A DNA stretch of 64,000 bases from Promethearchaeota archaeon. Lineage in GTDB: Archaea > Asgardarchaeota > Lokiarchaeia > Sigyniarchaeales > SOKP01. This document shows, in pieces, positions 1 through 64,000 of this stretch (position 1 is its first letter; every line of letters begins with the position of its first letter). The position numbers and the translations under genes were made by a program. The notes below the pieces were generated by a model. That model was not told where the DNA came from. It saw nothing but the letters and a program-made list of their open reading frames with translations, and did not search any database. The stretch covers positions 54,285 through 118,284 of the forward strand of contig SHMW01000002.1 in the NCBI GenBank assembly GCA_008080735.1. The letters run 5' to 3'.

Positions 1-264
1 TTCCTACATTTCCTTTTCTTCTCTTTCTTCTGAAAATTGAATATCACTTTTAGCTTTTAAAAGTATATCATTTTTGAATAATCATTCGTATAATATATTA
101 TAATACATTAAATTGGATTTAATCACTAAATAATAAAAATAGTTCTCTATTCGCTTACTAAAGATTTTACAATTATAGGAGAATAAAATTCATCAGAACA
201 AGATAAATAAGGAAATTCTTTTAATAATTAAATGAAATTAATATAAATATCAAGGGGCTTCTTT

Positions 265-609
265 TTGGAAAATATTCATCTGAAACAATTTGGCATCAAT
301 GGACGAGAAAAGGGCAAATTCATTATCGTTCTTTGTTCTAAATGGTGTAGATCTTGCAAATTACTTGCTAAGAAATTAAATGCTTTTATGGATGAGTGGA
401 AGATTGGATTTAAAGAAATAGATATTAGCGAAAATGGGCAGTTGGCTGCGAAATTAAATATTACCGCAATTCCTGCATTGATCTTTTTTGAAGATGGTAT
501 TTTATTGAATAAAGATATAGAAATGTACGGAGAACTAATAGTACGGAATGGTGTGATGATAGGTTCCTTTAACGACAACATCTTAGGAGAAATTATTAAT
601 CGAATATAA
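265..609 (+). CDS. Thioredoxin-family protein
   Basis: WCRSC CxxC motif and the 'NITAIPALIFF' cis-Pro segment of the Trx fold. Confidence 0.85.
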   Translation: MENIHLKQFGINGREKGKFIIVLCSKWCRSCKLLAKKLNAFMDEWKIGFKEIDISENGQLAAKLNITAIPALIFFEDGILLNKDIEMYGELIVRNGVMIGSFNDNILGEIINRI

Positions 610-625
610 ATAAGAATCTTCTATT

Positions 626-1117
626 ATGCCGATATGTACAAAATGCAACAACGAATCTAAACGTTCTAGAATGGAAGAGATCGATGATAAACTTATCTGC
701 TATTCCTGCCTTTACCAAGATTCTAAACCATTTGAGTTATATCCAATTGGATACATACAAAATGAATTAGAAAGAGGGCAAGGTTTTGGTGTGAAGGGAA
801 ATAAATCAAATCTTTCCAAAATCCATCTATTTAATTCTCAAAAACCTTATCTTCATAATTTAGATGAGGAGAAATATATTTTAGTTGTATATTATCTTCA
901 TAAGCCAAGAAAAATTAGATCTGTTTTTCGTCGAGGATTAGATGGAAAAAAAGTCGGAATTTTTGCCTCAAGAACTCCTGATCGCCCCTCTCATATAGGG
1001 ATTTCAAACGTGAAACTTATTAAGGTAGAAGATACCACATTATACGTAAAAAATTTGGATGCTATTGATGGCACACCCGTATTGGATATAAAATTAGGGG
1101 AGAACTCAAGATGGTAA
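626..1117 (+). CDS. TrmO/TsaA-like SAM-binding (tRNA methyltransferase) protein with N-terminal CxxC..CxxC zinc ribbon
   Basis: GIFASRTPDRP and LDAIDGTPVLDIK motifs; N-terminal CTKC...CYSC. Confidence 0.8.
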   Translation: MPICTKCNNESKRSRMEEIDDKLICYSCLYQDSKPFELYPIGYIQNELERGQGFGVKGNKSNLSKIHLFNSQKPYLHNLDEEKYILVVYYLHKPRKIRSVFRRGLDGKKVGIFASRTPDRPSHIGISNVKLIKVEDTTLYVKNLDAIDGTPVLDIKLGENSRW

Positions 1118-1262
1118 CATCTTTGCTATAGATTTATCTTTCGCTTAATGATTAACCTATAGAATGAGAAATTAATAATTTTATAATAACCTATTTTATT
1201 AGGAATAGTATTTTTTAACTGCTAAAATCTAATATAGAATAATAAAATATCGAAAAGATAAT

Positions 1263-2699
1263 ATGTCGTTTATCAAAAAAGAAATTAAAAAAAATACTTT
1301 TGGCGTTATTGTGGGTAATCGAGATGTATTTCCCACGAAACTAGCAAAAGAAGGGCGCGAAGAGATTATTCAAGTGCTTGATGAGTTAAACTTTAATTAT
1401 GTTATCTTAACTGAAAATGACACGGAATTTGGGGTAGTAGAAACTTATATGGACGCTAAAAAATGTGCTAAACTTTTTCAGGATAATAAGGATATAATAG
1501 ATGGGATCTTAATTGTTCTACCTAATTTTGGCGATGAGAAGGGCGTAGCCGATACGATAAAATTATCGGGATTGAATGTCCCCGTGCTTGTGCAAGCGTC
1601 TTCCGATGAGATCGGTAAGATGGGAAGAGCTCATAGAAGAGATGCATTTTGCGGAAAGATATCAGTATGTGGGGTATTACACCAATACGGAATCCCATAT
1701 ACCCTTACGGAACAGCATACATGCCCCATAAAATCGGAATTATTCAAGAGTGAACTTAGAAAGTTTGACAAAATTTGCAAAGTAGTAAAATCAATGAAAA
1801 ATGCTCGCTTTGGACAAATTGGAACACGACCGAATGCGTTCGATACTGTAAGATATAGTGAGAAATTATTACAATACTATGGGATAACAATAGAACCAAT
1901 TGATCTTTCCGAGATTTTTGGTAGAATTGATAAATTGGAACAAGAGGATCCTCGAATAAATAAGAAAATTGAATATATAAAATCCTATACCTCAACCGAC
2001 GTATTTCCGGAAGATGGGCTTCTGAAATTGGCAAAACTTGCTGTAATCGTGGAGGAATGGGTCGAGGAAAAAGAGCTTGATGGGTTTGCCTTTCAATGTT
2101 GGCCTTCAATCCAGGATAACTTCGGAGTCGTACCTTGCGCAGTTATGAGCATCTTTAGTGAAGGTTTAATCCCTGCAGCATGTGAAGTAGATATTGCAGG
2201 ATTAGTAGGTATGTATATATTGGAAGCTGCAACGGAAACTCCTTCTGCCATTCTAGATTGGAATAATAATTATGGTGAGAATCCTAATAAAATGGTCTTA
2301 TTCCATTGCAGTAATCTCCCAAAATCTTTCTTTAAGGATACGGAAATGACTATTCATCCCATTATTTCGGACCAAAAGGGAGGAGAGGTAAGTTTTGGAG
2401 CAATTCAAGGGCGAATCAAATCAGAACCATGTACCTTACTAAGAATAGAAACCGATGATCTTTCTGGACAGATTAAGGGAATAATTGCGGAAGGTAATTA
2501 TACAGAAGATCAGCTGGATACATTTGGAGGTTTTGGCGTAATAGAGATCCCAGAGCTCCAGAACCTCTTGAAAAAGGTTTGTAAAGGTGGTTTTGCTCAT
2601 CACGTCGCAGCAAGCTTAAATAAAGCCGGAGATATTATCTCCGAAGCTTTGACAACATATTTAGGGTGGAATATTGAATTTCATAATAAAAATCTCTAA
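1263..2699 (+). CDS. L-fucose/L-arabinose isomerase-family protein
   Basis: NFGDE, RRDAFCGK, QCW, ACEVD, FHCSN and GFAHH motifs typical of FucI-like proteins. Confidence 0.8.
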   Translation: MSFIKKEIKKNTFGVIVGNRDVFPTKLAKEGREEIIQVLDELNFNYVILTENDTEFGVVETYMDAKKCAKLFQDNKDIIDGILIVLPNFGDEKGVADTIKLSGLNVPVLVQASSDEIGKMGRAHRRDAFCGKISVCGVLHQYGIPYTLTEQHTCPIKSELFKSELRKFDKICKVVKSMKNARFGQIGTRPNAFDTVRYSEKLLQYYGITIEPIDLSEIFGRIDKLEQEDPRINKKIEYIKSYTSTDVFPEDGLLKLAKLAVIVEEWVEEKELDGFAFQCWPSIQDNFGVVPCAVMSIFSEGLIPAACEVDIAGLVGMYILEAATETPSAILDWNNNYGENPNKMVLFHCSNLPKSFFKDTEMTIHPIISDQKGGEVSFGAIQGRIKSEPCTLLRIETDDLSGQIKGIIAEGNYTEDQLDTFGGFGVIEIPELQNLLKKVCKGGFAHHVAASLNKAGDIISEALTTYLGWNIEFHNKNL

Positions 2700-2700
2700 A

Positions 2701-3795
2701 TTATTTTTTCCTTTTTATTATTAACTCTTTCTGAAAAAAACCCGATTGCAATATCTCTTGTCTTTTTTCAGTTATATCTGTAATAATTTCAAATGGATAG
2801 AGATTATTTACATTTTTCTTGTGAAGATAGTTCAATAATCGCTTTCTGGTTAAGTATATTGCGTATTTAGAATTATCCACTCCAATCCATCTTCTTTTTA
2901 ATTTCTCCGCAGCATAGAGCGTAGTGCCAGAACCACAATAAAAATCTGCTACTAAATCACCCTTGTGAGTTCCTATTTTAATTATCCTTTCCAATAATCT
3001 ATGATGTTTCTGAGTAGGATATCCTGTCCATTGTTTAGATGCGGGTTGCATACAGGGAATCCTCCATACATCATCCATTTTTTTATCATTAACGATACGA
3101 TAAATTAATTTTCCATTCTCATCTTTTGCATTCTTTAACGTTCCATTTACCATAACTCTTTTCAATTGCTTAATAGGTTTTTTTCTGGGGATTCGCAATT
3201 CATTAAAAGCATACTCATCAGACATAGAATAGACAAAAATAGTATCATGCGCTCGTGGCAGGTTATATTTTCCAGCAGAATATTTGTTATAGTAATACCA
3301 TACAATTGAATTCACAAAATTATTGATTCCGAATAAATCATCTAATATTGCTCGAATATAGTGGTTTGCGTGCCAATCAACATGGACAAAGATTAATCCT
3401 TGTGGAGATAAAAGTTTCTTAAAAAGATAAAATTGCTGATAGATTGTGTTTAGATATACATCTAAGCCACCTTGCCATTTATCATGATATGCGAGTGTTT
3501 CAAATTCCTTATCTCCCTCATATATTTGGATTTCATAATTAGTTCCAGAAAAAAACGGAGGATCCAAATAAAGTAAATCTATTTGCCCCTTGAACTTTGG
3601 TAATAAATTTAGCGCGACTTGGAGGTTATCACCCCAAAAAAGTTTATTTATCCAATCTTTATTCTTCCCATTAACTATCAAATCATATTTTAGTTTTGAA
3701 TTGAGTTCCACACGTTCAAAAGAAGTAAGGTTATTCTGGATATAGTCAATACTTTCTTCTAATTGTTCTTTACCATTCCAAATTAAATCTACCAT
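2701..3795 (-). CDS. Site-specific DNA methyltransferase (N6A/N4C, beta class, Mod-like)
   Basis: DPPF catalytic motif precedes YPTQK and the DFYCGSGTT SAM-binding motif. Confidence 0.9.
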   Translation of the reverse strand: MVDLIWNGKEQLEESIDYIQNNLTSFERVELNSKLKYDLIVNGKNKDWINKLFWGDNLQVALNLLPKFKGQIDLLYLDPPFFSGTNYEIQIYEGDKEFETLAYHDKWQGGLDVYLNTIYQQFYLFKKLLSPQGLIFVHVDWHANHYIRAILDDLFGINNFVNSIVWYYYNKYSAGKYNLPRAHDTIFVYSMSDEYAFNELRIPRKKPIKQLKRVMVNGTLKNAKDENGKLIYRIVNDKKMDDVWRIPCMQPASKQWTGYPTQKHHRLLERIIKIGTHKGDLVADFYCGSGTTLYAAEKLKRRWIGVDNSKYAIYLTRKRLLNYLHKKNVNNLYPFEIITDITEKRQEILQSGFFQKELIIKRKK

Positions 3796-3820
3796 TTCTA
3801 TTTTAATATAAATAGTTTAA

Positions 3821-5080
3821 TTATAAAAAAGGAAGTGAAAATATGTATATTGTAAGAATGGTTGAGGACACAAGCAAAAATATTGTGATTGATTGATAAA
3901 AAATTAAATGAATAGCATATTTTTTCTTATTCTTCTTTGTATCTAATACTTGGAGAGAATAAAATATCTTGTTTAAAATCGCAGCAGTCAGTCCAATGGC
4001 TAGTAATATGAGTGCTTGGCCACTGTTTATCAACCCACTTAGGAAGGCTGTGGTCACAAATAGCGATGATGCTCCCCCCGATAAGAGGCCAATGAGGAAG
4101 GAGATAAAGGAGTATGCTATAAAATTTTGAAGTATAAAGTAATCTAAGATAAAGGTAACTAAGAGTGCCAGAGCATATGTCCCGGTAAATATCAACGCAC
4201 TTTTTACTGACAATGGATTCTCAATTTTTCTAAATTTTAACTTAGTTTTCTTATTTTTCAATATTAGGAAAGACCCAAACAGCCCCACTGTCGCTGTTAG
4301 TAGAATAGGTAAAAACGCATATTGTAATAACTCCACAGCACCCAATAACAATATTAAAATCATACGCCCTAACATCGTTTGAATGACTAACCATATTGAA
4401 GCGGATGAGGCTCCAATTTCCGCCAACTGCATTGTAGTAGCTTCACTATGGGCAAACCCTCCTAAAAGAGAAATATAGTATAGATTATGCTCCGCTGAAT
4501 ACCTCAATAAGAAATAGCTGAAATATTTAATTGCCAATATGGTAATGAAAATAATGATTACAGACCTAAGATTGATATTAACAATTACAATATCTTCGGG
4601 TATAAGAATTAATAGCAAAACGACTATCGCGATGAATTGAACTGTTCCAGTCCATTCTATTCTTTGCAATTCTTTTATTTTATAAAATTGTTTTTTGGTT
4701 GAAAGGATAATTAGAAAAATTACTGAAATTGCTATTGATAAAACGAAATTATAATATGATAAAATCCCGACCACCATTGCTAAAATCATGGATAATGTTG
4801 TAGTATAGCCTGGATCTTCCTCGTGAAAAAGACGATACACACTTCCTATTAACAAAAAGAGGATCATACCTCCAATAGTAATGCTCAAAATCCACATTCC
4901 TATGTTTTCCAAATAATTTTCATAGAGAATTATTAAAGTCGTGGCAATTATAGAATAGAAGATATGATCTCGAGCACCATATTGAGCACTTTGACGAGTT
5001 CTTTCGATTCCCACGACAAATCCACAAAAAAAAGAAACGATAATTTTTACGAATAAGTTATAAAATTCTACTTGAGTCAT
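3821..5080 (-). CDS. MgtC/SapB (DUF4010-type) membrane protein
   Basis: GFVVGIER...GARD and GYTT MgtC-like motifs; many TM segments. Confidence 0.75.
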   Translation of the reverse strand: MTQVEFYNLFVKIIVSFFCGFVVGIERTRQSAQYGARDHIFYSIIATTLIILYENYLENIGMWILSITIGGMILFLLIGSVYRLFHEEDPGYTTTLSMILAMVVGILSYYNFVLSIAISVIFLIILSTKKQFYKIKELQRIEWTGTVQFIAIVVLLLILIPEDIVIVNINLRSVIIIFITILAIKYFSYFLLRYSAEHNLYYISLLGGFAHSEATTMQLAEIGASSASIWLVIQTMLGRMILILLLGAVELLQYAFLPILLTATVGLFGSFLILKNKKTKLKFRKIENPLSVKSALIFTGTYALALLVTFILDYFILQNFIAYSFISFLIGLLSGGASSLFVTTAFLSGLINSGQALILLAIGLTAAILNKIFYSLQVLDTKKNKKKYAIHLIFYQSITIFLLVSSTILTIYIFSLPFL

Positions 5081-5286
5081 AATTCACAACTATATATCCT
5101 TCTATATGCTATATATTTTATATATCTCTCTAGTAGTTTATGAAAATAACGCTTAAATCCTCTTAAATTTATTGATAATTGAAAATTGATTTAAATTTAA
5201 AAAATTGTTTTCTATAATTATTAAAATTTTATCACTATGATTAGAATTCATTTCATTAAATTTATTGCATTAATGAGTTGACTTAA

Positions 5287-6087
5287 ATGATGAATATTAC
5301 TATAGGGTGTGCTGGCTGGAGTTATAAAGACTGGATAGGGACATTCTATCCAAAGAATCTAAACGTCTCTGAACACTTAACATTTTATTCCAAATATTAT
5401 GACCATGTAGAAATTAACGCAACATTCTATAATTTGCCTTCTCAAGAGATGGTGATAAATTGGTCTAATCGAGTTTCAGATGATTTTCGATTTTCAGTTA
5501 AAGTATGGAAAGAAATTACCCATGAATCAGACCAAGATAATCTTGATTATATAATCGACCAATTTTTTACACAATTAGAACCACTTAATGATAAGATAAG
5601 TCATTATCTTCTCCAATTCCCACCTTGGTTTAAATTTTCTGAAAAGCATTTGGAGTATTTAAAAAAGATTATTAATAGACTACCTAAAACCAATAAATAC
5701 GTTATCGAACTGAGGGATAATGCGTGGTTTGAAGAAACCATAATCAACCAATTTGTATTTAAACCTAATATCATACTTGCGACATCTTATCTTGAAGATC
5801 TTGTACCTTATTATCAACCAAACCAAACTTCATATTATATTCGCTTAATTGGAGACCGAAAATTACAGACTTTTAAAGTGGTTCAAAGAGAAAAGAAAAA
5901 TGAAATAGATCAAGTACTTAGAAAAATAAAGCAACTCGAAAATGAGAAAACCATAAAAGAGATTTTTATTATTGTGAATAATCATTATACTGGATTTGCT
6001 CCTGAGACTGCAAATGAATTAAAAAAGCAGCTTGGTCAACCATTTCATCAATTTTCAACACAAAAAACATTAACTGACTTCTTATAA
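5287..6087 (+). CDS. DUF72 family protein
   Basis: IGCAGWSY.DW.GTFYP, VEINATFY, LLQFPP, YIRLIG, NNH motifs. Confidence 0.9.
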   Translation: MMNITIGCAGWSYKDWIGTFYPKNLNVSEHLTFYSKYYDHVEINATFYNLPSQEMVINWSNRVSDDFRFSVKVWKEITHESDQDNLDYIIDQFFTQLEPLNDKISHYLLQFPPWFKFSEKHLEYLKKIINRLPKTNKYVIELRDNAWFEETIINQFVFKPNIILATSYLEDLVPYYQPNQTSYYIRLIGDRKLQTFKVVQREKKNEIDQVLRKIKQLENEKTIKEIFIIVNNHYTGFAPETANELKKQLGQPFHQFSTQKTLTDFL

Positions 6088-6187
6088 ATAAAGTTATATA
6101 AATTAGAAAATCGAGACTGATTATGCCCTTAATAATTAGATTTTTATTCTATTACATAAACTCACATATCATAATAGACGTAAACTG

Positions 6188-6733
6188 GTGAACCTTATGA
6201 GTGATAAATGCGAAAATAATGTCGACAAAGATCTATTTTTAGATAAAATTGAGAAGCTCTCTTTAGAAATTGAAAAATTAACGTCAGAAGTCTATCAAAT
6301 GAAGCATAAGTTAGATAAAAGCAATAAAATTAATCGTTCATTTGGCTTAAAATCACTGGAAAGTTCTGAACCTCTAAATTTTGCTAAGGAAGTATTCGGA
6401 ATCGGAAGCCCGACAAAACGATATCTCCTATCAATAAGAGCTATTACAGAGATGTGGAAAAACCGCAAAAATGACTTTCTCATTACAATACGGCAGCAAG
6501 AAAAAGAAACTCATAAAGATCTTAAAGCATTAGGCATCCGTATTCCTATTGATGATATCAAACAAATTAGAACTTTATCTAGAGAGATCCTTTCTTTGTT
6601 ATATATCGCATGTGAACTGAAGGGAGTAGAGATTAACGAAATCTTGCGTGATATTTTGTTAGAAATTAATGAAGAAGGACTGGAAATGGTACGCGAGATA
6701 AAAAATAAAATGGTGTTAAAGAGCCATCCTTAA
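6188..6733 (+). CDS. Hypothetical protein: N-terminal coiled coil plus possible PC4-like domain
   Basis: Heptad pattern at residues ~15-50; ITIRQ...GIRIPIDDIKQI resembles a PC4-type beta-strands-then-helix unit. Confidence 0.55.
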   Translation: MNLMSDKCENNVDKDLFLDKIEKLSLEIEKLTSEVYQMKHKLDKSNKINRSFGLKSLESSEPLNFAKEVFGIGSPTKRYLLSIRAITEMWKNRKNDFLITIRQQEKETHKDLKALGIRIPIDDIKQIRTLSREILSLLYIACELKGVEINEILRDILLEINEEGLEMVREIKNKMVLKSHP

Positions 6734-6779
6734 ATATGAAAGAAACAATAAAAAGTTTGAAGTCCTTTAATTTTATAAT

Positions 6780-8171
6780 ATGGAAAGGTTCTTTTATCCC
6801 AACTCAATTGTAATCTTTGGTGCGAGTAAGAACGAAAAGAAAGGGGGAAATCACGTTCTTCGAAACATATTAAACTTTACCAGAGAAAATGTGTTTATAA
6901 TCCATCCTCGGCATCAAGAAATCTACGGAATTAAGTGTTATAGAGAAATTTCTAACCTTACACAAGAGGAGATTGATTTAGCAATAATAATCCTTCCCGT
7001 AGAATATGTGTTAGATACTTTAGAAGAGTGCTTACAGTTTGGAGTAAAATCCATTATTCTAGAATCGGGCTCTCTTTATATAAAAGATGAAAGTGACAAA
7101 AACTTAGAGAAACGAATTCAAGAAATCAAATCTAAAATTGGAGGGCATTATAGGAGCAGAATTATGGGACCAAATTCGATCGGGATATATTCTGCTAAAA
7201 AGGATGATAGTGGGCTTATTACTTCTCTCATTTATTTTGATAAGTTGCCAAAACTCAAAGAAAGAAATTTGGCCGTTGTTTCGCAGACAGGATTAACCCT
7301 TTCCGGGTTATTACAATCATATAATTATATTCAGGAATTAGGCATCTCTAAGATTGCGTCTATTGGTAATAAATTTGATGTGAATGAATCGGATATTCTT
7401 GATTTCTTAGAAAATGATGATGATACCGACGCAATTGGACTATATTTGGAAGATATTAAAGACGGTAATAGATTTAAAGAGCAATGCCGTCGTATTGTAA
7501 AAAAGAAGCCAATTATTTTACTTAAATCAGGAAAAACCGAAAAAGGGAAAAAAGCAATTATATCTCATACAAAATCACTTGCGGGCAATTATAAGGTCAT
7601 CGAAGCATTATGTAAGCAACTTGGCATCATTGAAGTGGATGATTTTGAAGAGATGTTTAACGTAGCTAAATGTTTGTTAAATCAACCGATTCCGAAGAAC
7701 AACCGAATTGGAATAATATCTATCTCTGGGGCTGGGACTGTCTTATCCTCGGATTTAAGCGAAAAATATGATCTGAGGCTAGTGGAGATGAATGAGACCC
7801 AAATTGAGGAATTACACCAAATTTTTCCAAAGTTTGCATGGCACGATATTTATAATCCATTAGATATTTGGTCAGCTGTGGAAAAGGTCGGGCCAGATAC
7901 TGCATATAAGTTCAGCGGGGATATTTTCCTTAAAGAAAATAATATTGACATCCTAATTTATTTTCTCACTGGAATCGAAGAGACTGAATTTGACTGGGAC
8001 ATCCTTCACGAATTCAATCAAAAATATCCCAACACTGCTATTTATATGGGATTCTTTGGAGGAGATAAAAAATTATTGCTCAAATGGAGAGAGGTTTTAG
8101 AAGACAAGTTAAATATCCCAACATTTGAATCTATCACTACCTTATTCCGAACAATATCCAAAATAATGTGA
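6780..8171 (+). CDS. Acyl/acetate-CoA ligase (ADP-forming), alpha-subunit-like
   Basis: FFYPNSIVIFGAS CoA-binding start, GPNSIG, SIGNKFDV, phospho-His SHT, NPLD. Confidence 0.85.
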   Translation: MERFFYPNSIVIFGASKNEKKGGNHVLRNILNFTRENVFIIHPRHQEIYGIKCYREISNLTQEEIDLAIIILPVEYVLDTLEECLQFGVKSIILESGSLYIKDESDKNLEKRIQEIKSKIGGHYRSRIMGPNSIGIYSAKKDDSGLITSLIYFDKLPKLKERNLAVVSQTGLTLSGLLQSYNYIQELGISKIASIGNKFDVNESDILDFLENDDDTDAIGLYLEDIKDGNRFKEQCRRIVKKKPIILLKSGKTEKGKKAIISHTKSLAGNYKVIEALCKQLGIIEVDDFEEMFNVAKCLLNQPIPKNNRIGIISISGAGTVLSSDLSEKYDLRLVEMNETQIEELHQIFPKFAWHDIYNPLDIWSAVEKVGPDTAYKFSGDIFLKENNIDILIYFLTGIEETEFDWDILHEFNQKYPNTAIYMGFFGGDKKLLLKWREVLEDKLNIPTFESITTLFRTISKIM

Positions 8172-8220
8172 TTAAAATAGAAAGATAAAAAAAGCAAATA
8201 ATTAGGAATAATTAGGCTTA

Positions 8221-8430
8221 TTAGGCTTGCATAGAAGCTGTTTTTTCATCTGGTTCTGCAACCGCATTCGCATATTCTCCCTTAATCTCCTCTAACTCGA
8301 GAGTCACAATTGTATGTCCTTGATGATTTTCCTCGAAATTATTTACTTTCACTTTGTTTTCTCGATTCCCAGGGTGAATAGGAACATATTGCTTGCACTT
8401 AATACATGCACGAGTACGAATAAATATCAC
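8221..8430 (-). CDS. Small putative zinc-binding protein (CxxC...HxxH)
   Basis: CIKC and HQGH motifs; fits between two genes. Confidence 0.7.
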   Translation of the reverse strand: MIFIRTRACIKCKQYVPIHPGNRENKVKVNNFEENHQGHTIVTLELEEIKGEYANAVAEPDEKTASMQA

Positions 8431-8476
8431 CTAAATCCGTTTTACATTATAGTAAAAATAAGAATATATTAAACTA

Positions 8477-8962
8477 ATGCTTAAAAATTATAAATTCGAT
8501 GAAATCATTCTATTTCTTGATGAAACAAATTTTACCTCCTTTAAAAATCGAGATTTGGACTATATTATGATGGGTACTTATTTGCTTATTATTGAAATAG
8601 CCAGACAATTTGTTGAAAATATTGGAGCAAAAGGAGCTATAACATTTTCTCCCGGATATTATATATATCTTGGGTCTGCGATGGGTAGAATAGGTTCATC
8701 CACGATTCTTAATAGGGTCAAACGGCATCTAAGAACTGCCAATGAAAAAAAAGTACATTGGCATATAGATTATTTATTGACAAACAAAAATACGCAAATA
8801 GTATCGATTCTGCTCTGTCCAAGTAGAATAAGATTAGAATGCGACATTGCATCTGAATTAGAAAAGAAAGCTGATGGATTGGTTGATGGATTTGGATCTT
8901 CTGATTGTAATTGCACAACTCACTTGTTTTATTACAGAAAATATCCCTCACATTTATTTTAA
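8477..8962 (+). CDS. DUF123 / GIY-YIG-like nuclease-domain protein
   Basis: GTYLL...GYYIYLGSA, RVKRH, HWHIDYL, GFGSSDC.C.THL. Confidence 0.85.
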   Translation: MLKNYKFDEIILFLDETNFTSFKNRDLDYIMMGTYLLIIEIARQFVENIGAKGAITFSPGYYIYLGSAMGRIGSSTILNRVKRHLRTANEKKVHWHIDYLLTNKNTQIVSILLCPSRIRLECDIASELEKKADGLVDGFGSSDCNCTTHLFYYRKYPSHLF

Positions 8963-9002
8963 TTTAGAATTATAATCAATCCGATGAGGGAAATAATTAT
9001 AA

Positions 9003-9398
9003 TTAATTCTGGGATAATACCGTATTTATTATGATTCCAATTTCACCCCAATTATCCATATTCTCATTTTCTTTCTTCCTTTTCTGTATCGTTCTCATTA
9101 TTGCCCAATCCCAAAGATCTATCGCATTTGCTGATATAGCCCCAAGCCAATAAGGAATCAAAAAATATATCGCCGAACCTATGGATGCAACAAGGATGAT
9201 GATATGCCATGTCACCCAAAAAGTATCTTCTTTATGTGGCTCTGGGGTGTGATAGGTTATTTTTGCCAATGAATCTATGAGGAAATGAGAAAAGAACGAT
9301 ATAAAGACAGTTAGGATATAATTCCAAGGAAATGGAGCATATTTAAAGCATATTATTTGGAGGACCACACCTGTGAGAATATGAGTGATAGCTTCCAT
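9003..9398 (-). CDS. Small membrane protein (His-containing, possibly metal-binding)
   Basis: Hydrophobic helices; TH and SHFLID motifs. Confidence 0.6.
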   Translation of the reverse strand: MEAITHILTGVVLQIICFKYAPFPWNYILTVFISFFSHFLIDSLAKITYHTPEPHKEDTFWVTWHIIILVASIGSAIYFLIPYWLGAISANAIDLWDWAIMRTIQKRKKENENMDNWGEIGIIINTVLSQN

Positions 9399-9543
9399 GT
9401 GTAATTAAATTAGTAGTATTTTTGAATAATAAATCGCAAATGTTTATTCTATCTGTAGAAAAGTCTTAAAAGTATTTAAACATGAAAGATGAAATGTTAT
9501 TAATAAATAAGAAATAAAAATTAAAAAGAAGAGTGAAAAAAAT

Positions 9544-10482
9544 ATGGGAATGTTAGATGGAAAATCCGCTATTATAACCGGTGCTGGGAGAGGATTGGGT
9601 AAAGAAGAAGCTTTAGCGATGGCTCGAGAAGGTTGCAATATCTTGATTAATGATTTAGGTGCATCTTTCGATGGTACCGGTAAAGAAACGAAAATTGCGG
9701 ATGAAGTTGCAGAAGAGATTCGAAACCTCGGTGTGAAAGCGGCTGCGAACTATGATTCCGTTACTGATTTTGATGCGGCTAAGGGGATGATAGATCAAGC
9801 TGTCTCTGAATTAGGTGGACTTGATATTATTGTAAATAATGCGGGAATTCTCAGAGATAGGATGTTATTTAACATGGCTGAGGAAGAATTTGACGCAGTT
9901 ATTGCGGTCCACTTAAAAGGCACTTTCAATATGATGCGCCATGCGGCAGCATTTTTTAGGACCGAAATTAAAGAAGGACGAATGAAAAAGAAGTCTGGGC
10001 GGATCATTAATACTGCCTCTGATGCGGGTCTGTTGGGTAACATGGGGCAATCAAATTATGGTGCTGCGAAGGCGGGTATTGCAGCAATGACGAATATCGC
10101 ATCAATGGAATTAAAAAAATATGCTACTGTGAATTGCATTGTACCTATGGCTAGAACTCGTCTTACAACCGATGCTACCCCCAAAATGATTGGTGTTATG
10201 AAAAGGAAAGCCGAATCTGGTATGGATGTATTTCATCCCTCAAATGTCGCTCCATTAGTAGTTTATTTGGCATCAAAGAAAGCCAGAAGAATCTCGGGAG
10301 AAGTCTTTAGAATTGCTGGGGACAAACTATGGGTTTTCGATGGGTGGCGTACTGTCGGCAGAGTTGACAATAATGGAGAGTCATTTACTCCTCAAAAAAT
10401 CGCAGATGTTATGCCTGGATTAATGGAAAAAAGACCAGAAAAACCAAGTATCTTGAATACAGCGGAAGAAGTTCTTGAATAA
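9544..10482 (+). CDS. SDR oxidoreductase, 3-hydroxyacyl-CoA dehydrogenase (MFE-2-like) type
   Basis: TGAGRGLG, INDLG, NNAGILRD, GNMGQSNYGAAK. Confidence 0.9.
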   Translation: MGMLDGKSAIITGAGRGLGKEEALAMAREGCNILINDLGASFDGTGKETKIADEVAEEIRNLGVKAAANYDSVTDFDAAKGMIDQAVSELGGLDIIVNNAGILRDRMLFNMAEEEFDAVIAVHLKGTFNMMRHAAAFFRTEIKEGRMKKKSGRIINTASDAGLLGNMGQSNYGAAKAGIAAMTNIASMELKKYATVNCIVPMARTRLTTDATPKMIGVMKRKAESGMDVFHPSNVAPLVVYLASKKARRISGEVFRIAGDKLWVFDGWRTVGRVDNNGESFTPQKIADVMPGLMEKRPEKPSILNTAEEVLE

Positions 10483-10579
10483 AAGAATTTATAAATTTTC
10501 TTTATTTCTTTTCTTTTTCAATATCTCTCATTCTTTTAAATATCAGAATAATTGGTTTGCTTATAATTTTTTAAGGATT

Positions 10580-10915
10580 TCATATTACATCCGCTTCCGA
10601 AAACAACCCAAGAATGGCAGCTACTAATACAATGATCCCTCCAGCAAAACTCCCGAAAATAATTAAAAGTATCGAAAAAACGAGTAAAATCACCCAATTG
10701 AATGGAATTGGATCATCTGGCTTTAAAGCACTTAATAAAACCAAAACAGCCATAATAATTGCTACTATTCGACTAATTAATCTATAATCGAAATTAAACG
10801 CTTTAATATTAGAGAGTCCGATGGCAGCTTCAAAAATGGCGATGATCCCACCGATTATAGCTAATATATACATAATTTTGTTTACTTCGGTTTGGGTTAC
10901 CATATTATTCAACAC
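10580..10915 (-). CDS. Small multi-pass membrane protein
   Basis: Four hydrophobic segments. Confidence 0.65.
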   Translation of the reverse strand: MLNNMVTQTEVNKIMYILAIIGGIIAIFEAAIGLSNIKAFNFDYRLISRIVAIIMAVLVLLSALKPDDPIPFNWVILLVFSILLIIFGSFAGGIIVLVAAILGLFSEADVI

Positions 10916-10994
10916 GCTTGTTGATAGTATGTATTTAAAAATAATACTCTTTTAAAAACATTACAATTTTTTTGTTTATTTTAACTATAACTCT

Positions 10995-12140
10995 TTAAAT
11001 CCACGATCTTTTTCTAAAATATATGATCATCAGAAGCGCGGTGGATATCATAATACTGATCAAGAGCGGATAGGCAATTGGAGAGGCTAATTCTGGCATA
11101 TAAATGAAGTTCATTCCATAAAATCCCGCAAGAAAAGACAATGGTATGAAAATCGTGGAGATTATCGTTAATACTTTCATAATGTCGTTCATTTTATTGC
11201 TCACACTGGATAAATATAAATCTAGCATACCTGTGATAATTTCCCGATAATTTTGGATAGAATCATTAATACGATAAATGTGGTCATAGAGATCTCTAAG
11301 GTAAATTTGGAGATAATCATTTACAAGCTCTGAGTCTTCTCTCTGAAAACTATTGATCACATCTCTCATCGGCCAAATCGCTTTTTGGAGATCTATCACA
11401 CTTCGTTTAACTTGATAAATTGTTTGTAATACCTCCTTTTCAGGTTTTTCCACTAAGTTATCTTCAATTTCTTCAATATAAGTCTCCAATAATTCTTGTG
11501 TAAGAAAATAATGGTCGATAATTATATCTACCAAGGCATAAGCAAGATAATCTGTTCCTAACGAGCGCACCCTACCTTTTGGAGTTGTGATACGTTCTAA
11601 GATCGGCTTGAATAGATCTGTGTTATGTTCCTCCACAGAAATTATGAAGTTAGGACCTATTATAATGGAAATTTGTTCAAAAATGAATTCATCACCATCA
11701 TCATCCCATTGTATCATATCAAGAACAATAAAAAGGTAATCTTTATAATCCTCATATTTAGGTCGTTGATTTGTATTTACAATATCTTCAAGCACAAGGG
11801 GATGGATTTCCATTAAATTCCCTAGCTTTTCAATTTTTTCCAAATCTCTCAAACCAGAAATCTTTATCCATCTTATCTTGGGTTTTACAATTTCTTTCAG
11901 ATTTGCTTCGATAGTGTTTAGTTCTTCAATTTGATAATTTTCTTTCTCATAATCAATTCTCTGTATAGATGTGGGCTCTAATTCTTTTTTAATTGAATGT
12001 TTTAAAGTGCCGGGTGGCTCTCCAATCTTCAAATGTTTTTTGCTTTTAGTGAACTTTTTATACATCTTCTTCGACATTTTTCTCACCAAAGGTACTCTAA
12101 CTTTTTCTTTGGTAGGTATTAAAGATTGAGGAGAACTCAC
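10995..12140 (-). CDS. corA: Magnesium/cobalt transporter CorA
   Basis: HPLVLEDI, QRPK, YGMNF signature, two C-terminal TM helices. Confidence 0.95.
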   Translation of the reverse strand: MSSPQSLIPTKEKVRVPLVRKMSKKMYKKFTKSKKHLKIGEPPGTLKHSIKKELEPTSIQRIDYEKENYQIEELNTIEANLKEIVKPKIRWIKISGLRDLEKIEKLGNLMEIHPLVLEDIVNTNQRPKYEDYKDYLFIVLDMIQWDDDGDEFIFEQISIIIGPNFIISVEEHNTDLFKPILERITTPKGRVRSLGTDYLAYALVDIIIDHYFLTQELLETYIEEIEDNLVEKPEKEVLQTIYQVKRSVIDLQKAIWPMRDVINSFQREDSELVNDYLQIYLRDLYDHIYRINDSIQNYREIITGMLDLYLSSVSNKMNDIMKVLTIISTIFIPLSFLAGFYGMNFIYMPELASPIAYPLLISIMISTALLMIIYFRKRSWI

Positions 12141-12234
12141 TATTAAAATTTAGCTCTAACATTTATAGATAAGAATACGGTGATTTATTATTTTTAAAAC
12201 AAACTTTTATAACCGAGAATAACAAAAATTACAT

Positions 12235-13017
12235 ATGCAAAAAAAATATCAAATAGTTCTAGCGATACTTTTAACCTTTCTGGGTATTCTTGCGCTTTTT
12301 TTCGGAGATCCAGTATGGCAATTTCTTGGTTTAGAACCTATATTGGTAAATTCAATTATACTTAACATTTTCGTATACGTGGGACGAACGATACTTATTA
12401 GATTAGTGAATTTCATCCTAAAAGCAAGATTAATTCGCTTTCTGATAAATATTGGTATTAATATCATTTGGATCGTCTTCATTTTCGAATTACTATTTAT
12501 CATTCCCGCCCTCCAAACTTTTGCTGTCGCGATTACATCGTTCATCGTCGTTGCTGTCTCTCTAACCTTTAGAGATCGCATTAATAATATCGCCTCGGGT
12601 ATATTAATCCTTGCTTCAGAGAGTTTTGATGTGGGTGATATGATTGAAACCAATGGAATCCAAGGAGTTGTGTTGAGTATTGATTTAAATTATACCAAAA
12701 TACGAGAATTAAACGGCATAATCACTTATATACCGAATAGCAATGTATTTAACGCAGCGACCAAGAAATTTACTCATAGAAAACTAAAGGAAATTGCCGA
12801 AAAAGAGACTGCTGAAAAGGGGGTTCATCTACGAGAATATGTAGATAAATTCGGTAAAATTATTTCGAGGGAAGAAAAAATTACTAGATATGTTAAAACG
12901 GTTAGGATTCTTTCAAGTCTAACGCCAGATGAATTGAGAGAAGTTCTGAATGATGTATTTGAAAGGTATAAGGAAGTTTTTGGAATCAAACCATTCTATT
13001 ACATAAACTATACTTGA
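12235..13017 (+). CDS. mscS: Small-conductance mechanosensitive channel (MscS family), probably C-terminally truncated
   Basis: NIASGILIL...FDVGDMIE, G.V..I.L.YT, IPNS motifs. Confidence 0.8.
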   Translation: MQKKYQIVLAILLTFLGILALFFGDPVWQFLGLEPILVNSIILNIFVYVGRTILIRLVNFILKARLIRFLINIGINIIWIVFIFELLFIIPALQTFAVAITSFIVVAVSLTFRDRINNIASGILILASESFDVGDMIETNGIQGVVLSIDLNYTKIRELNGIITYIPNSNVFNAATKKFTHRKLKEIAEKETAEKGVHLREYVDKFGKIISREEKITRYVKTVRILSSLTPDELREVLNDVFERYKEVFGIKPFYYINYT

Positions 13018-13211
13018 AAAAAGTCGAGGAAGTATGCAAGTCATACAAGAGAAAATTTAGTTTCAAACCCACATATCACATAGATGGATTCGAACACTTT
13101 ATCATAGTCAGATTTAGAATTTTAACGGATTCTTCTGAAAAGGTTTTTAATCATCAACCAATTTTTGCCAACGATATCTATAAAATCATCCAAAACGCTT
13201 GGCAAATGTAG
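13014..13211 (+). pseudogene. Probable C-terminal fragment of a second MscS paralog
   Basis: KVEEVCKSYKRKFSFKPTYHI aligns with LNDVFERYKEVFGIKPFYYI at the end of the upstream ORF; TTG start overlaps the upstream stop. Confidence 0.5.
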
Positions 13212-13280
13212 CTAATCTTTTATAATTATCTTTTCTTTTTTTCTTCATTACATTTCAAAGATATATTCAGTTTAGAGATT

Positions 13281-15194
13281 ATGAGTTTAAAAATTGATAA
13301 CGAATGGTTTATTGACAATAAAGGGCGAAAAGTCTTGCTCAGAGGAGTAAATCTCGGTGGAAGCTCAAAAGTCCCGACGATACCAAATGGCGCTACCCAT
13401 ATTCCCACAGATTTTTCAAATCATCAAAATGTCTCTTTTATAAATCGTCCTTTTCCTTTGGATGAAGCAGAAGAGCATTTTTCGAGATTGAAACATTGGG
13501 GTTTTAATTGCCTTAGATTCTTGATCACATGGGAAGCTATTGAGCACGAGGGTCCCAATCAATATGATCGAGAATATATTAAATATCTTATAGAAGTATT
13601 AGAGATTGCCAAGAAATTTGATTTCTATATTTTTATTGATCCCCATCAAGATGTATGGAGTAGGATGACTGGCGGTGATGGAGCACCAGGATGGATTTTC
13701 AAAAAACTTGGACTTGATATCACTAAATTGGATGAGTCAGAAGCCGCATTTACTATGCAAAAAAGATATGATCCAAGTGTTCCTTCCTCATATCCTCCAA
13801 TGTGTTGGTCTAGCAACGCCGTACGTTTTGCCAACGGTACAATGTGGACATTATTTTTTGGAGGGAATGATTTTGCACTTTCAGTAAAAATAGATGGAAA
13901 AAATGCTCAAGATTATTTGCAAGAGCACTATATCAATTCGATTTTACAAATCGTAAAGGAACTTAATCATAATTCCCATATTATTGGCTATGACAGTTTA
14001 AATGAACCAGAGAAAGGTTGGATCGGAAAGAGAGTAGATGGGTCAGGGGAAGAGACAATTTCTGATTATAGAGGACACGTTTTTACTCCCTTTGAAGCGA
14101 TGATAACCGCAGCGGGATTTTCGCGAGAAATTGGCTTCAATGAAGTAAAAGGAGTTGGAATTAAAGAAACGAGACGAGATATTCTAAATAAGGATAATAC
14201 TAGTTGCTGGTTAAACGATGAATATGATATCTGGAGAAATGAAGGGGTTTGGAAAATAGATGAAGTGGGGGATCCACAAATAATAGATAATTCCCATTTC
14301 AGAAATGTCAACGGGAAAAAAATTGAATTCCATAGGGATTATTTATCTCCATTTATTCGTAAGTTTGCGGATAAGGTAAGAGAAATTGATTCAGATGCGA
14401 TTATCTTTTTTGAAGGACATCCGGGTTCTACTATGTCGAAATCACTTCCAAAATTTAAACTCCCAAATAATGTGGTTCATGCGGGTCATTGGTATGATGC
14501 CGCAACACTAGTGACTAAGAGACCATTTTTACGAGCAAATTATGATATTACTAGAGATAAATTGGTTATTGGAAAGCAAAATGTGCAGAAAATGTTTACC
14601 CATCAACTCAAGCTAATTAAAGAGTTTGCAAAGGGAGAATATCCCACTCTTATCGGGGAATTTGGGCTACATTACGATATTAAAAACAAGAAAGCCTATA
14701 AAAAGGTCAGAAAAAAACCCATTAAAGCTTGGAAAACCCATGTCAAAGCGTTAGACATGTATTATAATGCATTGGATGCGAATCTAATTCACGCAACTCA
14801 ATGGAATTATACTGCCGATAATAATAACAGATGGGGAGATAAATGGAACTTAGAGGATCTTTCAATATTCAGCAGAGATCAACAATTCAATCCCGATGAT
14901 ATTAATAGCGGTGGTAGAGCTATTCGGGGGTTTTGCCGCCCTCATTTGCTCCGATGTGCGGGTGAACCTCTTAAAATGACATTTAACAAGAAAAAAGGAG
15001 AATTTCATTTTCAATTTCAAGCAATTCCCTTGATTAAAGCTCCCTCTTTATTTTATATTCCTAAAATTCAATATCCGGATGGGTATTCAATTCATTCAAA
15101 CATAGAAGATATTAGACATGAAATAGATGGTCAAACCCTCAAAGTATGGGTTGAAGGTGATGCTATTATTGAACTTTTAATTCGTAAGAAATAG
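13281..15194 (+). CDS. GH5 glycoside hydrolase, endoglycoceramidase / steryl-beta-glucosidase-like
   Basis: LRGVNLGG, TWEAIEH.GP, DPHQDVWSR..GGDGAP, NEP acid/base, GEFG nucleophile, WNY, C-terminal beta domain. Confidence 0.88.
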   Translation: MSLKIDNEWFIDNKGRKVLLRGVNLGGSSKVPTIPNGATHIPTDFSNHQNVSFINRPFPLDEAEEHFSRLKHWGFNCLRFLITWEAIEHEGPNQYDREYIKYLIEVLEIAKKFDFYIFIDPHQDVWSRMTGGDGAPGWIFKKLGLDITKLDESEAAFTMQKRYDPSVPSSYPPMCWSSNAVRFANGTMWTLFFGGNDFALSVKIDGKNAQDYLQEHYINSILQIVKELNHNSHIIGYDSLNEPEKGWIGKRVDGSGEETISDYRGHVFTPFEAMITAAGFSREIGFNEVKGVGIKETRRDILNKDNTSCWLNDEYDIWRNEGVWKIDEVGDPQIIDNSHFRNVNGKKIEFHRDYLSPFIRKFADKVREIDSDAIIFFEGHPGSTMSKSLPKFKLPNNVVHAGHWYDAATLVTKRPFLRANYDITRDKLVIGKQNVQKMFTHQLKLIKEFAKGEYPTLIGEFGLHYDIKNKKAYKKVRKKPIKAWKTHVKALDMYYNALDANLIHATQWNYTADNNNRWGDKWNLEDLSIFSRDQQFNPDDINSGGRAIRGFCRPHLLRCAGEPLKMTFNKKKGEFHFQFQAIPLIKAPSLFYIPKIQYPDGYSIHSNIEDIRHEIDGQTLKVWVEGDAIIELLIRKK

Positions 15195-15252
15195 TTATTT
15201 TCAGATCACAATAATTTTTTAGTCTCTAATTGCTATAAGAATTTGAATAGAA

Positions 15253-16290
15253 ATGAATGAGAAAATTCTCACTTTTGGAGAAATAATGCTAAGATTATCT
15301 CCACCAAACTTTCAACGATTTATTCAGGCGAGATCATTTGATGCGATTTATGGAGGCGGTGAAGCAAATGTGGCTGTTTCTTTGGCTAATTATGGTCTTC
15401 CGGTTGATTATGTGACAAAATTACCGAATAATCCATTAGGAGACGCCTGTCTTAATTATATGAGACAATATGGCGTAAACACTGACAAAATTGTGAGAGG
15501 CGGGGATCGGTTAGGTATATACTTTCTGGAAAAAGGAGCCTCCATTCGTTCGAGTAATGTTATATATGATAGAGCAAATTCCTCAATCGCTACGGCAGAT
15601 ATTGACGATTTTGACTGGGATAAACTTTTCCGAGATGTGCGATGGTTTCATTGGACTGGAATAACTCCTGCCATCTCCCAGAACCTCGCAGATATTTGTT
15701 TGAATGCGGTAAAAGTGGCACAGGAAAATCATATCACAGTCTCATGTGACTTAAATTATCGGAGTAAATTATGGAAGTATGGAAAATCGTGCACCGAAAT
15801 TATGTCTGAGCTGGTGAAATATTGTGATATTGCAGTTGGAAATGAGGAAGACTTTGAAAAAGTATTTAATATTGCCCCTCCTAATGTAGATATCTCCTTG
15901 GGGAAGGTTGCTGCTCATAATTATAAAGATGTTGTTGAAGAATTTAAGAAACGCTATCCTAATATTCAAAAAATAGGTATTACTCTAAGGGGCTCTATAT
16001 CAGCCACACATAATACTTGGTCGGGGCTCCTTTATGATGGGGATAAGATGTATACAGCGCCAGAGTATGACATTGATTATATTGTAGACAGAGTTGGAGG
16101 AGGAGATTCCTTTAATGCGGGTTTAATCTATGGACTTCTAATGTATAAGGATGATTTACAGAAGGCCTTAAATTTTGCAGTTGGCGCTTCATGCTTAAAA
16201 CATAGCATTGAAGGTGATTTCAATTTGGTCTCGAAAGAGGAAGTCATTAAATTGATTGGGGGTAATGCCTCCGGTCGAATTTCAAGATAA
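15253..16290 (+). CDS. kdgK: 2-keto-3-deoxygluconate kinase (PfkB family)
   Basis: FGEIMLRLSP, GGGEANVA, DLNYR..LW, DRVGGGDSF, GRISR. Confidence 0.9.
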   Translation: MNEKILTFGEIMLRLSPPNFQRFIQARSFDAIYGGGEANVAVSLANYGLPVDYVTKLPNNPLGDACLNYMRQYGVNTDKIVRGGDRLGIYFLEKGASIRSSNVIYDRANSSIATADIDDFDWDKLFRDVRWFHWTGITPAISQNLADICLNAVKVAQENHITVSCDLNYRSKLWKYGKSCTEIMSELVKYCDIAVGNEEDFEKVFNIAPPNVDISLGKVAAHNYKDVVEEFKKRYPNIQKIGITLRGSISATHNTWSGLLYDGDKMYTAPEYDIDYIVDRVGGGDSFNAGLIYGLLMYKDDLQKALNFAVGASCLKHSIEGDFNLVSKEEVIKLIGGNASGRISR

Positions 16291-16371
16291 AGGAAACTTA
16301 AGATTCTCTTAAGGAAGCAACAAAACTTCTTATTTTCTTCTATTTTTTATAATTTATCATATTTATTAGTT

Positions 16372-17181
16372 GTGAATATAATTATGAATGATTATAATAA
16401 AATGGTTTTAACTGCGACAACTGCGAATTCATGGATATATCCAGAATGCAAAAATTGGGCAGAAAATGTTGATGATTTAATTGATGACGTTGTTCATTGC
16501 TATGAAGCAGGAGCAACGATCGCTCATATACATTTACCAAGAGGAAAAGAAATTAACACTGTAGAACGGATTCGTGAACGGTGCGATATTCTAATTCAAG
16601 CGGGCATGTCAAGTGATAGTATCCCTGAAAGAAAAGGTGATTTCGAAGCCAAACCGGATATGATGTCAATAATCTTGAATCATCATGATGAACATTTTAC
16701 TCAAGTCAGTGTGAATAAACTTCATCCATTAAATGAGTTAGAGGAATATTGTAAAAAATGTTTGAATCATAAAATCAAACCTGAATGGGAAGTATGGCAC
16801 ATGGGGTCATATTGGAACCTTAATTGTTTAATTGAAAAAGGATTGGTGGAGCAACCCCATATATTAACACTTTTTTTTAATTGGCCAGGTGGAACATGGT
16901 CACCTCCGACCGCGGATGAATATTTGCATAGAATCAATTATATGCCAAATGGATGTGAACATACAATTAGTGTAATGGGGGATGAGCAAACTAAAATTGC
17001 TACATTGGCAATATCTAAAGGTGGAAATGTACGTGTTGGCACTGAAGATTATCCCTACATCAAAAAAGGAGTTCCCGCAAAAAATAATGCTGAAATTGTC
17101 GCCAGGATGAAAAGAATCAGTGAAGAGATGGGAAGAGAAGTGGCAACTCCCTCAGAAGGCAGAAAGATATTAGGAATCTAA
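16372..17181 (+). CDS. Beta-keto acid cleavage enzyme (BKACE/DUF849, Kce-like)
   Basis: AGATIAHIH metal motif, KPEWE, GGNVRVGTED, NAEIV, ATPSEGR.ILG. Confidence 0.85.
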   Translation: MNIIMNDYNKMVLTATTANSWIYPECKNWAENVDDLIDDVVHCYEAGATIAHIHLPRGKEINTVERIRERCDILIQAGMSSDSIPERKGDFEAKPDMMSIILNHHDEHFTQVSVNKLHPLNELEEYCKKCLNHKIKPEWEVWHMGSYWNLNCLIEKGLVEQPHILTLFFNWPGGTWSPPTADEYLHRINYMPNGCEHTISVMGDEQTKIATLAISKGGNVRVGTEDYPYIKKGVPAKNNAEIVARMKRISEEMGREVATPSEGRKILGI

Positions 17182-17217
17182 TTTAAAACAAATAAATTAA
17201 AAAGTATTGCATAAAAA

Positions 17218-17979
17218 GTGAGAATGAATATAATGGAAATTAAAAATAAAGTAGCTATTATTACAGGAGCAGGAGCTGGGATTGGAGAGGCTACTGCCCG
17301 ATTATTTGCCCAAAGAGGTGCCAATGTGGTATGTAATTCTTTATCAAGATCCGCGGAAATGATTAAAAATGAAATAAATAAGAGTGGGGGTGAGGCCATT
17401 TTCGTACAAGCAGATGTCTCAAAAGAAAATGAAGCAAAAAGGATCGTTGAAAAAACTCTTGAAACCTTTGGCAAATTGGATATTTTATTTAATAACGCTG
17501 GTATTGTGATTCCAGGACGAATTGATTCAATCTCAACAGACGATTGGGATAAAACTATGGCGGTAAACGTGAAAGGGGTATATTTGGTCTCAAAATATGC
17601 GATCCCTCATCTTATAAGTACAAAGGGAGTAATTGTGAATAATTCCTCCTCTGTTGCATTTAAAGGTGTTAAAGATAGAGTTGCCTATACCGCATCAAAA
17701 GGCGCAGTTCTTTCGATGACGCGTGCTATGGCTGCTGATTATATTGAGGATGGGATTCGAGTCAATGCCATATGCCCTGGAACTACTGAAACACCATCAT
17801 TGGTCAAACGATTGGAAAATTTTGAAGATCCAGAACAAGCAAAAAAGGATTTTATTGCGAGACAGAAAATGGGCCGCTTAGGAACGCCTGAGGAGATTGC
17901 TGAAGGAGTGTTATTTCTTGTTCAAAACGAATTCACAACAGGTACAAGCCTATCCATCGATGGTGGGATGACAATGTAA
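17218..17979 (+). CDS. SDR oxidoreductase
   Basis: TGAGAGIG, NNAG, YTASK, NAICPG. Confidence 0.92.
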   Translation: MRMNIMEIKNKVAIITGAGAGIGEATARLFAQRGANVVCNSLSRSAEMIKNEINKSGGEAIFVQADVSKENEAKRIVEKTLETFGKLDILFNNAGIVIPGRIDSISTDDWDKTMAVNVKGVYLVSKYAIPHLISTKGVIVNNSSSVAFKGVKDRVAYTASKGAVLSMTRAMAADYIEDGIRVNAICPGTTETPSLVKRLENFEDPEQAKKDFIARQKMGRLGTPEEIAEGVLFLVQNEFTTGTSLSIDGGMTM

Positions 17980-17999
17980 AACACCATAAGATACAAATG

Positions 18000-19148
18000 C
18001 TAAAAATCCAATTTTAATTCCGTATAATTTTTTTGGATTGCATCATCTAAATTCTGAAAGATAAGTTCTGTGTCGTTTTCATTGGCAAAATTTATTAGGT
18101 CTTCCATGTGAATCCTCTTTCCCTCTTTTGCTGCAAGATAGCTCAGTAAGACTCCAGAAACCGCATCCTTAGCATGCAGTGGGGTAAAATCAGGCTCTCG
18201 ATCTTCTAATATACATTCTGCAAAATGCATATCTTCATAAAATGCTGAAATCAAATAATATTGTGGAAAAGGTCCATGCTCAACATCTGGGGTAAAAAAC
18301 TTGCCTACTTCTTCAGCATTGGGATGGTTTGAATATATTTGAACAGGCTTTTCCCAAGAATGATCTTCAAATATGGTACCTTTCGTTCCATGTAATTCAA
18401 TTTTGTTAGTAAGTGGATGTAGAGTTGTAGATGATAAAGTAATTTCAACCATTGTTCCTCTTCTATATTTAACAAGTATTATCGCATTATCTTCACCCTT
18501 ATTATTGGGAGAATCATACGCCTTTCCAATCCAGCATGTAATAGAATCAACTGAATCATTTAATAGCCAATTAATTGTAGAAAATTTATGAACTCCTTGA
18601 TCCGCGACCACTCCTCCTCCACCTTCTTTGTAACAAAAGTGCCAACTCTCTGGATTTAAGAACTGCTTTGGGTCGCAATAGGCACCTTCATACGATCTAA
18701 TCAAAAAGATATCTCCTAAGAGTCCATCATCTATAAAATCTTTAATACATTGGTGGGCCGGAAGAAATCTATGGTTTTCAGCAATCATGAATTTTACCCC
18801 TGCAGCTTGCGTAGCTTGTATCATCGCATCGCATCCTTCCAATGTCCTTGCCATAGGTTTTTCACAGAGTACATGTTTTCCGGCGTTTGCAGCTTTCATG
18901 ACTATCTCTTCGTGTAAATAATGAGGAACAGAAACTAATACAGCATCGATATCACTTTCGAGGAGATCTTGAAGTTTCATATATGGCTGCAATTTATGGG
19001 CTCTGGAAAATCTCTTTAGCGTCCTGCTATTTATGTCATGTGCCGCCACAAATTCTAGCTTCTCTTGAACTTTTCTTTTAAAGGCTGTAATATGGAAAAT
19101 AGCAGCATCACCACAACCAATAATTCCAAAATTAATAGGATGTGCCAT
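18000..19148 (-). CDS. Gfo/Idh/MocA oxidoreductase
   Basis: GIIGCG, GKHVLCEKPMA, GGG...DQGVH. Confidence 0.92.
   Translation of the reverse strand: MAHPINFGIIGCGDAAIFHITAFKRKVQEKLEFVAAHDINSRTLKRFSRAHKLQPYMKLQDLLESDIDAVLVSVPHYLHEEIVMKAANAGKHVLCEKPMARTLEGCDAMIQATQAAGVKFMIAENHRFLPAHQCIKDFIDDGLLGDIFLIRSYEGAYCDPKQFLNPESWHFCYKEGGGGVVADQGVHKFSTINWLLNDSVDSITCWIGKAYDSPNNKGEDNAIILVKYRRGTMVEITLSSTTLHPLTNKIELHGTKGTIFEDHSWEKPVQIYSNHPNAEEVGKFFTPDVEHGPFPQYYLISAFYEDMHFAECILEDREPDFTPLHAKDAVSGVLLSYLAAKEGKRIHMEDLINFANENDTELIFQNLDDAIQKNYTELKLDF
18760..18834. repeat. 75-bp near-identical segment, inverted relative to 21657-21731
   Basis: Reverse complement matches 21657-21731 with 2 mismatches in 75 bp. Confidence 0.85.
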
Positions 19149-19221
19149 AAAATAAGAAATAGAATTTTGAAAATAAAAATATACCTAAAAAAAAAAGAAT
19201 TAACTAAAACACTTCCTGTTA

Positions 19222-20022
19222 TTAACGAGTGGTCCATCCGCCGTCCATGCGCAAATCTGCTCCGGTCATATAGGACGCATCATCAGTAGCTAAGAAGAGG
19301 ATTCCAGTGGCGATCTCTTCTGGTTCTGCCCATCTGCCTAAGACTCCTTCTTTTTCAAATTCCTTTTTAACAATTTCATAATCCACACCTCTGTCCCTTG
19401 CTTGTTTTGCCACATCGCTCTGAAGCATTGGCGTATCTGTGGCACCCGGCGAAACACTATTCACACGTACATTAAAAGGTGCCATATCAAGTGCTAATGC
19501 TTTTGTAAAACCTAATACCCCCGCCTTTGTAGAACAATAGTTTGCATGGTTAACTTGACCAATATGGGCTGCAACACTTGCCAGTGTAATAATGGAACCC
19601 TCACCTTGCTCTTTAAAATAGGGAATAGCAAATTTACATGTATAAAAGGTTCCTTTTAGGTTAACATCAATCAATAGATCGTAATCCTCATCGGGAAATT
19701 CATCGATCGGACCTACTCGCACCACACCAGCATTCACTATTAAAACATCAATTCTTCCGTGTTTTTCAATAGTAAATTCGATCATTTCTTTTACTTCTTT
19801 GGGATTTCTTACATCTACCGTAATATAAGAGATTTTTCTTTTCTGATCCCCCAATAGATTGTATGTTTCTTTCAGCCCTTCTTCATCTATATCTGAAATG
19901 ACTAAAATTGCCCCTTCCTCTGCAAATAACCTTGCCGTTGCTCTCCCTATTCCAGAAGCAGCTCCCGTTAATACACATATTTTATCTTTTACTCTCATAT
20001 TCTCACATTTATTTATAATCAT
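19222..20022 (-). CDS. SDR oxidoreductase
   Basis: TGAASGIG, NAG, YCSTK, NSVSPG, DGG. Confidence 0.92.
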   Translation of the reverse strand: MIINKCENMRVKDKICVLTGAASGIGRATARLFAEEGAILVISDIDEEGLKETYNLLGDQKRKISYITVDVRNPKEVKEMIEFTIEKHGRIDVLIVNAGVVRVGPIDEFPDEDYDLLIDVNLKGTFYTCKFAIPYFKEQGEGSIITLASVAAHIGQVNHANYCSTKAGVLGFTKALALDMAPFNVRVNSVSPGATDTPMLQSDVAKQARDRGVDYEIVKKEFEKEGVLGRWAEPEEIATGILFLATDDASYMTGADLRMDGGWTTR

Positions 20023-20064
20023 TCATCAAATTTGGTTAAAAAATAAGAATAAGAATTAGGTCCC

Positions 20065-21204
20065 CTATTTTACTACTGTAGGTTTATCTAGCGAAGACAA
20101 TCGTTCACATCCTATATCAGTTACTCTATAACAATCTTCTACTCCGACTAATCCTTGACCTCTCACATTTAACCATACCTCAATATCTAGTACCATATTT
20201 TTCTCAAAAGGAATATCCATTGACGAGACGGGGCCAAACATATGTGCTTCCTCACACTCTAAGCCAATATGATGTCCAGTAATTAAATAAAAACCTCTTT
20301 TTGTCAGATTTTTAAGATATTTTTGAGCATCTTCAGCAAGTACTTTTGGCATCACACCTGGTTTAATATTTTCCACACAAAAATCTTGAACTTGAATCAT
20401 ATATTCTAAGGCATCTTGAGCTTTTTTAGGTTCTTCTCCAATCACCACTCCCCTACTAACATCAGAAATATATCCTTCCCAAACCGCCCCAAAATCGAAT
20501 CTTACTATATCATTTGGAGTCACAGGTATTCCAAGTCCTGGTGCTTCTGGATCAGAGGGACCAATATTCATAGTCAAATGATCCCATCCCCATGCCCCTT
20601 CATCAACAATGGTTTTTCTCGCGATTTTTAATAATTCTGTATCCTTCACATCTAACTCCGTCGCATCGATACAAGCTTTGATGGCTTTTTCTGCAACCTC
20701 CGTGGATTTTTTAATCCTTCTGATCTCTTCCTCCGTTTTTATTAGTCTCATATCTAGAAATGCATCATCCGCATCTATTATCTTTGCATCTGGAAATTTG
20801 GACTTTAATGCTTCAGATTGATAACGAGGCATTAAGGATTCGACACCGAGAGTCTTATCTTCCAAATTCCATTCTTTAATCTTTTTTACCAAAGTTTTAA
20901 TGCACGCTTCAACACTTCCGATTCGAAAGACTTCGCTTGGATCTATCCAAGAAAACTCCTCCACACTATCATATAAAGACCATACTATCGCACTTTCTTC
21001 TCCATCTTTCTTTATCATAGAGAGAAATGGATATTGGTTCTTCAATACATATAAAATTGGATTGGGTGCAACATGAGTTACGGGCAATCCAGTCGTATAA
21101 AAAACATTGACGGGGCTGGATGCGATTAATAAGTCTAAGTTTCTTTTTTCTAGAACCTCCTTTGCCTTATCCTTTCTATAACCTATTGGTTCCATTTTTT
21201 TCAC
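20065..21204 (-). CDS. M24 family (Xaa-Pro peptidase / creatinase-like) hydrolase
   Basis: LRxIKxxEE-like segment, DFG...GYISD, GHHIG, DIE, GVED metal ligands. Confidence 0.88.
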   Translation of the reverse strand: MKKMEPIGYRKDKAKEVLEKRNLDLLIASSPVNVFYTTGLPVTHVAPNPILYVLKNQYPFLSMIKKDGEESAIVWSLYDSVEEFSWIDPSEVFRIGSVEACIKTLVKKIKEWNLEDKTLGVESLMPRYQSEALKSKFPDAKIIDADDAFLDMRLIKTEEEIRRIKKSTEVAEKAIKACIDATELDVKDTELLKIARKTIVDEGAWGWDHLTMNIGPSDPEAPGLGIPVTPNDIVRFDFGAVWEGYISDVSRGVVIGEEPKKAQDALEYMIQVQDFCVENIKPGVMPKVLAEDAQKYLKNLTKRGFYLITGHHIGLECEEAHMFGPVSSMDIPFEKNMVLDIEVWLNVRGQGLVGVEDCYRVTDIGCERLSSLDKPTVVK

Positions 21205-21351
21205 ATTGATTTTCTATACAATTTAATATAATTTATAAATTCGTACTTAATTGAATGTTATCTAAAATACAATTTATACTTTTAATTTTCTTTTCACATT
21301 GTTAATTCATGTTTAATAAGATTTATTTATGCTCAAAGGTAAAAATGAATT

Positions 21352-22476
21352 ATGGAATATGTTAAATACGGAATAGCGGGCATTGGAGGTGCGTGGATGT
21401 TTCACAGTGCTGGTGCCAGAAATAATAATAAGATCAAGTTTGTATCCGCTTATGATATAGATGAGCGCAAATTAAAGAGAGTTTCACGTATTTATGATAT
21501 GGAATATTATACAGATTATGATATGTTTTTAGAAAGTGATATAGACGCTGTGTTAATAATGGTTCCTCATTATCTACACGAACAACTTGTGGTCAAAGCT
21601 GCTGAAGCAGGAAAACATGTACTCTGTGAGAAACCAATGGCCAACACCCTTGAAGAATGCGATGCGATGATACAAGCTACGCAAGCTGCAGGGGTTAAAT
21701 TCATGATTGCTGAAAACCACAGATTTCTTCCCGCACATAAATATATTGCTCAAGCAGTTCAAGATGGGTTATTAGGGGATATTTTTTTAGTAAGAGCATA
21801 TGAAGGGGTAAATGAAATTCCCGGTCTCATGAATCCTGAGTTATGGAAAGGAGATCTAAAAAAAGCAGGCGGCGGGTCATTGATGGATATGGGAGTTCAT
21901 AAATTTGCCACCATCCAGTGGATCTTAGATGATAATGTTGAGTCTGCTTATAGCTGGTTAACAAAGCAATGCACTAATTTGGATGAAAAGGCAGAAGATA
22001 ATGCGATGATCTTTCTTAAATATAGAAAGGGGACTGTTGTTGATGTGGTTGTTAGTTTCACAGTGGTTTCCCCACCTACAAATTCACTAGAAATTTATGG
22101 GACGAAGGGTACGATTCTTGAAAATCATATGTTGGATGAACCCGTAAAAATTTACTCGAATCACGAACAAATGGGTGATAATAAAGGCAAATGGGTAATT
22201 CCAGAAATCGAGCATGCTCCTTTTCCGAAATATTATGAGATCTCCGCACGTATAGAAGATTCCTATTTTACCGAATGCATTTTAGAAGATAAAACACCAG
22301 AATTTACTCCTGAAGAAGCGAGAGAAGCAATCGCTACCGTACTATTAAGCTATTTATCTGCCCAAATGGGTTATCGAGTTTCTTATGATGAGCTGTTGAG
22401 AATCTACGAAGCGCAAGGTAGTCATGTAATTCTCAATGGAATTCTAAATAATATAGAGAATAATTGTCCAAAATAA
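21352..22476 (+). CDS. Gfo/Idh/MocA oxidoreductase (paralog of 18000-19148)
   Basis: GKHVLCEKPMA, GGGSLMDMGVH. Confidence 0.92.
   Translation: MEYVKYGIAGIGGAWMFHSAGARNNNKIKFVSAYDIDERKLKRVSRIYDMEYYTDYDMFLESDIDAVLIMVPHYLHEQLVVKAAEAGKHVLCEKPMANTLEECDAMIQATQAAGVKFMIAENHRFLPAHKYIAQAVQDGLLGDIFLVRAYEGVNEIPGLMNPELWKGDLKKAGGGSLMDMGVHKFATIQWILDDNVESAYSWLTKQCTNLDEKAEDNAMIFLKYRKGTVVDVVVSFTVVSPPTNSLEIYGTKGTILENHMLDEPVKIYSNHEQMGDNKGKWVIPEIEHAPFPKYYEISARIEDSYFTECILEDKTPEFTPEEAREAIATVLLSYLSAQMGYRVSYDELLRIYEAQGSHVILNGILNNIENNCPK
21657..21731. repeat. Partner copy of the 75-bp inverted segment
   Basis: ATGCGATGCGATGATACAAGCTACGCAAGCTGCAGGGGT... shared with the paralog. Confidence 0.85.
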
Positions 22477-22559
22477 AATATTTTCATCATCTAATGATAC
22501 TCAAAATATTCAGCAATTTTTTCTTACCCACCTTGAAAAATAAAATTAAAAAAAAGCCT

Positions 22560-23522
22560 TTAGATGACTATATTTATCGGAAAATATAGTGCCACTGCCA
22601 ATAATGCAGCCATAGGGAAGGTCAATATCCATACTGCAACTATTTTCCATAAGCCTTTCTTCGTTGGTGCCCGTCTTGCTTTTGATAACCCTATAAGAGA
22701 GGCTACCAACATATGGGATCCTGAAAGTGGAATTCCTAAAAAGGTTCCAGCAAAAAGAATCACAGCAGTTGGAACCTCACTAGCGAATGCTGAGCTAGGA
22801 ACGAGTTCAGTTATATTCCCGACACTTTTTATTACTCTCCTTCCTAAAACTACGATTCCCAGAGAAAAACTCAAACCTACGATTATCAGAATTAAATCCA
22901 CATCAATCCCTAGTCCGACAACTATTCCCGCTGCATTTGAGACATCGTTCCCCGCTCTAGAAAACGCAGTAAGGCAAATAACTCCCAATAGAATATAAGA
23001 AAAAATCTTTTCTGTTCGTTCGAAATCTTTAAATCCGTTTAATTTGCTTATTATTGCTTTATTTATTAATTTGTAGACTACATACGTCGCTACAAAACCT
23101 ATAACCGGTGATAATAGCCACCAAAAGCTCATTTCCAATATCGTAAGCCAATTAACTCCACCAAAACCTCCTAAAATTAAACCAATCCCCATAATGCTCC
23201 CTATTGTTGAATGTGTAGTAGATATAGGAGCCCCCAACGCGGAAGATACAATAAGCCAAATGGATGTGGATATGAGGATTGTAAGCACTACGGCATAAGA
23301 TACTTCGATTGTTAGTAACTCTTTTCCAACTGTCTCACTAACGGCTCTCCCTAAGAAAAAGGCCCCTGCGATTGCTAAAATGGTTGCTAAAACCAGTAAT
23401 TCTTTCATCATTAGTGTCTTAGAGCCGTGAACTGTGGCGAAAGTCTCGTCATTTGCTCCAATCGCAAATGCTATGAAGATAGAAATTACGATAAATATCG
23501 GGATAATTGAAAAATCTGCCAT
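22560..23522 (-). CDS. Inorganic phosphate transporter (PiT family)
   Basis: GAND and GNDVSN signature motifs, PISTTH. Confidence 0.92.
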   Translation of the reverse strand: MADFSIIPIFIVISIFIAFAIGANDETFATVHGSKTLMMKELLVLATILAIAGAFFLGRAVSETVGKELLTIEVSYAVVLTILISTSIWLIVSSALGAPISTTHSTIGSIMGIGLILGGFGGVNWLTILEMSFWWLLSPVIGFVATYVVYKLINKAIISKLNGFKDFERTEKIFSYILLGVICLTAFSRAGNDVSNAAGIVVGLGIDVDLILIIVGLSFSLGIVVLGRRVIKSVGNITELVPSSAFASEVPTAVILFAGTFLGIPLSGSHMLVASLIGLSKARRAPTKKGLWKIVAVWILTFPMAALLAVALYFPINIVI

Positions 23523-23539
23523 ATTAAGCTCATCTCCAA

Positions 23540-24199
23540 TTATCTCGTGGGATATTTTATGATTAAACCACGTAAATAGTCTGCAATATCTTCAATCCAT
23601 GCTATAACGTTATATACATTATTTACCAATTTAGAAGTTAGTAATACTCTGGTGGGTTCCTCTGTTTTTTTGTAAATTGTCTCCAGCAAACTATATCTTA
23701 ATTTTCGAGCTTCTCTTCTCATTTTTTCTATCTCAATTGTTTTTTCATAAGCCCCATCAAAATTGGTTTCCATTAACTCTAATGTGTCAATAAGCATTTT
23801 AATTAGCGAATAACATGTATTACATAGCTTTTTAAAATCTTCAGAAATGTCGTCATATAAGTCAAATGGATAAATTTTGAGAAAACGAGCAATAAATTCA
23901 ACTTTACCCAGAGCCTCATCTACCATTGTAATAATCTTGTACCTATCCTCAACGAGAAAAGGAAGGGCGCGTTTATCTTGAAATAAAACTTGAATATATT
24001 TTTCTTTGATTCGATCACATTTGCGTTCTGACTCAATAACTTCATCCAATCTAGTTTTATCGAGTTTATTGGTTATGAAATCCTTCATAATTTCATTTAG
24101 AACCGAAGCACCCTCTAAAAATTGGGCATTGTATTCCTTTGCTATTTGGTCTATACTTTTATGTGTGTCCTTACTTTTCATAATGAATTTCCTTTTCAT
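23540..24199 (-). CDS. DUF47 / PhoU-like phosphate transport regulator
   Basis: E...D repeats (ERKCD; EDIAD); directly upstream of the PiT gene. Confidence 0.85.
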   Translation of the reverse strand: MKRKFIMKSKDTHKSIDQIAKEYNAQFLEGASVLNEIMKDFITNKLDKTRLDEVIESERKCDRIKEKYIQVLFQDKRALPFLVEDRYKIITMVDEALGKVEFIARFLKIYPFDLYDDISEDFKKLCNTCYSLIKMLIDTLELMETNFDGAYEKTIEIEKMRREARKLRYSLLETIYKKTEEPTRVLLTSKLVNNVYNVIAWIEDIADYLRGLIIKYPTR

Positions 24200-24323
24200 A
24201 TATGATAAATATATAGAAATATATATCTGATTTTTAAAAAGATTTTGTTCTCAAATATAAAAAGATCCACTACGTTATATGAATTTTCATGGACTAAAAA
24301 AGAAAAAAAGAAGAGTAGAACTT

Positions 24324-25625
24324 TTATTGAGAGATCTCGGAGATCTCTTCCTTTATTTGCTCTTGGGCCAATTTAGGTAGCTTTTCTTTGGCAAAAATTA
24401 GTGGAATTATTGCTGGAATCATTATAAATGCAGCTACTACGAAAATCAAAAAATTTGGAACAAAAGAAGGTATTCCGTCGATTATTTTAAACGTACCATA
24501 TACTTCAGAGATTGATCCTCCTATCCACGAACCTATTACCATGGGAATTGTCGCAGCGAATAGGACATAATAACCGCTGAATTGCCCACGCTTTTTTGCG
24601 GGAAAGAGGTCTCTCATCCATGCATTCGCAGAAATATTCCATCCGGTCATAAATAATTGAGTAAACACTCCCGCAAAGATTAATATCCATAGGTTAGCAC
24701 TAATTATGAACAGAAATAATGATAAAGCATTAGCGATTACGCAAAAAATGGTTATCTTTTTTCTCCCGATTTTATCGATTAAAATTCCTATTGGATAAGC
24801 TAGAATTAGATTTATGATAAAACCTATGAAGACGACGAGTGCTGCAGTCATAAAATCTAATCCTAGAGAATATTCTAAGTATATAAGAATAAACGGAAAG
24901 AACACATTGAATGCTGTAGCCCATATGAGCATTCCTAAAAGAATTAGAAATACGTCCTTATTTTTTTTGATTATATCCACGTTATAAGTCTCTTTTATGT
25001 GCTGTTTTATAGTCAGTCCAGAGGATTTGAGATCTTTTGGGTCTTTGGAAAGATATGCGCCATATACACCCAATATCCCTACAACGGCGCCCATTATGTA
25101 GAAAAAATTATAAAATCCAATAGACTCAACAATTATTCCAGCCATTCCATACACGATGAGCGTTGAAAATAACATAGTTAATTGCAATACTCCCATTCCT
25201 TTACCTCGATTCTTCATTGTAGTGATATCAGTGATGTAAGCATTGAAGGCAGCATCAAATGCCGTGGAACCGAAATAGGTCATTATACAATCAAAAATAA
25301 TTGCAACCGCTACTGCGAGAAGAGGGAGAGTTATTAATCCTGCCACGGGGTAAATAGCCGTTGTTATTGCCCACAATATAAATCCATAAAACATGAAGAT
25401 TCTGCGTTTTCCTTTAATATCTGAAACTGCACCCATAATTATAGCGGTAAGTGCTGCCGTGATTGCTCATGCCCCCACCATAATTGAAATGAAAAGTGGT
25501 CTACCTGCAATTTCTTTGTACATGAAAACATTATAAAATTGATTTTCGATCGCCCAAGCTAAGTTGCCCGCAAGTCCTACTAGCAATATGATTATAGTAT
25601 TCCGTCTTGATAATTTTTCTTCCAT
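24324..25625 (-). pseudogene. MFS transporter interrupted by one in-frame TGA (25467-25469)
   Basis: Frame from ATG 25625 (MEEKLSRRNT...AWAIENQ...) continues through TGA into the 24324-25436 ORF; MFS motif A present (G.VSD..GKRR; G.LIDKIGRK). Confidence 0.8.
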
Positions 25626-25759
25626 TTTTAAAAACTTGTTTTTATAATTAGATGTTAGATAAATTTAGGATATTACATATAATAAAGATTTAACATTAAA
25701 TAGAGAATAATTTACTAAGGACCCGATTAAGGATTTCATCTGAAAATTCCTAATGTATA

Positions 25760-26914
25760 TTATGGATGCCCAGAAGTTAAATAAGTTGGAAGGAATATTG
25801 GTTTTTTCAACTTCTGATAATCTAATTTAGTATCAAAATCATTTACCATAAGCACGCTTGCTTTAAGCTTTAGAAATCCTAAACGAATGAGACCACTATG
25901 TAGAACGTGGTTTTTCCTATCACCCGAAAATATTATAATCCCAAGTTTCCTTTTAATAGCCGCTTTCATTACCTTATCGAGTAAATAAGAATAGACTAAT
26001 ATTCTTAATGTTCGCGTAGGAATTCTCTCCAGATCTATATAGAGTTCATGAATTATTCCAATTTTTAGAATTAGATGAAATTGGGAGAAATAGAATTTTT
26101 CATAGGTTAAAGATGCACCTCCGATAATATGGGTATTTTTCTTGATAAATACATAGCTTGGGATTTCCCTCTCGTATGGGACATCTATTTTCGCCCATTT
26201 AAGTTTTTTAAGTGTATATTTAGAATTAAAATCATAATATTTAGGAATAATTGTGTTTATGGACTGCCGGTATTTTATATGTCCCTTGCCATGGCATATT
26301 TCGAAACCAATATCTTTGAAAAATGAGTTTAATTTAGTTGCTATTTTTATAATACTCCGTGGAAAAAGAGAAATTAACATAATCAGCGGAAAAAGTGGGA
26401 AAAATTGAGGTAACATTTGAATTAGCCTTGTGGGGGCGGGAAAATTAAAATAAACATTTAGAGGTCTCACATCCTGAAAACCAAATTTTAGATATATTTT
26501 ATTCCTTGCTATGCTATCGGACCCCGTAACCAGCATCGCTAGATCGCATCCTTTCTGTTTCATATATTTTACAGCCATCTTCATCAAACAAGTGGCAATT
26601 CCCTGTCTTGTATAGTCAGGATCACAAGATACATCATTAATATGCCCAACGAGATATTCCTTACCTTTACATCTCATCTTTTCTATTGGATTAACATAAA
26701 TCGCACCTACTATTCGCTTTTTTTCCATATCCTCTGCAATCTGTATCATCTCGGGTTCAAAACCGGGAGATTGAATATATCTCCATCTGATAGATCTTTT
26801 TGTCCGAATGAAACTCTTTCCGTTCATTTGGAAAGCTCTCATAAATAAAAGTGCTAACCCTGGTTCATCACCTCTCTTATAATTTCGATAATTTATAGTT
26901 TCCATGTATCTCAA
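25760..26914 (-). CDS. GNAT family N-acetyltransferase
   Basis: DVSCDPDYTRQGIAT acetyl-CoA motif; YLKFGF. Confidence 0.85.
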   Translation of the reverse strand: MRYMETINYRNYKRGDEPGLALLFMRAFQMNGKSFIRTKRSIRWRYIQSPGFEPEMIQIAEDMEKKRIVGAIYVNPIEKMRCKGKEYLVGHINDVSCDPDYTRQGIATCLMKMAVKYMKQKGCDLAMLVTGSDSIARNKIYLKFGFQDVRPLNVYFNFPAPTRLIQMLPQFFPLFPLIMLISLFPRSIIKIATKLNSFFKDIGFEICHGKGHIKYRQSINTIIPKYYDFNSKYTLKKLKWAKIDVPYEREIPSYVFIKKNTHIIGGASLTYEKFYFSQFHLILKIGIIHELYIDLERIPTRTLRILVYSYLLDKVMKAAIKRKLGIIIFSGDRKNHVLHSGLIRLGFLKLKASVLMVNDFDTKLDYQKLKKPIFLPTYLTSGHP

Positions 26915-26988
26915 ATCTTTAATATGATTGAAATATTAAAATTTTTATACTTAATACTATATTTAAAATATTATAGAATAAATAAAGC

Positions 26989-27351
26989 GTGAGTGGAATG
27001 AGTGATAATTTATCAGGAGTGCTTGAAAGTCTTAAAGCTATAAAAGGAGTTCATGGTGCGGCATTAATCGAAAAGTTTGGTCTTATTAAAGGGAGTGCGT
27101 TGCCTGGTTGGGTAGATCCCGAAGCAGTAGCCGCTATGGTGACGCTTATCCTAAAAGCCTCTCAGAGAGCTACGAAAGAATTGGAACAAGGGAAATTTAA
27201 TAACGCGATTATCGAAAGTGAAAATGGAAAGATTTTATTTACTGAAATCAAAGGGAATGTGCTATGTATTATAACCACGGTGGATGCTAAGCTAGGAATT
27301 ATTAATCTGAAGCTGGACGCGGCTTCAAAGACGATTGCGGCACAAATATAA
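26989..27351 (+). CDS. Roadblock/LC7 (MglB/LAMTOR-like) domain protein
   Basis: L..IKGV.GAALI...GL, VAAM, LEQG.F....IE...GK, AKLG motifs. Confidence 0.9.
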   Translation: MSGMSDNLSGVLESLKAIKGVHGAALIEKFGLIKGSALPGWVDPEAVAAMVTLILKASQRATKELEQGKFNNAIIESENGKILFTEIKGNVLCIITTVDAKLGIINLKLDAASKTIAAQI

Positions 27352-27416
27352 AACTTTTTTTATTTCTTAATTTTAATTCAAGGCATTTCAGTATTAGTCC
27401 GAATAATTACTTTCAT

Positions 27417-28907
27417 TTAATTTTCGAGGTAATCATCCATATTTCTGATGAGGAGTTCTCGTGTAATTTCTGGATCCGCTGTCCCTCGAGTTTTTGCCAT
27501 ACATTTACCGATCAAGGCTTCTAATGCCCGGGGGTTATCCTTATAGTCTTTAATAATTGCGGGATTCTCCTCCAAAACTTCTCTTACAATAGATTCAAGT
27601 TTTTTCTTATCAGCTAACCGTTTTTTTCCGCTTTCTTTGATAATATTCGCAAGCGATTTTCCTTTCATGAGCTTATCAACAAATGATTTTGCGATCTTTC
27701 CTGTGATTTCTCCGTCTTGAATTTTCTCAATAAGATTCGCCAATTCTTCTGGTTTTAATTCTGTCTCTAAGATATTTTTATTATGTTCATTAAGCCATCG
27801 TGAAATGTCTCCCATTAACCAGTTGCAATACATTTTATATTCCTCATCTCCAAAATTGGCTTTAAAATGAATGCCTTCTTCGTAGAAATCTGCGATATTC
27901 TTATCCAATACAAGTATTTCAGAATCGAATTCAGATAAATGATAATCCTTTTGGAAACGGTTCATTCGTACATTAGGCATTTCAGGGAGCTCTGCTTTAA
28001 CTTTATTTATAAAATCATCATCAAGGTTGATGGGAACTAAATCTTGTTCTGGAAAATACCGATAATCCTTTTCAAATTCTTTCGATCTCAGTCCAATAGT
28101 AACCCGTCTATCGTCATCCCAATGGCGCGTTTCTTGAATAGGTTCTTTTCCATGTTTTATAAGATTTTTCTGTCTTCGTATTTCCCACTTTAAGGCTCGC
28201 TCCACTTCCTTAAAACTGTTAATATTTTTGACCTCGCTACGTGGATACCCCTCAATAGAAATATTCGCATCTACACGTACCGAGCCTTCCAAATCTAAAT
28301 CAGCGATGCCAGTATATTGGATAACAGATTTTAAATTGTTCAGAAATTCTCTTGCTTCTCGTGGGGATCTTATAACTGGTTCAGTGACAATTTCTATCAG
28401 TGTTATTCCAGAACGGTTATAATCCACCAGCGTATATGGTGAGGAGGCAATGCTGCCTTTATGTACTAATCGTGCAGGATCCTCTTCAAGATGAATCCTA
28501 TTTAACGAAATTTCTTTCTTTTCGCTATTGGATCGAATAATTATATGTCCACGATCTCCAAAAGCTTTTCCGCCAGCTTTATTGTACTGGCTCACTTGAA
28601 ATCCTTTAGGGAGGTCGGGATAAAAATAATTCTTACGAAAAAACCAGAATTCTTTATTGATATCACACTCTAATGCAAGCGCCAATCGTGTGGCAAATTC
28701 TATCGCTTTTTTATTTATTACAGGAAGTGATCCTGGAAAGCCTAAACATATCGGACATACCAGTGTATTCGGTTCTTTTCCACGATAATCACTGCTACAG
28801 CTACAGAAAAGTTTTGTATTTAGATTAGTTAATTGGATATGAACTTCAAGTCCGATAACCACTCCATTCTTTTTACTCTTCATATTAGTTGCCACCTCCT
28901 TTAGCAA
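27417..28907 (-). CDS. gatB: Asp/Glu-tRNA amidotransferase subunit B
   Basis: IGLEVHIQL, RKNYFYPDLPKG, HLEED, DYNRSG..LIEIVTEP, DYRYFPE. Confidence 0.97.
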   Translation of the reverse strand: MLKEVATNMKSKKNGVVIGLEVHIQLTNLNTKLFCSCSSDYRGKEPNTLVCPICLGFPGSLPVINKKAIEFATRLALALECDINKEFWFFRKNYFYPDLPKGFQVSQYNKAGGKAFGDRGHIIIRSNSEKKEISLNRIHLEEDPARLVHKGSIASSPYTLVDYNRSGITLIEIVTEPVIRSPREAREFLNNLKSVIQYTGIADLDLEGSVRVDANISIEGYPRSEVKNINSFKEVERALKWEIRRQKNLIKHGKEPIQETRHWDDDRRVTIGLRSKEFEKDYRYFPEQDLVPINLDDDFINKVKAELPEMPNVRMNRFQKDYHLSEFDSEILVLDKNIADFYEEGIHFKANFGDEEYKMYCNWLMGDISRWLNEHNKNILETELKPEELANLIEKIQDGEITGKIAKSFVDKLMKGKSLANIIKESGKKRLADKKKLESIVREVLEENPAIIKDYKDNPRALEALIGKCMAKTRGTADPEITRELLIRNMDDYLEN

Positions 28908-30381
28908 GTGAAGGCATTTTATGATAGATGTCTAATTTTTGCTCCAGTTTGTATCCAATATTTAGGATTTCCTTTTCATCGAAATAATTTCCAATAATCT
29001 GAAACCCGATGGGTAGATCATCGTTATCGAATCCACACGGAATGGATAGTGCTGGTAATCCAGCTAAATTAACAGGACAAGTCAATACATCCATTAAATA
29101 CATTTGTAATGGATCATCTACCAATTCCCCAATTTTAAAGGCGGTTGTAGGCATTGTGGGAGAAACAATTAGATCGCACGTTTCAAATGCTTTTTGAAAG
29201 TCTTGTCTGATTAGGCTCCGTACTTTTAAGGCTTTTATGTAAAACATATTGTAATATCCAGCAGATAATGAATAGGTTCCAAGAATTATTCTACGTCTTA
29301 CTTCTTCTCCAAATTTTTCCCCCCTCGTATGACTAAATGCTTCAAAAATATCTTTATCTGATATTTTAACCATTTTTCCATATCTTAGACCATCAAATCG
29401 GGCAAGATTGGAGCTCGCTTCGCTCATCGCAATGATATAATAAGTTGGAATTGAATACTTTAGATGAGGAAGAGAAATTTCTGTGATTTCCACTCCCATT
29501 TGTTCTAGTTCCTTAAATGAGCTCTGAACTTTACGTTTTACTTCTTGATCAATACCTTCACCAAAAAATTCTTTTGGAATACCTATTGTTTTTCCTTGGA
29601 TTGGCGTATCTAAATATTCTGTGTATTTGTCGATTTTTTGTTCAACTGTAGTTGAATCAAGATGGTCATAACCTGCTATTAATTCTAAAAGCAATGCAGC
29701 ATCCTTTACACATTGAGTGATTGGACCAATCACATCTAACGAATTAGCATATGCTATTAATCCATATCGAGAGACTCTCCCGTAAGTAGGTTTTAGTCCT
29801 ACAACACCGCAATATGATGCGGGACAGCGGATACTTCCCCCTGTATCACTTCCTAAGGCAAAGAGAGATTGTCCTGCTGCAATACAAGCACCTGACCCTC
29901 CGCTTGATCCTCCAGGAACGCGATCTAAGTCCCAAGGATTATAGGTAGGACCATAACAACTATTCTCTGTTGAGGATCCCATGGCAAATTCGTCCATGTT
30001 CGTCCTTCCGATACAAATTCCGTTTTCTTGCTCAAGCAGTTTTTTTGAAACCGTAGCATGATATGGTGGTCTATATCCTTTAAGAATTTCCGAACAACAT
30101 GTGGTCGGACTATTTTTCACACAAATTAAATCTTTAATTGCGATAGGAACACCATATAATCTTCCCAAATCCATCCCTTTCTTAAATTTTGAATCTAATT
30201 CTTTCGCTCTTTTAAATGCTTTTTTTTCTTCTAAATGGACAAAAGAATGTACCTTATCTTCAGTTTGATTTATTTGTTGAAATATTAATTCTGTAATCTC
30301 TGTTACAGTGAATTCTTCCGCTTTTATCTTCTCAATTAGTTCATACCCCATGTATTCACTGATATTCATTGATTCTCCCAA
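28885..30381 (-). CDS. gatA: Asp/Glu-tRNA amidotransferase subunit A
   Basis: Amidase signature GGSSGGS, GSDTGGSIR, SSNLARFDG.RYG. Confidence 0.97.
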   Translation of the reverse strand: MGESMNISEYMGYELIEKIKAEEFTVTEITELIFQQINQTEDKVHSFVHLEEKKAFKRAKELDSKFKKGMDLGRLYGVPIAIKDLICVKNSPTTCCSEILKGYRPPYHATVSKKLLEQENGICIGRTNMDEFAMGSSTENSCYGPTYNPWDLDRVPGGSSGGSGACIAAGQSLFALGSDTGGSIRCPASYCGVVGLKPTYGRVSRYGLIAYANSLDVIGPITQCVKDAALLLELIAGYDHLDSTTVEQKIDKYTEYLDTPIQGKTIGIPKEFFGEGIDQEVKRKVQSSFKELEQMGVEITEISLPHLKYSIPTYYIIAMSEASSNLARFDGLRYGKMVKISDKDIFEAFSHTRGEKFGEEVRRRIILGTYSLSAGYYNMFYIKALKVRSLIRQDFQKAFETCDLIVSPTMPTTAFKIGELVDDPLQMYLMDVLTCPVNLAGLPALSIPCGFDNDDLPIGFQIIGNYFDEKEILNIGYKLEQKLDIYHKMPSLAKGGGN

Positions 30382-30549
30382 ATTTTAGATGATTTAGACT
30401 GAATTGTGTATATTTACCTTACTATATTTAGTCTAGTATTTCTAAAAAGTTTGATTAAATTTCCCCTCTAAAAGCTTCGAAAGACTATTCTTAATCTTAA
30501 ATATTGAGATTACGATTTTTTTGGAAATAAAAAGGTCATATTGGATTAA

Positions 30550-31857
30550 TTAAGGTTCTTTTCTGTCCATCGTACGGGGAAAAGGAATAGCGTCTTTTAT
30601 ATTGTCCAAACCGCATATCCATGAAACTACTCTCTCAACACCTACTCCATAACCGGAGTGAGGAACACTTCCATATCTTCTTAGGTCAAAATACCACTCG
30701 TATTTACTAGGATCTTCCCCTTCTTTTTCTAATCTTTGTTTCATGTTTTTAATGGACAAACTCCTCTGGGATCCACCGATAATTTCGCAATATCCCTCAG
30801 GTGCTATCATATCGAAACATAATGCCTCTTCTGGATTTTCCTCACTGGGTGGTTTATAAAATCCCATAATCTCTGTAGGATAATGAGTAACCACGACTGG
30901 GACATTAAAATGCTCAGCCAATGTCTTTTCCTCATTCGTTCTCAAATCTTTCCCCCAGGGAACATTCATATCATAAGTATTGTTTAGAATTTCCAAAGCT
31001 TTAGCATATTTAATCGTGGGATATTTTGCATTAACATATTTTTCTAGTATTGAAATATCTCGTTCTAATATTTCTAAATCTTTCTTATTTTTATTTATAA
31101 CCTCAGATATAATAAATCGTATTTCATCTTTTGCAACTTCAATAATTTCATCAAGCTCCATCCATGCGGCTTCCATTTCAGCCATCCAAAATTCTGAGAG
31201 ATGTCTGGATGTACTTGATTTTTCTGCTCTAAATGTGGGACCCATATTGTAAATTTTCCCTAATGAGAATATTCCCGCTTCTGCGTATAATTGCCAAGAT
31301 TGACTTAAATAGACAAAATCCTCGAAATAATCCACTTTAAACAAAGTTGCGCCTCCCTCTGACATACTAGGTTGAAAAATAGGCGCATCGAATTCAAAAT
31401 ATCCCCGATTTCTAAAAAATTCGTGAATCGCTCCGACGATTGTATGTCTAATTTTCAGAATGGCTTTAATTTTTCGTGATCTTAACCATAAATGCCGATT
31501 TTCAAGAAGTAATTCAATAGATTGATATTCTGTTATCGGGAATGGATCAGCTATTTGGACAACCTTTAATTCCGTAACTCCTAATTCATAACCGGTAGGT
31601 GCTCTACTATCTTCTCGTAATTCTCCTCTTATTTTTATAGATGATTCAATGGTTAGATCTTGCGCTTTTTCGAACAATTTAGGTGTTTTATTTTTTTTAA
31701 TTACACACTGAATTATGTCCGACTCATCTCGGAGTACGATGAAGATGAATTTATTAGATTTTCGTTCCCGGTACACCCATCCCCTTAAATTAAATTGTGT
31801 TTCTTCTGGAAATCTTCTAATTGCCTCCTCTATTGTGATATATTTTGAATCTTTCAT
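30550..31857 (-). CDS. asnS: Asparagine--tRNA ligase
   Basis: OB-fold anticodon domain, LSQSWQLY, FRAEKS.TSRHLSEFW, WY.DLRRYGSVPHSG.G.G.ER. Confidence 0.9.
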   Translation of the reverse strand: MKDSKYITIEEAIRRFPEETQFNLRGWVYRERKSNKFIFIVLRDESDIIQCVIKKNKTPKLFEKAQDLTIESSIKIRGELREDSRAPTGYELGVTELKVVQIADPFPITEYQSIELLLENRHLWLRSRKIKAILKIRHTIVGAIHEFFRNRGYFEFDAPIFQPSMSEGGATLFKVDYFEDFVYLSQSWQLYAEAGIFSLGKIYNMGPTFRAEKSSTSRHLSEFWMAEMEAAWMELDEIIEVAKDEIRFIISEVINKNKKDLEILERDISILEKYVNAKYPTIKYAKALEILNNTYDMNVPWGKDLRTNEEKTLAEHFNVPVVVTHYPTEIMGFYKPPSEENPEEALCFDMIAPEGYCEIIGGSQRSLSIKNMKQRLEKEGEDPSKYEWYFDLRRYGSVPHSGYGVGVERVVSWICGLDNIKDAIPFPRTMDRKEP

Positions 31858-31969
31858 ATTTCGATTAAAAAAGTGTTAGACACTTTAAATAAATGTCTCT
31901 TTTGTTTATATTTATTGAAAATATCAAAATAATTGCTATAGTCCATTGATGGAGGAGATTAACCTTTTT

Positions 31970-32767
31970 TTACGAAATGTTTGGGTCGTTTTTTTCTTTT
32001 TTTAGAAGATATTTCGAGAAAATATTCATATAAAGGCACTGCTCTGCTGGTAATCCTGTAGTCATGTTAGGATTCTCTGTAAATTCAACATTTGCATTTC
32101 TTATGAACACTATGGGTGTTTGTTGGTCCGCCTCTCCGAGTAGAAACTGAGCAGCACTTACTAAATCATCTGCGACTGCTCTTAAAGTAATTTCTAATGG
32201 TCGTCCAAATAAGTCAGGTTTTCCGATGCAATCCTCGACGGGTTCAAAACCAGCAGTAGCTAATGCGATCCCTATAGTACCTTTTCGAAGTGGTTGTACT
32301 CGGGAATCTGCAATTATTACTCCCAAGTTTTTAAGATTGAATTTTTTCCTTATTTTTCTATAATATTCCCACACGACTTTTTTTTGATCTTTTGGAAATA
32401 GAACCACATTATCCTCTCCCGCGTTTGACTGGTCAATACCAGCATTAGCTATTAAAATATCATTGACTTGTGCCAAAATGACATGTCGCATTCCCCCCAA
32501 AATCATATCTGATTCTCGTAATATTAATTCAACTATCCTCTCATCCATATCATACTTTTCTGCTAGTTCAATTGCCCTTTTAGAGATTTTTTGTATATCC
32601 GAGAGGTTTATAACTCTTCCCTGAGCAGTAGCGATCACTTTTTCCGAGATTACAATTATATCCCCTTCTTGAACTTCTTTCTCCTCCTTTTTAAGTGTTT
32701 CAAAAAAGATTTCTAAAAGGAGATCGTTTTTCTTAATCACTGGCAGTTTCAAGGAAAAAAGATACAT
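31970..32767 (-). CDS. cofE: CofE-family gamma-glutamyl ligase (possible FolC2-type folate glutamylase)
   Basis: SEKV....QGR, ANAGIDQSN, DS...PLR.G, DLFGR.L, GEAD..TP. Confidence 0.85.
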   Translation of the reverse strand: MYLFSLKLPVIKKNDLLLEIFFETLKKEEKEVQEGDIIVISEKVIATAQGRVINLSDIQKISKRAIELAEKYDMDERIVELILRESDMILGGMRHVILAQVNDILIANAGIDQSNAGEDNVVLFPKDQKKVVWEYYRKIRKKFNLKNLGVIIADSRVQPLRKGTIGIALATAGFEPVEDCIGKPDLFGRPLEITLRAVADDLVSAAQFLLGEADQQTPIVFIRNANVEFTENPNMTTGLPAEQCLYMNIFSKYLLKKEKNDPNIS

Positions 32768-32803
32768 AAGAAAAAGAGTTAATTTTAATTGAAATAGTTT
32801 TTT

Positions 32804-33682
32804 TTGTTCATTAAGTATATGAATAAAATTGAATCTGTACTCTTTGATAACTTTATAATTGGAGATAACTCCCCTACATTAATAATGGGAGTATTAAATT
32901 TAAGTCCAGAATCTTTTTATAAATCTTCAATCTATGAAACATTCGAAAGTATAAGAGAGGCTGCATTGAAGATGATCAGTTCTGGAGCACTTATTTTAGA
33001 CGTGGGCGCGCGATCTACAGCTCCTAAGTCTCCTGTTATTTCAGTAGACGAGGAAAGAAATCGTCTAGAACCCATTTTAGAAAAGTTATGTGAAATTCTC
33101 CCAGACAATCTTCTACTCTCAGTGGATACTCAATTCGCAAGGATTGCGCAAGCTGCTTATAGAATTGCTTCAAGATACAATAAGCGCATGATTTTGAATG
33201 ATGTAAGTGGTCTCACGACGGATCCAGACCTAATTAATTTTATTACGAAAAATAATATACCCCTAATTTTAATGGCATCTAAGGATAAACCGGGGGATCT
33301 CCTCACGATTGATGAAATCATTCAACAATTACGATCTAAAATTCAGCTACTCAATGATAGAGGTTATGATGAGAAGAAAATAATAATCGATCCTGGTATA
33401 GGACACTGGGTTAAAGATAAGACTTATCAATATGACTTAAAAATCATTGCAAATCTCGAGAAATTACGCACTTTACAAAAACCTATATTAATTGCACTAT
33501 CCAGAAAATCATTTATTGGAGAAGTATTAGAGATTCCCGATCCAGAGGATAGACTAATGGGATCCCTTTGTGCTACCGCAGTCTCCGTATTTAATGGTGC
33601 CCATATTGTAAGAACTCACGATGTCAATAAAAAGTTAAAAGACATAGTTAAAATGGCTGAAGCTATCAGAAGAAGTAGATAA
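32804..33682 (+). CDS. folP: Dihydropteroate synthase
   Basis: MGVLNLSPESF, DVGARST.P, SVDT, NDVSG, IDPGIG, SRKSFIG, RTHDV. Confidence 0.93.
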   Translation: MFIKYMNKIESVLFDNFIIGDNSPTLIMGVLNLSPESFYKSSIYETFESIREAALKMISSGALILDVGARSTAPKSPVISVDEERNRLEPILEKLCEILPDNLLLSVDTQFARIAQAAYRIASRYNKRMILNDVSGLTTDPDLINFITKNNIPLILMASKDKPGDLLTIDEIIQQLRSKIQLLNDRGYDEKKIIIDPGIGHWVKDKTYQYDLKIIANLEKLRTLQKPILIALSRKSFIGEVLEIPDPEDRLMGSLCATAVSVFNGAHIVRTHDVNKKLKDIVKMAEAIRRSR

Positions 33683-33788
33683 TTCTTTCATATCCCTTTT
33701 TATTAAACACTTTTTTATCAGCACACCATTCCACCTAAATATTAAAATCAATAAAAATTTATGGAAGAAATTCTATATTTATATTGGA

Positions 33789-34535
33789 ATGAGCAAGATC
33801 GATATAGATGAGCTATTAAAAATACTCCCTAAACTCATCCGAGAAAATGATACAGTGAAAGGAGCAATTATCAGTGCGCTCTCTGGAGTGGTTGCCACAC
33901 ACGAAGATATTGTAGAATTGAATAAAGCGATGGACAAGCGATTCGAGGCAATGCAGAAGACGATGGACAAGCGATTCGAGGCGATGGACAAGCGATTCGA
34001 GGCAATGCAGAAGACGATGGACGAACGATTTGAGGCAATGCAGAAGACGATGGACAAGCGATTCGAGGCGATGGACAAGCGATTCGAGGCGATGGACAAG
34101 CGATTCGAGACGATCGAAGTGGACATTTCAGAATTAAAAAACATGGTTGGAAATATTCAACAAACACTTGGAAAACCCTTTGAGCAATTTGCTCGTAATG
34201 TTGTGGTTAGAATTCTTGATGGAGAGGGTATGGAAAATGTACAATTAGAAAGTAGGAAATTCAGAGATCCAGAACGGTTCGTTTCTGAAGGGATCGAAGA
34301 GGTGGAGATAGATGGATTCTCTCTCACTCCTCCTATAGTGGTTGAAATAACATCTATATTGAGAAGTACGGAAAAAGTACACAAATTTCTAAGAAAGAAG
34401 GAATTTTTAGAAAGAAAATATCAAAAAGACTTTCGAGGCTTCTTCATCGCAGCAAGCACAGAATTTCCGTCTGAAGAGATAGGTGAAATAACCGTTTTAC
34501 TGCGCAAGAAGAATTCCGAACTACTAAATTTATAA
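33789..34535 (+). CDS. Coiled-coil repeat protein with C-terminal PD-(D/E)XK-like nuclease domain (DUF3782/DUF1626-like)
   Basis: MDKRFEA(MQKT) repeats followed by G..FE...R and EIDG...VVEITS. Confidence 0.75.
   Translation: MSKIDIDELLKILPKLIRENDTVKGAIISALSGVVATHEDIVELNKAMDKRFEAMQKTMDKRFEAMDKRFEAMQKTMDERFEAMQKTMDKRFEAMDKRFEAMDKRFETIEVDISELKNMVGNIQQTLGKPFEQFARNVVVRILDGEGMENVQLESRKFRDPERFVSEGIEEVEIDGFSLTPPIVVEITSILRSTEKVHKFLRKKEFLERKYQKDFRGFFIAASTEFPSEEIGEITVLLRKKNSELLNL
33930..34112 (+). repeat. Intragenic tandem repeat of 21-nt and 33-nt units (33-21-33-33-21-21-21)
   Basis: ATGGACAAGCGATTCGAGGC(G/AATGCAGAAGACG) units read directly. Confidence 0.95.
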
Positions 34536-34537
34536 AA

Positions 34538-35110
34538 CTAGCTCTCTTCGATTAATTTATCTATTTTTTTTGTGAACCGCTTTGCCGGACCATATAATTT
34601 AATAGCCCATGTGAACCCTACTGCGGCGAATACAATTAGCATAAGATAGAATGGCCATAATCTGCTAAGATCCACTCCTTCTATGGCGAACATCACTGAA
34701 AACACGATAATATATAACACTATTGCTACAAGGAGAATAATTTTAATAAATATTCCCCCCACATAGCGGATATGCAAAAATGATTTATTCTCCCCTACTT
34801 GCGAAAGATATGCCTTCTTAAGCAAAGGCCTTTCATCTTGAGAAAGTATCCGATTGAAATCGTTTAGAAAGGATAAAACCCTTTTACCTAACTCGGTAAG
34901 GATATAGACTCCTTCGTCATCTTTGTCTATGAATCCACTTAAGAGTTTGAGATGATAATTGAGCTTACCGGACGAAATGGCAAAGTGATCTAATAAATCT
35001 GTATAAGTCATCTCACTCTTCTCAAGCAGTCGCAATACTTCACGGCGGATTTCGTGGTTTAAAGCGTTTAAGATCACATCTTCAGAGGGAATTGAGATTT
35101 TCTTCACCAT
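34538..35110 (-). CDS. ArsR-type winged-HTH protein with two C-terminal TM helices
   Basis: ALNHEIRREVL, SSGKLNYHLKLL, YILTELGK; hydrophobic C-terminus. Confidence 0.85.
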   Translation of the reverse strand: MVKKISIPSEDVILNALNHEIRREVLRLLEKSEMTYTDLLDHFAISSGKLNYHLKLLSGFIDKDDEGVYILTELGKRVLSFLNDFNRILSQDERPLLKKAYLSQVGENKSFLHIRYVGGIFIKIILLVAIVLYIIVFSVMFAIEGVDLSRLWPFYLMLIVFAAVGFTWAIKLYGPAKRFTKKIDKLIEES

Positions 35111-35198
35111 AGAGATAATTTTTCATAATAGGATGTTATGATAATAGACCAATATAAAAAAAAGGAGTTAATATAAAAAATTATTCTTTTCTAACGGA

Positions 35199-35447
35199 TT
35201 ATGCCATTTTAGGAATCTCATCTGATTCGTTTCTCCGCATTCGACTTAACATATACAAGGAGACTAAAAGAACCACGATCCCAACTCCTATGAGCATTCC
35301 CTCGAGGAATGCAACCATACTGATCTCAGGACCGAATTGATACAAGATAAGGGAAATACACAAAGAACAAAGTCCTATCGGGAAAAAGAATTTTTTAATT
35401 ATTATTTCTCTCTCATCTGTATTTTTTAATAAGACCATTTGTACCAC
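35199..35447 (-). CDS. Small two-TM membrane protein
   Basis: Two hydrophobic helices. Confidence 0.55.
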   Translation of the reverse strand: MVQMVLLKNTDEREIIIKKFFFPIGLCSLCISLILYQFGPEISMVAFLEGMLIGVGIVVLLVSLYMLSRMRRNESDEIPKMA

Positions 35448-35554
35448 CTTAGTTCATTCTTTTTTTAATTTTTAGTTGCTCTTTATTATAGAGCTTCAAA
35501 AAAGGAGAGTTTGACCACCTATTTAACACTTTTTGAAAAAAAAATTTGTGGAGT

Positions 35555-35574
35555 TTGTCAAATAAAATTGACAA
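35555..35574. promoter_or_regulatory. Palindromic candidate operator between divergent genes
   Basis: TTGTCAA-N6-TTGACAA perfect inverted repeat. Confidence 0.4.
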
Positions 35575-35670
35575 TTAGCCTTGGGGTATTTCTTAACCTC
35601 TTTTTTGACTTTTTGTTTCCCATTTTAGAAATCAATTTAAATCATATAATATTTATTAGAGAAATTTGAG

Positions 35671-36576
35671 GTGATTTCAATTAAAAAAGGAATAATAGCT
35701 TTAATAATAATCGCAATTATTAGCACCGCTGGACTCATTCTCTATTTCTATCCTACTCAAACTCAAACTAATTCGATGATTATCAATCACAATCACGCGC
35801 ATCTAGAGGATTTAAGTGAAGTACCTCAAGAATGGATTGAAAAAGCTAAAAAAGAACTTAAAATTGTCTATTGGCACACTTCACATGGAAGTCAAATCAC
35901 GACGGGTATGAGTTCTTTGGATGCATTTATGGGCGATAAGGATGTATATGAATTCAATAGTGGAGGTTCTGAGGGTGCCCTACATTATTATGAGCCATCT
36001 ATAGACTACGCAGAGAGACATCTTACTGGGAACACAGATGGGTTTGATGATACGACAAGATCATTTTTGGATTCTAATCCTGAATATAATGTAGTGATGT
36101 GGAGTTGGTGTGCATTAGACAAAAATAATGATTCTATCTCCGAATATCTTACTAATATGAATCAACTTGAATCTGAATACCCAGAAGTTACTTTTGTTTA
36201 TATGACTGGTCATTTGGAAGGTACTGGCGAGGAGGGGGCATTGCATTATTATAATGAAATGATCCGAGATTATTGTATTGTAAATAATAAAGCATTATAC
36301 GATTTTGCCGATATCGAAAGCTATGATCCCGATGATAATTATTTCCTTGATAAATCAGCAAATGATAATTGTGATTATGATAGTGATGGGAATGGCTATC
36401 GAGATGCCAATTGGGCGGAAAATTGGCAAGAATCTCATAATGGCGTTGAAACGTATCCCGATGGCGGAGAGTGGTATGATTGCTCTCCCGCACATACCCA
36501 AGCAATCAACGGGAATATGAAAGCTTATGCTGCGTGGTATCTTTTTGCACGATTAGCGGGATGGGATGCTAAGTAA
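35671..36576 (+). CDS. Secreted/membrane-anchored protein, possible SGNH-like hydrolase
   Basis: N-terminal hydrophobic anchor; HTSHGSQI, MWSWC, YMTGH, DFADIES; DSDGNG Ca-loop-like motif. Confidence 0.7.
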   Translation: MISIKKGIIALIIIAIISTAGLILYFYPTQTQTNSMIINHNHAHLEDLSEVPQEWIEKAKKELKIVYWHTSHGSQITTGMSSLDAFMGDKDVYEFNSGGSEGALHYYEPSIDYAERHLTGNTDGFDDTTRSFLDSNPEYNVVMWSWCALDKNNDSISEYLTNMNQLESEYPEVTFVYMTGHLEGTGEEGALHYYNEMIRDYCIVNNKALYDFADIESYDPDDNYFLDKSANDNCDYDSDGNGYRDANWAENWQESHNGVETYPDGGEWYDCSPAHTQAINGNMKAYAAWYLFARLAGWDAK

Positions 36577-36594
36577 GAACTTTTTAATTAATTT

Positions 36595-36762
36595 TTATTT
36601 TCTTTTTAGGAAAGATTTCCTATATTCTTCTAATATTTCATTAATAGTTAGTTTTTCAGCGAGAAAATTTAAAATTACTGATATTAAAACTCTTGTTCCC
36701 TTTATATGAGTTTTTCCATGACAAACTTTTGGTTCAAATGAGATAAAATCTTTCCAATTCAT
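36595..36762 (-). pseudogene. DUF433-family antitoxin-like ORF (55 aa, C-terminally truncated), absent from the ORF track
   Basis: My translation MNWKDFISFEPKVCHGKTHIKGTRVLISVILNFLAEKLTINEILEEYRKSFLKRK matches the DUF433 P.vchGkp.IkGTR pattern. Confidence 0.75.
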
Positions 36763-37065
36763 TTTTATAAATTTAAAATGTAGTATTCTTTCCTAACTAA
36801 CTAATATTACGTTTTTAAATATAAAGAAATTATCCATTGATATAAATGATATTCGCTAACTGTAAAATCAATTATAAGATCTTATTTAGACCATAAATAG
36901 CGACCAGTGTTTGAGATAAACGGTCAAAAGTTCGGATTACCTATATTACGAGAATTTTTACAAAGATATTATAACTTAACCCAGTTTTGTCTTAAGTAAT
37001 TTAAAAAAAATATATCCTTTTCTTTTTATAATGCATGGAGAATATACATAGAGGAGATAGAAGCT

Positions 37066-37269
37066 ATGGAAGATGCTCTTGCTCTTATGGAGAGGTTATC
37101 TTCGAAAATTTTTAAATATAAATTTAATGAAAGAACTCAACGATTAATTGTAGAACTTTCCTCATCTATGTATGATGATCGTGATAAGAAGAAAAAAGAC
37201 CTTGAAAAATTCATGAAAAAGAAATATAGACCGATTCTTTTCAAAAAACACGGTAAATCACCTTTTTAG
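37066..37269 (+). CDS. Small hypothetical protein
   Basis: 67-aa ORF preceded by GAGGAG. Confidence 0.55.
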   Translation: MEDALALMERLSSKIFKYKFNERTQRLIVELSSSMYDDRDKKKKDLEKFMKKKYRPILFKKHGKSPF

Positions 37270-37440
37270 AGTTCATTTTGACAAGTTTGTAAACCAATTA
37301 TTTAAACTCAGTTTAGGTTGCCTTATAGATATATCTTTCTTAGGAAATCTTATTTTTTAATAAAAAATGCTATTAAAATTCTAATCTTTTTAGAATGTAG
37401 AAGAGAAAAAAACAACAGATATTTGTTTATTGATTTAATA

Positions 37441-37457
37441 TGACTTTGCTAAAGTCA
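37441..37457. promoter_or_regulatory. Palindrome upstream of gyrB
   Basis: TGACTTT-GCT-AAAGTCA. Confidence 0.3.
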
Positions 37458-37733
37458 GCTCTCATTAAGTTTTAATCCACCTCTGGAAATCTTAGCCAAA
37501 ATTACTACAGAAAATACAATTTTTATCTTTCACTTCTGTTAATTGGTGTCTCTTATAATCGTTTTTTTGCTCAATTAGAATCTTTTTTTTGGATCATATT
37601 TAAATGTGCGAATCACTATATATTAATTAGGAAGCGCAATATTTGAGTTCAATTTATATACTCTTAGGATTATTCTTCACAAGGTTTTTTCACACCATTA
37701 ATATTAATTAACAATCATCAAATAAGATTTCTA

Positions 37734-39755
37734 ATGACAGGAAATCCGTCTGATTTGGATACGGGTAAAGTAGAGAGGTCTAAATCTCAACAACTCGTGA
37801 ATGGAAGATACGATGCGGAAGATATTAAGGTTTTAAAGGGGCTTGAAGGAGTTCGGCGGAGGCCCGCTATGTATATTGGCGATACAGGAACTAAAGGATT
37901 GCATCATCTTATTTTTGAAGTTCTCGATAATTCTGTGGATGAAGCCATCGCAGGATTTGCCGATTACATTAAAGTCACCTTTTTTGAGGATGGGTCGGTT
38001 CAAATAAAGGATAACGGGCGGGGTATTCCAGTGGATAACCATAAGGAATACGATAAACCCGCTGTCGAAGTTATTATGGAACACTTGCATTCGGGGGGAA
38101 AATTCGATAATAAAAGCTATAAAATATCGGGAGGTCTTCACGGAGTAGGATTGTCCGTTGTGAATGCGTTAGCTGAATGGCTGGTTGTAGAAATTAATCG
38201 CGATGGTCATTGTTACACACAGAGATTTGCCAAGGGATATAAAGCTTCAGAGCCAGAAATAACGCCTTGCGACGAGGACCAGCACGGAACGCTTATCAGG
38301 TTTTTCCCAGATTCAGAAATTTTTACATTCGATAGCGAAGATGAAGAGACATTTAATTTTGATACCATTGCAAATCGGATGAGGGAATTAGCTTTTCTCA
38401 CTCCACAAGCGAAATTCGAGATATATAATCGTATAACGGAAGAACGGGAAGTTTTTCATTATGAGGGCGGATTAAAAGAGTTTATTAAGCACTTGAATCA
38501 AGATAAAAAATCCTTACATAATCAAATAATTCATATCCAAGATAATTACGAAGAAAAGGGAGATGTTGTAGAAATCGAAATAGCGATGCAATATACCCAA
38601 GGCTATCAGACAAATCTCCTTACATATTGCAATACCATTAACACCATTGAAGGAGGCACACACCTTACGGGTTTTAAGTCAGCATTAACAAGAACACTAA
38701 ATTCTTACGTAGAGGAATTTATGGCAAAAAAATATCAAAAACATTCTTTAAGTGGCAGCGACACAAGAGAGGGACTTTCCGCGGTCATTTCCATTAAACT
38801 TCCGGACCCCCAATTTGAAAGTCAAACGAAGATTAAATTAGGAAATCCCGAAGCCCGCCAAGCAGTAAGCCAAGTACTTTCCGATGAATTAATGAAATTT
38901 CTGGAGCAGAATCCGGACGTAGGTCAAAAGATTGTAAAAAAATCGATCGATGCAAAGAAAGCCCGTGAGGCCGCCAAGAAAGCAAGACAATTAATCAGAA
39001 GAAAGTCTGCATTAGATAATGCGCGCATGCCTGGAAAATTAGCAGATTGTTCTTCTAGTAATCCAGAAGAATGTGAGATTTTTATAGTAGAAGGAGATTC
39101 TGCTGGAGGTTCTGCCAAACAGGGCAGAGATCGAACATATCAAGCGATATTACCTATTCGAGGTAAGATCTTAAATGTTGAAAAGGCCCGTATTGATAGG
39201 ATCCTACGCAACAATGAAATTCAAGCCATCATCAAAGCTTTGGGAGTGGGTATCCAAGGGGTAAGTGAGGAAGATTTTGATATTGAAAAACTACGGTATC
39301 ACAAAGTAATTATCTTTTGCGATGCAGATGTTGACGGAGCACATATCGAGACACTCCTATTAACATTCTTTTTCCGATATATGCGACCGCTTATTGACAA
39401 TGGGTATTTATATGTCGCGGCTCCTCCCTTATATAAACTAAGCTATCGGAGTACGGAGCAGTATGTCTATACCGATAAGCAGCGAGATAAGGTAATGGAA
39501 GAGATTGTGGATAAGTATGATCTCGAGAATAGAAGTTCTATAAAAATAAAACGATACAAAGGGTTAGGGGAGATGTCTCCCGATGAGCTTTATCGCACTA
39601 CCATGAATAAAGAAACTCGGATCCTAAAACGGATTGTATACGAGGATCACTTGGAGACTGACCAAACCTTTACACGATTAATGGGTAAAGAAGTGACGCC
39701 CAGAAAGAAATTTATCATCAATAATTATGATGAAGTAAATATATTGGATATTTAA
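37734..39755 (+). CDS. gyrB: DNA gyrase subunit B
   Basis: VRRRPAMYIG, DNGRGIP, SGGLHGVG, EGDSAGG, PIRGK, DADVDG, RYKGLGEM. Confidence 0.97.
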   Translation: MTGNPSDLDTGKVERSKSQQLVNGRYDAEDIKVLKGLEGVRRRPAMYIGDTGTKGLHHLIFEVLDNSVDEAIAGFADYIKVTFFEDGSVQIKDNGRGIPVDNHKEYDKPAVEVIMEHLHSGGKFDNKSYKISGGLHGVGLSVVNALAEWLVVEINRDGHCYTQRFAKGYKASEPEITPCDEDQHGTLIRFFPDSEIFTFDSEDEETFNFDTIANRMRELAFLTPQAKFEIYNRITEEREVFHYEGGLKEFIKHLNQDKKSLHNQIIHIQDNYEEKGDVVEIEIAMQYTQGYQTNLLTYCNTINTIEGGTHLTGFKSALTRTLNSYVEEFMAKKYQKHSLSGSDTREGLSAVISIKLPDPQFESQTKIKLGNPEARQAVSQVLSDELMKFLEQNPDVGQKIVKKSIDAKKAREAAKKARQLIRRKSALDNARMPGKLADCSSSNPEECEIFIVEGDSAGGSAKQGRDRTYQAILPIRGKILNVEKARIDRILRNNEIQAIIKALGVGIQGVSEEDFDIEKLRYHKVIIFCDADVDGAHIETLLLTFFFRYMRPLIDNGYLYVAAPPLYKLSYRSTEQYVYTDKQRDKVMEEIVDKYDLENRSSIKIKRYKGLGEMSPDELYRTTMNKETRILKRIVYEDHLETDQTFTRLMGKEVTPRKKFIINNYDEVNILDI

Positions 39756-39801
39756 TTTGCTATATTTAAATTCTAAATTCTATTATTAAGAGTGCGTATT
39801 T

Positions 39802-42228
39802 TTGACAACGGAAAATATAAAGGACATTCGACTTAAGGAAGAGATGGAAAACAGCTATATCGACTATGCTATGTCGGTTGTGGTTGGAAGGGCAATCCCA
39901 GATGTGAGAGACGGATTAAAACCTGTACATAGACGTATTATCTGGTCCATGACCGATAATAACCACTTTTACAACCGACCGCACGTAAAGTCTGCCAGAA
40001 TCGTCGGGGACACTTTAGGAAAATATCATCCTCACGGCGATGCGGCGGTGTATAATAGTTTAGTACGTATGGCCCAAGACTTTTCAATGCGGTATCCCTT
40101 GATGGATCCACAAGGAAATTTTGGTTCTATTGACGGAGACCCGCCGGCAGCAATGCGATATACGGAAACACGGTTATCTCGTATCGCAAATGAGATGGTG
40201 GAGGATATTGATCGAGACACGGTTGATTTTCAACCTAACTTTGATAATAGTTTAGAAGAACCCGAATATTTACCATCAAAACTTCCAAATGTATTAATAA
40301 ATGGTACAAAAGGAATTGCGGTGGGAATGTCCACTTCAATGGCACCCCATAACCTGATAGAGGTGTGCCAAGGAATTATCTCGACCATTGATAATCCCGA
40401 TATCTCAATCGAAGAACTAATGGAGATTATCAAGGGCCCCGATTTTCCCACAGGAGGGATAATTACTAATACCAACGGTATCTACAATGCGTACTCAACG
40501 GGAACTGGGCGAATCCCTATTAAAGGGAAAGTTGGATTAGAAGAAAAAGGGAATAAAAGAAGGCTAATCATTACTGAAATTCCTTATCTGCTCAATAAAT
40601 CCTCTCTTATCGAACAAATTGCGAATTTAATCAAAGAAGGAATCATTAAGGATGTGTCCGATATGAGAGACGAGTCTGATAGGAAAGGGATGCGTATAGT
40701 ATTAGATTTGACCCGTAAAGCCCAGCCAAAAATCATTGAAAATATTCTCTACAAACGTTCTCGCTTGTTTACGAGCTTTAGCATTATCAACTTGGTTTTG
40801 ATTAATGGTGGGAAGCAACCTAAGATCCTCACCTTAAAGGAAATGATTCAAGAATATATTAATCATCGATTAGATATCGTGTATCGGAGAAATCAGTATG
40901 AACTCAAGAAAGCAAAAAAACGACTTCATAAGGTCGAAGGGCTTATCATCGCGTTAAATGACATTGATAACGTTGTGAACATCATAAAAGGTGCTGCCGA
41001 CAGAAATGACGCCGAGCAAAAGCTAATGGACAAATACAAGCTCTCGGAGATACAAGTCAAAGCTATTTTAAGTATGCCTCTCTCACGTCTTACAAATTTA
41101 GAACAGCAAAAATTATTTGATGAAGAAAAAGAACTTAAGGCAAATATCAAAGAATTTGAAAATATTTTAGCAAGCAAGCAGCGAAGACTCGACATTATAA
41201 AAGAAGAACTCGCCGAAATAAGTAAAACGTATGGAGACGAAAGAAGAACACAGATTATCGAGCAAAGAGCAATAAAGGACATCTCTAAAATAGATTTAAT
41301 TAAAAAAGAGCCCACCATTGTCATTTTTACGAAAAATCATTACATTAAACGGATTTCTATTAAGGAGTATAGAACACAAAATCGAGGCGGGAGGGGGAAA
41401 AAAGGAATGGAAGTGGATGATGAAGATTTTATTAATGATTTATTTGTGTGTTCCACCCACGATACGATCCTTTTCTTTACCTCAAAAGGGCGCATCTACT
41501 CAATCAGATGTTTTGAAATTCCCCAACAAACCCGTACCGCAAAAGGAAAACCCGTCGTAAATATCATTAAATTACGAGATGATGAGGAGATCTCAGAGAT
41601 GATCCCGATTAATAACTTTAACACCGATGACAGGCTTATAATGGTTACCCGGAACGGGACGGTTAAAAAGATTAGATTAAAAATGTTTTCAAAGGTTCAG
41701 AGTACAGGTATTCGGGCACAACGGATTCGGAAGGATGATAAATTAGTGAGCGTGAAAAAGCTTTCTAATGAGCTGCAAGATATTTTTATCGCGACAAAAA
41801 AGGGATATGCGATACGATTTGATGAGTCTGAATTACGGGATTTGGGAAGAAATGCGATTGGTGTCCGAGGAGCTGATCTTCGGGAAGATGATGAAGTTGT
41901 GGATTCATTGCTTGTAACAGATGATGATATAGTGCTAACGATTACCGAAAAAGGAAATGGCCAACGGACTTATATCAAGGAATATCGGAAGACGGGTCGA
42001 GCTGCGAAAGGTGTGAAAAATATAAGCTTAAGCGAGGACGATCAAGTGATTGCGGTTCGGATTGCTAAGGTAAAAGATCTTATCGTGGGAACGGAGCAAG
42101 GTCAAGTGATCAGAGTACCCGTGGAATCAATTCGGATCACTCACAGGAAGGCGAAAGGAGTTCGAGTCATTAATCTCTATGAAGATGATTCGGTCTCAGC
42201 TATTGGTAAATGCGCGAAAAAAATTTAG
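39802..42228 (+). CDS. gyrA: DNA gyrase subunit A
   Basis: DGLKPVHRR, YHPHGD, AAMRYTE catalytic Tyr, GyrA-box QNRGGRG, C-terminal pinwheel repeats. Confidence 0.97.
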   Translation: MTTENIKDIRLKEEMENSYIDYAMSVVVGRAIPDVRDGLKPVHRRIIWSMTDNNHFYNRPHVKSARIVGDTLGKYHPHGDAAVYNSLVRMAQDFSMRYPLMDPQGNFGSIDGDPPAAMRYTETRLSRIANEMVEDIDRDTVDFQPNFDNSLEEPEYLPSKLPNVLINGTKGIAVGMSTSMAPHNLIEVCQGIISTIDNPDISIEELMEIIKGPDFPTGGIITNTNGIYNAYSTGTGRIPIKGKVGLEEKGNKRRLIITEIPYLLNKSSLIEQIANLIKEGIIKDVSDMRDESDRKGMRIVLDLTRKAQPKIIENILYKRSRLFTSFSIINLVLINGGKQPKILTLKEMIQEYINHRLDIVYRRNQYELKKAKKRLHKVEGLIIALNDIDNVVNIIKGAADRNDAEQKLMDKYKLSEIQVKAILSMPLSRLTNLEQQKLFDEEKELKANIKEFENILASKQRRLDIIKEELAEISKTYGDERRTQIIEQRAIKDISKIDLIKKEPTIVIFTKNHYIKRISIKEYRTQNRGGRGKKGMEVDDEDFINDLFVCSTHDTILFFTSKGRIYSIRCFEIPQQTRTAKGKPVVNIIKLRDDEEISEMIPINNFNTDDRLIMVTRNGTVKKIRLKMFSKVQSTGIRAQRIRKDDKLVSVKKLSNELQDIFIATKKGYAIRFDESELRDLGRNAIGVRGADLREDDEVVDSLLVTDDDIVLTITEKGNGQRTYIKEYRKTGRAAKGVKNISLSEDDQVIAVRIAKVKDLIVGTEQGQVIRVPVESIRITHRKAKGVRVINLYEDDSVSAIGKCAKKI

Positions 42229-42303
42229 TTTTTAAAATTATTATTTCTCTTTTTCAAAAAACTCTTTTTATCAATTATTTATAACGTTTTTTACCATTTT
42301 TCT

Positions 42304-42785
42304 CACAGAAAGCTATGTCCTTTAGGGAATGGATGAATGCGTGTAAAAATCGCTAAACTCAAGCAGGTGTACCCTTTTTATCCTATTTCATGTATTTATC
42401 TATAATGGAATATCGAAAAGACCCCCATAGAGTCTATTCCCTCATCTATGACCTAATCGTTATAGGAAAACGCCGTCATCCCGTGTGTATAAAAGAGACC
42501 AGGAGGAGTGAAGCTCTAAAAATTAGGGTTCTTGACTTATCACAGAATTTTGAGGGAAAGGTGGTGGAAATCGAATGTGGTACGCATCATCACCAGGATA
42601 AGAACACTTCTACTAATAGTAAGAAAGAGGGCTTACGCATCTTAGAGGAAAGAGGTATCACTGTCATTTCATGACCTACCATAGGGACTACGGGAAGTCA
42701 CGCTTGTGGAGATCGTATAAGACACCATTTAGATGCGTTCGGCAAGGAAGCAAGAATCACGCTCCTTTAGGGGCTGGTAGTTCAA
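42304..42785 (+). mobile_element. Internally deleted IS200/IS605-family element (tnpA'-'tnpB fusion, both ends retained)
   Basis: Left hairpin AAAGCTATGTCCTTTAGGGAATGGATG; right end GAATCACGCTCCTTTAGGGGCTGGTAGTTCAA; internal ORF joins TnpA and TnpB parts. Left boundary is approximate. Confidence 0.85.
42390..42674 (+). pseudogene. Chimeric TnpA N-terminus / TnpB C-terminus ORF
   Basis: HRVYSLIYDLIVIGKRR (Y1 TnpA start), then CGTHHHQDKNTSTNSKKEGLRIL (degenerate TnpB CG..HDRD.NAA.NI). Confidence 0.8.
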
Positions 42786-42805
42786 TTCAATTCTTTCAAA
42801 TTCTG
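42675..42805 (+). ncRNA. Putative TnpB omegaRNA (reRNA) scaffold plus flanking guide
   Basis: GGGACTACGGGAAGTCACGCTTGTGGAGA...GAAGCAAGAATC...right-end hairpin, lying where omegaRNA is encoded after tnpB; boundaries inferred. Confidence 0.55.
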
Positions 42806-42898
42806 AATATAATCATCATTAGTTTTTTTAATCTGATCGAATTTTGAAAGATTTAAGTATCAGAAGAGTCTATTATAATCCAATTATAGAATATTTTT

Positions 42899-44155
42899 TT
42901 GTATAACCTCAAGTTTGAGAAAATGTCTCCCCCGAGTGAATTAGTTAAAGCAATTTCGCAAGATGAGCAAATTATCTATTTTTCAGGACAACTAGAAAGT
43001 AAGCAAACTACACACAGTTATGTGAAACTGTCGTTAATTTTAGCTATTTTTCTGTTCATTACGTTCGAAATTACCTTCAATTTAACTTTCATTGACCAAT
43101 TTGATGAATGGTATGAATTGGTTTTTTTACTATTTCCGTTTCTCTTTTTTTTAATACCAATTGTATTGTATTTAAGCAGAGACAAAAATTACAAATATTT
43201 TGCAATAACTGATAATAATATTTATATTTTGGAGTATCAAAAATATCATAATCAATATGTTCCTAATGTGTATAAAATAACATTAAGCAGAATACGCGGA
43301 TTCTCATATCTCCCCTATAAGAAGGATAAGGACCTCGGAGGACTTCTACTCATAGAGGAGAACACTGAACGTCCTCCTAGGTATAAATCCGCAAAAAACA
43401 TTTATTCATTACCCAATATACCCCATTTCACCTCATTTCAAATTCTTTTCGAATCTTCTCTCTATGAATATGGGGAGATTGAAGAGAAGTGGAACAATCT
43501 AATTGCAAAGACCGGGCTGAAGGAGCCGATCGAAATTCATATCTCACAGACACGGTTAGATGAGATTAAATCACGCATTAAACGTTATATTATGTATTTG
43601 ATTGTTCTTCCAATAATATGCCTTCTTCCTCTATTCCTAAGATTTTTTCAAATTTCTCTTTTCAGCATCCTTGGGATAGGGTTAGAAATCATCATCTATA
43701 TCATATTAATGATTGTATCTGCATCAATTATAGGAATATATCTGTGGAATAGCTTTTATTATAAGGCAAGAGCCAAACCACAACACACTATATTAAGACT
43801 TGAGAAAAATAACATTTTTGTTGAACTTAATTCAGAGAAGTTAATCGAAAAAACAGATACTACATACATAGCTTATTCATCCTTAAGAGGAGTTTTATCG
43901 CTATTAAAATCTCAAAATATCTGGGAAGATTGGTACGATAGTATCGTGATTAAACCATCTTCCTCCTCAAAGAACAATTTTTTCTTTGGTCCAATAGAGA
44001 ATTTTTCATATAATTTCGAACTTACGCTTTATTATCTACTCCTCTCAAAAGCTCGGGAAGGAAGATTATTCGGAAAAAATAGAATTTTTGAATATAAAGC
44101 AGAGCAAGAAGAAATAATCGATTTTGAAGAGAAGATTCGTTTCCAAAAAAATTAA
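42899..44155 (+). CDS. Hypothetical membrane protein (two TM-hairpin plus soluble-domain units)
   Basis: Four TM helices; YFAITDNNIYI resembles bacterial PH-type domains. Confidence 0.65.
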   Translation: MYNLKFEKMSPPSELVKAISQDEQIIYFSGQLESKQTTHSYVKLSLILAIFLFITFEITFNLTFIDQFDEWYELVFLLFPFLFFLIPIVLYLSRDKNYKYFAITDNNIYILEYQKYHNQYVPNVYKITLSRIRGFSYLPYKKDKDLGGLLLIEENTERPPRYKSAKNIYSLPNIPHFTSFQILFESSLYEYGEIEEKWNNLIAKTGLKEPIEIHISQTRLDEIKSRIKRYIMYLIVLPIICLLPLFLRFFQISLFSILGIGLEIIIYIILMIVSASIIGIYLWNSFYYKARAKPQHTILRLEKNNIFVELNSEKLIEKTDTTYIAYSSLRGVLSLLKSQNIWEDWYDSIVIKPSSSSKNNFFFGPIENFSYNFELTLYYLLLSKAREGRLFGKNRIFEYKAEQEEIIDFEEKIRFQKN

Positions 44156-44278
44156 AAACGCCTTCAAATTTGGGCGATTAAAGAGGAGAATAATTGATTG
44201 GAAAAATTACACACAAAAGAAGACATATTAAAAAATCAGAATTCCTTTTAATAAAATATTGGAAAGAGATGATTATAT

Positions 44279-44806
44279 ATGAATGAGAATTCGAGGAGTT
44301 TAATTACTATTGGAGTTATTTCCGATACCCATATCCCCTCCCGCACTTCGGAAATCCCTCCACAAGTCATTGAAGAGTTTAGTAAGCGAAATATAGATTA
44401 TATCTTTCATCTGGGGGATTACACAGAACTGGACGTATATGAGCGGCTTAAAGAGAGGTTTGGTGAGGAAAAAGTTATTGGTATTTCCGGTAATATGGAT
44501 GGAAATGAGGTAAACAGTACTCTACCTACCAATCGAGAGTTGGAACTGATGGGTTATAAGATTTTTCTCACACACGGAACTGGCGGGCCGAATAGAATTA
44601 TCAAACGATTAAATCGAGACCATGATTTATCGAGCTATGATCTCGTGATCTTCGGGCATGTGCATAAACCAATCAATGAAAAACACGATGGAATCTTGTA
44701 CCTGAACCCAGGCACACCCACGGACAAACGTTTCGCGGATATCAATACCTTTGGGATTCTCACTCTTTCAAGGGAGGATATCGATTTTGAGATAATTGAA
44801 CTATAG
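44279..44806 (+). CDS. Metallophosphoesterase, YfcE/MJ0936/Vps29 family
   Basis: SDTH, HLGD, GNMD, THG, FGHVH, NPG. Confidence 0.92.
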   Translation: MNENSRSLITIGVISDTHIPSRTSEIPPQVIEEFSKRNIDYIFHLGDYTELDVYERLKERFGEEKVIGISGNMDGNEVNSTLPTNRELELMGYKIFLTHGTGGPNRIIKRLNRDHDLSSYDLVIFGHVHKPINEKHDGILYLNPGTPTDKRFADINTFGILTLSREDIDFEIIEL

Positions 44807-44980
44807 ATTTTCCAATAAAGTGTTGCTAATTGCCTATTTTGGGGTTTAAGAGAGATATTCTTGAAATGAGCAGTAGCCATCAGATTCAATAAGGGCTTCC
44901 AATCTCGATTATATAGACCTTATTCTTCTTTCATGAAGTTGGATAGAAATTAAGATTGTTTTACAGTTTTAGAGAGCGAG

Positions 44981-45230
44981 AAAATAAGAAAAAGAGGTAA
45001 AAAAATTGTGAATTCTTCTTAGGTTTTATCCATGGATTGTCTCGAGAGCTTCTTATAATGATTGAGGACTGCTTGGCGCGCTGCGTATACAAACCCTCAC
45101 TTTACGTTCACACCGGTAATCGCTATCGTCTCATAAATCAGTGTATCTCCTAACTTTGCAGTGTCTAACACCTGTCGAATCTTGAATACATCGACAATAT
45201 CTTCCAAATCCCGTTTATTGGCTAACACCA
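44981..45230 (-). pseudogene. Duplicated 3' end of the small GTPase gene (direct repeat of 47402-47651), with nonsense mutation
   Basis: 8 mismatches in 250 bp by eye; CGA>TGA at 45097-45099. Confidence 0.92.
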
Positions 45231-45920
45231 ATTTTGATTGGCAATTTTCTCACATAAACGGGCTAACCGAAGTCGTGCTTTCCGCGGTTTTTTGAGCCCT
45301 TTTTCTTACGAGAAACCCGTCGATGTAGCTTTTTAAGGGGTGCCTCTGAGGAGCGATAAAACCGAGGGTTCGAAAAGGTCTTTTCTTCCCCTACTAAGAA
45401 TTCAGACGCAGCCATATCAAAGGCGGCAATAGCATCGCGATGAACCTCTTTAAAGGGAGAGACTTCCAGCTCCTCCTCAATTAAAATAGACACGTAATAT
45501 TTTCCGCTCTTGGTTTTCGAAACGGTCACGTGGTTAATGGGCTCATAAAAGCTCCTATTATCCTTAAATCTTATCCAGGTCTTGATTTTTGGAAGCTTTA
45601 TTCGCTTCTTGCTAAAATCTATCTTAATGTTATTATTCATATTATAGGTGGTGTAGGTTTATGTATGCTTCTTTGATTTAAACCTCGGATATCCTACTTT
45701 CCGAGCTGCTTTTAAGCCTTTAAAAAAGTTCTGAAAGGCGTCTAATAGATGCCGGTGTCATCGATTGTAAGGCTTTACTATCGACATCTCTCATGAACTC
45801 AAATTCTTGCTTGTTCTCCTTTTCGGTTTTATATTTATGAGCTTTTAAGGCTTCAGAATCTTCTTTGAGCTGTTGATATACCCTGGTGCGTTCTGCTAAC
45901 AATTGATTCCATAAAAGAAG
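45231..45920 (-). pseudogene. tnpB: TnpB (IS605 family) N-terminal/central remnant, frameshifted, RuvC C-terminus missing
   Basis: LWNQLLAER, VDSKALQ, GYPRFKSK, KLPKI, TVSKTKSGKYYVSI, AFDM, RRVSRKKKGSKNR, then ARLRLARLCEKIANQ in a shifted frame. Confidence 0.88.
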
Positions 45921-46025
45921 TTATTCACAGCTTCAGTTTATATCCGCCCCAAGTCAACATCTGACTCTTTTCTCGCATCTCTTCTGACGCATGAGCCATA
46001 AAGGATAATATAGATAAACTTATCC

Positions 46026-46109
46026 CTATAAAACTTTTAAATCTTTTTTTAACTCTAACAAGATATCCTTCATCTCAATAATCAGGTTATTTTGTTCAAA
46101 AGATTTCAT
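46026..46109 (-). other. Micro-ORF A (27 aa) within an imperfect direct repeat
   Basis: MKSFEQNNLIIEMKDILLELKKDLKVL*; 46072-46131 is 48/60 identical to 47219-47278. Confidence 0.4.
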
Positions 46110-46232
46110 ATGTAATCATTTCCAATAAATATTATAAAAAATAGAATGCTTATCAAAATATCCTAATTTCAGAAAATATCTATTATAAAGAAATTTACGG
46201 AGATGATCTTCTTAGGATATAGGGAAACCCTT

Positions 46233-46538
46233 TTACTTCTTAAAAAAAGAATCCAAATAATCATATCCTTCTAGGAGATCGTCTTTATTAATTTTAGATT
46301 TAATCCCTAAATCCATAACTAAATCCATAAATTCTGATAATGGGATATTCGCAAGGTATGCCGCTTTCCCTATAGAGAACCTCCCTTCAGCATATCCTTT
46401 TATAGCTAAATAAATCGTACCATTAGTTAGCAGATTTCTAACAATTTCTGACTGTTCCTTACCCATTTCTGCAGCCATAAGATCAATTTGTCTCTCCAAA
46501 TTTTTATCTATTCGAACAGATATTACTTTACCCATCAT
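46233..46538 (-). CDS. UPF0175-type antitoxin with RHH N-terminus
   Basis: VISVRID...SEIVRNLL (RHH) and G.FSIGKAAYLA (HTH). Confidence 0.85.
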   Translation of the reverse strand: MMGKVISVRIDKNLERQIDLMAAEMGKEQSEIVRNLLTNGTIYLAIKGYAEGRFSIGKAAYLANIPLSEFMDLVMDLGIKSKINKDDLLEGYDYLDSFFKK

Positions 46539-46545
46539 TCTCCCC

Positions 46546-47055
46546 TTAATTTTTAATTTTATTTTTAAAATATTCTAAATCTTCTTGTTTATACCATCCT
46601 AAGGTTTGTAAGTTATTTAGTTTTCGAAGAGTTTTATTTTTAGTTGTTATATTTTGTAAAAAGCAACGATGAATAAACAATAGCGTAGTGAAATATTTTA
46701 TATCCAGAACTTTATATGCTTTTAAGGCTCTATAATCATCTGTGGCTAAGAAGTGTGCATTTTTCTCTAAATATAATATAATCGCTTCCGCTTCCCCCTC
46801 ATGGATATTGAAATCGCCCATAATTTTATTTCTTTCTTCTATATTTTTAATATCTTCAACTCTTATTTGTTTATCTTTAATGAATTTTTCAATCCGATAA
46901 GCATCAATTTTTTTCAATATTTTACCTACTTCCACGACTTCATCAAAAACCGCTTTAGGTATCTCAATTTTATCAAATAGTTGAGTTAACAAATTTATCA
47001 TTTCTAATTTCGATACTAATATTAAAAATGAAGAATCACAAACTAAAAATGGCAT
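46546..47055 (-). CDS. PIN-domain toxin (DUF3368/VapC-like)
   Basis: VCDSSFLI, IP.AVFDE, GEAEAI, ATDD. Confidence 0.88.
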   Translation of the reverse strand: MPFLVCDSSFLILVSKLEMINLLTQLFDKIEIPKAVFDEVVEVGKILKKIDAYRIEKFIKDKQIRVEDIKNIEERNKIMGDFNIHEGEAEAIILYLEKNAHFLATDDYRALKAYKVLDIKYFTTLLFIHRCFLQNITTKNKTLRKLNNLQTLGWYKQEDLEYFKNKIKN

Positions 47056-47071
47056 CTACTTAGCAATAAGA

Positions 47072-47099
47072 TGTTTACGTAAATTTACTTATGTAAACA
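47072..47099. promoter_or_regulatory. Inverted-repeat operator upstream of the TA operon
   Basis: TGTTTACGTAA-N6-TTATGTAAACA (10/11), ending 16 bp before the toxin start. Confidence 0.6.
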
Positions 47100-47175
47100 A
47101 GAAAATGTTAACAACAATATAATATGGATTTAAGACTTTAAGGATTTATATAAGTCCTCCTAAGTATATATCTTT

Positions 47176-47256
47176 CTATTCTCCCATCTTTGGTCTAATC
47201 TTTAAGATGATTTTCTTTATCTTAATAATCTGCTCGTTTAGCTCAAAAGATTTCAT
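47176..47256 (-). other. Micro-ORF B (26 aa) within an imperfect direct repeat
   Basis: MKSFELNEQIIKIKKIILKIRPKMGE*; paralog of micro-ORF A. Confidence 0.4.
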
Positions 47257-47439
47257 ATCCATTCATTTCAAATAGATACTCAAATATATTACTTTCTCTG
47301 ATAACTTCTTATTCTAATTAAAGGTGAGTATCTCTCTTTTTTTCTTTATTCTCAGAAATTGGAATAGAACTGAAGATTATTGTAAGATCTGAGAGTTTGA
47401 CAAAATAAGATAAAGAGGTAAAAAAATTGTGAATTCTTC

Positions 47440-48054
47440 TTAGGTTTTTTCCATGGATTGTCCTGAGAGCTTCTTATAATGATTGAGGACTGCTTGGCGC
47501 GCTGCGTATACAAACCCTCGCTTTACGTTCACACCGGTAATCGCTATCGTCTCATAAATCAGTGTATCTCCTAACTTTGCAGTGTCTAACACCTGTCGAA
47601 TCTTGGATACATCGACAATGTCTTCCAAATCCCGTTTGTTGGCTAACACCACCATTGGAACCTCTGGAGGCTCGCCGGGCCCTTTTGGAAGTAATTTATT
47701 ACCATAAAATTTTAACAGTTCTTTTAGGGACCATATATTTTCCTCCCATTGATCAATCAAGCTGTCCCATACAAAGATAATCGCATCCGTACCTTTTAAA
47801 ACCGTTTGCCTTTGGAACTTGTGCCTTCTCTGGCCTGCTACAGTATATACTTGGAAAACTACGTTGGAAACTTTTGCAACGACCCGATCAAAAAAGAGCG
47901 TTCGTCCAGTTGGGTCTTGAATTTGCTGCATATCGCCCGAAGCTAAACCTTCTTTATTATACACCCATTCAAGAGCCGTAGTCTTCCCACCTAAGGAAGG
48001 TCCATAGAAGCAGATTTTAAATACTAAAGTTCCATCTCCTCGACGACTTGGCAT
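47440..48054 (-). CDS. Small GTPase, MglA-like
   Basis: G1 GPSLGGKTT, RTLFFD switch I, G3 YTVAGQ, G4 NKRD, G5 TIA. Confidence 0.92.
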   Translation of the reverse strand: MPSRRGDGTLVFKICFYGPSLGGKTTALEWVYNKEGLASGDMQQIQDPTGRTLFFDRVVAKVSNVVFQVYTVAGQRRHKFQRQTVLKGTDAIIFVWDSLIDQWEENIWSLKELLKFYGNKLLPKGPGEPPEVPMVVLANKRDLEDIVDVSKIRQVLDTAKLGDTLIYETIAITGVNVKRGFVYAARQAVLNHYKKLSGQSMEKT

Positions 48055-48278
48055 GTAATTTACTAACCTTGATTTAAATTAATTTAACTTTTTTTATATT
48101 AAGAAGATAATAGTTATTGAATATAAAAATATGTATTCCAAAAAATTTTATGATTTAGACTCAAATGGATGAAACCTAAAGGTAGAAAAATTTTGAATAT
48201 TTTGAGAATTGCAGCAAAAGCCGAGAAATCAACCAACACTAATTTTTTGAAAAAGAGAATTAAATGTTATGGATTATT

Positions 48279-48392
48279 TCAATAATAGCTATTTTCAATG
48301 CTCTCCACCCACTCTTCTTGGTCTGAAGTGAGCTCGATATTGAATCCGATATGAATTTCGTGTAAATGTTTTAATTTGGTGATGGACGCGGG
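48279..48392 (-). pseudogene. C-terminal fragment of an LRR gene
   Basis: My translation PASITKLKHLHEIHIGFNIELTSDQEEWVESIENSYY* fits LPxSIxxLxxLxxLxLxxN. Confidence 0.7.
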
Positions 48393-49031
48393 TTAGACTT
48401 TTCAATGAAGAGGGCTTAGAAGGAGGAGGAGGAATGAAGAGGGCTTAGAAGGAATGGTTCCCAATACACCTCCTGGGCGACCATCTCGTCTTAGCGAGGA
48501 GCAAGAGGAACAATTACGTGAGGATATCTCCAAGCACCCCCGTGAATTAGGATATGAGTTTAGCAATTGGGAAGGGAAGAACGTTTCCCATCACATTGAA
48601 AAAGTCTTTGATATAGAGATAGGGGTTCGTCAGGTACAGAGAATCTTGCATAAACTCGGATTTTCGCTTCAACGACCCAAATATGTATTTCCTAAAGCAG
48701 ATCTGGATAAACAAAGAGAATTTAAAGAGAATTTTAAAAAAGTTTGGCTACTCTCGGAAAAGACGGCGTAGTTCTATTCCAAGATGAAGCTAGGGTCCAA
48801 TATTCGCCCACTATCACCAGAATGTGGGCATTGAAGGGACAAAAACCAGAAATCAACACATATGGTGGACGCTCCCGGCAGCACTTGATTAGGGCAGTTG
48901 ATCCTGGTTCAGGAAAAGTCCATGTAGTGTTCTCCAAAACGCTAAAAGCCGGACAATTTCAACATTTTTTAGAAGGTCTGCTTTTTAAATATAAGGATAA
49001 AGGAAATTGGAAAAATTCCTCTCAAGTGTAA
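48393..49031 (+). mobile_element. IS630-family transposase internal fragment (wHTH + DDE, -1 frameshift, both ends truncated)
   Basis: NEEGLEG..P...PGRP, LHKLGFSLQRP, AAAAAAG slippery site then VLFQDEAR; 21-bp duplication at 48404-48424 and 48433-48453. Confidence 0.88.
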
Positions 49032-49660
49032 GAGACGATCCTCCGATTTACCCTCTTCATACACGGTAAGCGGTTAGCTATCTTATAGGCTATTAACTTA
49101 AATTATATAATTCGCGCCCACTCTCCCGATGCGATGGCGAGTTATCCTTTTTTGATTTACTCGTTCTTATTATCTGACGTTTTGGATAGTGTTTTATCTC
49201 GTGAGTTACCTTATGATTTTATCTTTATAAACATTTCTGTTCGACACCTTGATTTGGGTTTCGACATGGCTCATTATTTGGATTTTGTAGAGATTTGGTT
49301 CTCAATTGAGCTCCCGAATATTTTGCTAAATCACAAAATTCATGGTTTTAAACTAACAAATGCTCGAGCACAAATCCGCACACTCTTTATGAAAAGATAG
49401 AGTATCTTCCACTTACTTCCCATCCTTTTTTACCTATGTTCATATGAAAGGAGTAGCAAATCGCTTTCAATGGTAAAAAATAAAAGCTTTATAGTAAAAA
49501 ATAAAAATTAGAAACGCATATTGAAGAATGAAAAGTTCAGTATCAAAGTCACAATGAAAATTTAAGACTTCACAATTTTAGTTTAAAAATACTATGTGCT
49601 AATTTATAGTAACCGAAACAATTTAGTTACCAAGTAAAAAATTTTAAGGAGCAATATTAC

Positions 49661-51418
49661 ATGAAGCGAACAATAAAAATCGCACTTATCGTGCTGGTTT
49701 GCGTGTGTGGGGTTATGCCCACGGGGATGATCGCGCCCGTGGCGGCACAGTCCCAAGACTCTGGGCTCGGCTTCGAGTTCAGTAGTGATATCGTGACTAA
49801 GACCTTTTCCATGTATAAAGAATATAATAATGAAACCTTTTCCTACAAATATAACGGGGTATCATTTCATGAGTTCACTTGGATTTACAACACCTATTGG
49901 GGAGAGGACGGCTATTTTCATGTTATAGAAATAACTGATGAAAGTGAGATAATACAATTTAATCACGAATATAACACCACAGTTTCCGGATATTTTCGAA
50001 CTGAGATGACACTCGATATGTATGAAGTCAAGATTACGTTCGGAGATTCTTACGAGATGAGGTTCTATGCCTTAAAGAACGGCTCGTTTTTTACCGAATA
50101 TTATCAAGATTATCGAGGAAATTCAATATATCGCTTTGATATTATTTATACCACTTATACCACAGTAGAGAAGATATATCTCAATGAAAATATGGAAACT
50201 CTTCTCAGCGAAGAGATAATCGACGTTGAAGAAGATGTTGGGTGGGGTGGTACTCCGGATGAGGATATACGTGTTCGTGATGATTTTAGGGTATTTTATT
50301 ATAACCAAACTGCATCGTTTGCGGCTCCGCTGGTAATGATAAACCAAATGTTTATCACACCGAATGGTCAAAAAGTCGCGTGGGGTGAGTTTATGTGGGA
50401 GATGATTGCCTTTAATGATAATAACAATGATGGGTATTATAGCGCCGATACGAATTTTTACGATGACCCGGAATTTGAGGAAAAAATCTTGCCATACATA
50501 CTCGATAGCTATGTCTATTATGATACTCCTGGAGACGAACCCATCAGAGAGATAGATCAATCCTTCCCGAATGATATGAGCGTCGCGGACGCATCATCAT
50601 TAATTAATTTTAAAAAGCCCACCCTTTCGAACGGCACTCTATCTTGGGGAGTTGATTATACACATTTTCCACTTATCGCGAACGGGACATTTGCCCTTAT
50701 TTTACCCGAAATTTCCTATGCAGATTCCTTGAAAGCCGATTATTCCTTCGATTTTGAATTTTTTCTCAATGAAGATGACACACAGTTGGATATCACCTCA
50801 GGATTTACGCTTACCAACTCATCTCAAACAGAATTTGCAATGCTGATGGATGGTATGAGTTTGTGTGTCCCGCAATATTCTTACTTGCTTTCATCAATGA
50901 AGATCGACCAACAATTTTCCGATGCGATAACACGAAAACAAGAGGTATTTGAATTCGAAGGGGAAAAAGGAATAGTATGCGAGATAGATATGAGCGGTCT
51001 CAAGGAACCCTACACCCTTTATAATCACTCGGATGAGAACAAGGCACTAATATATGATTGTGTGGGAGCAGGGGTGAGTAAGATCATCACCACCCCTATG
51101 CAAGGGGCAATAACCCCAGCAACTACTGATTATACACATTCATTCGAACACATGACGTTCTTACCCAACCTCGTATTTTCGGTAGGTGATCTGGTACAAG
51201 ATGATCCGCTTCTACGGGAAAGTTCGAACGCCAGTCGACTCCTCTCGATCGAGACAAAAAATTATCCAATCTGGTCGGGCAACTCGTTTTATCACGACCC
51301 ATCGCTCAAGGTCGACCTCGCCCCACAGCTCCCCTTGCTTGAGATCGGCATCGTACTCATCTGCGGAGTCATCGGGATAAGCGCGGTAGCCCTGCTCTAT
51401 CGTAAATTTAAAAAATAA
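49661..51418 (+). CDS. Secreted cell-surface protein with signal peptide and C-terminal TM anchor
   Basis: Signal peptide ending VAA; acidic Tyr/Thr-rich body; DNNNDG motif; TM helix plus YRKFKK tail. Confidence 0.8.
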   Translation: MKRTIKIALIVLVCVCGVMPTGMIAPVAAQSQDSGLGFEFSSDIVTKTFSMYKEYNNETFSYKYNGVSFHEFTWIYNTYWGEDGYFHVIEITDESEIIQFNHEYNTTVSGYFRTEMTLDMYEVKITFGDSYEMRFYALKNGSFFTEYYQDYRGNSIYRFDIIYTTYTTVEKIYLNENMETLLSEEIIDVEEDVGWGGTPDEDIRVRDDFRVFYYNQTASFAAPLVMINQMFITPNGQKVAWGEFMWEMIAFNDNNNDGYYSADTNFYDDPEFEEKILPYILDSYVYYDTPGDEPIREIDQSFPNDMSVADASSLINFKKPTLSNGTLSWGVDYTHFPLIANGTFALILPEISYADSLKADYSFDFEFFLNEDDTQLDITSGFTLTNSSQTEFAMLMDGMSLCVPQYSYLLSSMKIDQQFSDAITRKQEVFEFEGEKGIVCEIDMSGLKEPYTLYNHSDENKALIYDCVGAGVSKIITTPMQGAITPATTDYTHSFEHMTFLPNLVFSVGDLVQDDPLLRESSNASRLLSIETKNYPIWSGNSFYHDPSLKVDLAPQLPLLEIGIVLICGVIGISAVALLYRKFKK

Positions 51419-51598
51419 CCCATCCTTATTTTTTTCTATTCTCTTTTTGGACTACTTTTCAAGCTATAATGCAAGATACAACGCCCAGATGGAGTCGTTT
51501 AAATGAATCAATTCGTGGATAATTTCAGAAAGAAGTTTGAATACCCAGAGATTTAAGAGTAGATCATAGATGAGAGATGAAAAGAAGGGATGGGAGGG

Positions 51599-51687
51599 TG
51601 GCTCCTATCGTCCGAGGGGGGCTTTTTTGAGGGGTGTGGGCTCATTTTTGAAATTCTAAAGTCAACCAGCTGAGACGATAGGAACCA
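51599..51687. repeat. 89-bp element with 14-bp terminal inverted repeats
   Basis: TGGCTCCTATCGTC ... GACGATAGGAACCA (13/14). Confidence 0.5.
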
Positions 51688-51761
51688 TAGGTTTTATGAT
51701 TAGTATTATGCTTTCTCATTGCCCCTTTATAAATAGCAATGATATGAAACACGCATTATGT

Positions 51762-51997
51762 CTATTGAGGCGGATCCTTTCCAATATAATTATATTGGAT
51801 ATATCCTCGTTCCATATAATTCAGAGTAATCTCCAGCGTTTTGTTAGGGTTTTTGCCAAGAGAAAAAAGAACGATGGGACTGTTTTTATCTTTACTTCGA
51901 ATAATAAAGATTTCCTTTTTCACTGAATTATCTGTCTGCTTTAAAATCCGTACCTTTTCAATAATATCTTCTTGTTCAAAAGGAGGTGTATCCTCGG
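51762..51997 (-). pseudogene. Headless 3' fragment of an unknown gene
   Basis: Open frame TEDTPPFEQEDIIEKVRIL...YIGKDPPQ* starting abruptly at the LRR breakpoint. Confidence 0.45.
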
Positions 51998-51999
51998 TT

Positions 52000-52765
52000 T
52001 GGATACGGGGAGATGATCGAGAGGGGTTGTATCTGACAAATCTAATACAGTAAGCAATTAAAGATTCCCGATGGAATCCGGGAGCGATTCAAAGGGACAA
52101 TCTACTAAATATAGTTCCTTTAAGTTGGGAAGGTTGGCGATATTATCTGGAAGGGTGGTAAGATTATTATGGTTAAATTCTAAGATTCTTAGGTTTTGTA
52201 ATTCACCAATATTTTTTGGCAGCGAGAAAAGCCCATTCCCCTGTAGCTCGATTTCCTTTAGATTTTGGAGCATCCCAACGCTTTCAGGGAGTGTTTCGAG
52301 ATGAGCGTTTTGGACACAGAAAGACCGTAGATTTTTTAGATTTCCGATACTTTCTGGAAGTAAGTCCAACGGGATGTCCGAATCATAATCTGGATCCGCA
52401 AATAGGGCAAATTCTTCTAAATGTGTAAGCTTTCCTAAATTCTCCGGCAACACTTCTATTTTCCCGTCATAAAGATAGAGATCCGTCATTGGCTCATCAT
52501 TTTGCTCAGATTCCTCATTTATCTGTTTATTTTCTAGATATTTGGAGATCTCTTCCAATAATCGGACAATTTTTTAATTGCGTTCTTTCACCGCTAGTTT
52601 ATCGAGAATTCCTTTCCACAGATCCATATTAAAATATACCATCTTTTCATGATTAAATGTGGGTAATGATTGTGTTCGAATCATGCTTTTAAATTGTAAA
52701 AGAATCTATTTTGTGGGATTTTGCCTTAATAATTCAAGAAAGAACTGTTCTTCTTCTGGACGCAT
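52000..52765 (-). pseudogene. Leucine-rich repeat protein, 5' portion with three in-frame stops
   Basis: LPESIGNLKNL-type repeats; the frame extends from ATG 52765 through TAG/TAA into 52558 and past TAA 52058 to ...LDHLPVS. Confidence 0.85.
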
Positions 52766-52918
52766 TTTGAAATATCAGTTTTCACCATAATTTTAACTTA
52801 TACTAGGTCTCTTAGTTTTAATACGTTTCTTTTTCAATGTTTAGGAATAATTTAGTATAGAGGATTCATTATAAATCAAAAAAAACCGTGTATTGAAATG
52901 AGTTTACAAGATTCTTTT

Positions 52919-53470
52919 TTAACTGAATTTTTTTCTCACATTCCCTGCTAACCATCCCGATTTGGTAGATTTGATGAAATCAAATTCATTCAAATACGGT
53001 TTGATATCCAGAACTGGGGTCTTGTCTAAAATATCTATATTCTTCACGAATATTAGGTTATTTTCTATTTTCTCCAATTTCAGTATTGAGAGTCCGATGG
53101 GATTAGGGCGGAAGGGTGTACGCGTGGCGAAAACTCCTTTCTTCTCATTATCCAAGAAAGGTTTTGATTGAAGGGGGACCGGCAATTTCACCAAATCAAA
53201 GAAGTAAATACAATAGATATGTGAGAAGCCATCTAAATCTTTCAAACCAGCTGAATATTTGTCAAAAATTTCAATTTTTCCCCTTATTTCAGACATCGAA
53301 AACTGAATTGGGATACCTTTTAAAGTTTTTAGTGGAGAATGAAAGATCCCAATGGGATTTAATGAAATCTCGTCAATAGGATTTCTTCCTTCAACCTTGT
53401 GAAGTTTTCTTGTAAGAATATCCATACCTTCCGTGTCTTCAGTATCTGCGCTTTTTTTTATTGGTGGCAA
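52919..53470 (-). CDS. tsaA: TrmO/TsaA tRNA methyltransferase family
   Basis: GLKDLDGFSHI, GVFATRTPFRPNPIGLS, TPVLDIKPY. Confidence 0.9.
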   Translation of the reverse strand: MPPIKKSADTEDTEGMDILTRKLHKVEGRNPIDEISLNPIGIFHSPLKTLKGIPIQFSMSEIRGKIEIFDKYSAGLKDLDGFSHIYCIYFFDLVKLPVPLQSKPFLDNEKKGVFATRTPFRPNPIGLSILKLEKIENNLIFVKNIDILDKTPVLDIKPYLNEFDFIKSTKSGWLAGNVRKKFS

Positions 53471-53641
53471 CTTAAGTCAAATTATATGGTGATATTTGAA
53501 AAAAAAGGTTTTTTTAATTTATGTCCTCTGTAAGAGTCGAGATGTGATAAACTTTTTTAATGGTCTATTTTAAGCTTAATGAACTTTTAATAAATATAGA
53601 ATTTACCAAGAAAGCTTAAAATAAAAATGAAATGATCTAAA

Positions 53642-54712
53642 TTGAACAATACCCAATATTTACGCCCGATTATTAAGCAATTCAAAAGATTAAAGAAAAT
53701 TCCATGGACTCACTTAACTAATCTTCCAACCCCGATCGAACGCCTTAATGGTCTTGAGAAAAAACTGAATTTTAACCATATCTGGATAAAGAGAGACGAT
53801 CTTACGAGCCCCCATTATGGGGGAAATAAATCTCGTAAGCTTGAGTATCTGTTGGCTGGAGCAGAACATGAAGGCAAAAAGATTATCAAAACGGTGGGGG
53901 GGATAGGCTCTAATCACGCCGTTGCCACGAGTATCTTTTGTAAGCTTTTAGGGATGAAATGTAAGCTTTTTTTAGTCCCGCAACCGAATTCGGAGCATTG
54001 TCGGACAAATCTGCTTTTAGATTATTATTATGGTGCCGAATTAAATTATTGTGAAGATCCTTCAGAATATCCAGAGGATATTGATATTCCTCGTGGAGGG
54101 ACAAGCCCGATCGGGAACTTAGGCTATGTAAACGCGGCATTGGAACTAAAGGAGCAAATAGATGAGGATATCTTACCTGAACCTGATATAATCTTTGTCA
54201 CCAAAGGCAGTTCTGGCACTCTAGCGGGATTATTACTCGGATTTGAGCTTTTAGGTCTCAAAACCATATTATACGGTGTTACGATTATTAACTCAAATAC
54301 AAAGGAAGATGTGATCACCCATGCGATGGATACTTGGGAGTTAATGAAGCATACTCATGACAATTTATGTGAAGTAGAACGTGAAAATTTGAAAAATCGC
54401 TTGGTGGTATTGGATAAATTTTATGGTGAGGGTTATGGATATACCACAGTGAAGGGAGAAAATGCTATTAGATTGATCAAAAAAACCGATGAGATACTCC
54501 TTGATTCTACTTATACAGGCAAAACGATGTCTGCTATGATTTCTTTTATTCGTTCGAATAAGAACGATCTTCTCGATAAACACATTCTATTTTGGAATAC
54601 GTTTAATTCGGTAAATGTCAATGAAAAAATAAAAAACCTAAATTATCGGGTTTTGCCCAAGGAGTTTCATAAATTTTTTAATGGGACAATCTCTATCGAA
54701 AACACTATCTAA
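53642..54712 (+). CDS. PLP enzyme, D-cysteine desulfhydrase / ACC deaminase family
   Basis: PTPI, WIKRDD, GGNKSRKLE, SNHA, GSSGT.AG, LDSTYTGK. Confidence 0.9.
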   Translation: MNNTQYLRPIIKQFKRLKKIPWTHLTNLPTPIERLNGLEKKLNFNHIWIKRDDLTSPHYGGNKSRKLEYLLAGAEHEGKKIIKTVGGIGSNHAVATSIFCKLLGMKCKLFLVPQPNSEHCRTNLLLDYYYGAELNYCEDPSEYPEDIDIPRGGTSPIGNLGYVNAALELKEQIDEDILPEPDIIFVTKGSSGTLAGLLLGFELLGLKTILYGVTIINSNTKEDVITHAMDTWELMKHTHDNLCEVERENLKNRLVVLDKFYGEGYGYTTVKGENAIRLIKKTDEILLDSTYTGKTMSAMISFIRSNKNDLLDKHILFWNTFNSVNVNEKIKNLNYRVLPKEFHKFFNGTISIENTI

Positions 54713-54982
54713 TCTATAATTTCCCCTTGTAATTTTCCCAATAGTTTAATGAATATTGTTATTTTTTTTATTGGAATGAATCTTTGAAGAATACCGAGAA
54801 ATTTTGGACGTGTGCATGCCCCATCCGTTCGATTTCACGTAAAATTGCTTCGGATAGTTTCTCTTCCATTTAAATAATTACTATCTTCTCTAGGACATTT
54901 TTTCTTAGGATCTCTGAATAGACCAATAGAAAATTCTCTATAATAGGTAAATTTAAGGGATATAATGTAATAATAAAAAAAA

Positions 54983-55708
54983 TTATTTAATAAGTAAATT
55001 TTCTAACCATTTCGGTAAGATAAATCCAAAATAGAAGCAGATTGATGAAAATATAAGTATAAACCGAATGATGGGAAGAGTTATAAAATCTAAGGGGATT
55101 TGCGAATCTGCTATTGATCCGATTGTAAAAAGAATAAAACTTGTCAAGAGAAATTTTCCCTTTAACTTTATAATTGCTTGATCAGACCTTATAGATTCTC
55201 GAGAAATAAGAATACCTACAAATAATATATAAAAAATTGTCAAAGTAAGACCGATTTGCAGAAAACCTCGATATTCCACATCTGTTATGCCTTGTAATAT
55301 ACCTAATTGTGTTTCCTGTAGATATTCATTTGAGGAAAATATAAATAACAGGGTTTCCCATACTATTGCGATTATTATTACAATAGCCATAAGAATTCGT
55401 TTTTTATTTTCGAATTTCAATTCTGTTAAAGCTGCTGTGAATAAAATATGAAATCCTGGAATTGCAATGTTTCCCAGTATTAAGTATTGAGTATCTGTAA
55501 GACCAGACCCACCAGTAATTAAAGCTTTTAAAAAGGAGACTGTAGAAGACCACCAAGGACACGCGATTAAAATAATCGCAAATCCCATATATAGAATTGT
55601 TTTTACTCTATATTGGAAATATCTTGAAATTATTATTATTCCTACGATTGTAGAAATAATAACAAAAACGAGACTTAGAGATCCATTTAATATACTATTA
55701 ATATCCAT
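54983..55708 (-). CDS. Stand-alone 7TM membrane protein (paralog 1)
   Basis: Seven hydrophobic helices; RES.RSD....KLKGKFLL motif. Confidence 0.75.
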   Translation of the reverse strand: MDINSILNGSLSLVFVIISTIVGIIIISRYFQYRVKTILYMGFAIILIACPWWSSTVSFLKALITGGSGLTDTQYLILGNIAIPGFHILFTAALTELKFENKKRILMAIVIIIAIVWETLLFIFSSNEYLQETQLGILQGITDVEYRGFLQIGLTLTIFYILFVGILISRESIRSDQAIIKLKGKFLLTSFILFTIGSIADSQIPLDFITLPIIRFILIFSSICFYFGFILPKWLENLLIK

Positions 55709-55827
55709 AAAATATTCCCTAAAATAGATATTATAGGTGGAAAATGCATTAAAGGATAAATATCTTAGCTATTAATATTAACAACAAATTGAGATAAATC
55801 GGAAATTTCGACTAAAAAATAATTGGT

Positions 55828-56571
55828 TTAAGCCATCATTTTATCTCCTATTAATAATTTAGCTAGCCTATCGGACATTAAAAAACCCAAATAATATTCT
55901 ATCGCACTTGAGATCAATAAGATTCTAATTATTATTAAGATTATCGGATTTGTGAACCCTCCCGCATCGAATATTCCTCCAATCGCCAATGAAAACATTC
56001 CTGCTAAAATAAACTTCCCTTTAAGCTGGATTTTTGGGATATCTGATTTCATAGATTCTCGAGCAAATAATATACCTGTGATTAGAATAGTACCAATTGA
56101 AAACATAAGAAATGATAATCCATACCATTGATGCTCCGAATTGAAATTTCCTATAGTTGCTATTTGGTCGGGATCGCTAAACAAAAAATATATGAAAAAG
56201 ACTTCATATAATCCACAGATGATGATATATGGGGGAAATACTTTTTTAAACCAATTTGGATAAGCTAGTTTTAAAAATGAATACATCCAACATAATAGAG
56301 CAATAAAAATAAACGCATCGCCGAAGAATAAAAATTCAATCTGAGTAAATTCATAATTAAAGAGTAGATAGGCAAGAAAGGAAAAAGCGGAGCCCCACCA
56401 TGCAGAACTCAAGAAGATTAAGGCTAATCCTACTGTGATTAATTCCTTCATCTTAAGTTCAAAATATTTGGTAAGAATTCGAAGACCAATAATTATGGCT
56501 ATAAACACAAAAATCACACTTAAAATTCCATAAAGAATCTCATAGCCTTGTATTCCATTTTGGAGCATCAT
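55828..56571 (-). CDS. Stand-alone 7TM membrane protein (paralog 2)
   Basis: Seven helices; RESMKSD....QLKGKFIL. Confidence 0.75.
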   Translation of the reverse strand: MMLQNGIQGYEILYGILSVIFVFIAIIIGLRILTKYFELKMKELITVGLALIFLSSAWWGSAFSFLAYLLFNYEFTQIEFLFFGDAFIFIALLCWMYSFLKLAYPNWFKKVFPPYIIICGLYEVFFIYFLFSDPDQIATIGNFNSEHQWYGLSFLMFSIGTILITGILFARESMKSDIPKIQLKGKFILAGMFSLAIGGIFDAGGFTNPIILIIIRILLISSAIEYYLGFLMSDRLAKLLIGDKMMA

Positions 56572-56792
56572 ACTAATTTATTGGTTTTTCATATAAAAAA
56601 GGTTATTGCTCATGTTTTTATTAAGATCTTATTATGATATTAATTTTATACTGCGCTGCTGGTTTATAGACCTTATTCTAAGATAATGAGGATTCACTTC
56701 AATTTTTTCGTTTTTAAAAATTAATTAAAAAGAAAGAATTATACGAAATAATTACTTGTTACCTTAAAGAACCAATAATATACCTCAATATT

Positions 56793-57518
56793 ATGACCTC
56801 TGATACTGAAGGCATAAAGAAGCAACTGACACAAAAAGTAGAGGTAATGAAGCTTTTGAATACGGTCACTCGTCTGAGGATAATCTTAATTTTATTGGTT
56901 TATGGAAAGCAGAGTCTGGCAGAATTAGAAGAAAAAATTGGACGAACTAAGGCCACCATTACTCATCATATTAAGAAATTTGAAGAATTAGGAATTATAA
57001 AGACTACGAGAAAAAATGCTCGGGGGTCAATTGATGCGAAAGTGTATCAATTAATTCCTGAGTTTTTAGATTTAATCCAATTAAGTCCCGAAGAGCTAAA
57101 TGTTATCGAGGAGGATGACCAGAAAGATATATTGCAATTCTTACTACTAAGGGATAAATGGATGTTTGAGATGATCAGAAACATCTTTCAATTAATAAAC
57201 CTATTCTATAAGGATTTGGAATTTGATTTTGTAAATCTGAATTTAAAAGATTTTGAGGATGTTAAAAAACAATATTTTGAAAACTTAGTTCAGTATGATA
57301 TCTTATTTCTTAATAAGGAACATAAGGACCAATATAGTGAGCTTTTAAAGTCCTTAAAGTCCAAATTGAACAAGAAAAGAGAAGAAGAAACAAATTACAT
57401 TGTAAATGATGCTCCATATCTGATATTCAACTCGATAATCCCCTTGGAAGATATTCTGAAATATGATCCCGAGACAAGAAAATTCATTCGTTTCTTCAGA
57501 GTTTTCGATAAAGAATAA
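56793..57518 (+). CDS. ArsR-type winged-HTH transcription regulator
   Basis: TRLRIIL.L, KATITHHIKKFEELGII, KVYQL. Confidence 0.85.
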   Translation: MTSDTEGIKKQLTQKVEVMKLLNTVTRLRIILILLVYGKQSLAELEEKIGRTKATITHHIKKFEELGIIKTTRKNARGSIDAKVYQLIPEFLDLIQLSPEELNVIEEDDQKDILQFLLLRDKWMFEMIRNIFQLINLFYKDLEFDFVNLNLKDFEDVKKQYFENLVQYDILFLNKEHKDQYSELLKSLKSKLNKKREEETNYIVNDAPYLIFNSIIPLEDILKYDPETRKFIRFFRVFDKE

Positions 57519-57751
57519 CTACTTCTATCTAATAATCAACTCTGAAAAGGATTTGATTCTATTCATTATAGGTTGATGATTTATTTTTGTTTTTTTTCGT
57601 TATATATAATGATATATATCGTTTAAAAACCTTATTAAACATTTGATTATTTAAATAGGGTATCAAATATCTTTATATAAGATTTTTACTAATTATAATA
57701 ATATTGATTAACCAAATGGAATCACACGATAAATAAAAAAAAATGTTTTAA

Positions 57752-59161
57752 GTGAAAAATATGTCAAAAAGTAAGACAGATCAAGAATCAAAAATAGAAA
57801 AGACATCTTCAAAAGGGAAGAGGGAGATGACTTGGTATGAAGACCCGAATCTGAGGAACCTCTACGTCAAAAGCGCCTCTAACGCTATGAAGGGTTATCA
57901 CCTACCGATTACCACCCCAAAAACAGTTTTTACAGGTACTAACAGTTTAACAGACTTTACAATTCATTTAGGTGCGTTTTTAGATGAAGATGAGAAGAGG
58001 GTTCTCATTATTGTAGATAAAGATCTGCGAAAAATGGGAGAGCGAGTTGCGGACTTTATTAAAGAAAAGCGGGATATAGAGAGCCGAATTTTTGACGAAG
58101 TCCTCCCTGAAGTCCCCAAGTCGAAAATTAACAAAGCGATTGATATTTGTAAAGAATTTGATCCAAAAGTGTTTATTGCGGTTGGTGGTGGGTCTGCGAT
58201 TGATATGTCGAAATTGATTCTTCTTTATTATGAAAAACCGGAAATAAATGTAAACCAGATGATGCCTCCAAGCTATTTAGGGCTTAGAAAAAAGGTCTAC
58301 ATATTAGCAGCTATTCCTACAACCAGCGGTACGGGGGCAGAAGGCTCTTTTAACGCAATGATTTATGATGACACGCGAAAACCACCCGTGAAGGTTGCTG
58401 TTGCATTGTATGAATTTTGTCCTGATTTTGTGGTATTACATCCCGACTTTGTAAAAACAATGCCTAAATGGCTCACGATGGGTACGGGAATGGATGCTCT
58501 GGCTCACGCAACCGGAGCATATGTATTAATTGGCAGTTCACCCTTCACAGATTCTATGAATATTACAGGGATCGAATTGATTTTACAATATTTACCGAGA
58601 GCAGTAGCAAGAGGAGATGATATGGAAGCGCGCGAAAAAATGCAATTAGCAGCTTATCTTGCTGGCATTGGATTTATCAATACCAGCGCTGCGGGGGTAG
58701 AGCACGCGCTTGGACATTCCTTCGGGGCCGTTTTCCACGTCCATCACGGAATTACAGTCGGACTCTTCTTGGCACCCTCTGTTGCGTATCAAGCAAAAGT
58801 CACGGATAGATTTATTAAGCTTGCGGAAGTCTATGCCATAGAACTAAGCGATAAACCCCGGCATGATGTCATCACGGAGATTGCCCATATGTCCAGAGAG
58901 GAAGCATTGAGAACCTTTTTTAAAAACCTTTTCAAATTTATGAATATGGTCGGAGCTCCAAAATCCATTTCAGAGTTAGATATGCCACAAATAGATAAAG
59001 CGGATTATGAGGCAAACTTAGGATTATTAGCAGAACAAGCATTTAATGATACATGTGCGCTATATTCTAGTAGACCGTTTACCCTGGAAAATATACGCCG
59101 GATCTACGAAATTGCATGGGATAATGATATTGAAAAGTTAATTAAGTTATTTAAAACCTAA
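57752..59161 (+). CDS. Iron-containing alcohol dehydrogenase
   Basis: GGGSAID, IPTTSGTGAE, GMDALAH, HALGH, HG metal ligands. Confidence 0.92.
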   Translation: MKNMSKSKTDQESKIEKTSSKGKREMTWYEDPNLRNLYVKSASNAMKGYHLPITTPKTVFTGTNSLTDFTIHLGAFLDEDEKRVLIIVDKDLRKMGERVADFIKEKRDIESRIFDEVLPEVPKSKINKAIDICKEFDPKVFIAVGGGSAIDMSKLILLYYEKPEINVNQMMPPSYLGLRKKVYILAAIPTTSGTGAEGSFNAMIYDDTRKPPVKVAVALYEFCPDFVVLHPDFVKTMPKWLTMGTGMDALAHATGAYVLIGSSPFTDSMNITGIELILQYLPRAVARGDDMEAREKMQLAAYLAGIGFINTSAAGVEHALGHSFGAVFHVHHGITVGLFLAPSVAYQAKVTDRFIKLAEVYAIELSDKPRHDVITEIAHMSREEALRTFFKNLFKFMNMVGAPKSISELDMPQIDKADYEANLGLLAEQAFNDTCALYSSRPFTLENIRRIYEIAWDNDIEKLIKLFKT

Positions 59162-61027
59162 TTGGTGATTATGAAAATGTATGGATATAATGGAAAAATA
59201 GCCTATATCAACTTGTCAGATGGTACGATTGATATACAAAATTTAGATGAGGAAATAGCTAAAAAATATATCGGAGGAGCCAGTCTATCGGCTAAATTGA
59301 CCTACGATCTTCTTTCTGCCAATGATTTTGAGACTTTGAAGAGCGACCCGTTTAGTGAGATTAATCCTCTTATTTTCTCTACTGGACCCTTGACGGCCTC
59401 TTTAGTTCCTTCTAGTAGTCGATATTGCGTCACAGCGATCTCTCCTTTAACTGGAATCTGGGGAGAGTCGACTTCAGGAGGATACTTTCCCACCGCATTG
59501 AGAAGGAGTGGGTATGATGCCATCATCATTACGGGTAGAGCAAAAACTCCTCAAATGATAGTGATAAGAGATGGAGAGATCTCTATATTAGACGCTCAGG
59601 ATATTTGGGGGGACGATACGAGGACTGCTATAGGAAAAATTCGTGCGGACCTAGAAGATGACAAAATACGCGTTGCGTGTATTGGAAAAGGCGGAGAGAA
59701 GAAAGTTAGATATGCATGTATCATCAATGATGAGGGCCGGGCAGCTGGACGTTGCGGAATAGGAGGAATTATGGGAGATAAGCACCTTAAAGCAATTGCT
59801 ATAAAAGGTTCAAATAAAATTGAATATGCTGATTTGGATAAAATGAGAAACACTATAAAGCCGATTAGAACGGTAATGGAACAGAATTTTGGCCTTAATT
59901 TTTTCAGCCATTATGGTACACTATGCTATATGGATATGGGGATGGTTTTGGGTGATGTTCCTCACAGATATTTCACTTCAACCGACTTTAGAGCCGAATA
60001 TCTCACTGGAAGAGCACTTAAAGAAAAATATCCCGTCTTGAACTATAATTGTGCGGGATGTACTGTAGCATGTGGGCGAACAACTATTGTCGAAAAGAAT
60101 GGAGAGAAACTCGAAATTGACGGACCTGAATATGAAACCACGGCTGCCTTCGGTCCTTTATGTGATGTACTTGACTGGGATCCGATTCTTGAATGTAACC
60201 ATCTATGTAACTTACAAAGCTTGGATACCATATCTGCAGGAGTCAGTATCGCATTCTTATTTTATTTAGGGGAAGAAGGACTCGTTAAGGAGAAAATCAC
60301 TCCTTTATTGAAAGATATGTCCTATGAGGATCTGAGATTTGGGAATGCTGAAATTATGGTAAAATTACTTAACCAAATTATTAACAGGGAAGGTATTGGA
60401 GACCTTCTTGCAGAAGGAGTGAAACGCATAGCTGAGGAACTTGGAGTGGATCCAGAATTAGCCGCACATGTAAAAGGATTGGAAGTCCCTATGCATGATC
60501 CACGAGCATATGCGATTCAAGCGTTAGCGTATGAAATATGCAATGTTGGAGCAAGTCATGAAAAACCAGATATTTTTAATATAGAGGGAGATACGGCTAC
60601 AATTCCACGTGTTAAAACAGGAGATCGATTTAGTCCAGAAGGAAAAGAAAAAGGTTTAGTTTTATACTGGAATTTGACGAACTTATATGATTCATCTGTT
60701 ATTTGTAATTTTTCCCACATCCAACAAAATCAGCTCGCAAGATTATTAGGCGCATCGACAGGATTTAAAGAAATAGCTAAGAAAAAAGGTGCATTAGAAG
60801 CAGGAGAGAGAGGAAATCAGTTAAAAAGATTAATCAATTGTAAACTTGGAATTACCAGGAAAGATGATAAACTTCCAAAAATCGTTACAAAAGTACTTCA
60901 TCATGGTGGTGCGATGAATGTGAAATTAGATCTCGAGGACAATCTTAAGAAGTTCTATAAATATGCGGGATGGGATTGGGAATCTGGATGCCCTACGGAA
61001 GAAAAAATTCAAGAAATGGAAATTTAA
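59162..61027 (+). CDS. aor: Tungsten aldehyde:ferredoxin oxidoreductase family
   Basis: SPLTG...ES..GG, GRAAGR.G.G..MG.K.LKAI, CxxCxxxC, GPEYET, HVKGLE...HDPR. Confidence 0.93.
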   Translation: MVIMKMYGYNGKIAYINLSDGTIDIQNLDEEIAKKYIGGASLSAKLTYDLLSANDFETLKSDPFSEINPLIFSTGPLTASLVPSSSRYCVTAISPLTGIWGESTSGGYFPTALRRSGYDAIIITGRAKTPQMIVIRDGEISILDAQDIWGDDTRTAIGKIRADLEDDKIRVACIGKGGEKKVRYACIINDEGRAAGRCGIGGIMGDKHLKAIAIKGSNKIEYADLDKMRNTIKPIRTVMEQNFGLNFFSHYGTLCYMDMGMVLGDVPHRYFTSTDFRAEYLTGRALKEKYPVLNYNCAGCTVACGRTTIVEKNGEKLEIDGPEYETTAAFGPLCDVLDWDPILECNHLCNLQSLDTISAGVSIAFLFYLGEEGLVKEKITPLLKDMSYEDLRFGNAEIMVKLLNQIINREGIGDLLAEGVKRIAEELGVDPELAAHVKGLEVPMHDPRAYAIQALAYEICNVGASHEKPDIFNIEGDTATIPRVKTGDRFSPEGKEKGLVLYWNLTNLYDSSVICNFSHIQQNQLARLLGASTGFKEIAKKKGALEAGERGNQLKRLINCKLGITRKDDKLPKIVTKVLHHGGAMNVKLDLEDNLKKFYKYAGWDWESGCPTEEKIQEMEI

Positions 61028-61070
61028 TACAATCTTTTTTTTTTATATTATAGCTTATTTATAAAGATAA

Positions 61071-61826
61071 TTGATGAATATTATGACAAAATTGATTTAC
61101 TTGGGTTGCCTTTCCAAAAAACACTATGAAAAGACCTGTGCTAACGCGATAAGGGTGATCAATTATTTAGATGAGCAATATCAAGTGATTGATGATGCTC
61201 CTTGTTGCGGGTCCTTAACCTTTCATTACGGTAATAATGAGAAAACTAGAAACCACATAAAATATGTGAATTCTTGGTTTCAATATCATAATATAGATAA
61301 AATTCTGACCATTTGCGCTGGATGTTATCAATATCTTACCAGGTATTATCCCGTGATCCTTGGTTCTGAATTCAATATTAAAGTGGAACATATCATCCAA
61401 TTCATAGCTAGGCCTGATAATTTGAAAAAATTAGATTTGAAATACAATGGAAAAAAACTGAAAATTTCTTATCATGATGCCTGTCATTTAAAAAATGCCA
61501 TTCAACCCGTTATAGAGGAGCCAAGGACTATACTCAATTCAATTGACAAAATAACTTTACATGCAATGGAAAATGAAAAATTATATAGTATTTGTTGTGG
61601 CTCTGGCGGAGGCGTGTATTCTATATTCAAAGAAAACAGTGATTTTAATACCCAAACTATATTTGATCAAGCTAAACGAGCTAAAATCTTATTAACAGGG
61701 TGTCCATTCTGTTATACCGCATTTAAGCGAGTTGGGGCTGAGATTAATTATAAAAAAACAATAATGAAATTTGAAGATTTTATTGCTACAATAAAATTTG
61801 GAAACGGAGGGAAAACATTGGAATGA
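61071..61826 (+). CDS. CCG-domain Fe-S protein (LutA/HdrB/GlpC-like)
   Basis: CCG, CAGC, YHDACHL, CCGSGGG, CPFC. Confidence 0.88.
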   Translation: MMNIMTKLIYLGCLSKKHYEKTCANAIRVINYLDEQYQVIDDAPCCGSLTFHYGNNEKTRNHIKYVNSWFQYHNIDKILTICAGCYQYLTRYYPVILGSEFNIKVEHIIQFIARPDNLKKLDLKYNGKKLKISYHDACHLKNAIQPVIEEPRTILNSIDKITLHAMENEKLYSICCGSGGGVYSIFKENSDFNTQTIFDQAKRAKILLTGCPFCYTAFKRVGAEINYKKTIMKFEDFIATIKFGNGGKTLE

Positions 61827-63124
61827 GTATGGGAGAAGATTATTATCGTGAGTTGAAAGCCAAAATTGAAAAACTTCGAAATGAGGACTCCTTAGAACAT
61901 AAATTCCATGAATTTTGGAAGTTGGGATGTACCGCAAAATATAAAGCTTTCGAATTGAAATTTTTATACGAAAATTCAAGTAGAGAATTTGTTGAGAAAT
62001 ATAAGGAGCAGCTAATCAAAATTAGGGAAGAATGCATCGAAGATTTAGAAAAGAATGTCGAAAAATGTATGAAAGTGATGAAGAAAGCCAATAATATGAG
62101 GGTATATTATGCCAAAACTAATGAAGATGCACATCGATATTTCATGGAAGAATTAGGAGGCACACGAGTATTGTTTAAGTCTAAATCCAATGAAGCTAAA
62201 GATATTGGATTAATTGAATTTTTAGAGGAGGAGGGAATTGAACTCATTGAGACAGATATGGGTGATATTATCTTGGAATTAATGGAATATGACCACCCCA
62301 CATATCAATTAGGACCCGGAGCACATTTTAAGGAAGAAGAAATAGTTCAAAAAATAAAAGAAAAACATGGAGTAGAATTAGAACCAAATGCACAAGCAAT
62401 AGTAGATTATTATAGGGAAAATTTTAGGAAAGAATTGCTAAATAAAGTAAAAATTTCTTTAACTTCTGCCAATGCAATCTCTGCCGACGATGGAACGATT
62501 TTTCTGGGTGAAAATGAAGGAAATATAAGTCTTTTGACAAGGGCAGTGGATACGCATATAGTTGTATGCGGCATTACTAAAATTGTGCCCACGATAATAG
62601 ATGCTTTGATTATAACGAAAATACAAGAGCGGATAAATAATGTGTCTTTTAGATACATATCTCTTATTTCTGGCCCATCTAATACTTCTGATATCCAAGG
62701 GAAACAAGTACAAGGGATGTATGGTGCGAAAGAAGTTGTGGTCATTTTTGTTGATGATTGGAGGATAAGAGCAAAAGAAGAAGATATGCCATATAAAGAT
62801 TTTCTTAAATGTATTTCATGTAAGAGCTGTATATATCTATGTACCGCATTTCGTGCATTTGGTAATCTCTATGCGTCAAAATATGGGATCGGAGGTCCAA
62901 TGATCATCCGAGATTACATCCATAATGGAATTGAAGCAGCTGTGAAAGATGGCTTGTTTCTGTGTAGTGGTTGCGAAAATTGTACGAATTGGTGTCCCGC
63001 GGGAATAGATCTCGCTCAAATTATAAGAATGTTAAAAAAAGAAGCCACAGATAATAATTTATGTCCCCTTACTCTAAAAGAATACCAAGAAAAAATAATA
63101 AATGAAAAAAATCCTTTTCTTTAA
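61823..63124 (+). CDS. LUD-domain / LutB-like protein with two [4Fe-4S] motifs
   Basis: KSKS, ETDMGD, ENEGN, ISGPS.TSDI, CxxCxxCxxxC twice. Confidence 0.88.
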   Translation: MSMGEDYYRELKAKIEKLRNEDSLEHKFHEFWKLGCTAKYKAFELKFLYENSSREFVEKYKEQLIKIREECIEDLEKNVEKCMKVMKKANNMRVYYAKTNEDAHRYFMEELGGTRVLFKSKSNEAKDIGLIEFLEEEGIELIETDMGDIILELMEYDHPTYQLGPGAHFKEEEIVQKIKEKHGVELEPNAQAIVDYYRENFRKELLNKVKISLTSANAISADDGTIFLGENEGNISLLTRAVDTHIVVCGITKIVPTIIDALIITKIQERINNVSFRYISLISGPSNTSDIQGKQVQGMYGAKEVVVIFVDDWRIRAKEEDMPYKDFLKCISCKSCIYLCTAFRAFGNLYASKYGIGGPMIIRDYIHNGIEAAVKDGLFLCSGCENCTNWCPAGIDLAQIIRMLKKEATDNNLCPLTLKEYQEKIINEKNPFL

Positions 63125-63187
63125 CCCTATATTTTCTTTCTAATTCAGCTATAATTACTATTTATTCCCAAATTTTTGGTTATTAAG

Positions 63188-63919
63188 TTATTCTAATTTG
63201 TTCCGTATCCATTTTGGTAATGCCAATCCCAGATAAAGAAAGAGGAATAAAGCCATAATGCAAATCCTAACGGGGATAAGAAGGTATTGATCTGTAATGA
63301 TACTATCTACAATAGCAAATATATAGAGTGAAAACCCAATTATTAAAAATCGTCCACGCCATTTAAGATCCCTTTGGTCTGATTCTAAGGCCCTTCTTCC
63401 AAGATGAATACCTGTAATTATTACAGCAATGCTAATAAGTATCGCAACAATAAGGATAAATCCCTGATAATAATGATCCAATTCAGTTTGATTTACTACT
63501 GGTAATAATTCTTTGACGGGAGTTCCAGTTGGTAAGAAAAGGGTATATATGATAAGTATATCAGATATTATTATAAAAATCCCCGTAATCACAATAATCT
63601 GATTTCTTCTTTTTTGATATACTAAATCAAGATAAATATATAACCAACTTAAAAACGCAATAGGATATAGTGTGGAACCAATTAAAATATAAGCAGCATC
63701 ATTTAGCACCAATTCTTGAGTAATTAACCAACTTAAATAATCAATTACTCCTGGTAACCAAGGGGTAATAGCAAGACTAAGTGTGATAAATACCAAATAT
63801 AAGGTTTTTTCTTTTGTTTGAAATGCGCGAATTAAGGTATGAGAAGCGAGCAAAATAACAAACACGACCGCAATCAACATAATTATCGCGTTTATTTGTA
63901 CGACTGGACTTAAACTCAT
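63188..63919 (-). CDS. Stand-alone 7TM membrane protein (paralog 3)
   Basis: Seven helices; RRALESD....KWRGRFLI; LPKW tail shared with paralog 1. Confidence 0.75.
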   Translation of the reverse strand: MSLSPVVQINAIIMLIAVVFVILLASHTLIRAFQTKEKTLYLVFITLSLAITPWLPGVIDYLSWLITQELVLNDAAYILIGSTLYPIAFLSWLYIYLDLVYQKRRNQIIVITGIFIIISDILIIYTLFLPTGTPVKELLPVVNQTELDHYYQGFILIVAILISIAVIITGIHLGRRALESDQRDLKWRGRFLIIGFSLYIFAIVDSIITDQYLLIPVRICIMALFLFLYLGLALPKWIRNKLE

Positions 63920-64000
63920 TTTTTATCTCTCTGCGCTATTTTTGAATTTTCTTTATAATTTTTTTCAAAATGTAATGGTATTTAATATTAGCATATTATC

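Follow-up and report, generated by a model that had tools for sequence, protein, structure and literature searches.

In a 64,000-nt window of contig SHMW01000002.1 (Promethearchaeota archaeon, assembly GCA_008080735.1), a 3.6-kb insert separates codons 255 and 256 of an LRR gene and is flanked by an exact 10-bp target duplication without target loss. Each end of the insert falls at an arbitrary point within a gene, the left in an IS630 orfA and the right in a PF16403 repeat. On balance, we lean towards an illegitimate, non-transpositional integration, of microhomology or end-joining type, into an accessory LRR gene, and the split most likely records one old event in a dispensable gene rather than a novel class of mobile element. 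Coordinates refer to the window and are collected in Table 1.

Table 1. Features at the interrupted LRR gene and its surroundings.
Feature	Position	Strand	Details
Arf/Ras-like small GTPase gene	47440..48054	-	conserved, 82-96% aa identity across family; anchors locus
Genome-specific segment	48157..55840		LRR pseudogene with insert, TrmO, PLP enzyme, 7TM protein
LRR 3' tail	48279..48392	-	PAS-ITKLKHL...ENSYY and stop; final five residues are those of the P0043 C-terminus
Left repeat copy	48383..48392		plus strand TGGACGCGGG; minus strand codes P-A-S plus 1 nt
Insert	48393..51999		3,607 bp
IS630-family internal fragment	48393..49014	+	orfA ~residue 73-78 (of ~190) to orfB ~residue 90
29-bp tandem duplication in IS630 fragment	48404..48453	+	two exact 21-nt copies with 8-nt filler GGAGGAGG between
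A+T-rich spacer	49015..49660		88-aa ORF (49134-49400) without homolog
Intact surface-protein gene, 585 aa	49661..51418	+	N-terminal signal-like segment, C-terminal membrane anchor
Spacer	51419..51764		no recognisable coding content
Ig-like-repeat surface-protein internal fragment, 78 codons	51765..51998	-	Bact_surface_Ig-like (PF16403)
LRR pseudogene 5' part	52000..52765	-	ATG 52765 to TCC 52003-52001 plus A 52000; single frame, indel-free; Pfam LRR_14/LRR_4/LRR_8
Right repeat copy	52000..52009		plus strand TGGATACGGG; minus strand codes P-V-S plus 1 nt

The two LRR parts on the minus strand, 52765–52001 (255 codons) and 48383–48282 (34 codons), add up to 289 codons, from an ATG at 52765 to the tail's stop codon at 48281–48279. 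The joined reading, with X written at stops, was aligned without gaps over 289 of 289 codons to P0043 (MBD3213459.1, 289 aa, from a Lokiarchaeota MAG) at 70.6% identity. P0043 is uninterrupted across the junction position (...LDHLPTSITKL...), as is P0002 (181 aa, metagenome; ...LDHLPAPITKL...), and the more distant LRR homolog G022 (298 aa) is intact, has the same layout and is continuous through the junction. Since the same ortholog is matched consecutively, without gaps and at its exact length, derivation of the parts from two different paralogs fails as an alternative; the best LRR paralog within the genome is at ~40%, with none closer. The two parts come from a single gene. Three in-frame stops interrupt the 5' part (TAG 52708–52706, TAA 52576–52574, TAA 52060–52058), where P0043 reads E, Q and Q, and with these nonsense codons and the 3.6-kb insertion the gene is a pseudogene. 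A placement of the stops inside 30-nt mini-introns was ruled out because the P0043 alignment is gapless.

On the minus strand, CCCGTATCCA at 52009–52000 and CCCGCGTCCA at 48392–48383 match at 8 of 10 positions (two 10-mers drawn at random from this window would agree at 8 or more positions with a probability of ~0.001). Orthologs have P-T-S or P-A-P at this site, the Ala of the left copy being as in P0002, and because P-x-S codons are kept in both halves, the duplication spans exactly 10 bp of target and no base was lost. The copies differ by CG (left) versus TA (right), two adjacent GC-to-AT transitions at a CpG. From the three nonsense codons, with 111 of 2268 possible single-base changes leading to a stop, decay was estimated at roughly 8%, which predicts ~1.6 mismatches in 2 × 10 bp, and two are observed. 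The IS630 fragment, LRR tail and Ig-like fragment combined have 0 stops against ~4 expected at the LRR-inferred decay, so either the gene had already died when the insert arrived, or decay with age is a weak argument for the two mismatches. At the left junction, the last 1–4 nt of the left copy (G to CGGG) are readable as LRR-derived or as IS630-derived (R/W-V), a reading that presumes CGG to be a mutated Trp codon.

The insert has a G+C content of 39.1%, compared with a genome mean of 33.6%, placing it at the 99th percentile of 3.6-kb windows, and no second copy of the insert, of its 50-nt ends or of either junction exists in the 4.1-Mb assembly (93% complete; bins often miss repeats). Its IS630 fragment matches HTH_33, HTH_32 and positions 2–78 of 146 of DDE_3, and has neither the N-terminal HTH nor the last two DDE residues (the second D and the E) nor either of the element's ends. 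It aligns at 55–68% aa identity with two-ORF relatives (L021–L026); the 29-bp tandem duplication, 11 nt from the left junction, shifts the frame of its orfA, and an HMM search of the genome for a second IS630 N-terminus returned none. The 585-aa surface protein matched no Pfam or PHROG family; its own family has members in 27 of the order's 154 genomes, nearly all of them in the same archaeal family, with the best full-length relative at 37% (G003) and a partial paralog on C70. The spacer upstream of this gene (Table 1) is possibly its upstream region. The Ig-like fragment starts at the right junction and stops mid-domain, and its sole non-self match among 1.84 billion representatives was P0041 (1681 aa, E 1.8e-9), in which, aligned repeat by repeat, 7 stretches match the fragment; P0041 has 14 PF16403 stretches. 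The families of the IS630 fragment and the surface-protein gene are both present in the same archaeal family or order, and the cargo, judged by its sequence matches, consists of Loki-type gene families rather than those of a foreign phylum. The donor arrangement of the insert was searched for and found nowhere.

No testable hallmark of transposition or site-specific integration turned up in the insert. No terminal inverted repeats pair the regions near 48393 and 51999, a complete transposase (HTH domains plus DDE triad) is absent from the insert, no integrase or recombinase family was matched in any insert ORF (Pfam, PHROGs), and no tRNA or other RNA family was found in 47000–53500; the only flanking repeat is the imperfect 10-mer, which lies inside a protein-coding gene. 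An IS630/Tc1-mariner insertion was rejected on the grounds of no terminal inverted repeats (TIRs), an incomplete transposase and a duplication of 10 bp instead of TA, and a site-specific integrative element on those of no integrase and no tRNA or att site. In a sequence-only reading of the window, the positions of the two repeat copies and their 8/10 match, the in-register split, an insert starting mid-IS630 and ending mid-gene, an intact surface-protein gene and the lack of transposon ends had been put forward, and all of these were reproduced here; the three in-frame stops and the 29-bp tandem duplication are additions to it. The refuting condition that it named, best matches of the two LRR parts to different paralogs, did not come true. 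Its description of the insert as mosaic foreign DNA stands for the patchwork, and is overstated as to foreignness, the families being known in the same archaeal family or order, although the G+C content is unusually high.

The region upstream of the small-GTPase gene is conserved to 48156. Genus-mates have the ortholog of 55840–56571 at ~0.2–1.4 kb beyond the GTPase gene; the segment 48157–55840 is absent from them, so the site is a variable slot. A second insertion is found 1 kb away, an islet with a 250-bp target duplication whose flanking copy of the GTPase 3' end is 97% identical; this insertion and the missing segment mark the region as a hotspot. A TnpB remnant is located at 45263–45640. 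The genome is a metagenome bin of 140 contigs with 7% estimated contamination.

Genes for end joining were found in this genome. An operon encoding Ku (254 aa, 145 bits) together with an ATP-dependent ligase of 298 aa is syntenic in G003, G006 and G017, and a LigD-type phosphoesterase is encoded as a stand-alone gene; a LigD primase-polymerase was searched for in the genome and not found, which, measured against Methanocella paludicola, leaves the Ku set incomplete. The operon and the phosphoesterase make an end-joining route enzymatically plausible, and on these gene contents end joining would plausibly be feasible in this genome. Among archaea, NHEJ is known from M. paludicola only, according to a 2026 review (PMC12993045), which cites Bartlett et al. 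2013 for the M. paludicola system, and a 2023 preprint describes NHEJ sets in Asgard lineages as only partial (10.1101/2023.09.30.560322).

We infer the following course for the event, its donor and the way of joining. A 289-codon accessory LRR gene would have occupied the variable slot upstream of the small-GTPase gene, and 3.6 kb of DNA would have arrived from another Loki-type genome or element, its patchwork state either pre-existing or made during joining. Integration would have proceeded without a transposase acting on element ends and without a site-specific integrase, with arbitrary DNA becoming joined to a target that was broken or exchanged, such that 10 bp (CCCGCGTCCA, coding strand) came to flank the insert. 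The joining itself may have been Ku/ligase end joining once a staggered break had been filled in, a single crossover of the chromosome with a circular donor where the two shared an imperfect microhomology of 10 bp (a course that would directly explain the differing copies), or replicative template switching. The LRR gene now stands as a pseudogene with three nonsense codons; the captured surface-protein gene stayed open. Against such an integration stand the single event, the donor arrangement that was not found, and a possible junction microhomology of 1–4 nt only, which hangs on CGG being a mutated Trp codon.

Judged from sequence, end joining, a single crossover, replicative template switching and an old transposition with 10-bp duplication would all be compatible with the locus. 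A clean 10-bp duplication without target loss is also a signature of DDE transposition; IS630 (Tc1/mariner-IS630 superfamily) duplicates only TA, and in the ISfinder tables the IS4/ISH8 group makes target duplications of ~10 bp. The genome holds three DDE_Tnp_1 (IS4/IS5-type) transposase matches, and an old transposition, either of an element or of a composite or pseudo-end substrate on which a resident, 10-bp-duplicating DDE transposase acted in trans, with ends since decayed or never canonical, would fit the exact duplication, the zero target loss, the IS debris at the locus (the IS630 fragment and the TnpB remnant) and an LRR decay (three stops) sufficient to blur short ends. The insert resembles a DDE transposon insertion in its short flanking direct duplication and in the zero loss of target, and differs in having no TIRs, complete transposase, second copy or room for an element end at the left junction, where IS630-derived coding begins 0–4 nt from the duplication and thus leaves no space for a terminal repeat. 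As the ends also share no inverted repeat and recur nowhere in the genome, and IS630 itself gives a TA duplication only, we regard this origin as unlikely. Fusion of reads from different strains or loci into one contig is very improbable: the fragmented and partly contaminated bin would allow it, whereas neither junction lies in a long repeat of the kind that misleads assemblers, and two independent chimeric joins would be needed to give in-register halves totalling exactly 289 codons.

Within the favoured illegitimate integration, Ku/ligase joining specifically, in which fill-in of a staggered LRR break was followed by ligation to a single loose fragment or several, draws on a Ku and ATP-ligase operon conserved in the genus, a LigD-type phosphoesterase, arbitrary mid-gene insert ends and a patchwork composition typical of multi-fragment capture. 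The Ku/LigD systems of Mycobacterium, Bacillus and M. paludicola are similar in that a bacterial-type Ku lies beside an ATP-dependent ligase with a LigD-type phosphoesterase here, and in an end joining able to capture loose fragments; they differ in the LigD primase-polymerase, and the Ku-ligase set here is known from its genes. As the specific route it nevertheless remains doubtful, since no source of breaks with 10-nt overhangs is known here, the primase-polymerase was not detected, the 29-bp duplication lies inside the insert, away from the joint, and so is not junction filler, a 6-bp palindrome spanning the right junction is not extended as fold-back synthesis predicts, and the repeat copies are not identical. 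That last difference is accommodated by a single crossover whose donor was circular (a plasmid, excised island or recombination circle), with exchange within CCCG, so that the 5' junction would be donor TA-TCCA and the tail target CG-TCCA. Such a crossover would jointly explain the imperfect repeat, the zero target loss and insert ends that open at an arbitrary point; the tail copy has the Ala codon of P0002 and the 5' copy a deviant Val, IS630-derived sequence is readable through CGGG, and the nearby islet with its 250-bp flanks resembles a homologous-recombination version of this topology. Campbell-type integration of circular elements likewise leaves direct repeats around a segment with accessory genes, and differs from the present case in that no integrase or tRNA target is found here, the repeat is an imperfect 10 bp and the 3.6 kb are gene fragments and not a coherent element; tRNA-targeting integrated elements and aloposons are described from Asgard genomes (PMC8813620, PMC11529989). 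Against the crossover, a circularised insert restores no gene, an HMM of the IS630 N-terminus misses the insert's right end, with weak tblastn extension only, and no circular element or donor was found, and we give it little credence. The preference of the sequence-only reading for microhomology or end-joining-like integration over transposition is partly supported by the missing hallmarks and the Ku-ligase operon, and goes too far in naming a mechanism, which the sequence does not choose.

Bacteria and eukaryotes already offer well-known cases of illegitimate integration guided by microhomology, and a single decayed event is insufficient for an undescribed acquisition route in Asgard archaea, as had been proposed. 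Homology-facilitated and double illegitimate recombination were reportedly described in Acinetobacter baylyi by Hülter and Wackernagel in 2008, and SPDIR is a bacterial illegitimate recombination at microhomologies during DNA uptake (bioRxiv 10.1101/2023.11.22.568220). The bacterial events share with the LRR split arbitrary DNA, no element ends and possible gene disruption and gain, and their junctions at a few bases of microhomology may have a counterpart in the 1–4 nt at the left junction here; they differ in being experimentally shown in naturally transformable bacteria and in mostly replacing or deleting target bases, whereas here 10 bp are duplicated and 3.6 kb gained, in an Asgard host and as read from sequence. 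By itself, the locus amounts to a single decayed scar within a variable region rich in junk, and events of its kind are already known from bacteria and eukaryotes. In a broader and improbable version, the Ku-ligase module of this Loki-type genus would patch breaks with any DNA, as eukaryotic NHEJ does, capture free of transposase and integrase would be a recurrent means of accessory-gene gain in variable slots, and the LRR split (10 bp) and the islet (250 bp) would be two of its scars. If the favoured illegitimate integration holds, the locus would be a cleanly resolved gene gain in an Asgard archaeon, with the intact ortholog as an empty-site reference, in which an open surface-protein gene was acquired by non-transpositional, non-site-specific insertion in a lineage with a Ku-ligase operon, unusual among archaea.

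The 5′ part of the LRR gene encodes Pfam LRR_14, LRR_4 and LRR_8 matches and ends in ...LDHLPVS, beyond which unrelated sequence continues in the same frame. The sequence-only reading had joined this part to a downstream tail at two similar 10-mers (52000-52009 and 48383-48392), proposing a gene split in register by a patchwork insert. Both 10-mers were recovered at these positions and match at 8/10 positions, agreement of the at-least-8/10 type occurring in ~1 in a thousand random 10-mer pairs of the window. A 181-aa metagenome LRR protein (P0002), 68-73% identical to the 5′ part, runs unbroken across the junction as ...LDHLPAPITKLNYLYEIHIGFDIELTPEQEKWVNSIEK in protein search, and the full-length member of its 90% cluster, P0043 (MBD3213459.1, GF311_12700 on a 13.4-kb contig, Candidatus Lokiarchaeota bin, 289 aa), reads ...LDHLPTSITKL...ENSYY. 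A spliced reading was composed of the 255 codons of the 5′ part (X at 3 stops) and the 34 codons after the tail's repeat copy, giving 289, and aligned to P0043 end-to-end with zero gaps and 70.6% identity over 289 codons, bearing out the split in register; the junction was compared with P0002 and P0043 at the protein level. An uninterrupted ortholog, proposed as a check, was thus found at full length in P0043, and the junction is also crossed by P0002 and by an intact, more distant homolog of identical layout in another relative (G022; 298 aa, 38-44% identity). Both parts fit the same ortholog consecutively and evidently represent one gene; an origin from two different paralogs was ruled out by the gapless P0043 alignment and by the nearest within-genome paralogs being only ~40% identical. 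The gene is rare: across 400 Asgard genomes, in a search that did not return P0043's own genome, P0043 had matches at E <= 1e-45 only in the present genome and G022.

Features of the split LRR gene, its insert and the adjoining region (window coordinates)
Feature	Position	Strand	Description
LRR 5′ part	ATG 52765 to 52001	minus	single frame, zero indels, 255 codons
In-frame stops, LRR 5′ part	TAG 52708-52706, TAA 52576-52574, TAA 52060-52058	minus	
LRR 3′ tail	48392-48282, stop 48281-48279	minus	reads PAS-ITKLKHLHEIHIGFNIELTSDQEEWVESIENSYY; 3.6 kb from 5′ part
Insert	48393-51999		3,607 bp
IS630 fragment	48393-49014		internal piece of an IS630-family element
Spacer	49015-49660		A+T-rich; 88-aa ORF without homolog
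Intact gene	49661-51418		585-aa protein; signal-like N-terminus, C-terminal membrane anchor
Spacer	51419-51764		recognisable coding content absent
Ig-like fragment	51765-51998	minus	78 codons, starts at right junction
Arf/Ras-like small GTPase gene	47440-48054		82-96% aa identity across genera of the family
Second insertion	44981-47651		~2.2 kb; adjoins same GTPase gene, 1 kb to left of the LRR locus
TnpB N-terminal remnant, second insertion	45263-45640	minus	
RHH-PIN toxin-antitoxin pair, second insertion	46233-47055		

P0043 has E, Q and Q at the three in-frame stops, which, because of this pairing, are nonsense substitutions; the LRR gene is a pseudogene. Recoding and 30-nt mini-introns were excluded as explanations by the same one-to-one pairing and by the gapless alignment. 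The pseudogene (52000-52765) carries three nonsense codons, yet no indel in 255 codons. Gln-to-TAA changes account for two of the three stops, fitting a strong GC-to-AT substitution bias in a genome of 33.6% G+C.

The insert is, as had been proposed, bounded by gene fragments at both ends, IS630 orfA on the left and a PF16403-type fragment on the right, with an intact surface-protein gene between them. Relatives of the IS630 element in related genomes (loci L021-L026) have two overlapping ORFs of ~190 and ~185 aa, and the fragment spans orfA from ~residue 73-78 to ~residue 90 of orfB at 55-68% identity, stopping short of the second catalytic Asp (Pfam DDE_3 positions 2-78 of 146). Its orfA frame is disrupted 11 nt from the left junction by a 29-bp tandem duplication at 48404-48453, made of two exact 21-mers and an 8-nt filler, GGAGGAGG; since it lies inside IS630-derived sequence, the duplication was rejected as junction filler and taken as an independent slippage event. 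This slippage-type duplication in a dead orfA is fresh, and the surrounding DNA is decayed. The 585-aa protein matched no Pfam or PHROG family, and its own family is patchily distributed, being present in 27/154 genomes of the order, nearly all from the same taxonomic family; two or three copies per genome are frequent. Its best full-length relative lies in the genus-mate G003 (37% identity), a partial paralog with an in-frame TAG lies on another contig of the same genome (C70:21778-22482), and flank similarity was absent around the closest homologs of the gene. The only non-self match of the Ig-like fragment among 1.84 billion representative proteins was P0041, a 1681-aa Bact_surface_Ig-like (PF16403) repeat protein, to seven of whose repeats the fragment aligns; because it runs from the end of one repeat into the beginning of the following one, it derives from the interior of a large surface-protein gene.

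Searches for the hallmarks of a mobile element were negative. No inverted repeats pair the insert ends, no second copy of the insert DNA, its 50-nt termini or its junctions is present in the 4.1-Mb assembly, and no further IS630 N-terminus was detectable in the genome. Pfam and PHROGs revealed no integrase or viral family in the insert, PHROGs no virus or plasmid signal, and Rfam no tRNA, att-tRNA or other family in 47000-53500. The earlier observation that transposon ends are missing holds, the IS630 copy likewise being without ends. Against 40 relatives, the insert DNA gave weak, piecemeal matches only. Its G+C of 39.1%, at the 99th percentile of 3.6-kb windows (genome 33.6%), is consistent with acquisition from another genome, so the description of the insert as foreign stands in a weak sense; both recognisable gene families are, however, Loki-type, and a foreign origin in any stronger sense is not established. 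These families make a related archaeon, or an element of one, the most likely donor.

In the genus-mates G003 and G006, a gap of 0.2-1.4 kb separates the GTPase gene from the ortholog of the 7TM gene (55840-56571 in the window), and nucleotide homology to the window (loci L011 and L012, respectively) ends at 48156 and restarts at ~55840-55882. The stretch 48157-55840, with TrmO, a PLP enzyme and a 7TM protein besides the interrupted LRR pseudogene and its insert, is therefore specific to the present genome. The interval from the GTPase gene to the 7TM gene measures 7.7 kb in the window and ~0.2 kb in G003, and in G006 it contains an M29 peptidase gene; in relatives, TrmO (52919-53470) is found on another contig or 58 kb away. 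The interval flanking the GTPase gene is a variable slot. The gene itself is unusually conserved despite insertion of accessory DNA on both flanks, and the 100 bp upstream of it share 88% identity with G006. The second insertion is flanked by a 250-bp copy of the GTPase 3′ end (97% identical, ~8 differences), whose homology breaks off abruptly at 45230, and looks like a circle integrated by homologous crossover or a duplication-insertion.

The target-like 10-bp duplication reported from sequence alone was confirmed as exact in extent: the motif CCC-GNN-TCC-A (P-x-S plus one base) accounts for exactly 10 bp of target on either side of the insert, with zero target bases lost by the gapless P0043 alignment. 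An assembly artefact behind the split is very unlikely, as two independent false joins would have to yield complementary halves totalling exactly 289 codons, and both junctions lie outside repeats. The two copies differ by CG in the tail (Ala, like P0002) versus TA in the 5′ copy (Val), that is, by two neighbouring GC-to-AT transitions at CpG. These mismatches fit a formerly perfect duplication that has since decayed: stop codons arise from 111 of the 2268 single-base changes possible in the 5′ part, and the 3 stops present correspond to ~8% neutral change, predicting ~1.6 differences in 2 x 10 bp. At this rate, however, ~4 stops are expected in the IS630 fragment, tail and Ig-like fragment, and none is present; therefore either the death of the LRR gene preceded the insertion or the dating is loose. 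The two mismatches also fit a single crossover, with exchange in CCCG, between the chromosome and a circular donor of imperfect match, on which TGGATACGGG would bridge the two insert ends. Such a crossover accounts directly for the absence of target loss and for a 5′ junction with donor bases and a tail with target bases, but the insert circularised in silico restores no gene. A circularly permuted IS630 element, with the missing orfA N-terminus at the insert's right end, was not supported; tblastn across the in-silico circle junction gave weak extensions only, driven by an FNEEGLEG motif, and the right end was absent from the ranking of whole-genome six-frame peptides by an IS630 N-terminus HMM derived from five relatives. 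Fold-back synthesis at the right junction was rejected, with no reverse-complement continuation past the 6-bp palindrome GTATCC...GGATAC, which was treated as chance.

Non-transpositional illegitimate integration is considered the best reading of the locus, held with only slightly more confidence than doubt. On the left side of the insert, IS630-derived coding sequence (R/W-V-R-L-F-N; relatives W-V/I-x-x-F-N) sets in 1-4 nt before the repeat ends, which leaves no space for an element terminus and would allow junction microhomology of up to 4 nt. IS630 elements duplicate a TA target, and because the copy in the insert has neither ends nor a working transposase, it did not carry out the insertion. 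The chief alternative invokes an old transposition carried out or aided by a transposase that makes 10-bp duplications. The clean duplication is its best argument, and the genome offers three DDE_Tnp_1 matches, the resident IS4-like copies lying in A+T-rich sequence; it is opposed by the left junction without a terminus, the lack of inverted repeats and the lack of further copies. The original interpretation is supported in part: the missing inverted repeats, integrase and left terminus favour non-transpositional capture.

For the preferred reading, illegitimate integration, an enzymatic basis for end joining appears to be encoded in the genome. On contig C25 (L067:6475-8165, minus strand), a bacterial-type Ku (7401-8165; 254 aa, 145 bits) has an ATP-dependent DNA ligase of 298 aa (6475-7371) directly downstream. 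Synteny extends to G003, G006 and a further relative, G017, and takes in TPR and orf259 neighbours (Ku 61-80%, ligase 63-71% aa identity), so the locus is not contamination. Ku is present in only 7/154 genomes of the order. A LigD-type 3′-phosphoesterase is encoded on another contig (L076; C10:24970-25308), and a LigD primase-polymerase was not found in the 93%-complete bin. Among archaea, NHEJ is known only from Methanocella paludicola according to a 2026 review (PMC12993045), Asgard lineages have partial NHEJ sets only according to a 2023 preprint (10.1101/2023.09.30.560322), and a 2025 Ku phylogeny with 19 archaeal Ku sequences leaves Asgard and Lokiarchaeota unmentioned (PMC11936186).

The locus had also been put forward as a possible undescribed route of gene acquisition, which is not established. 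Capture by illegitimate recombination or end joining was reportedly described in transformable bacteria by Hülter and Wackernagel in 2008, and is also described in eukaryotes. Known Asgard mobile elements are integrase-driven and site-specific, mostly at tRNA genes (PMC8813620, PMC11529989); the insert, without integrase or tRNA target, differs from them in kind and resembles the capture seen in transformable bacteria (SPDIR preprint 10.1101/2023.11.22.568220). The kind of event is already known, and the LRR locus adds one example, chiefly useful as a well-anchored locus for tests in a genome that also has a Ku-ligase operon unusual for archaea.
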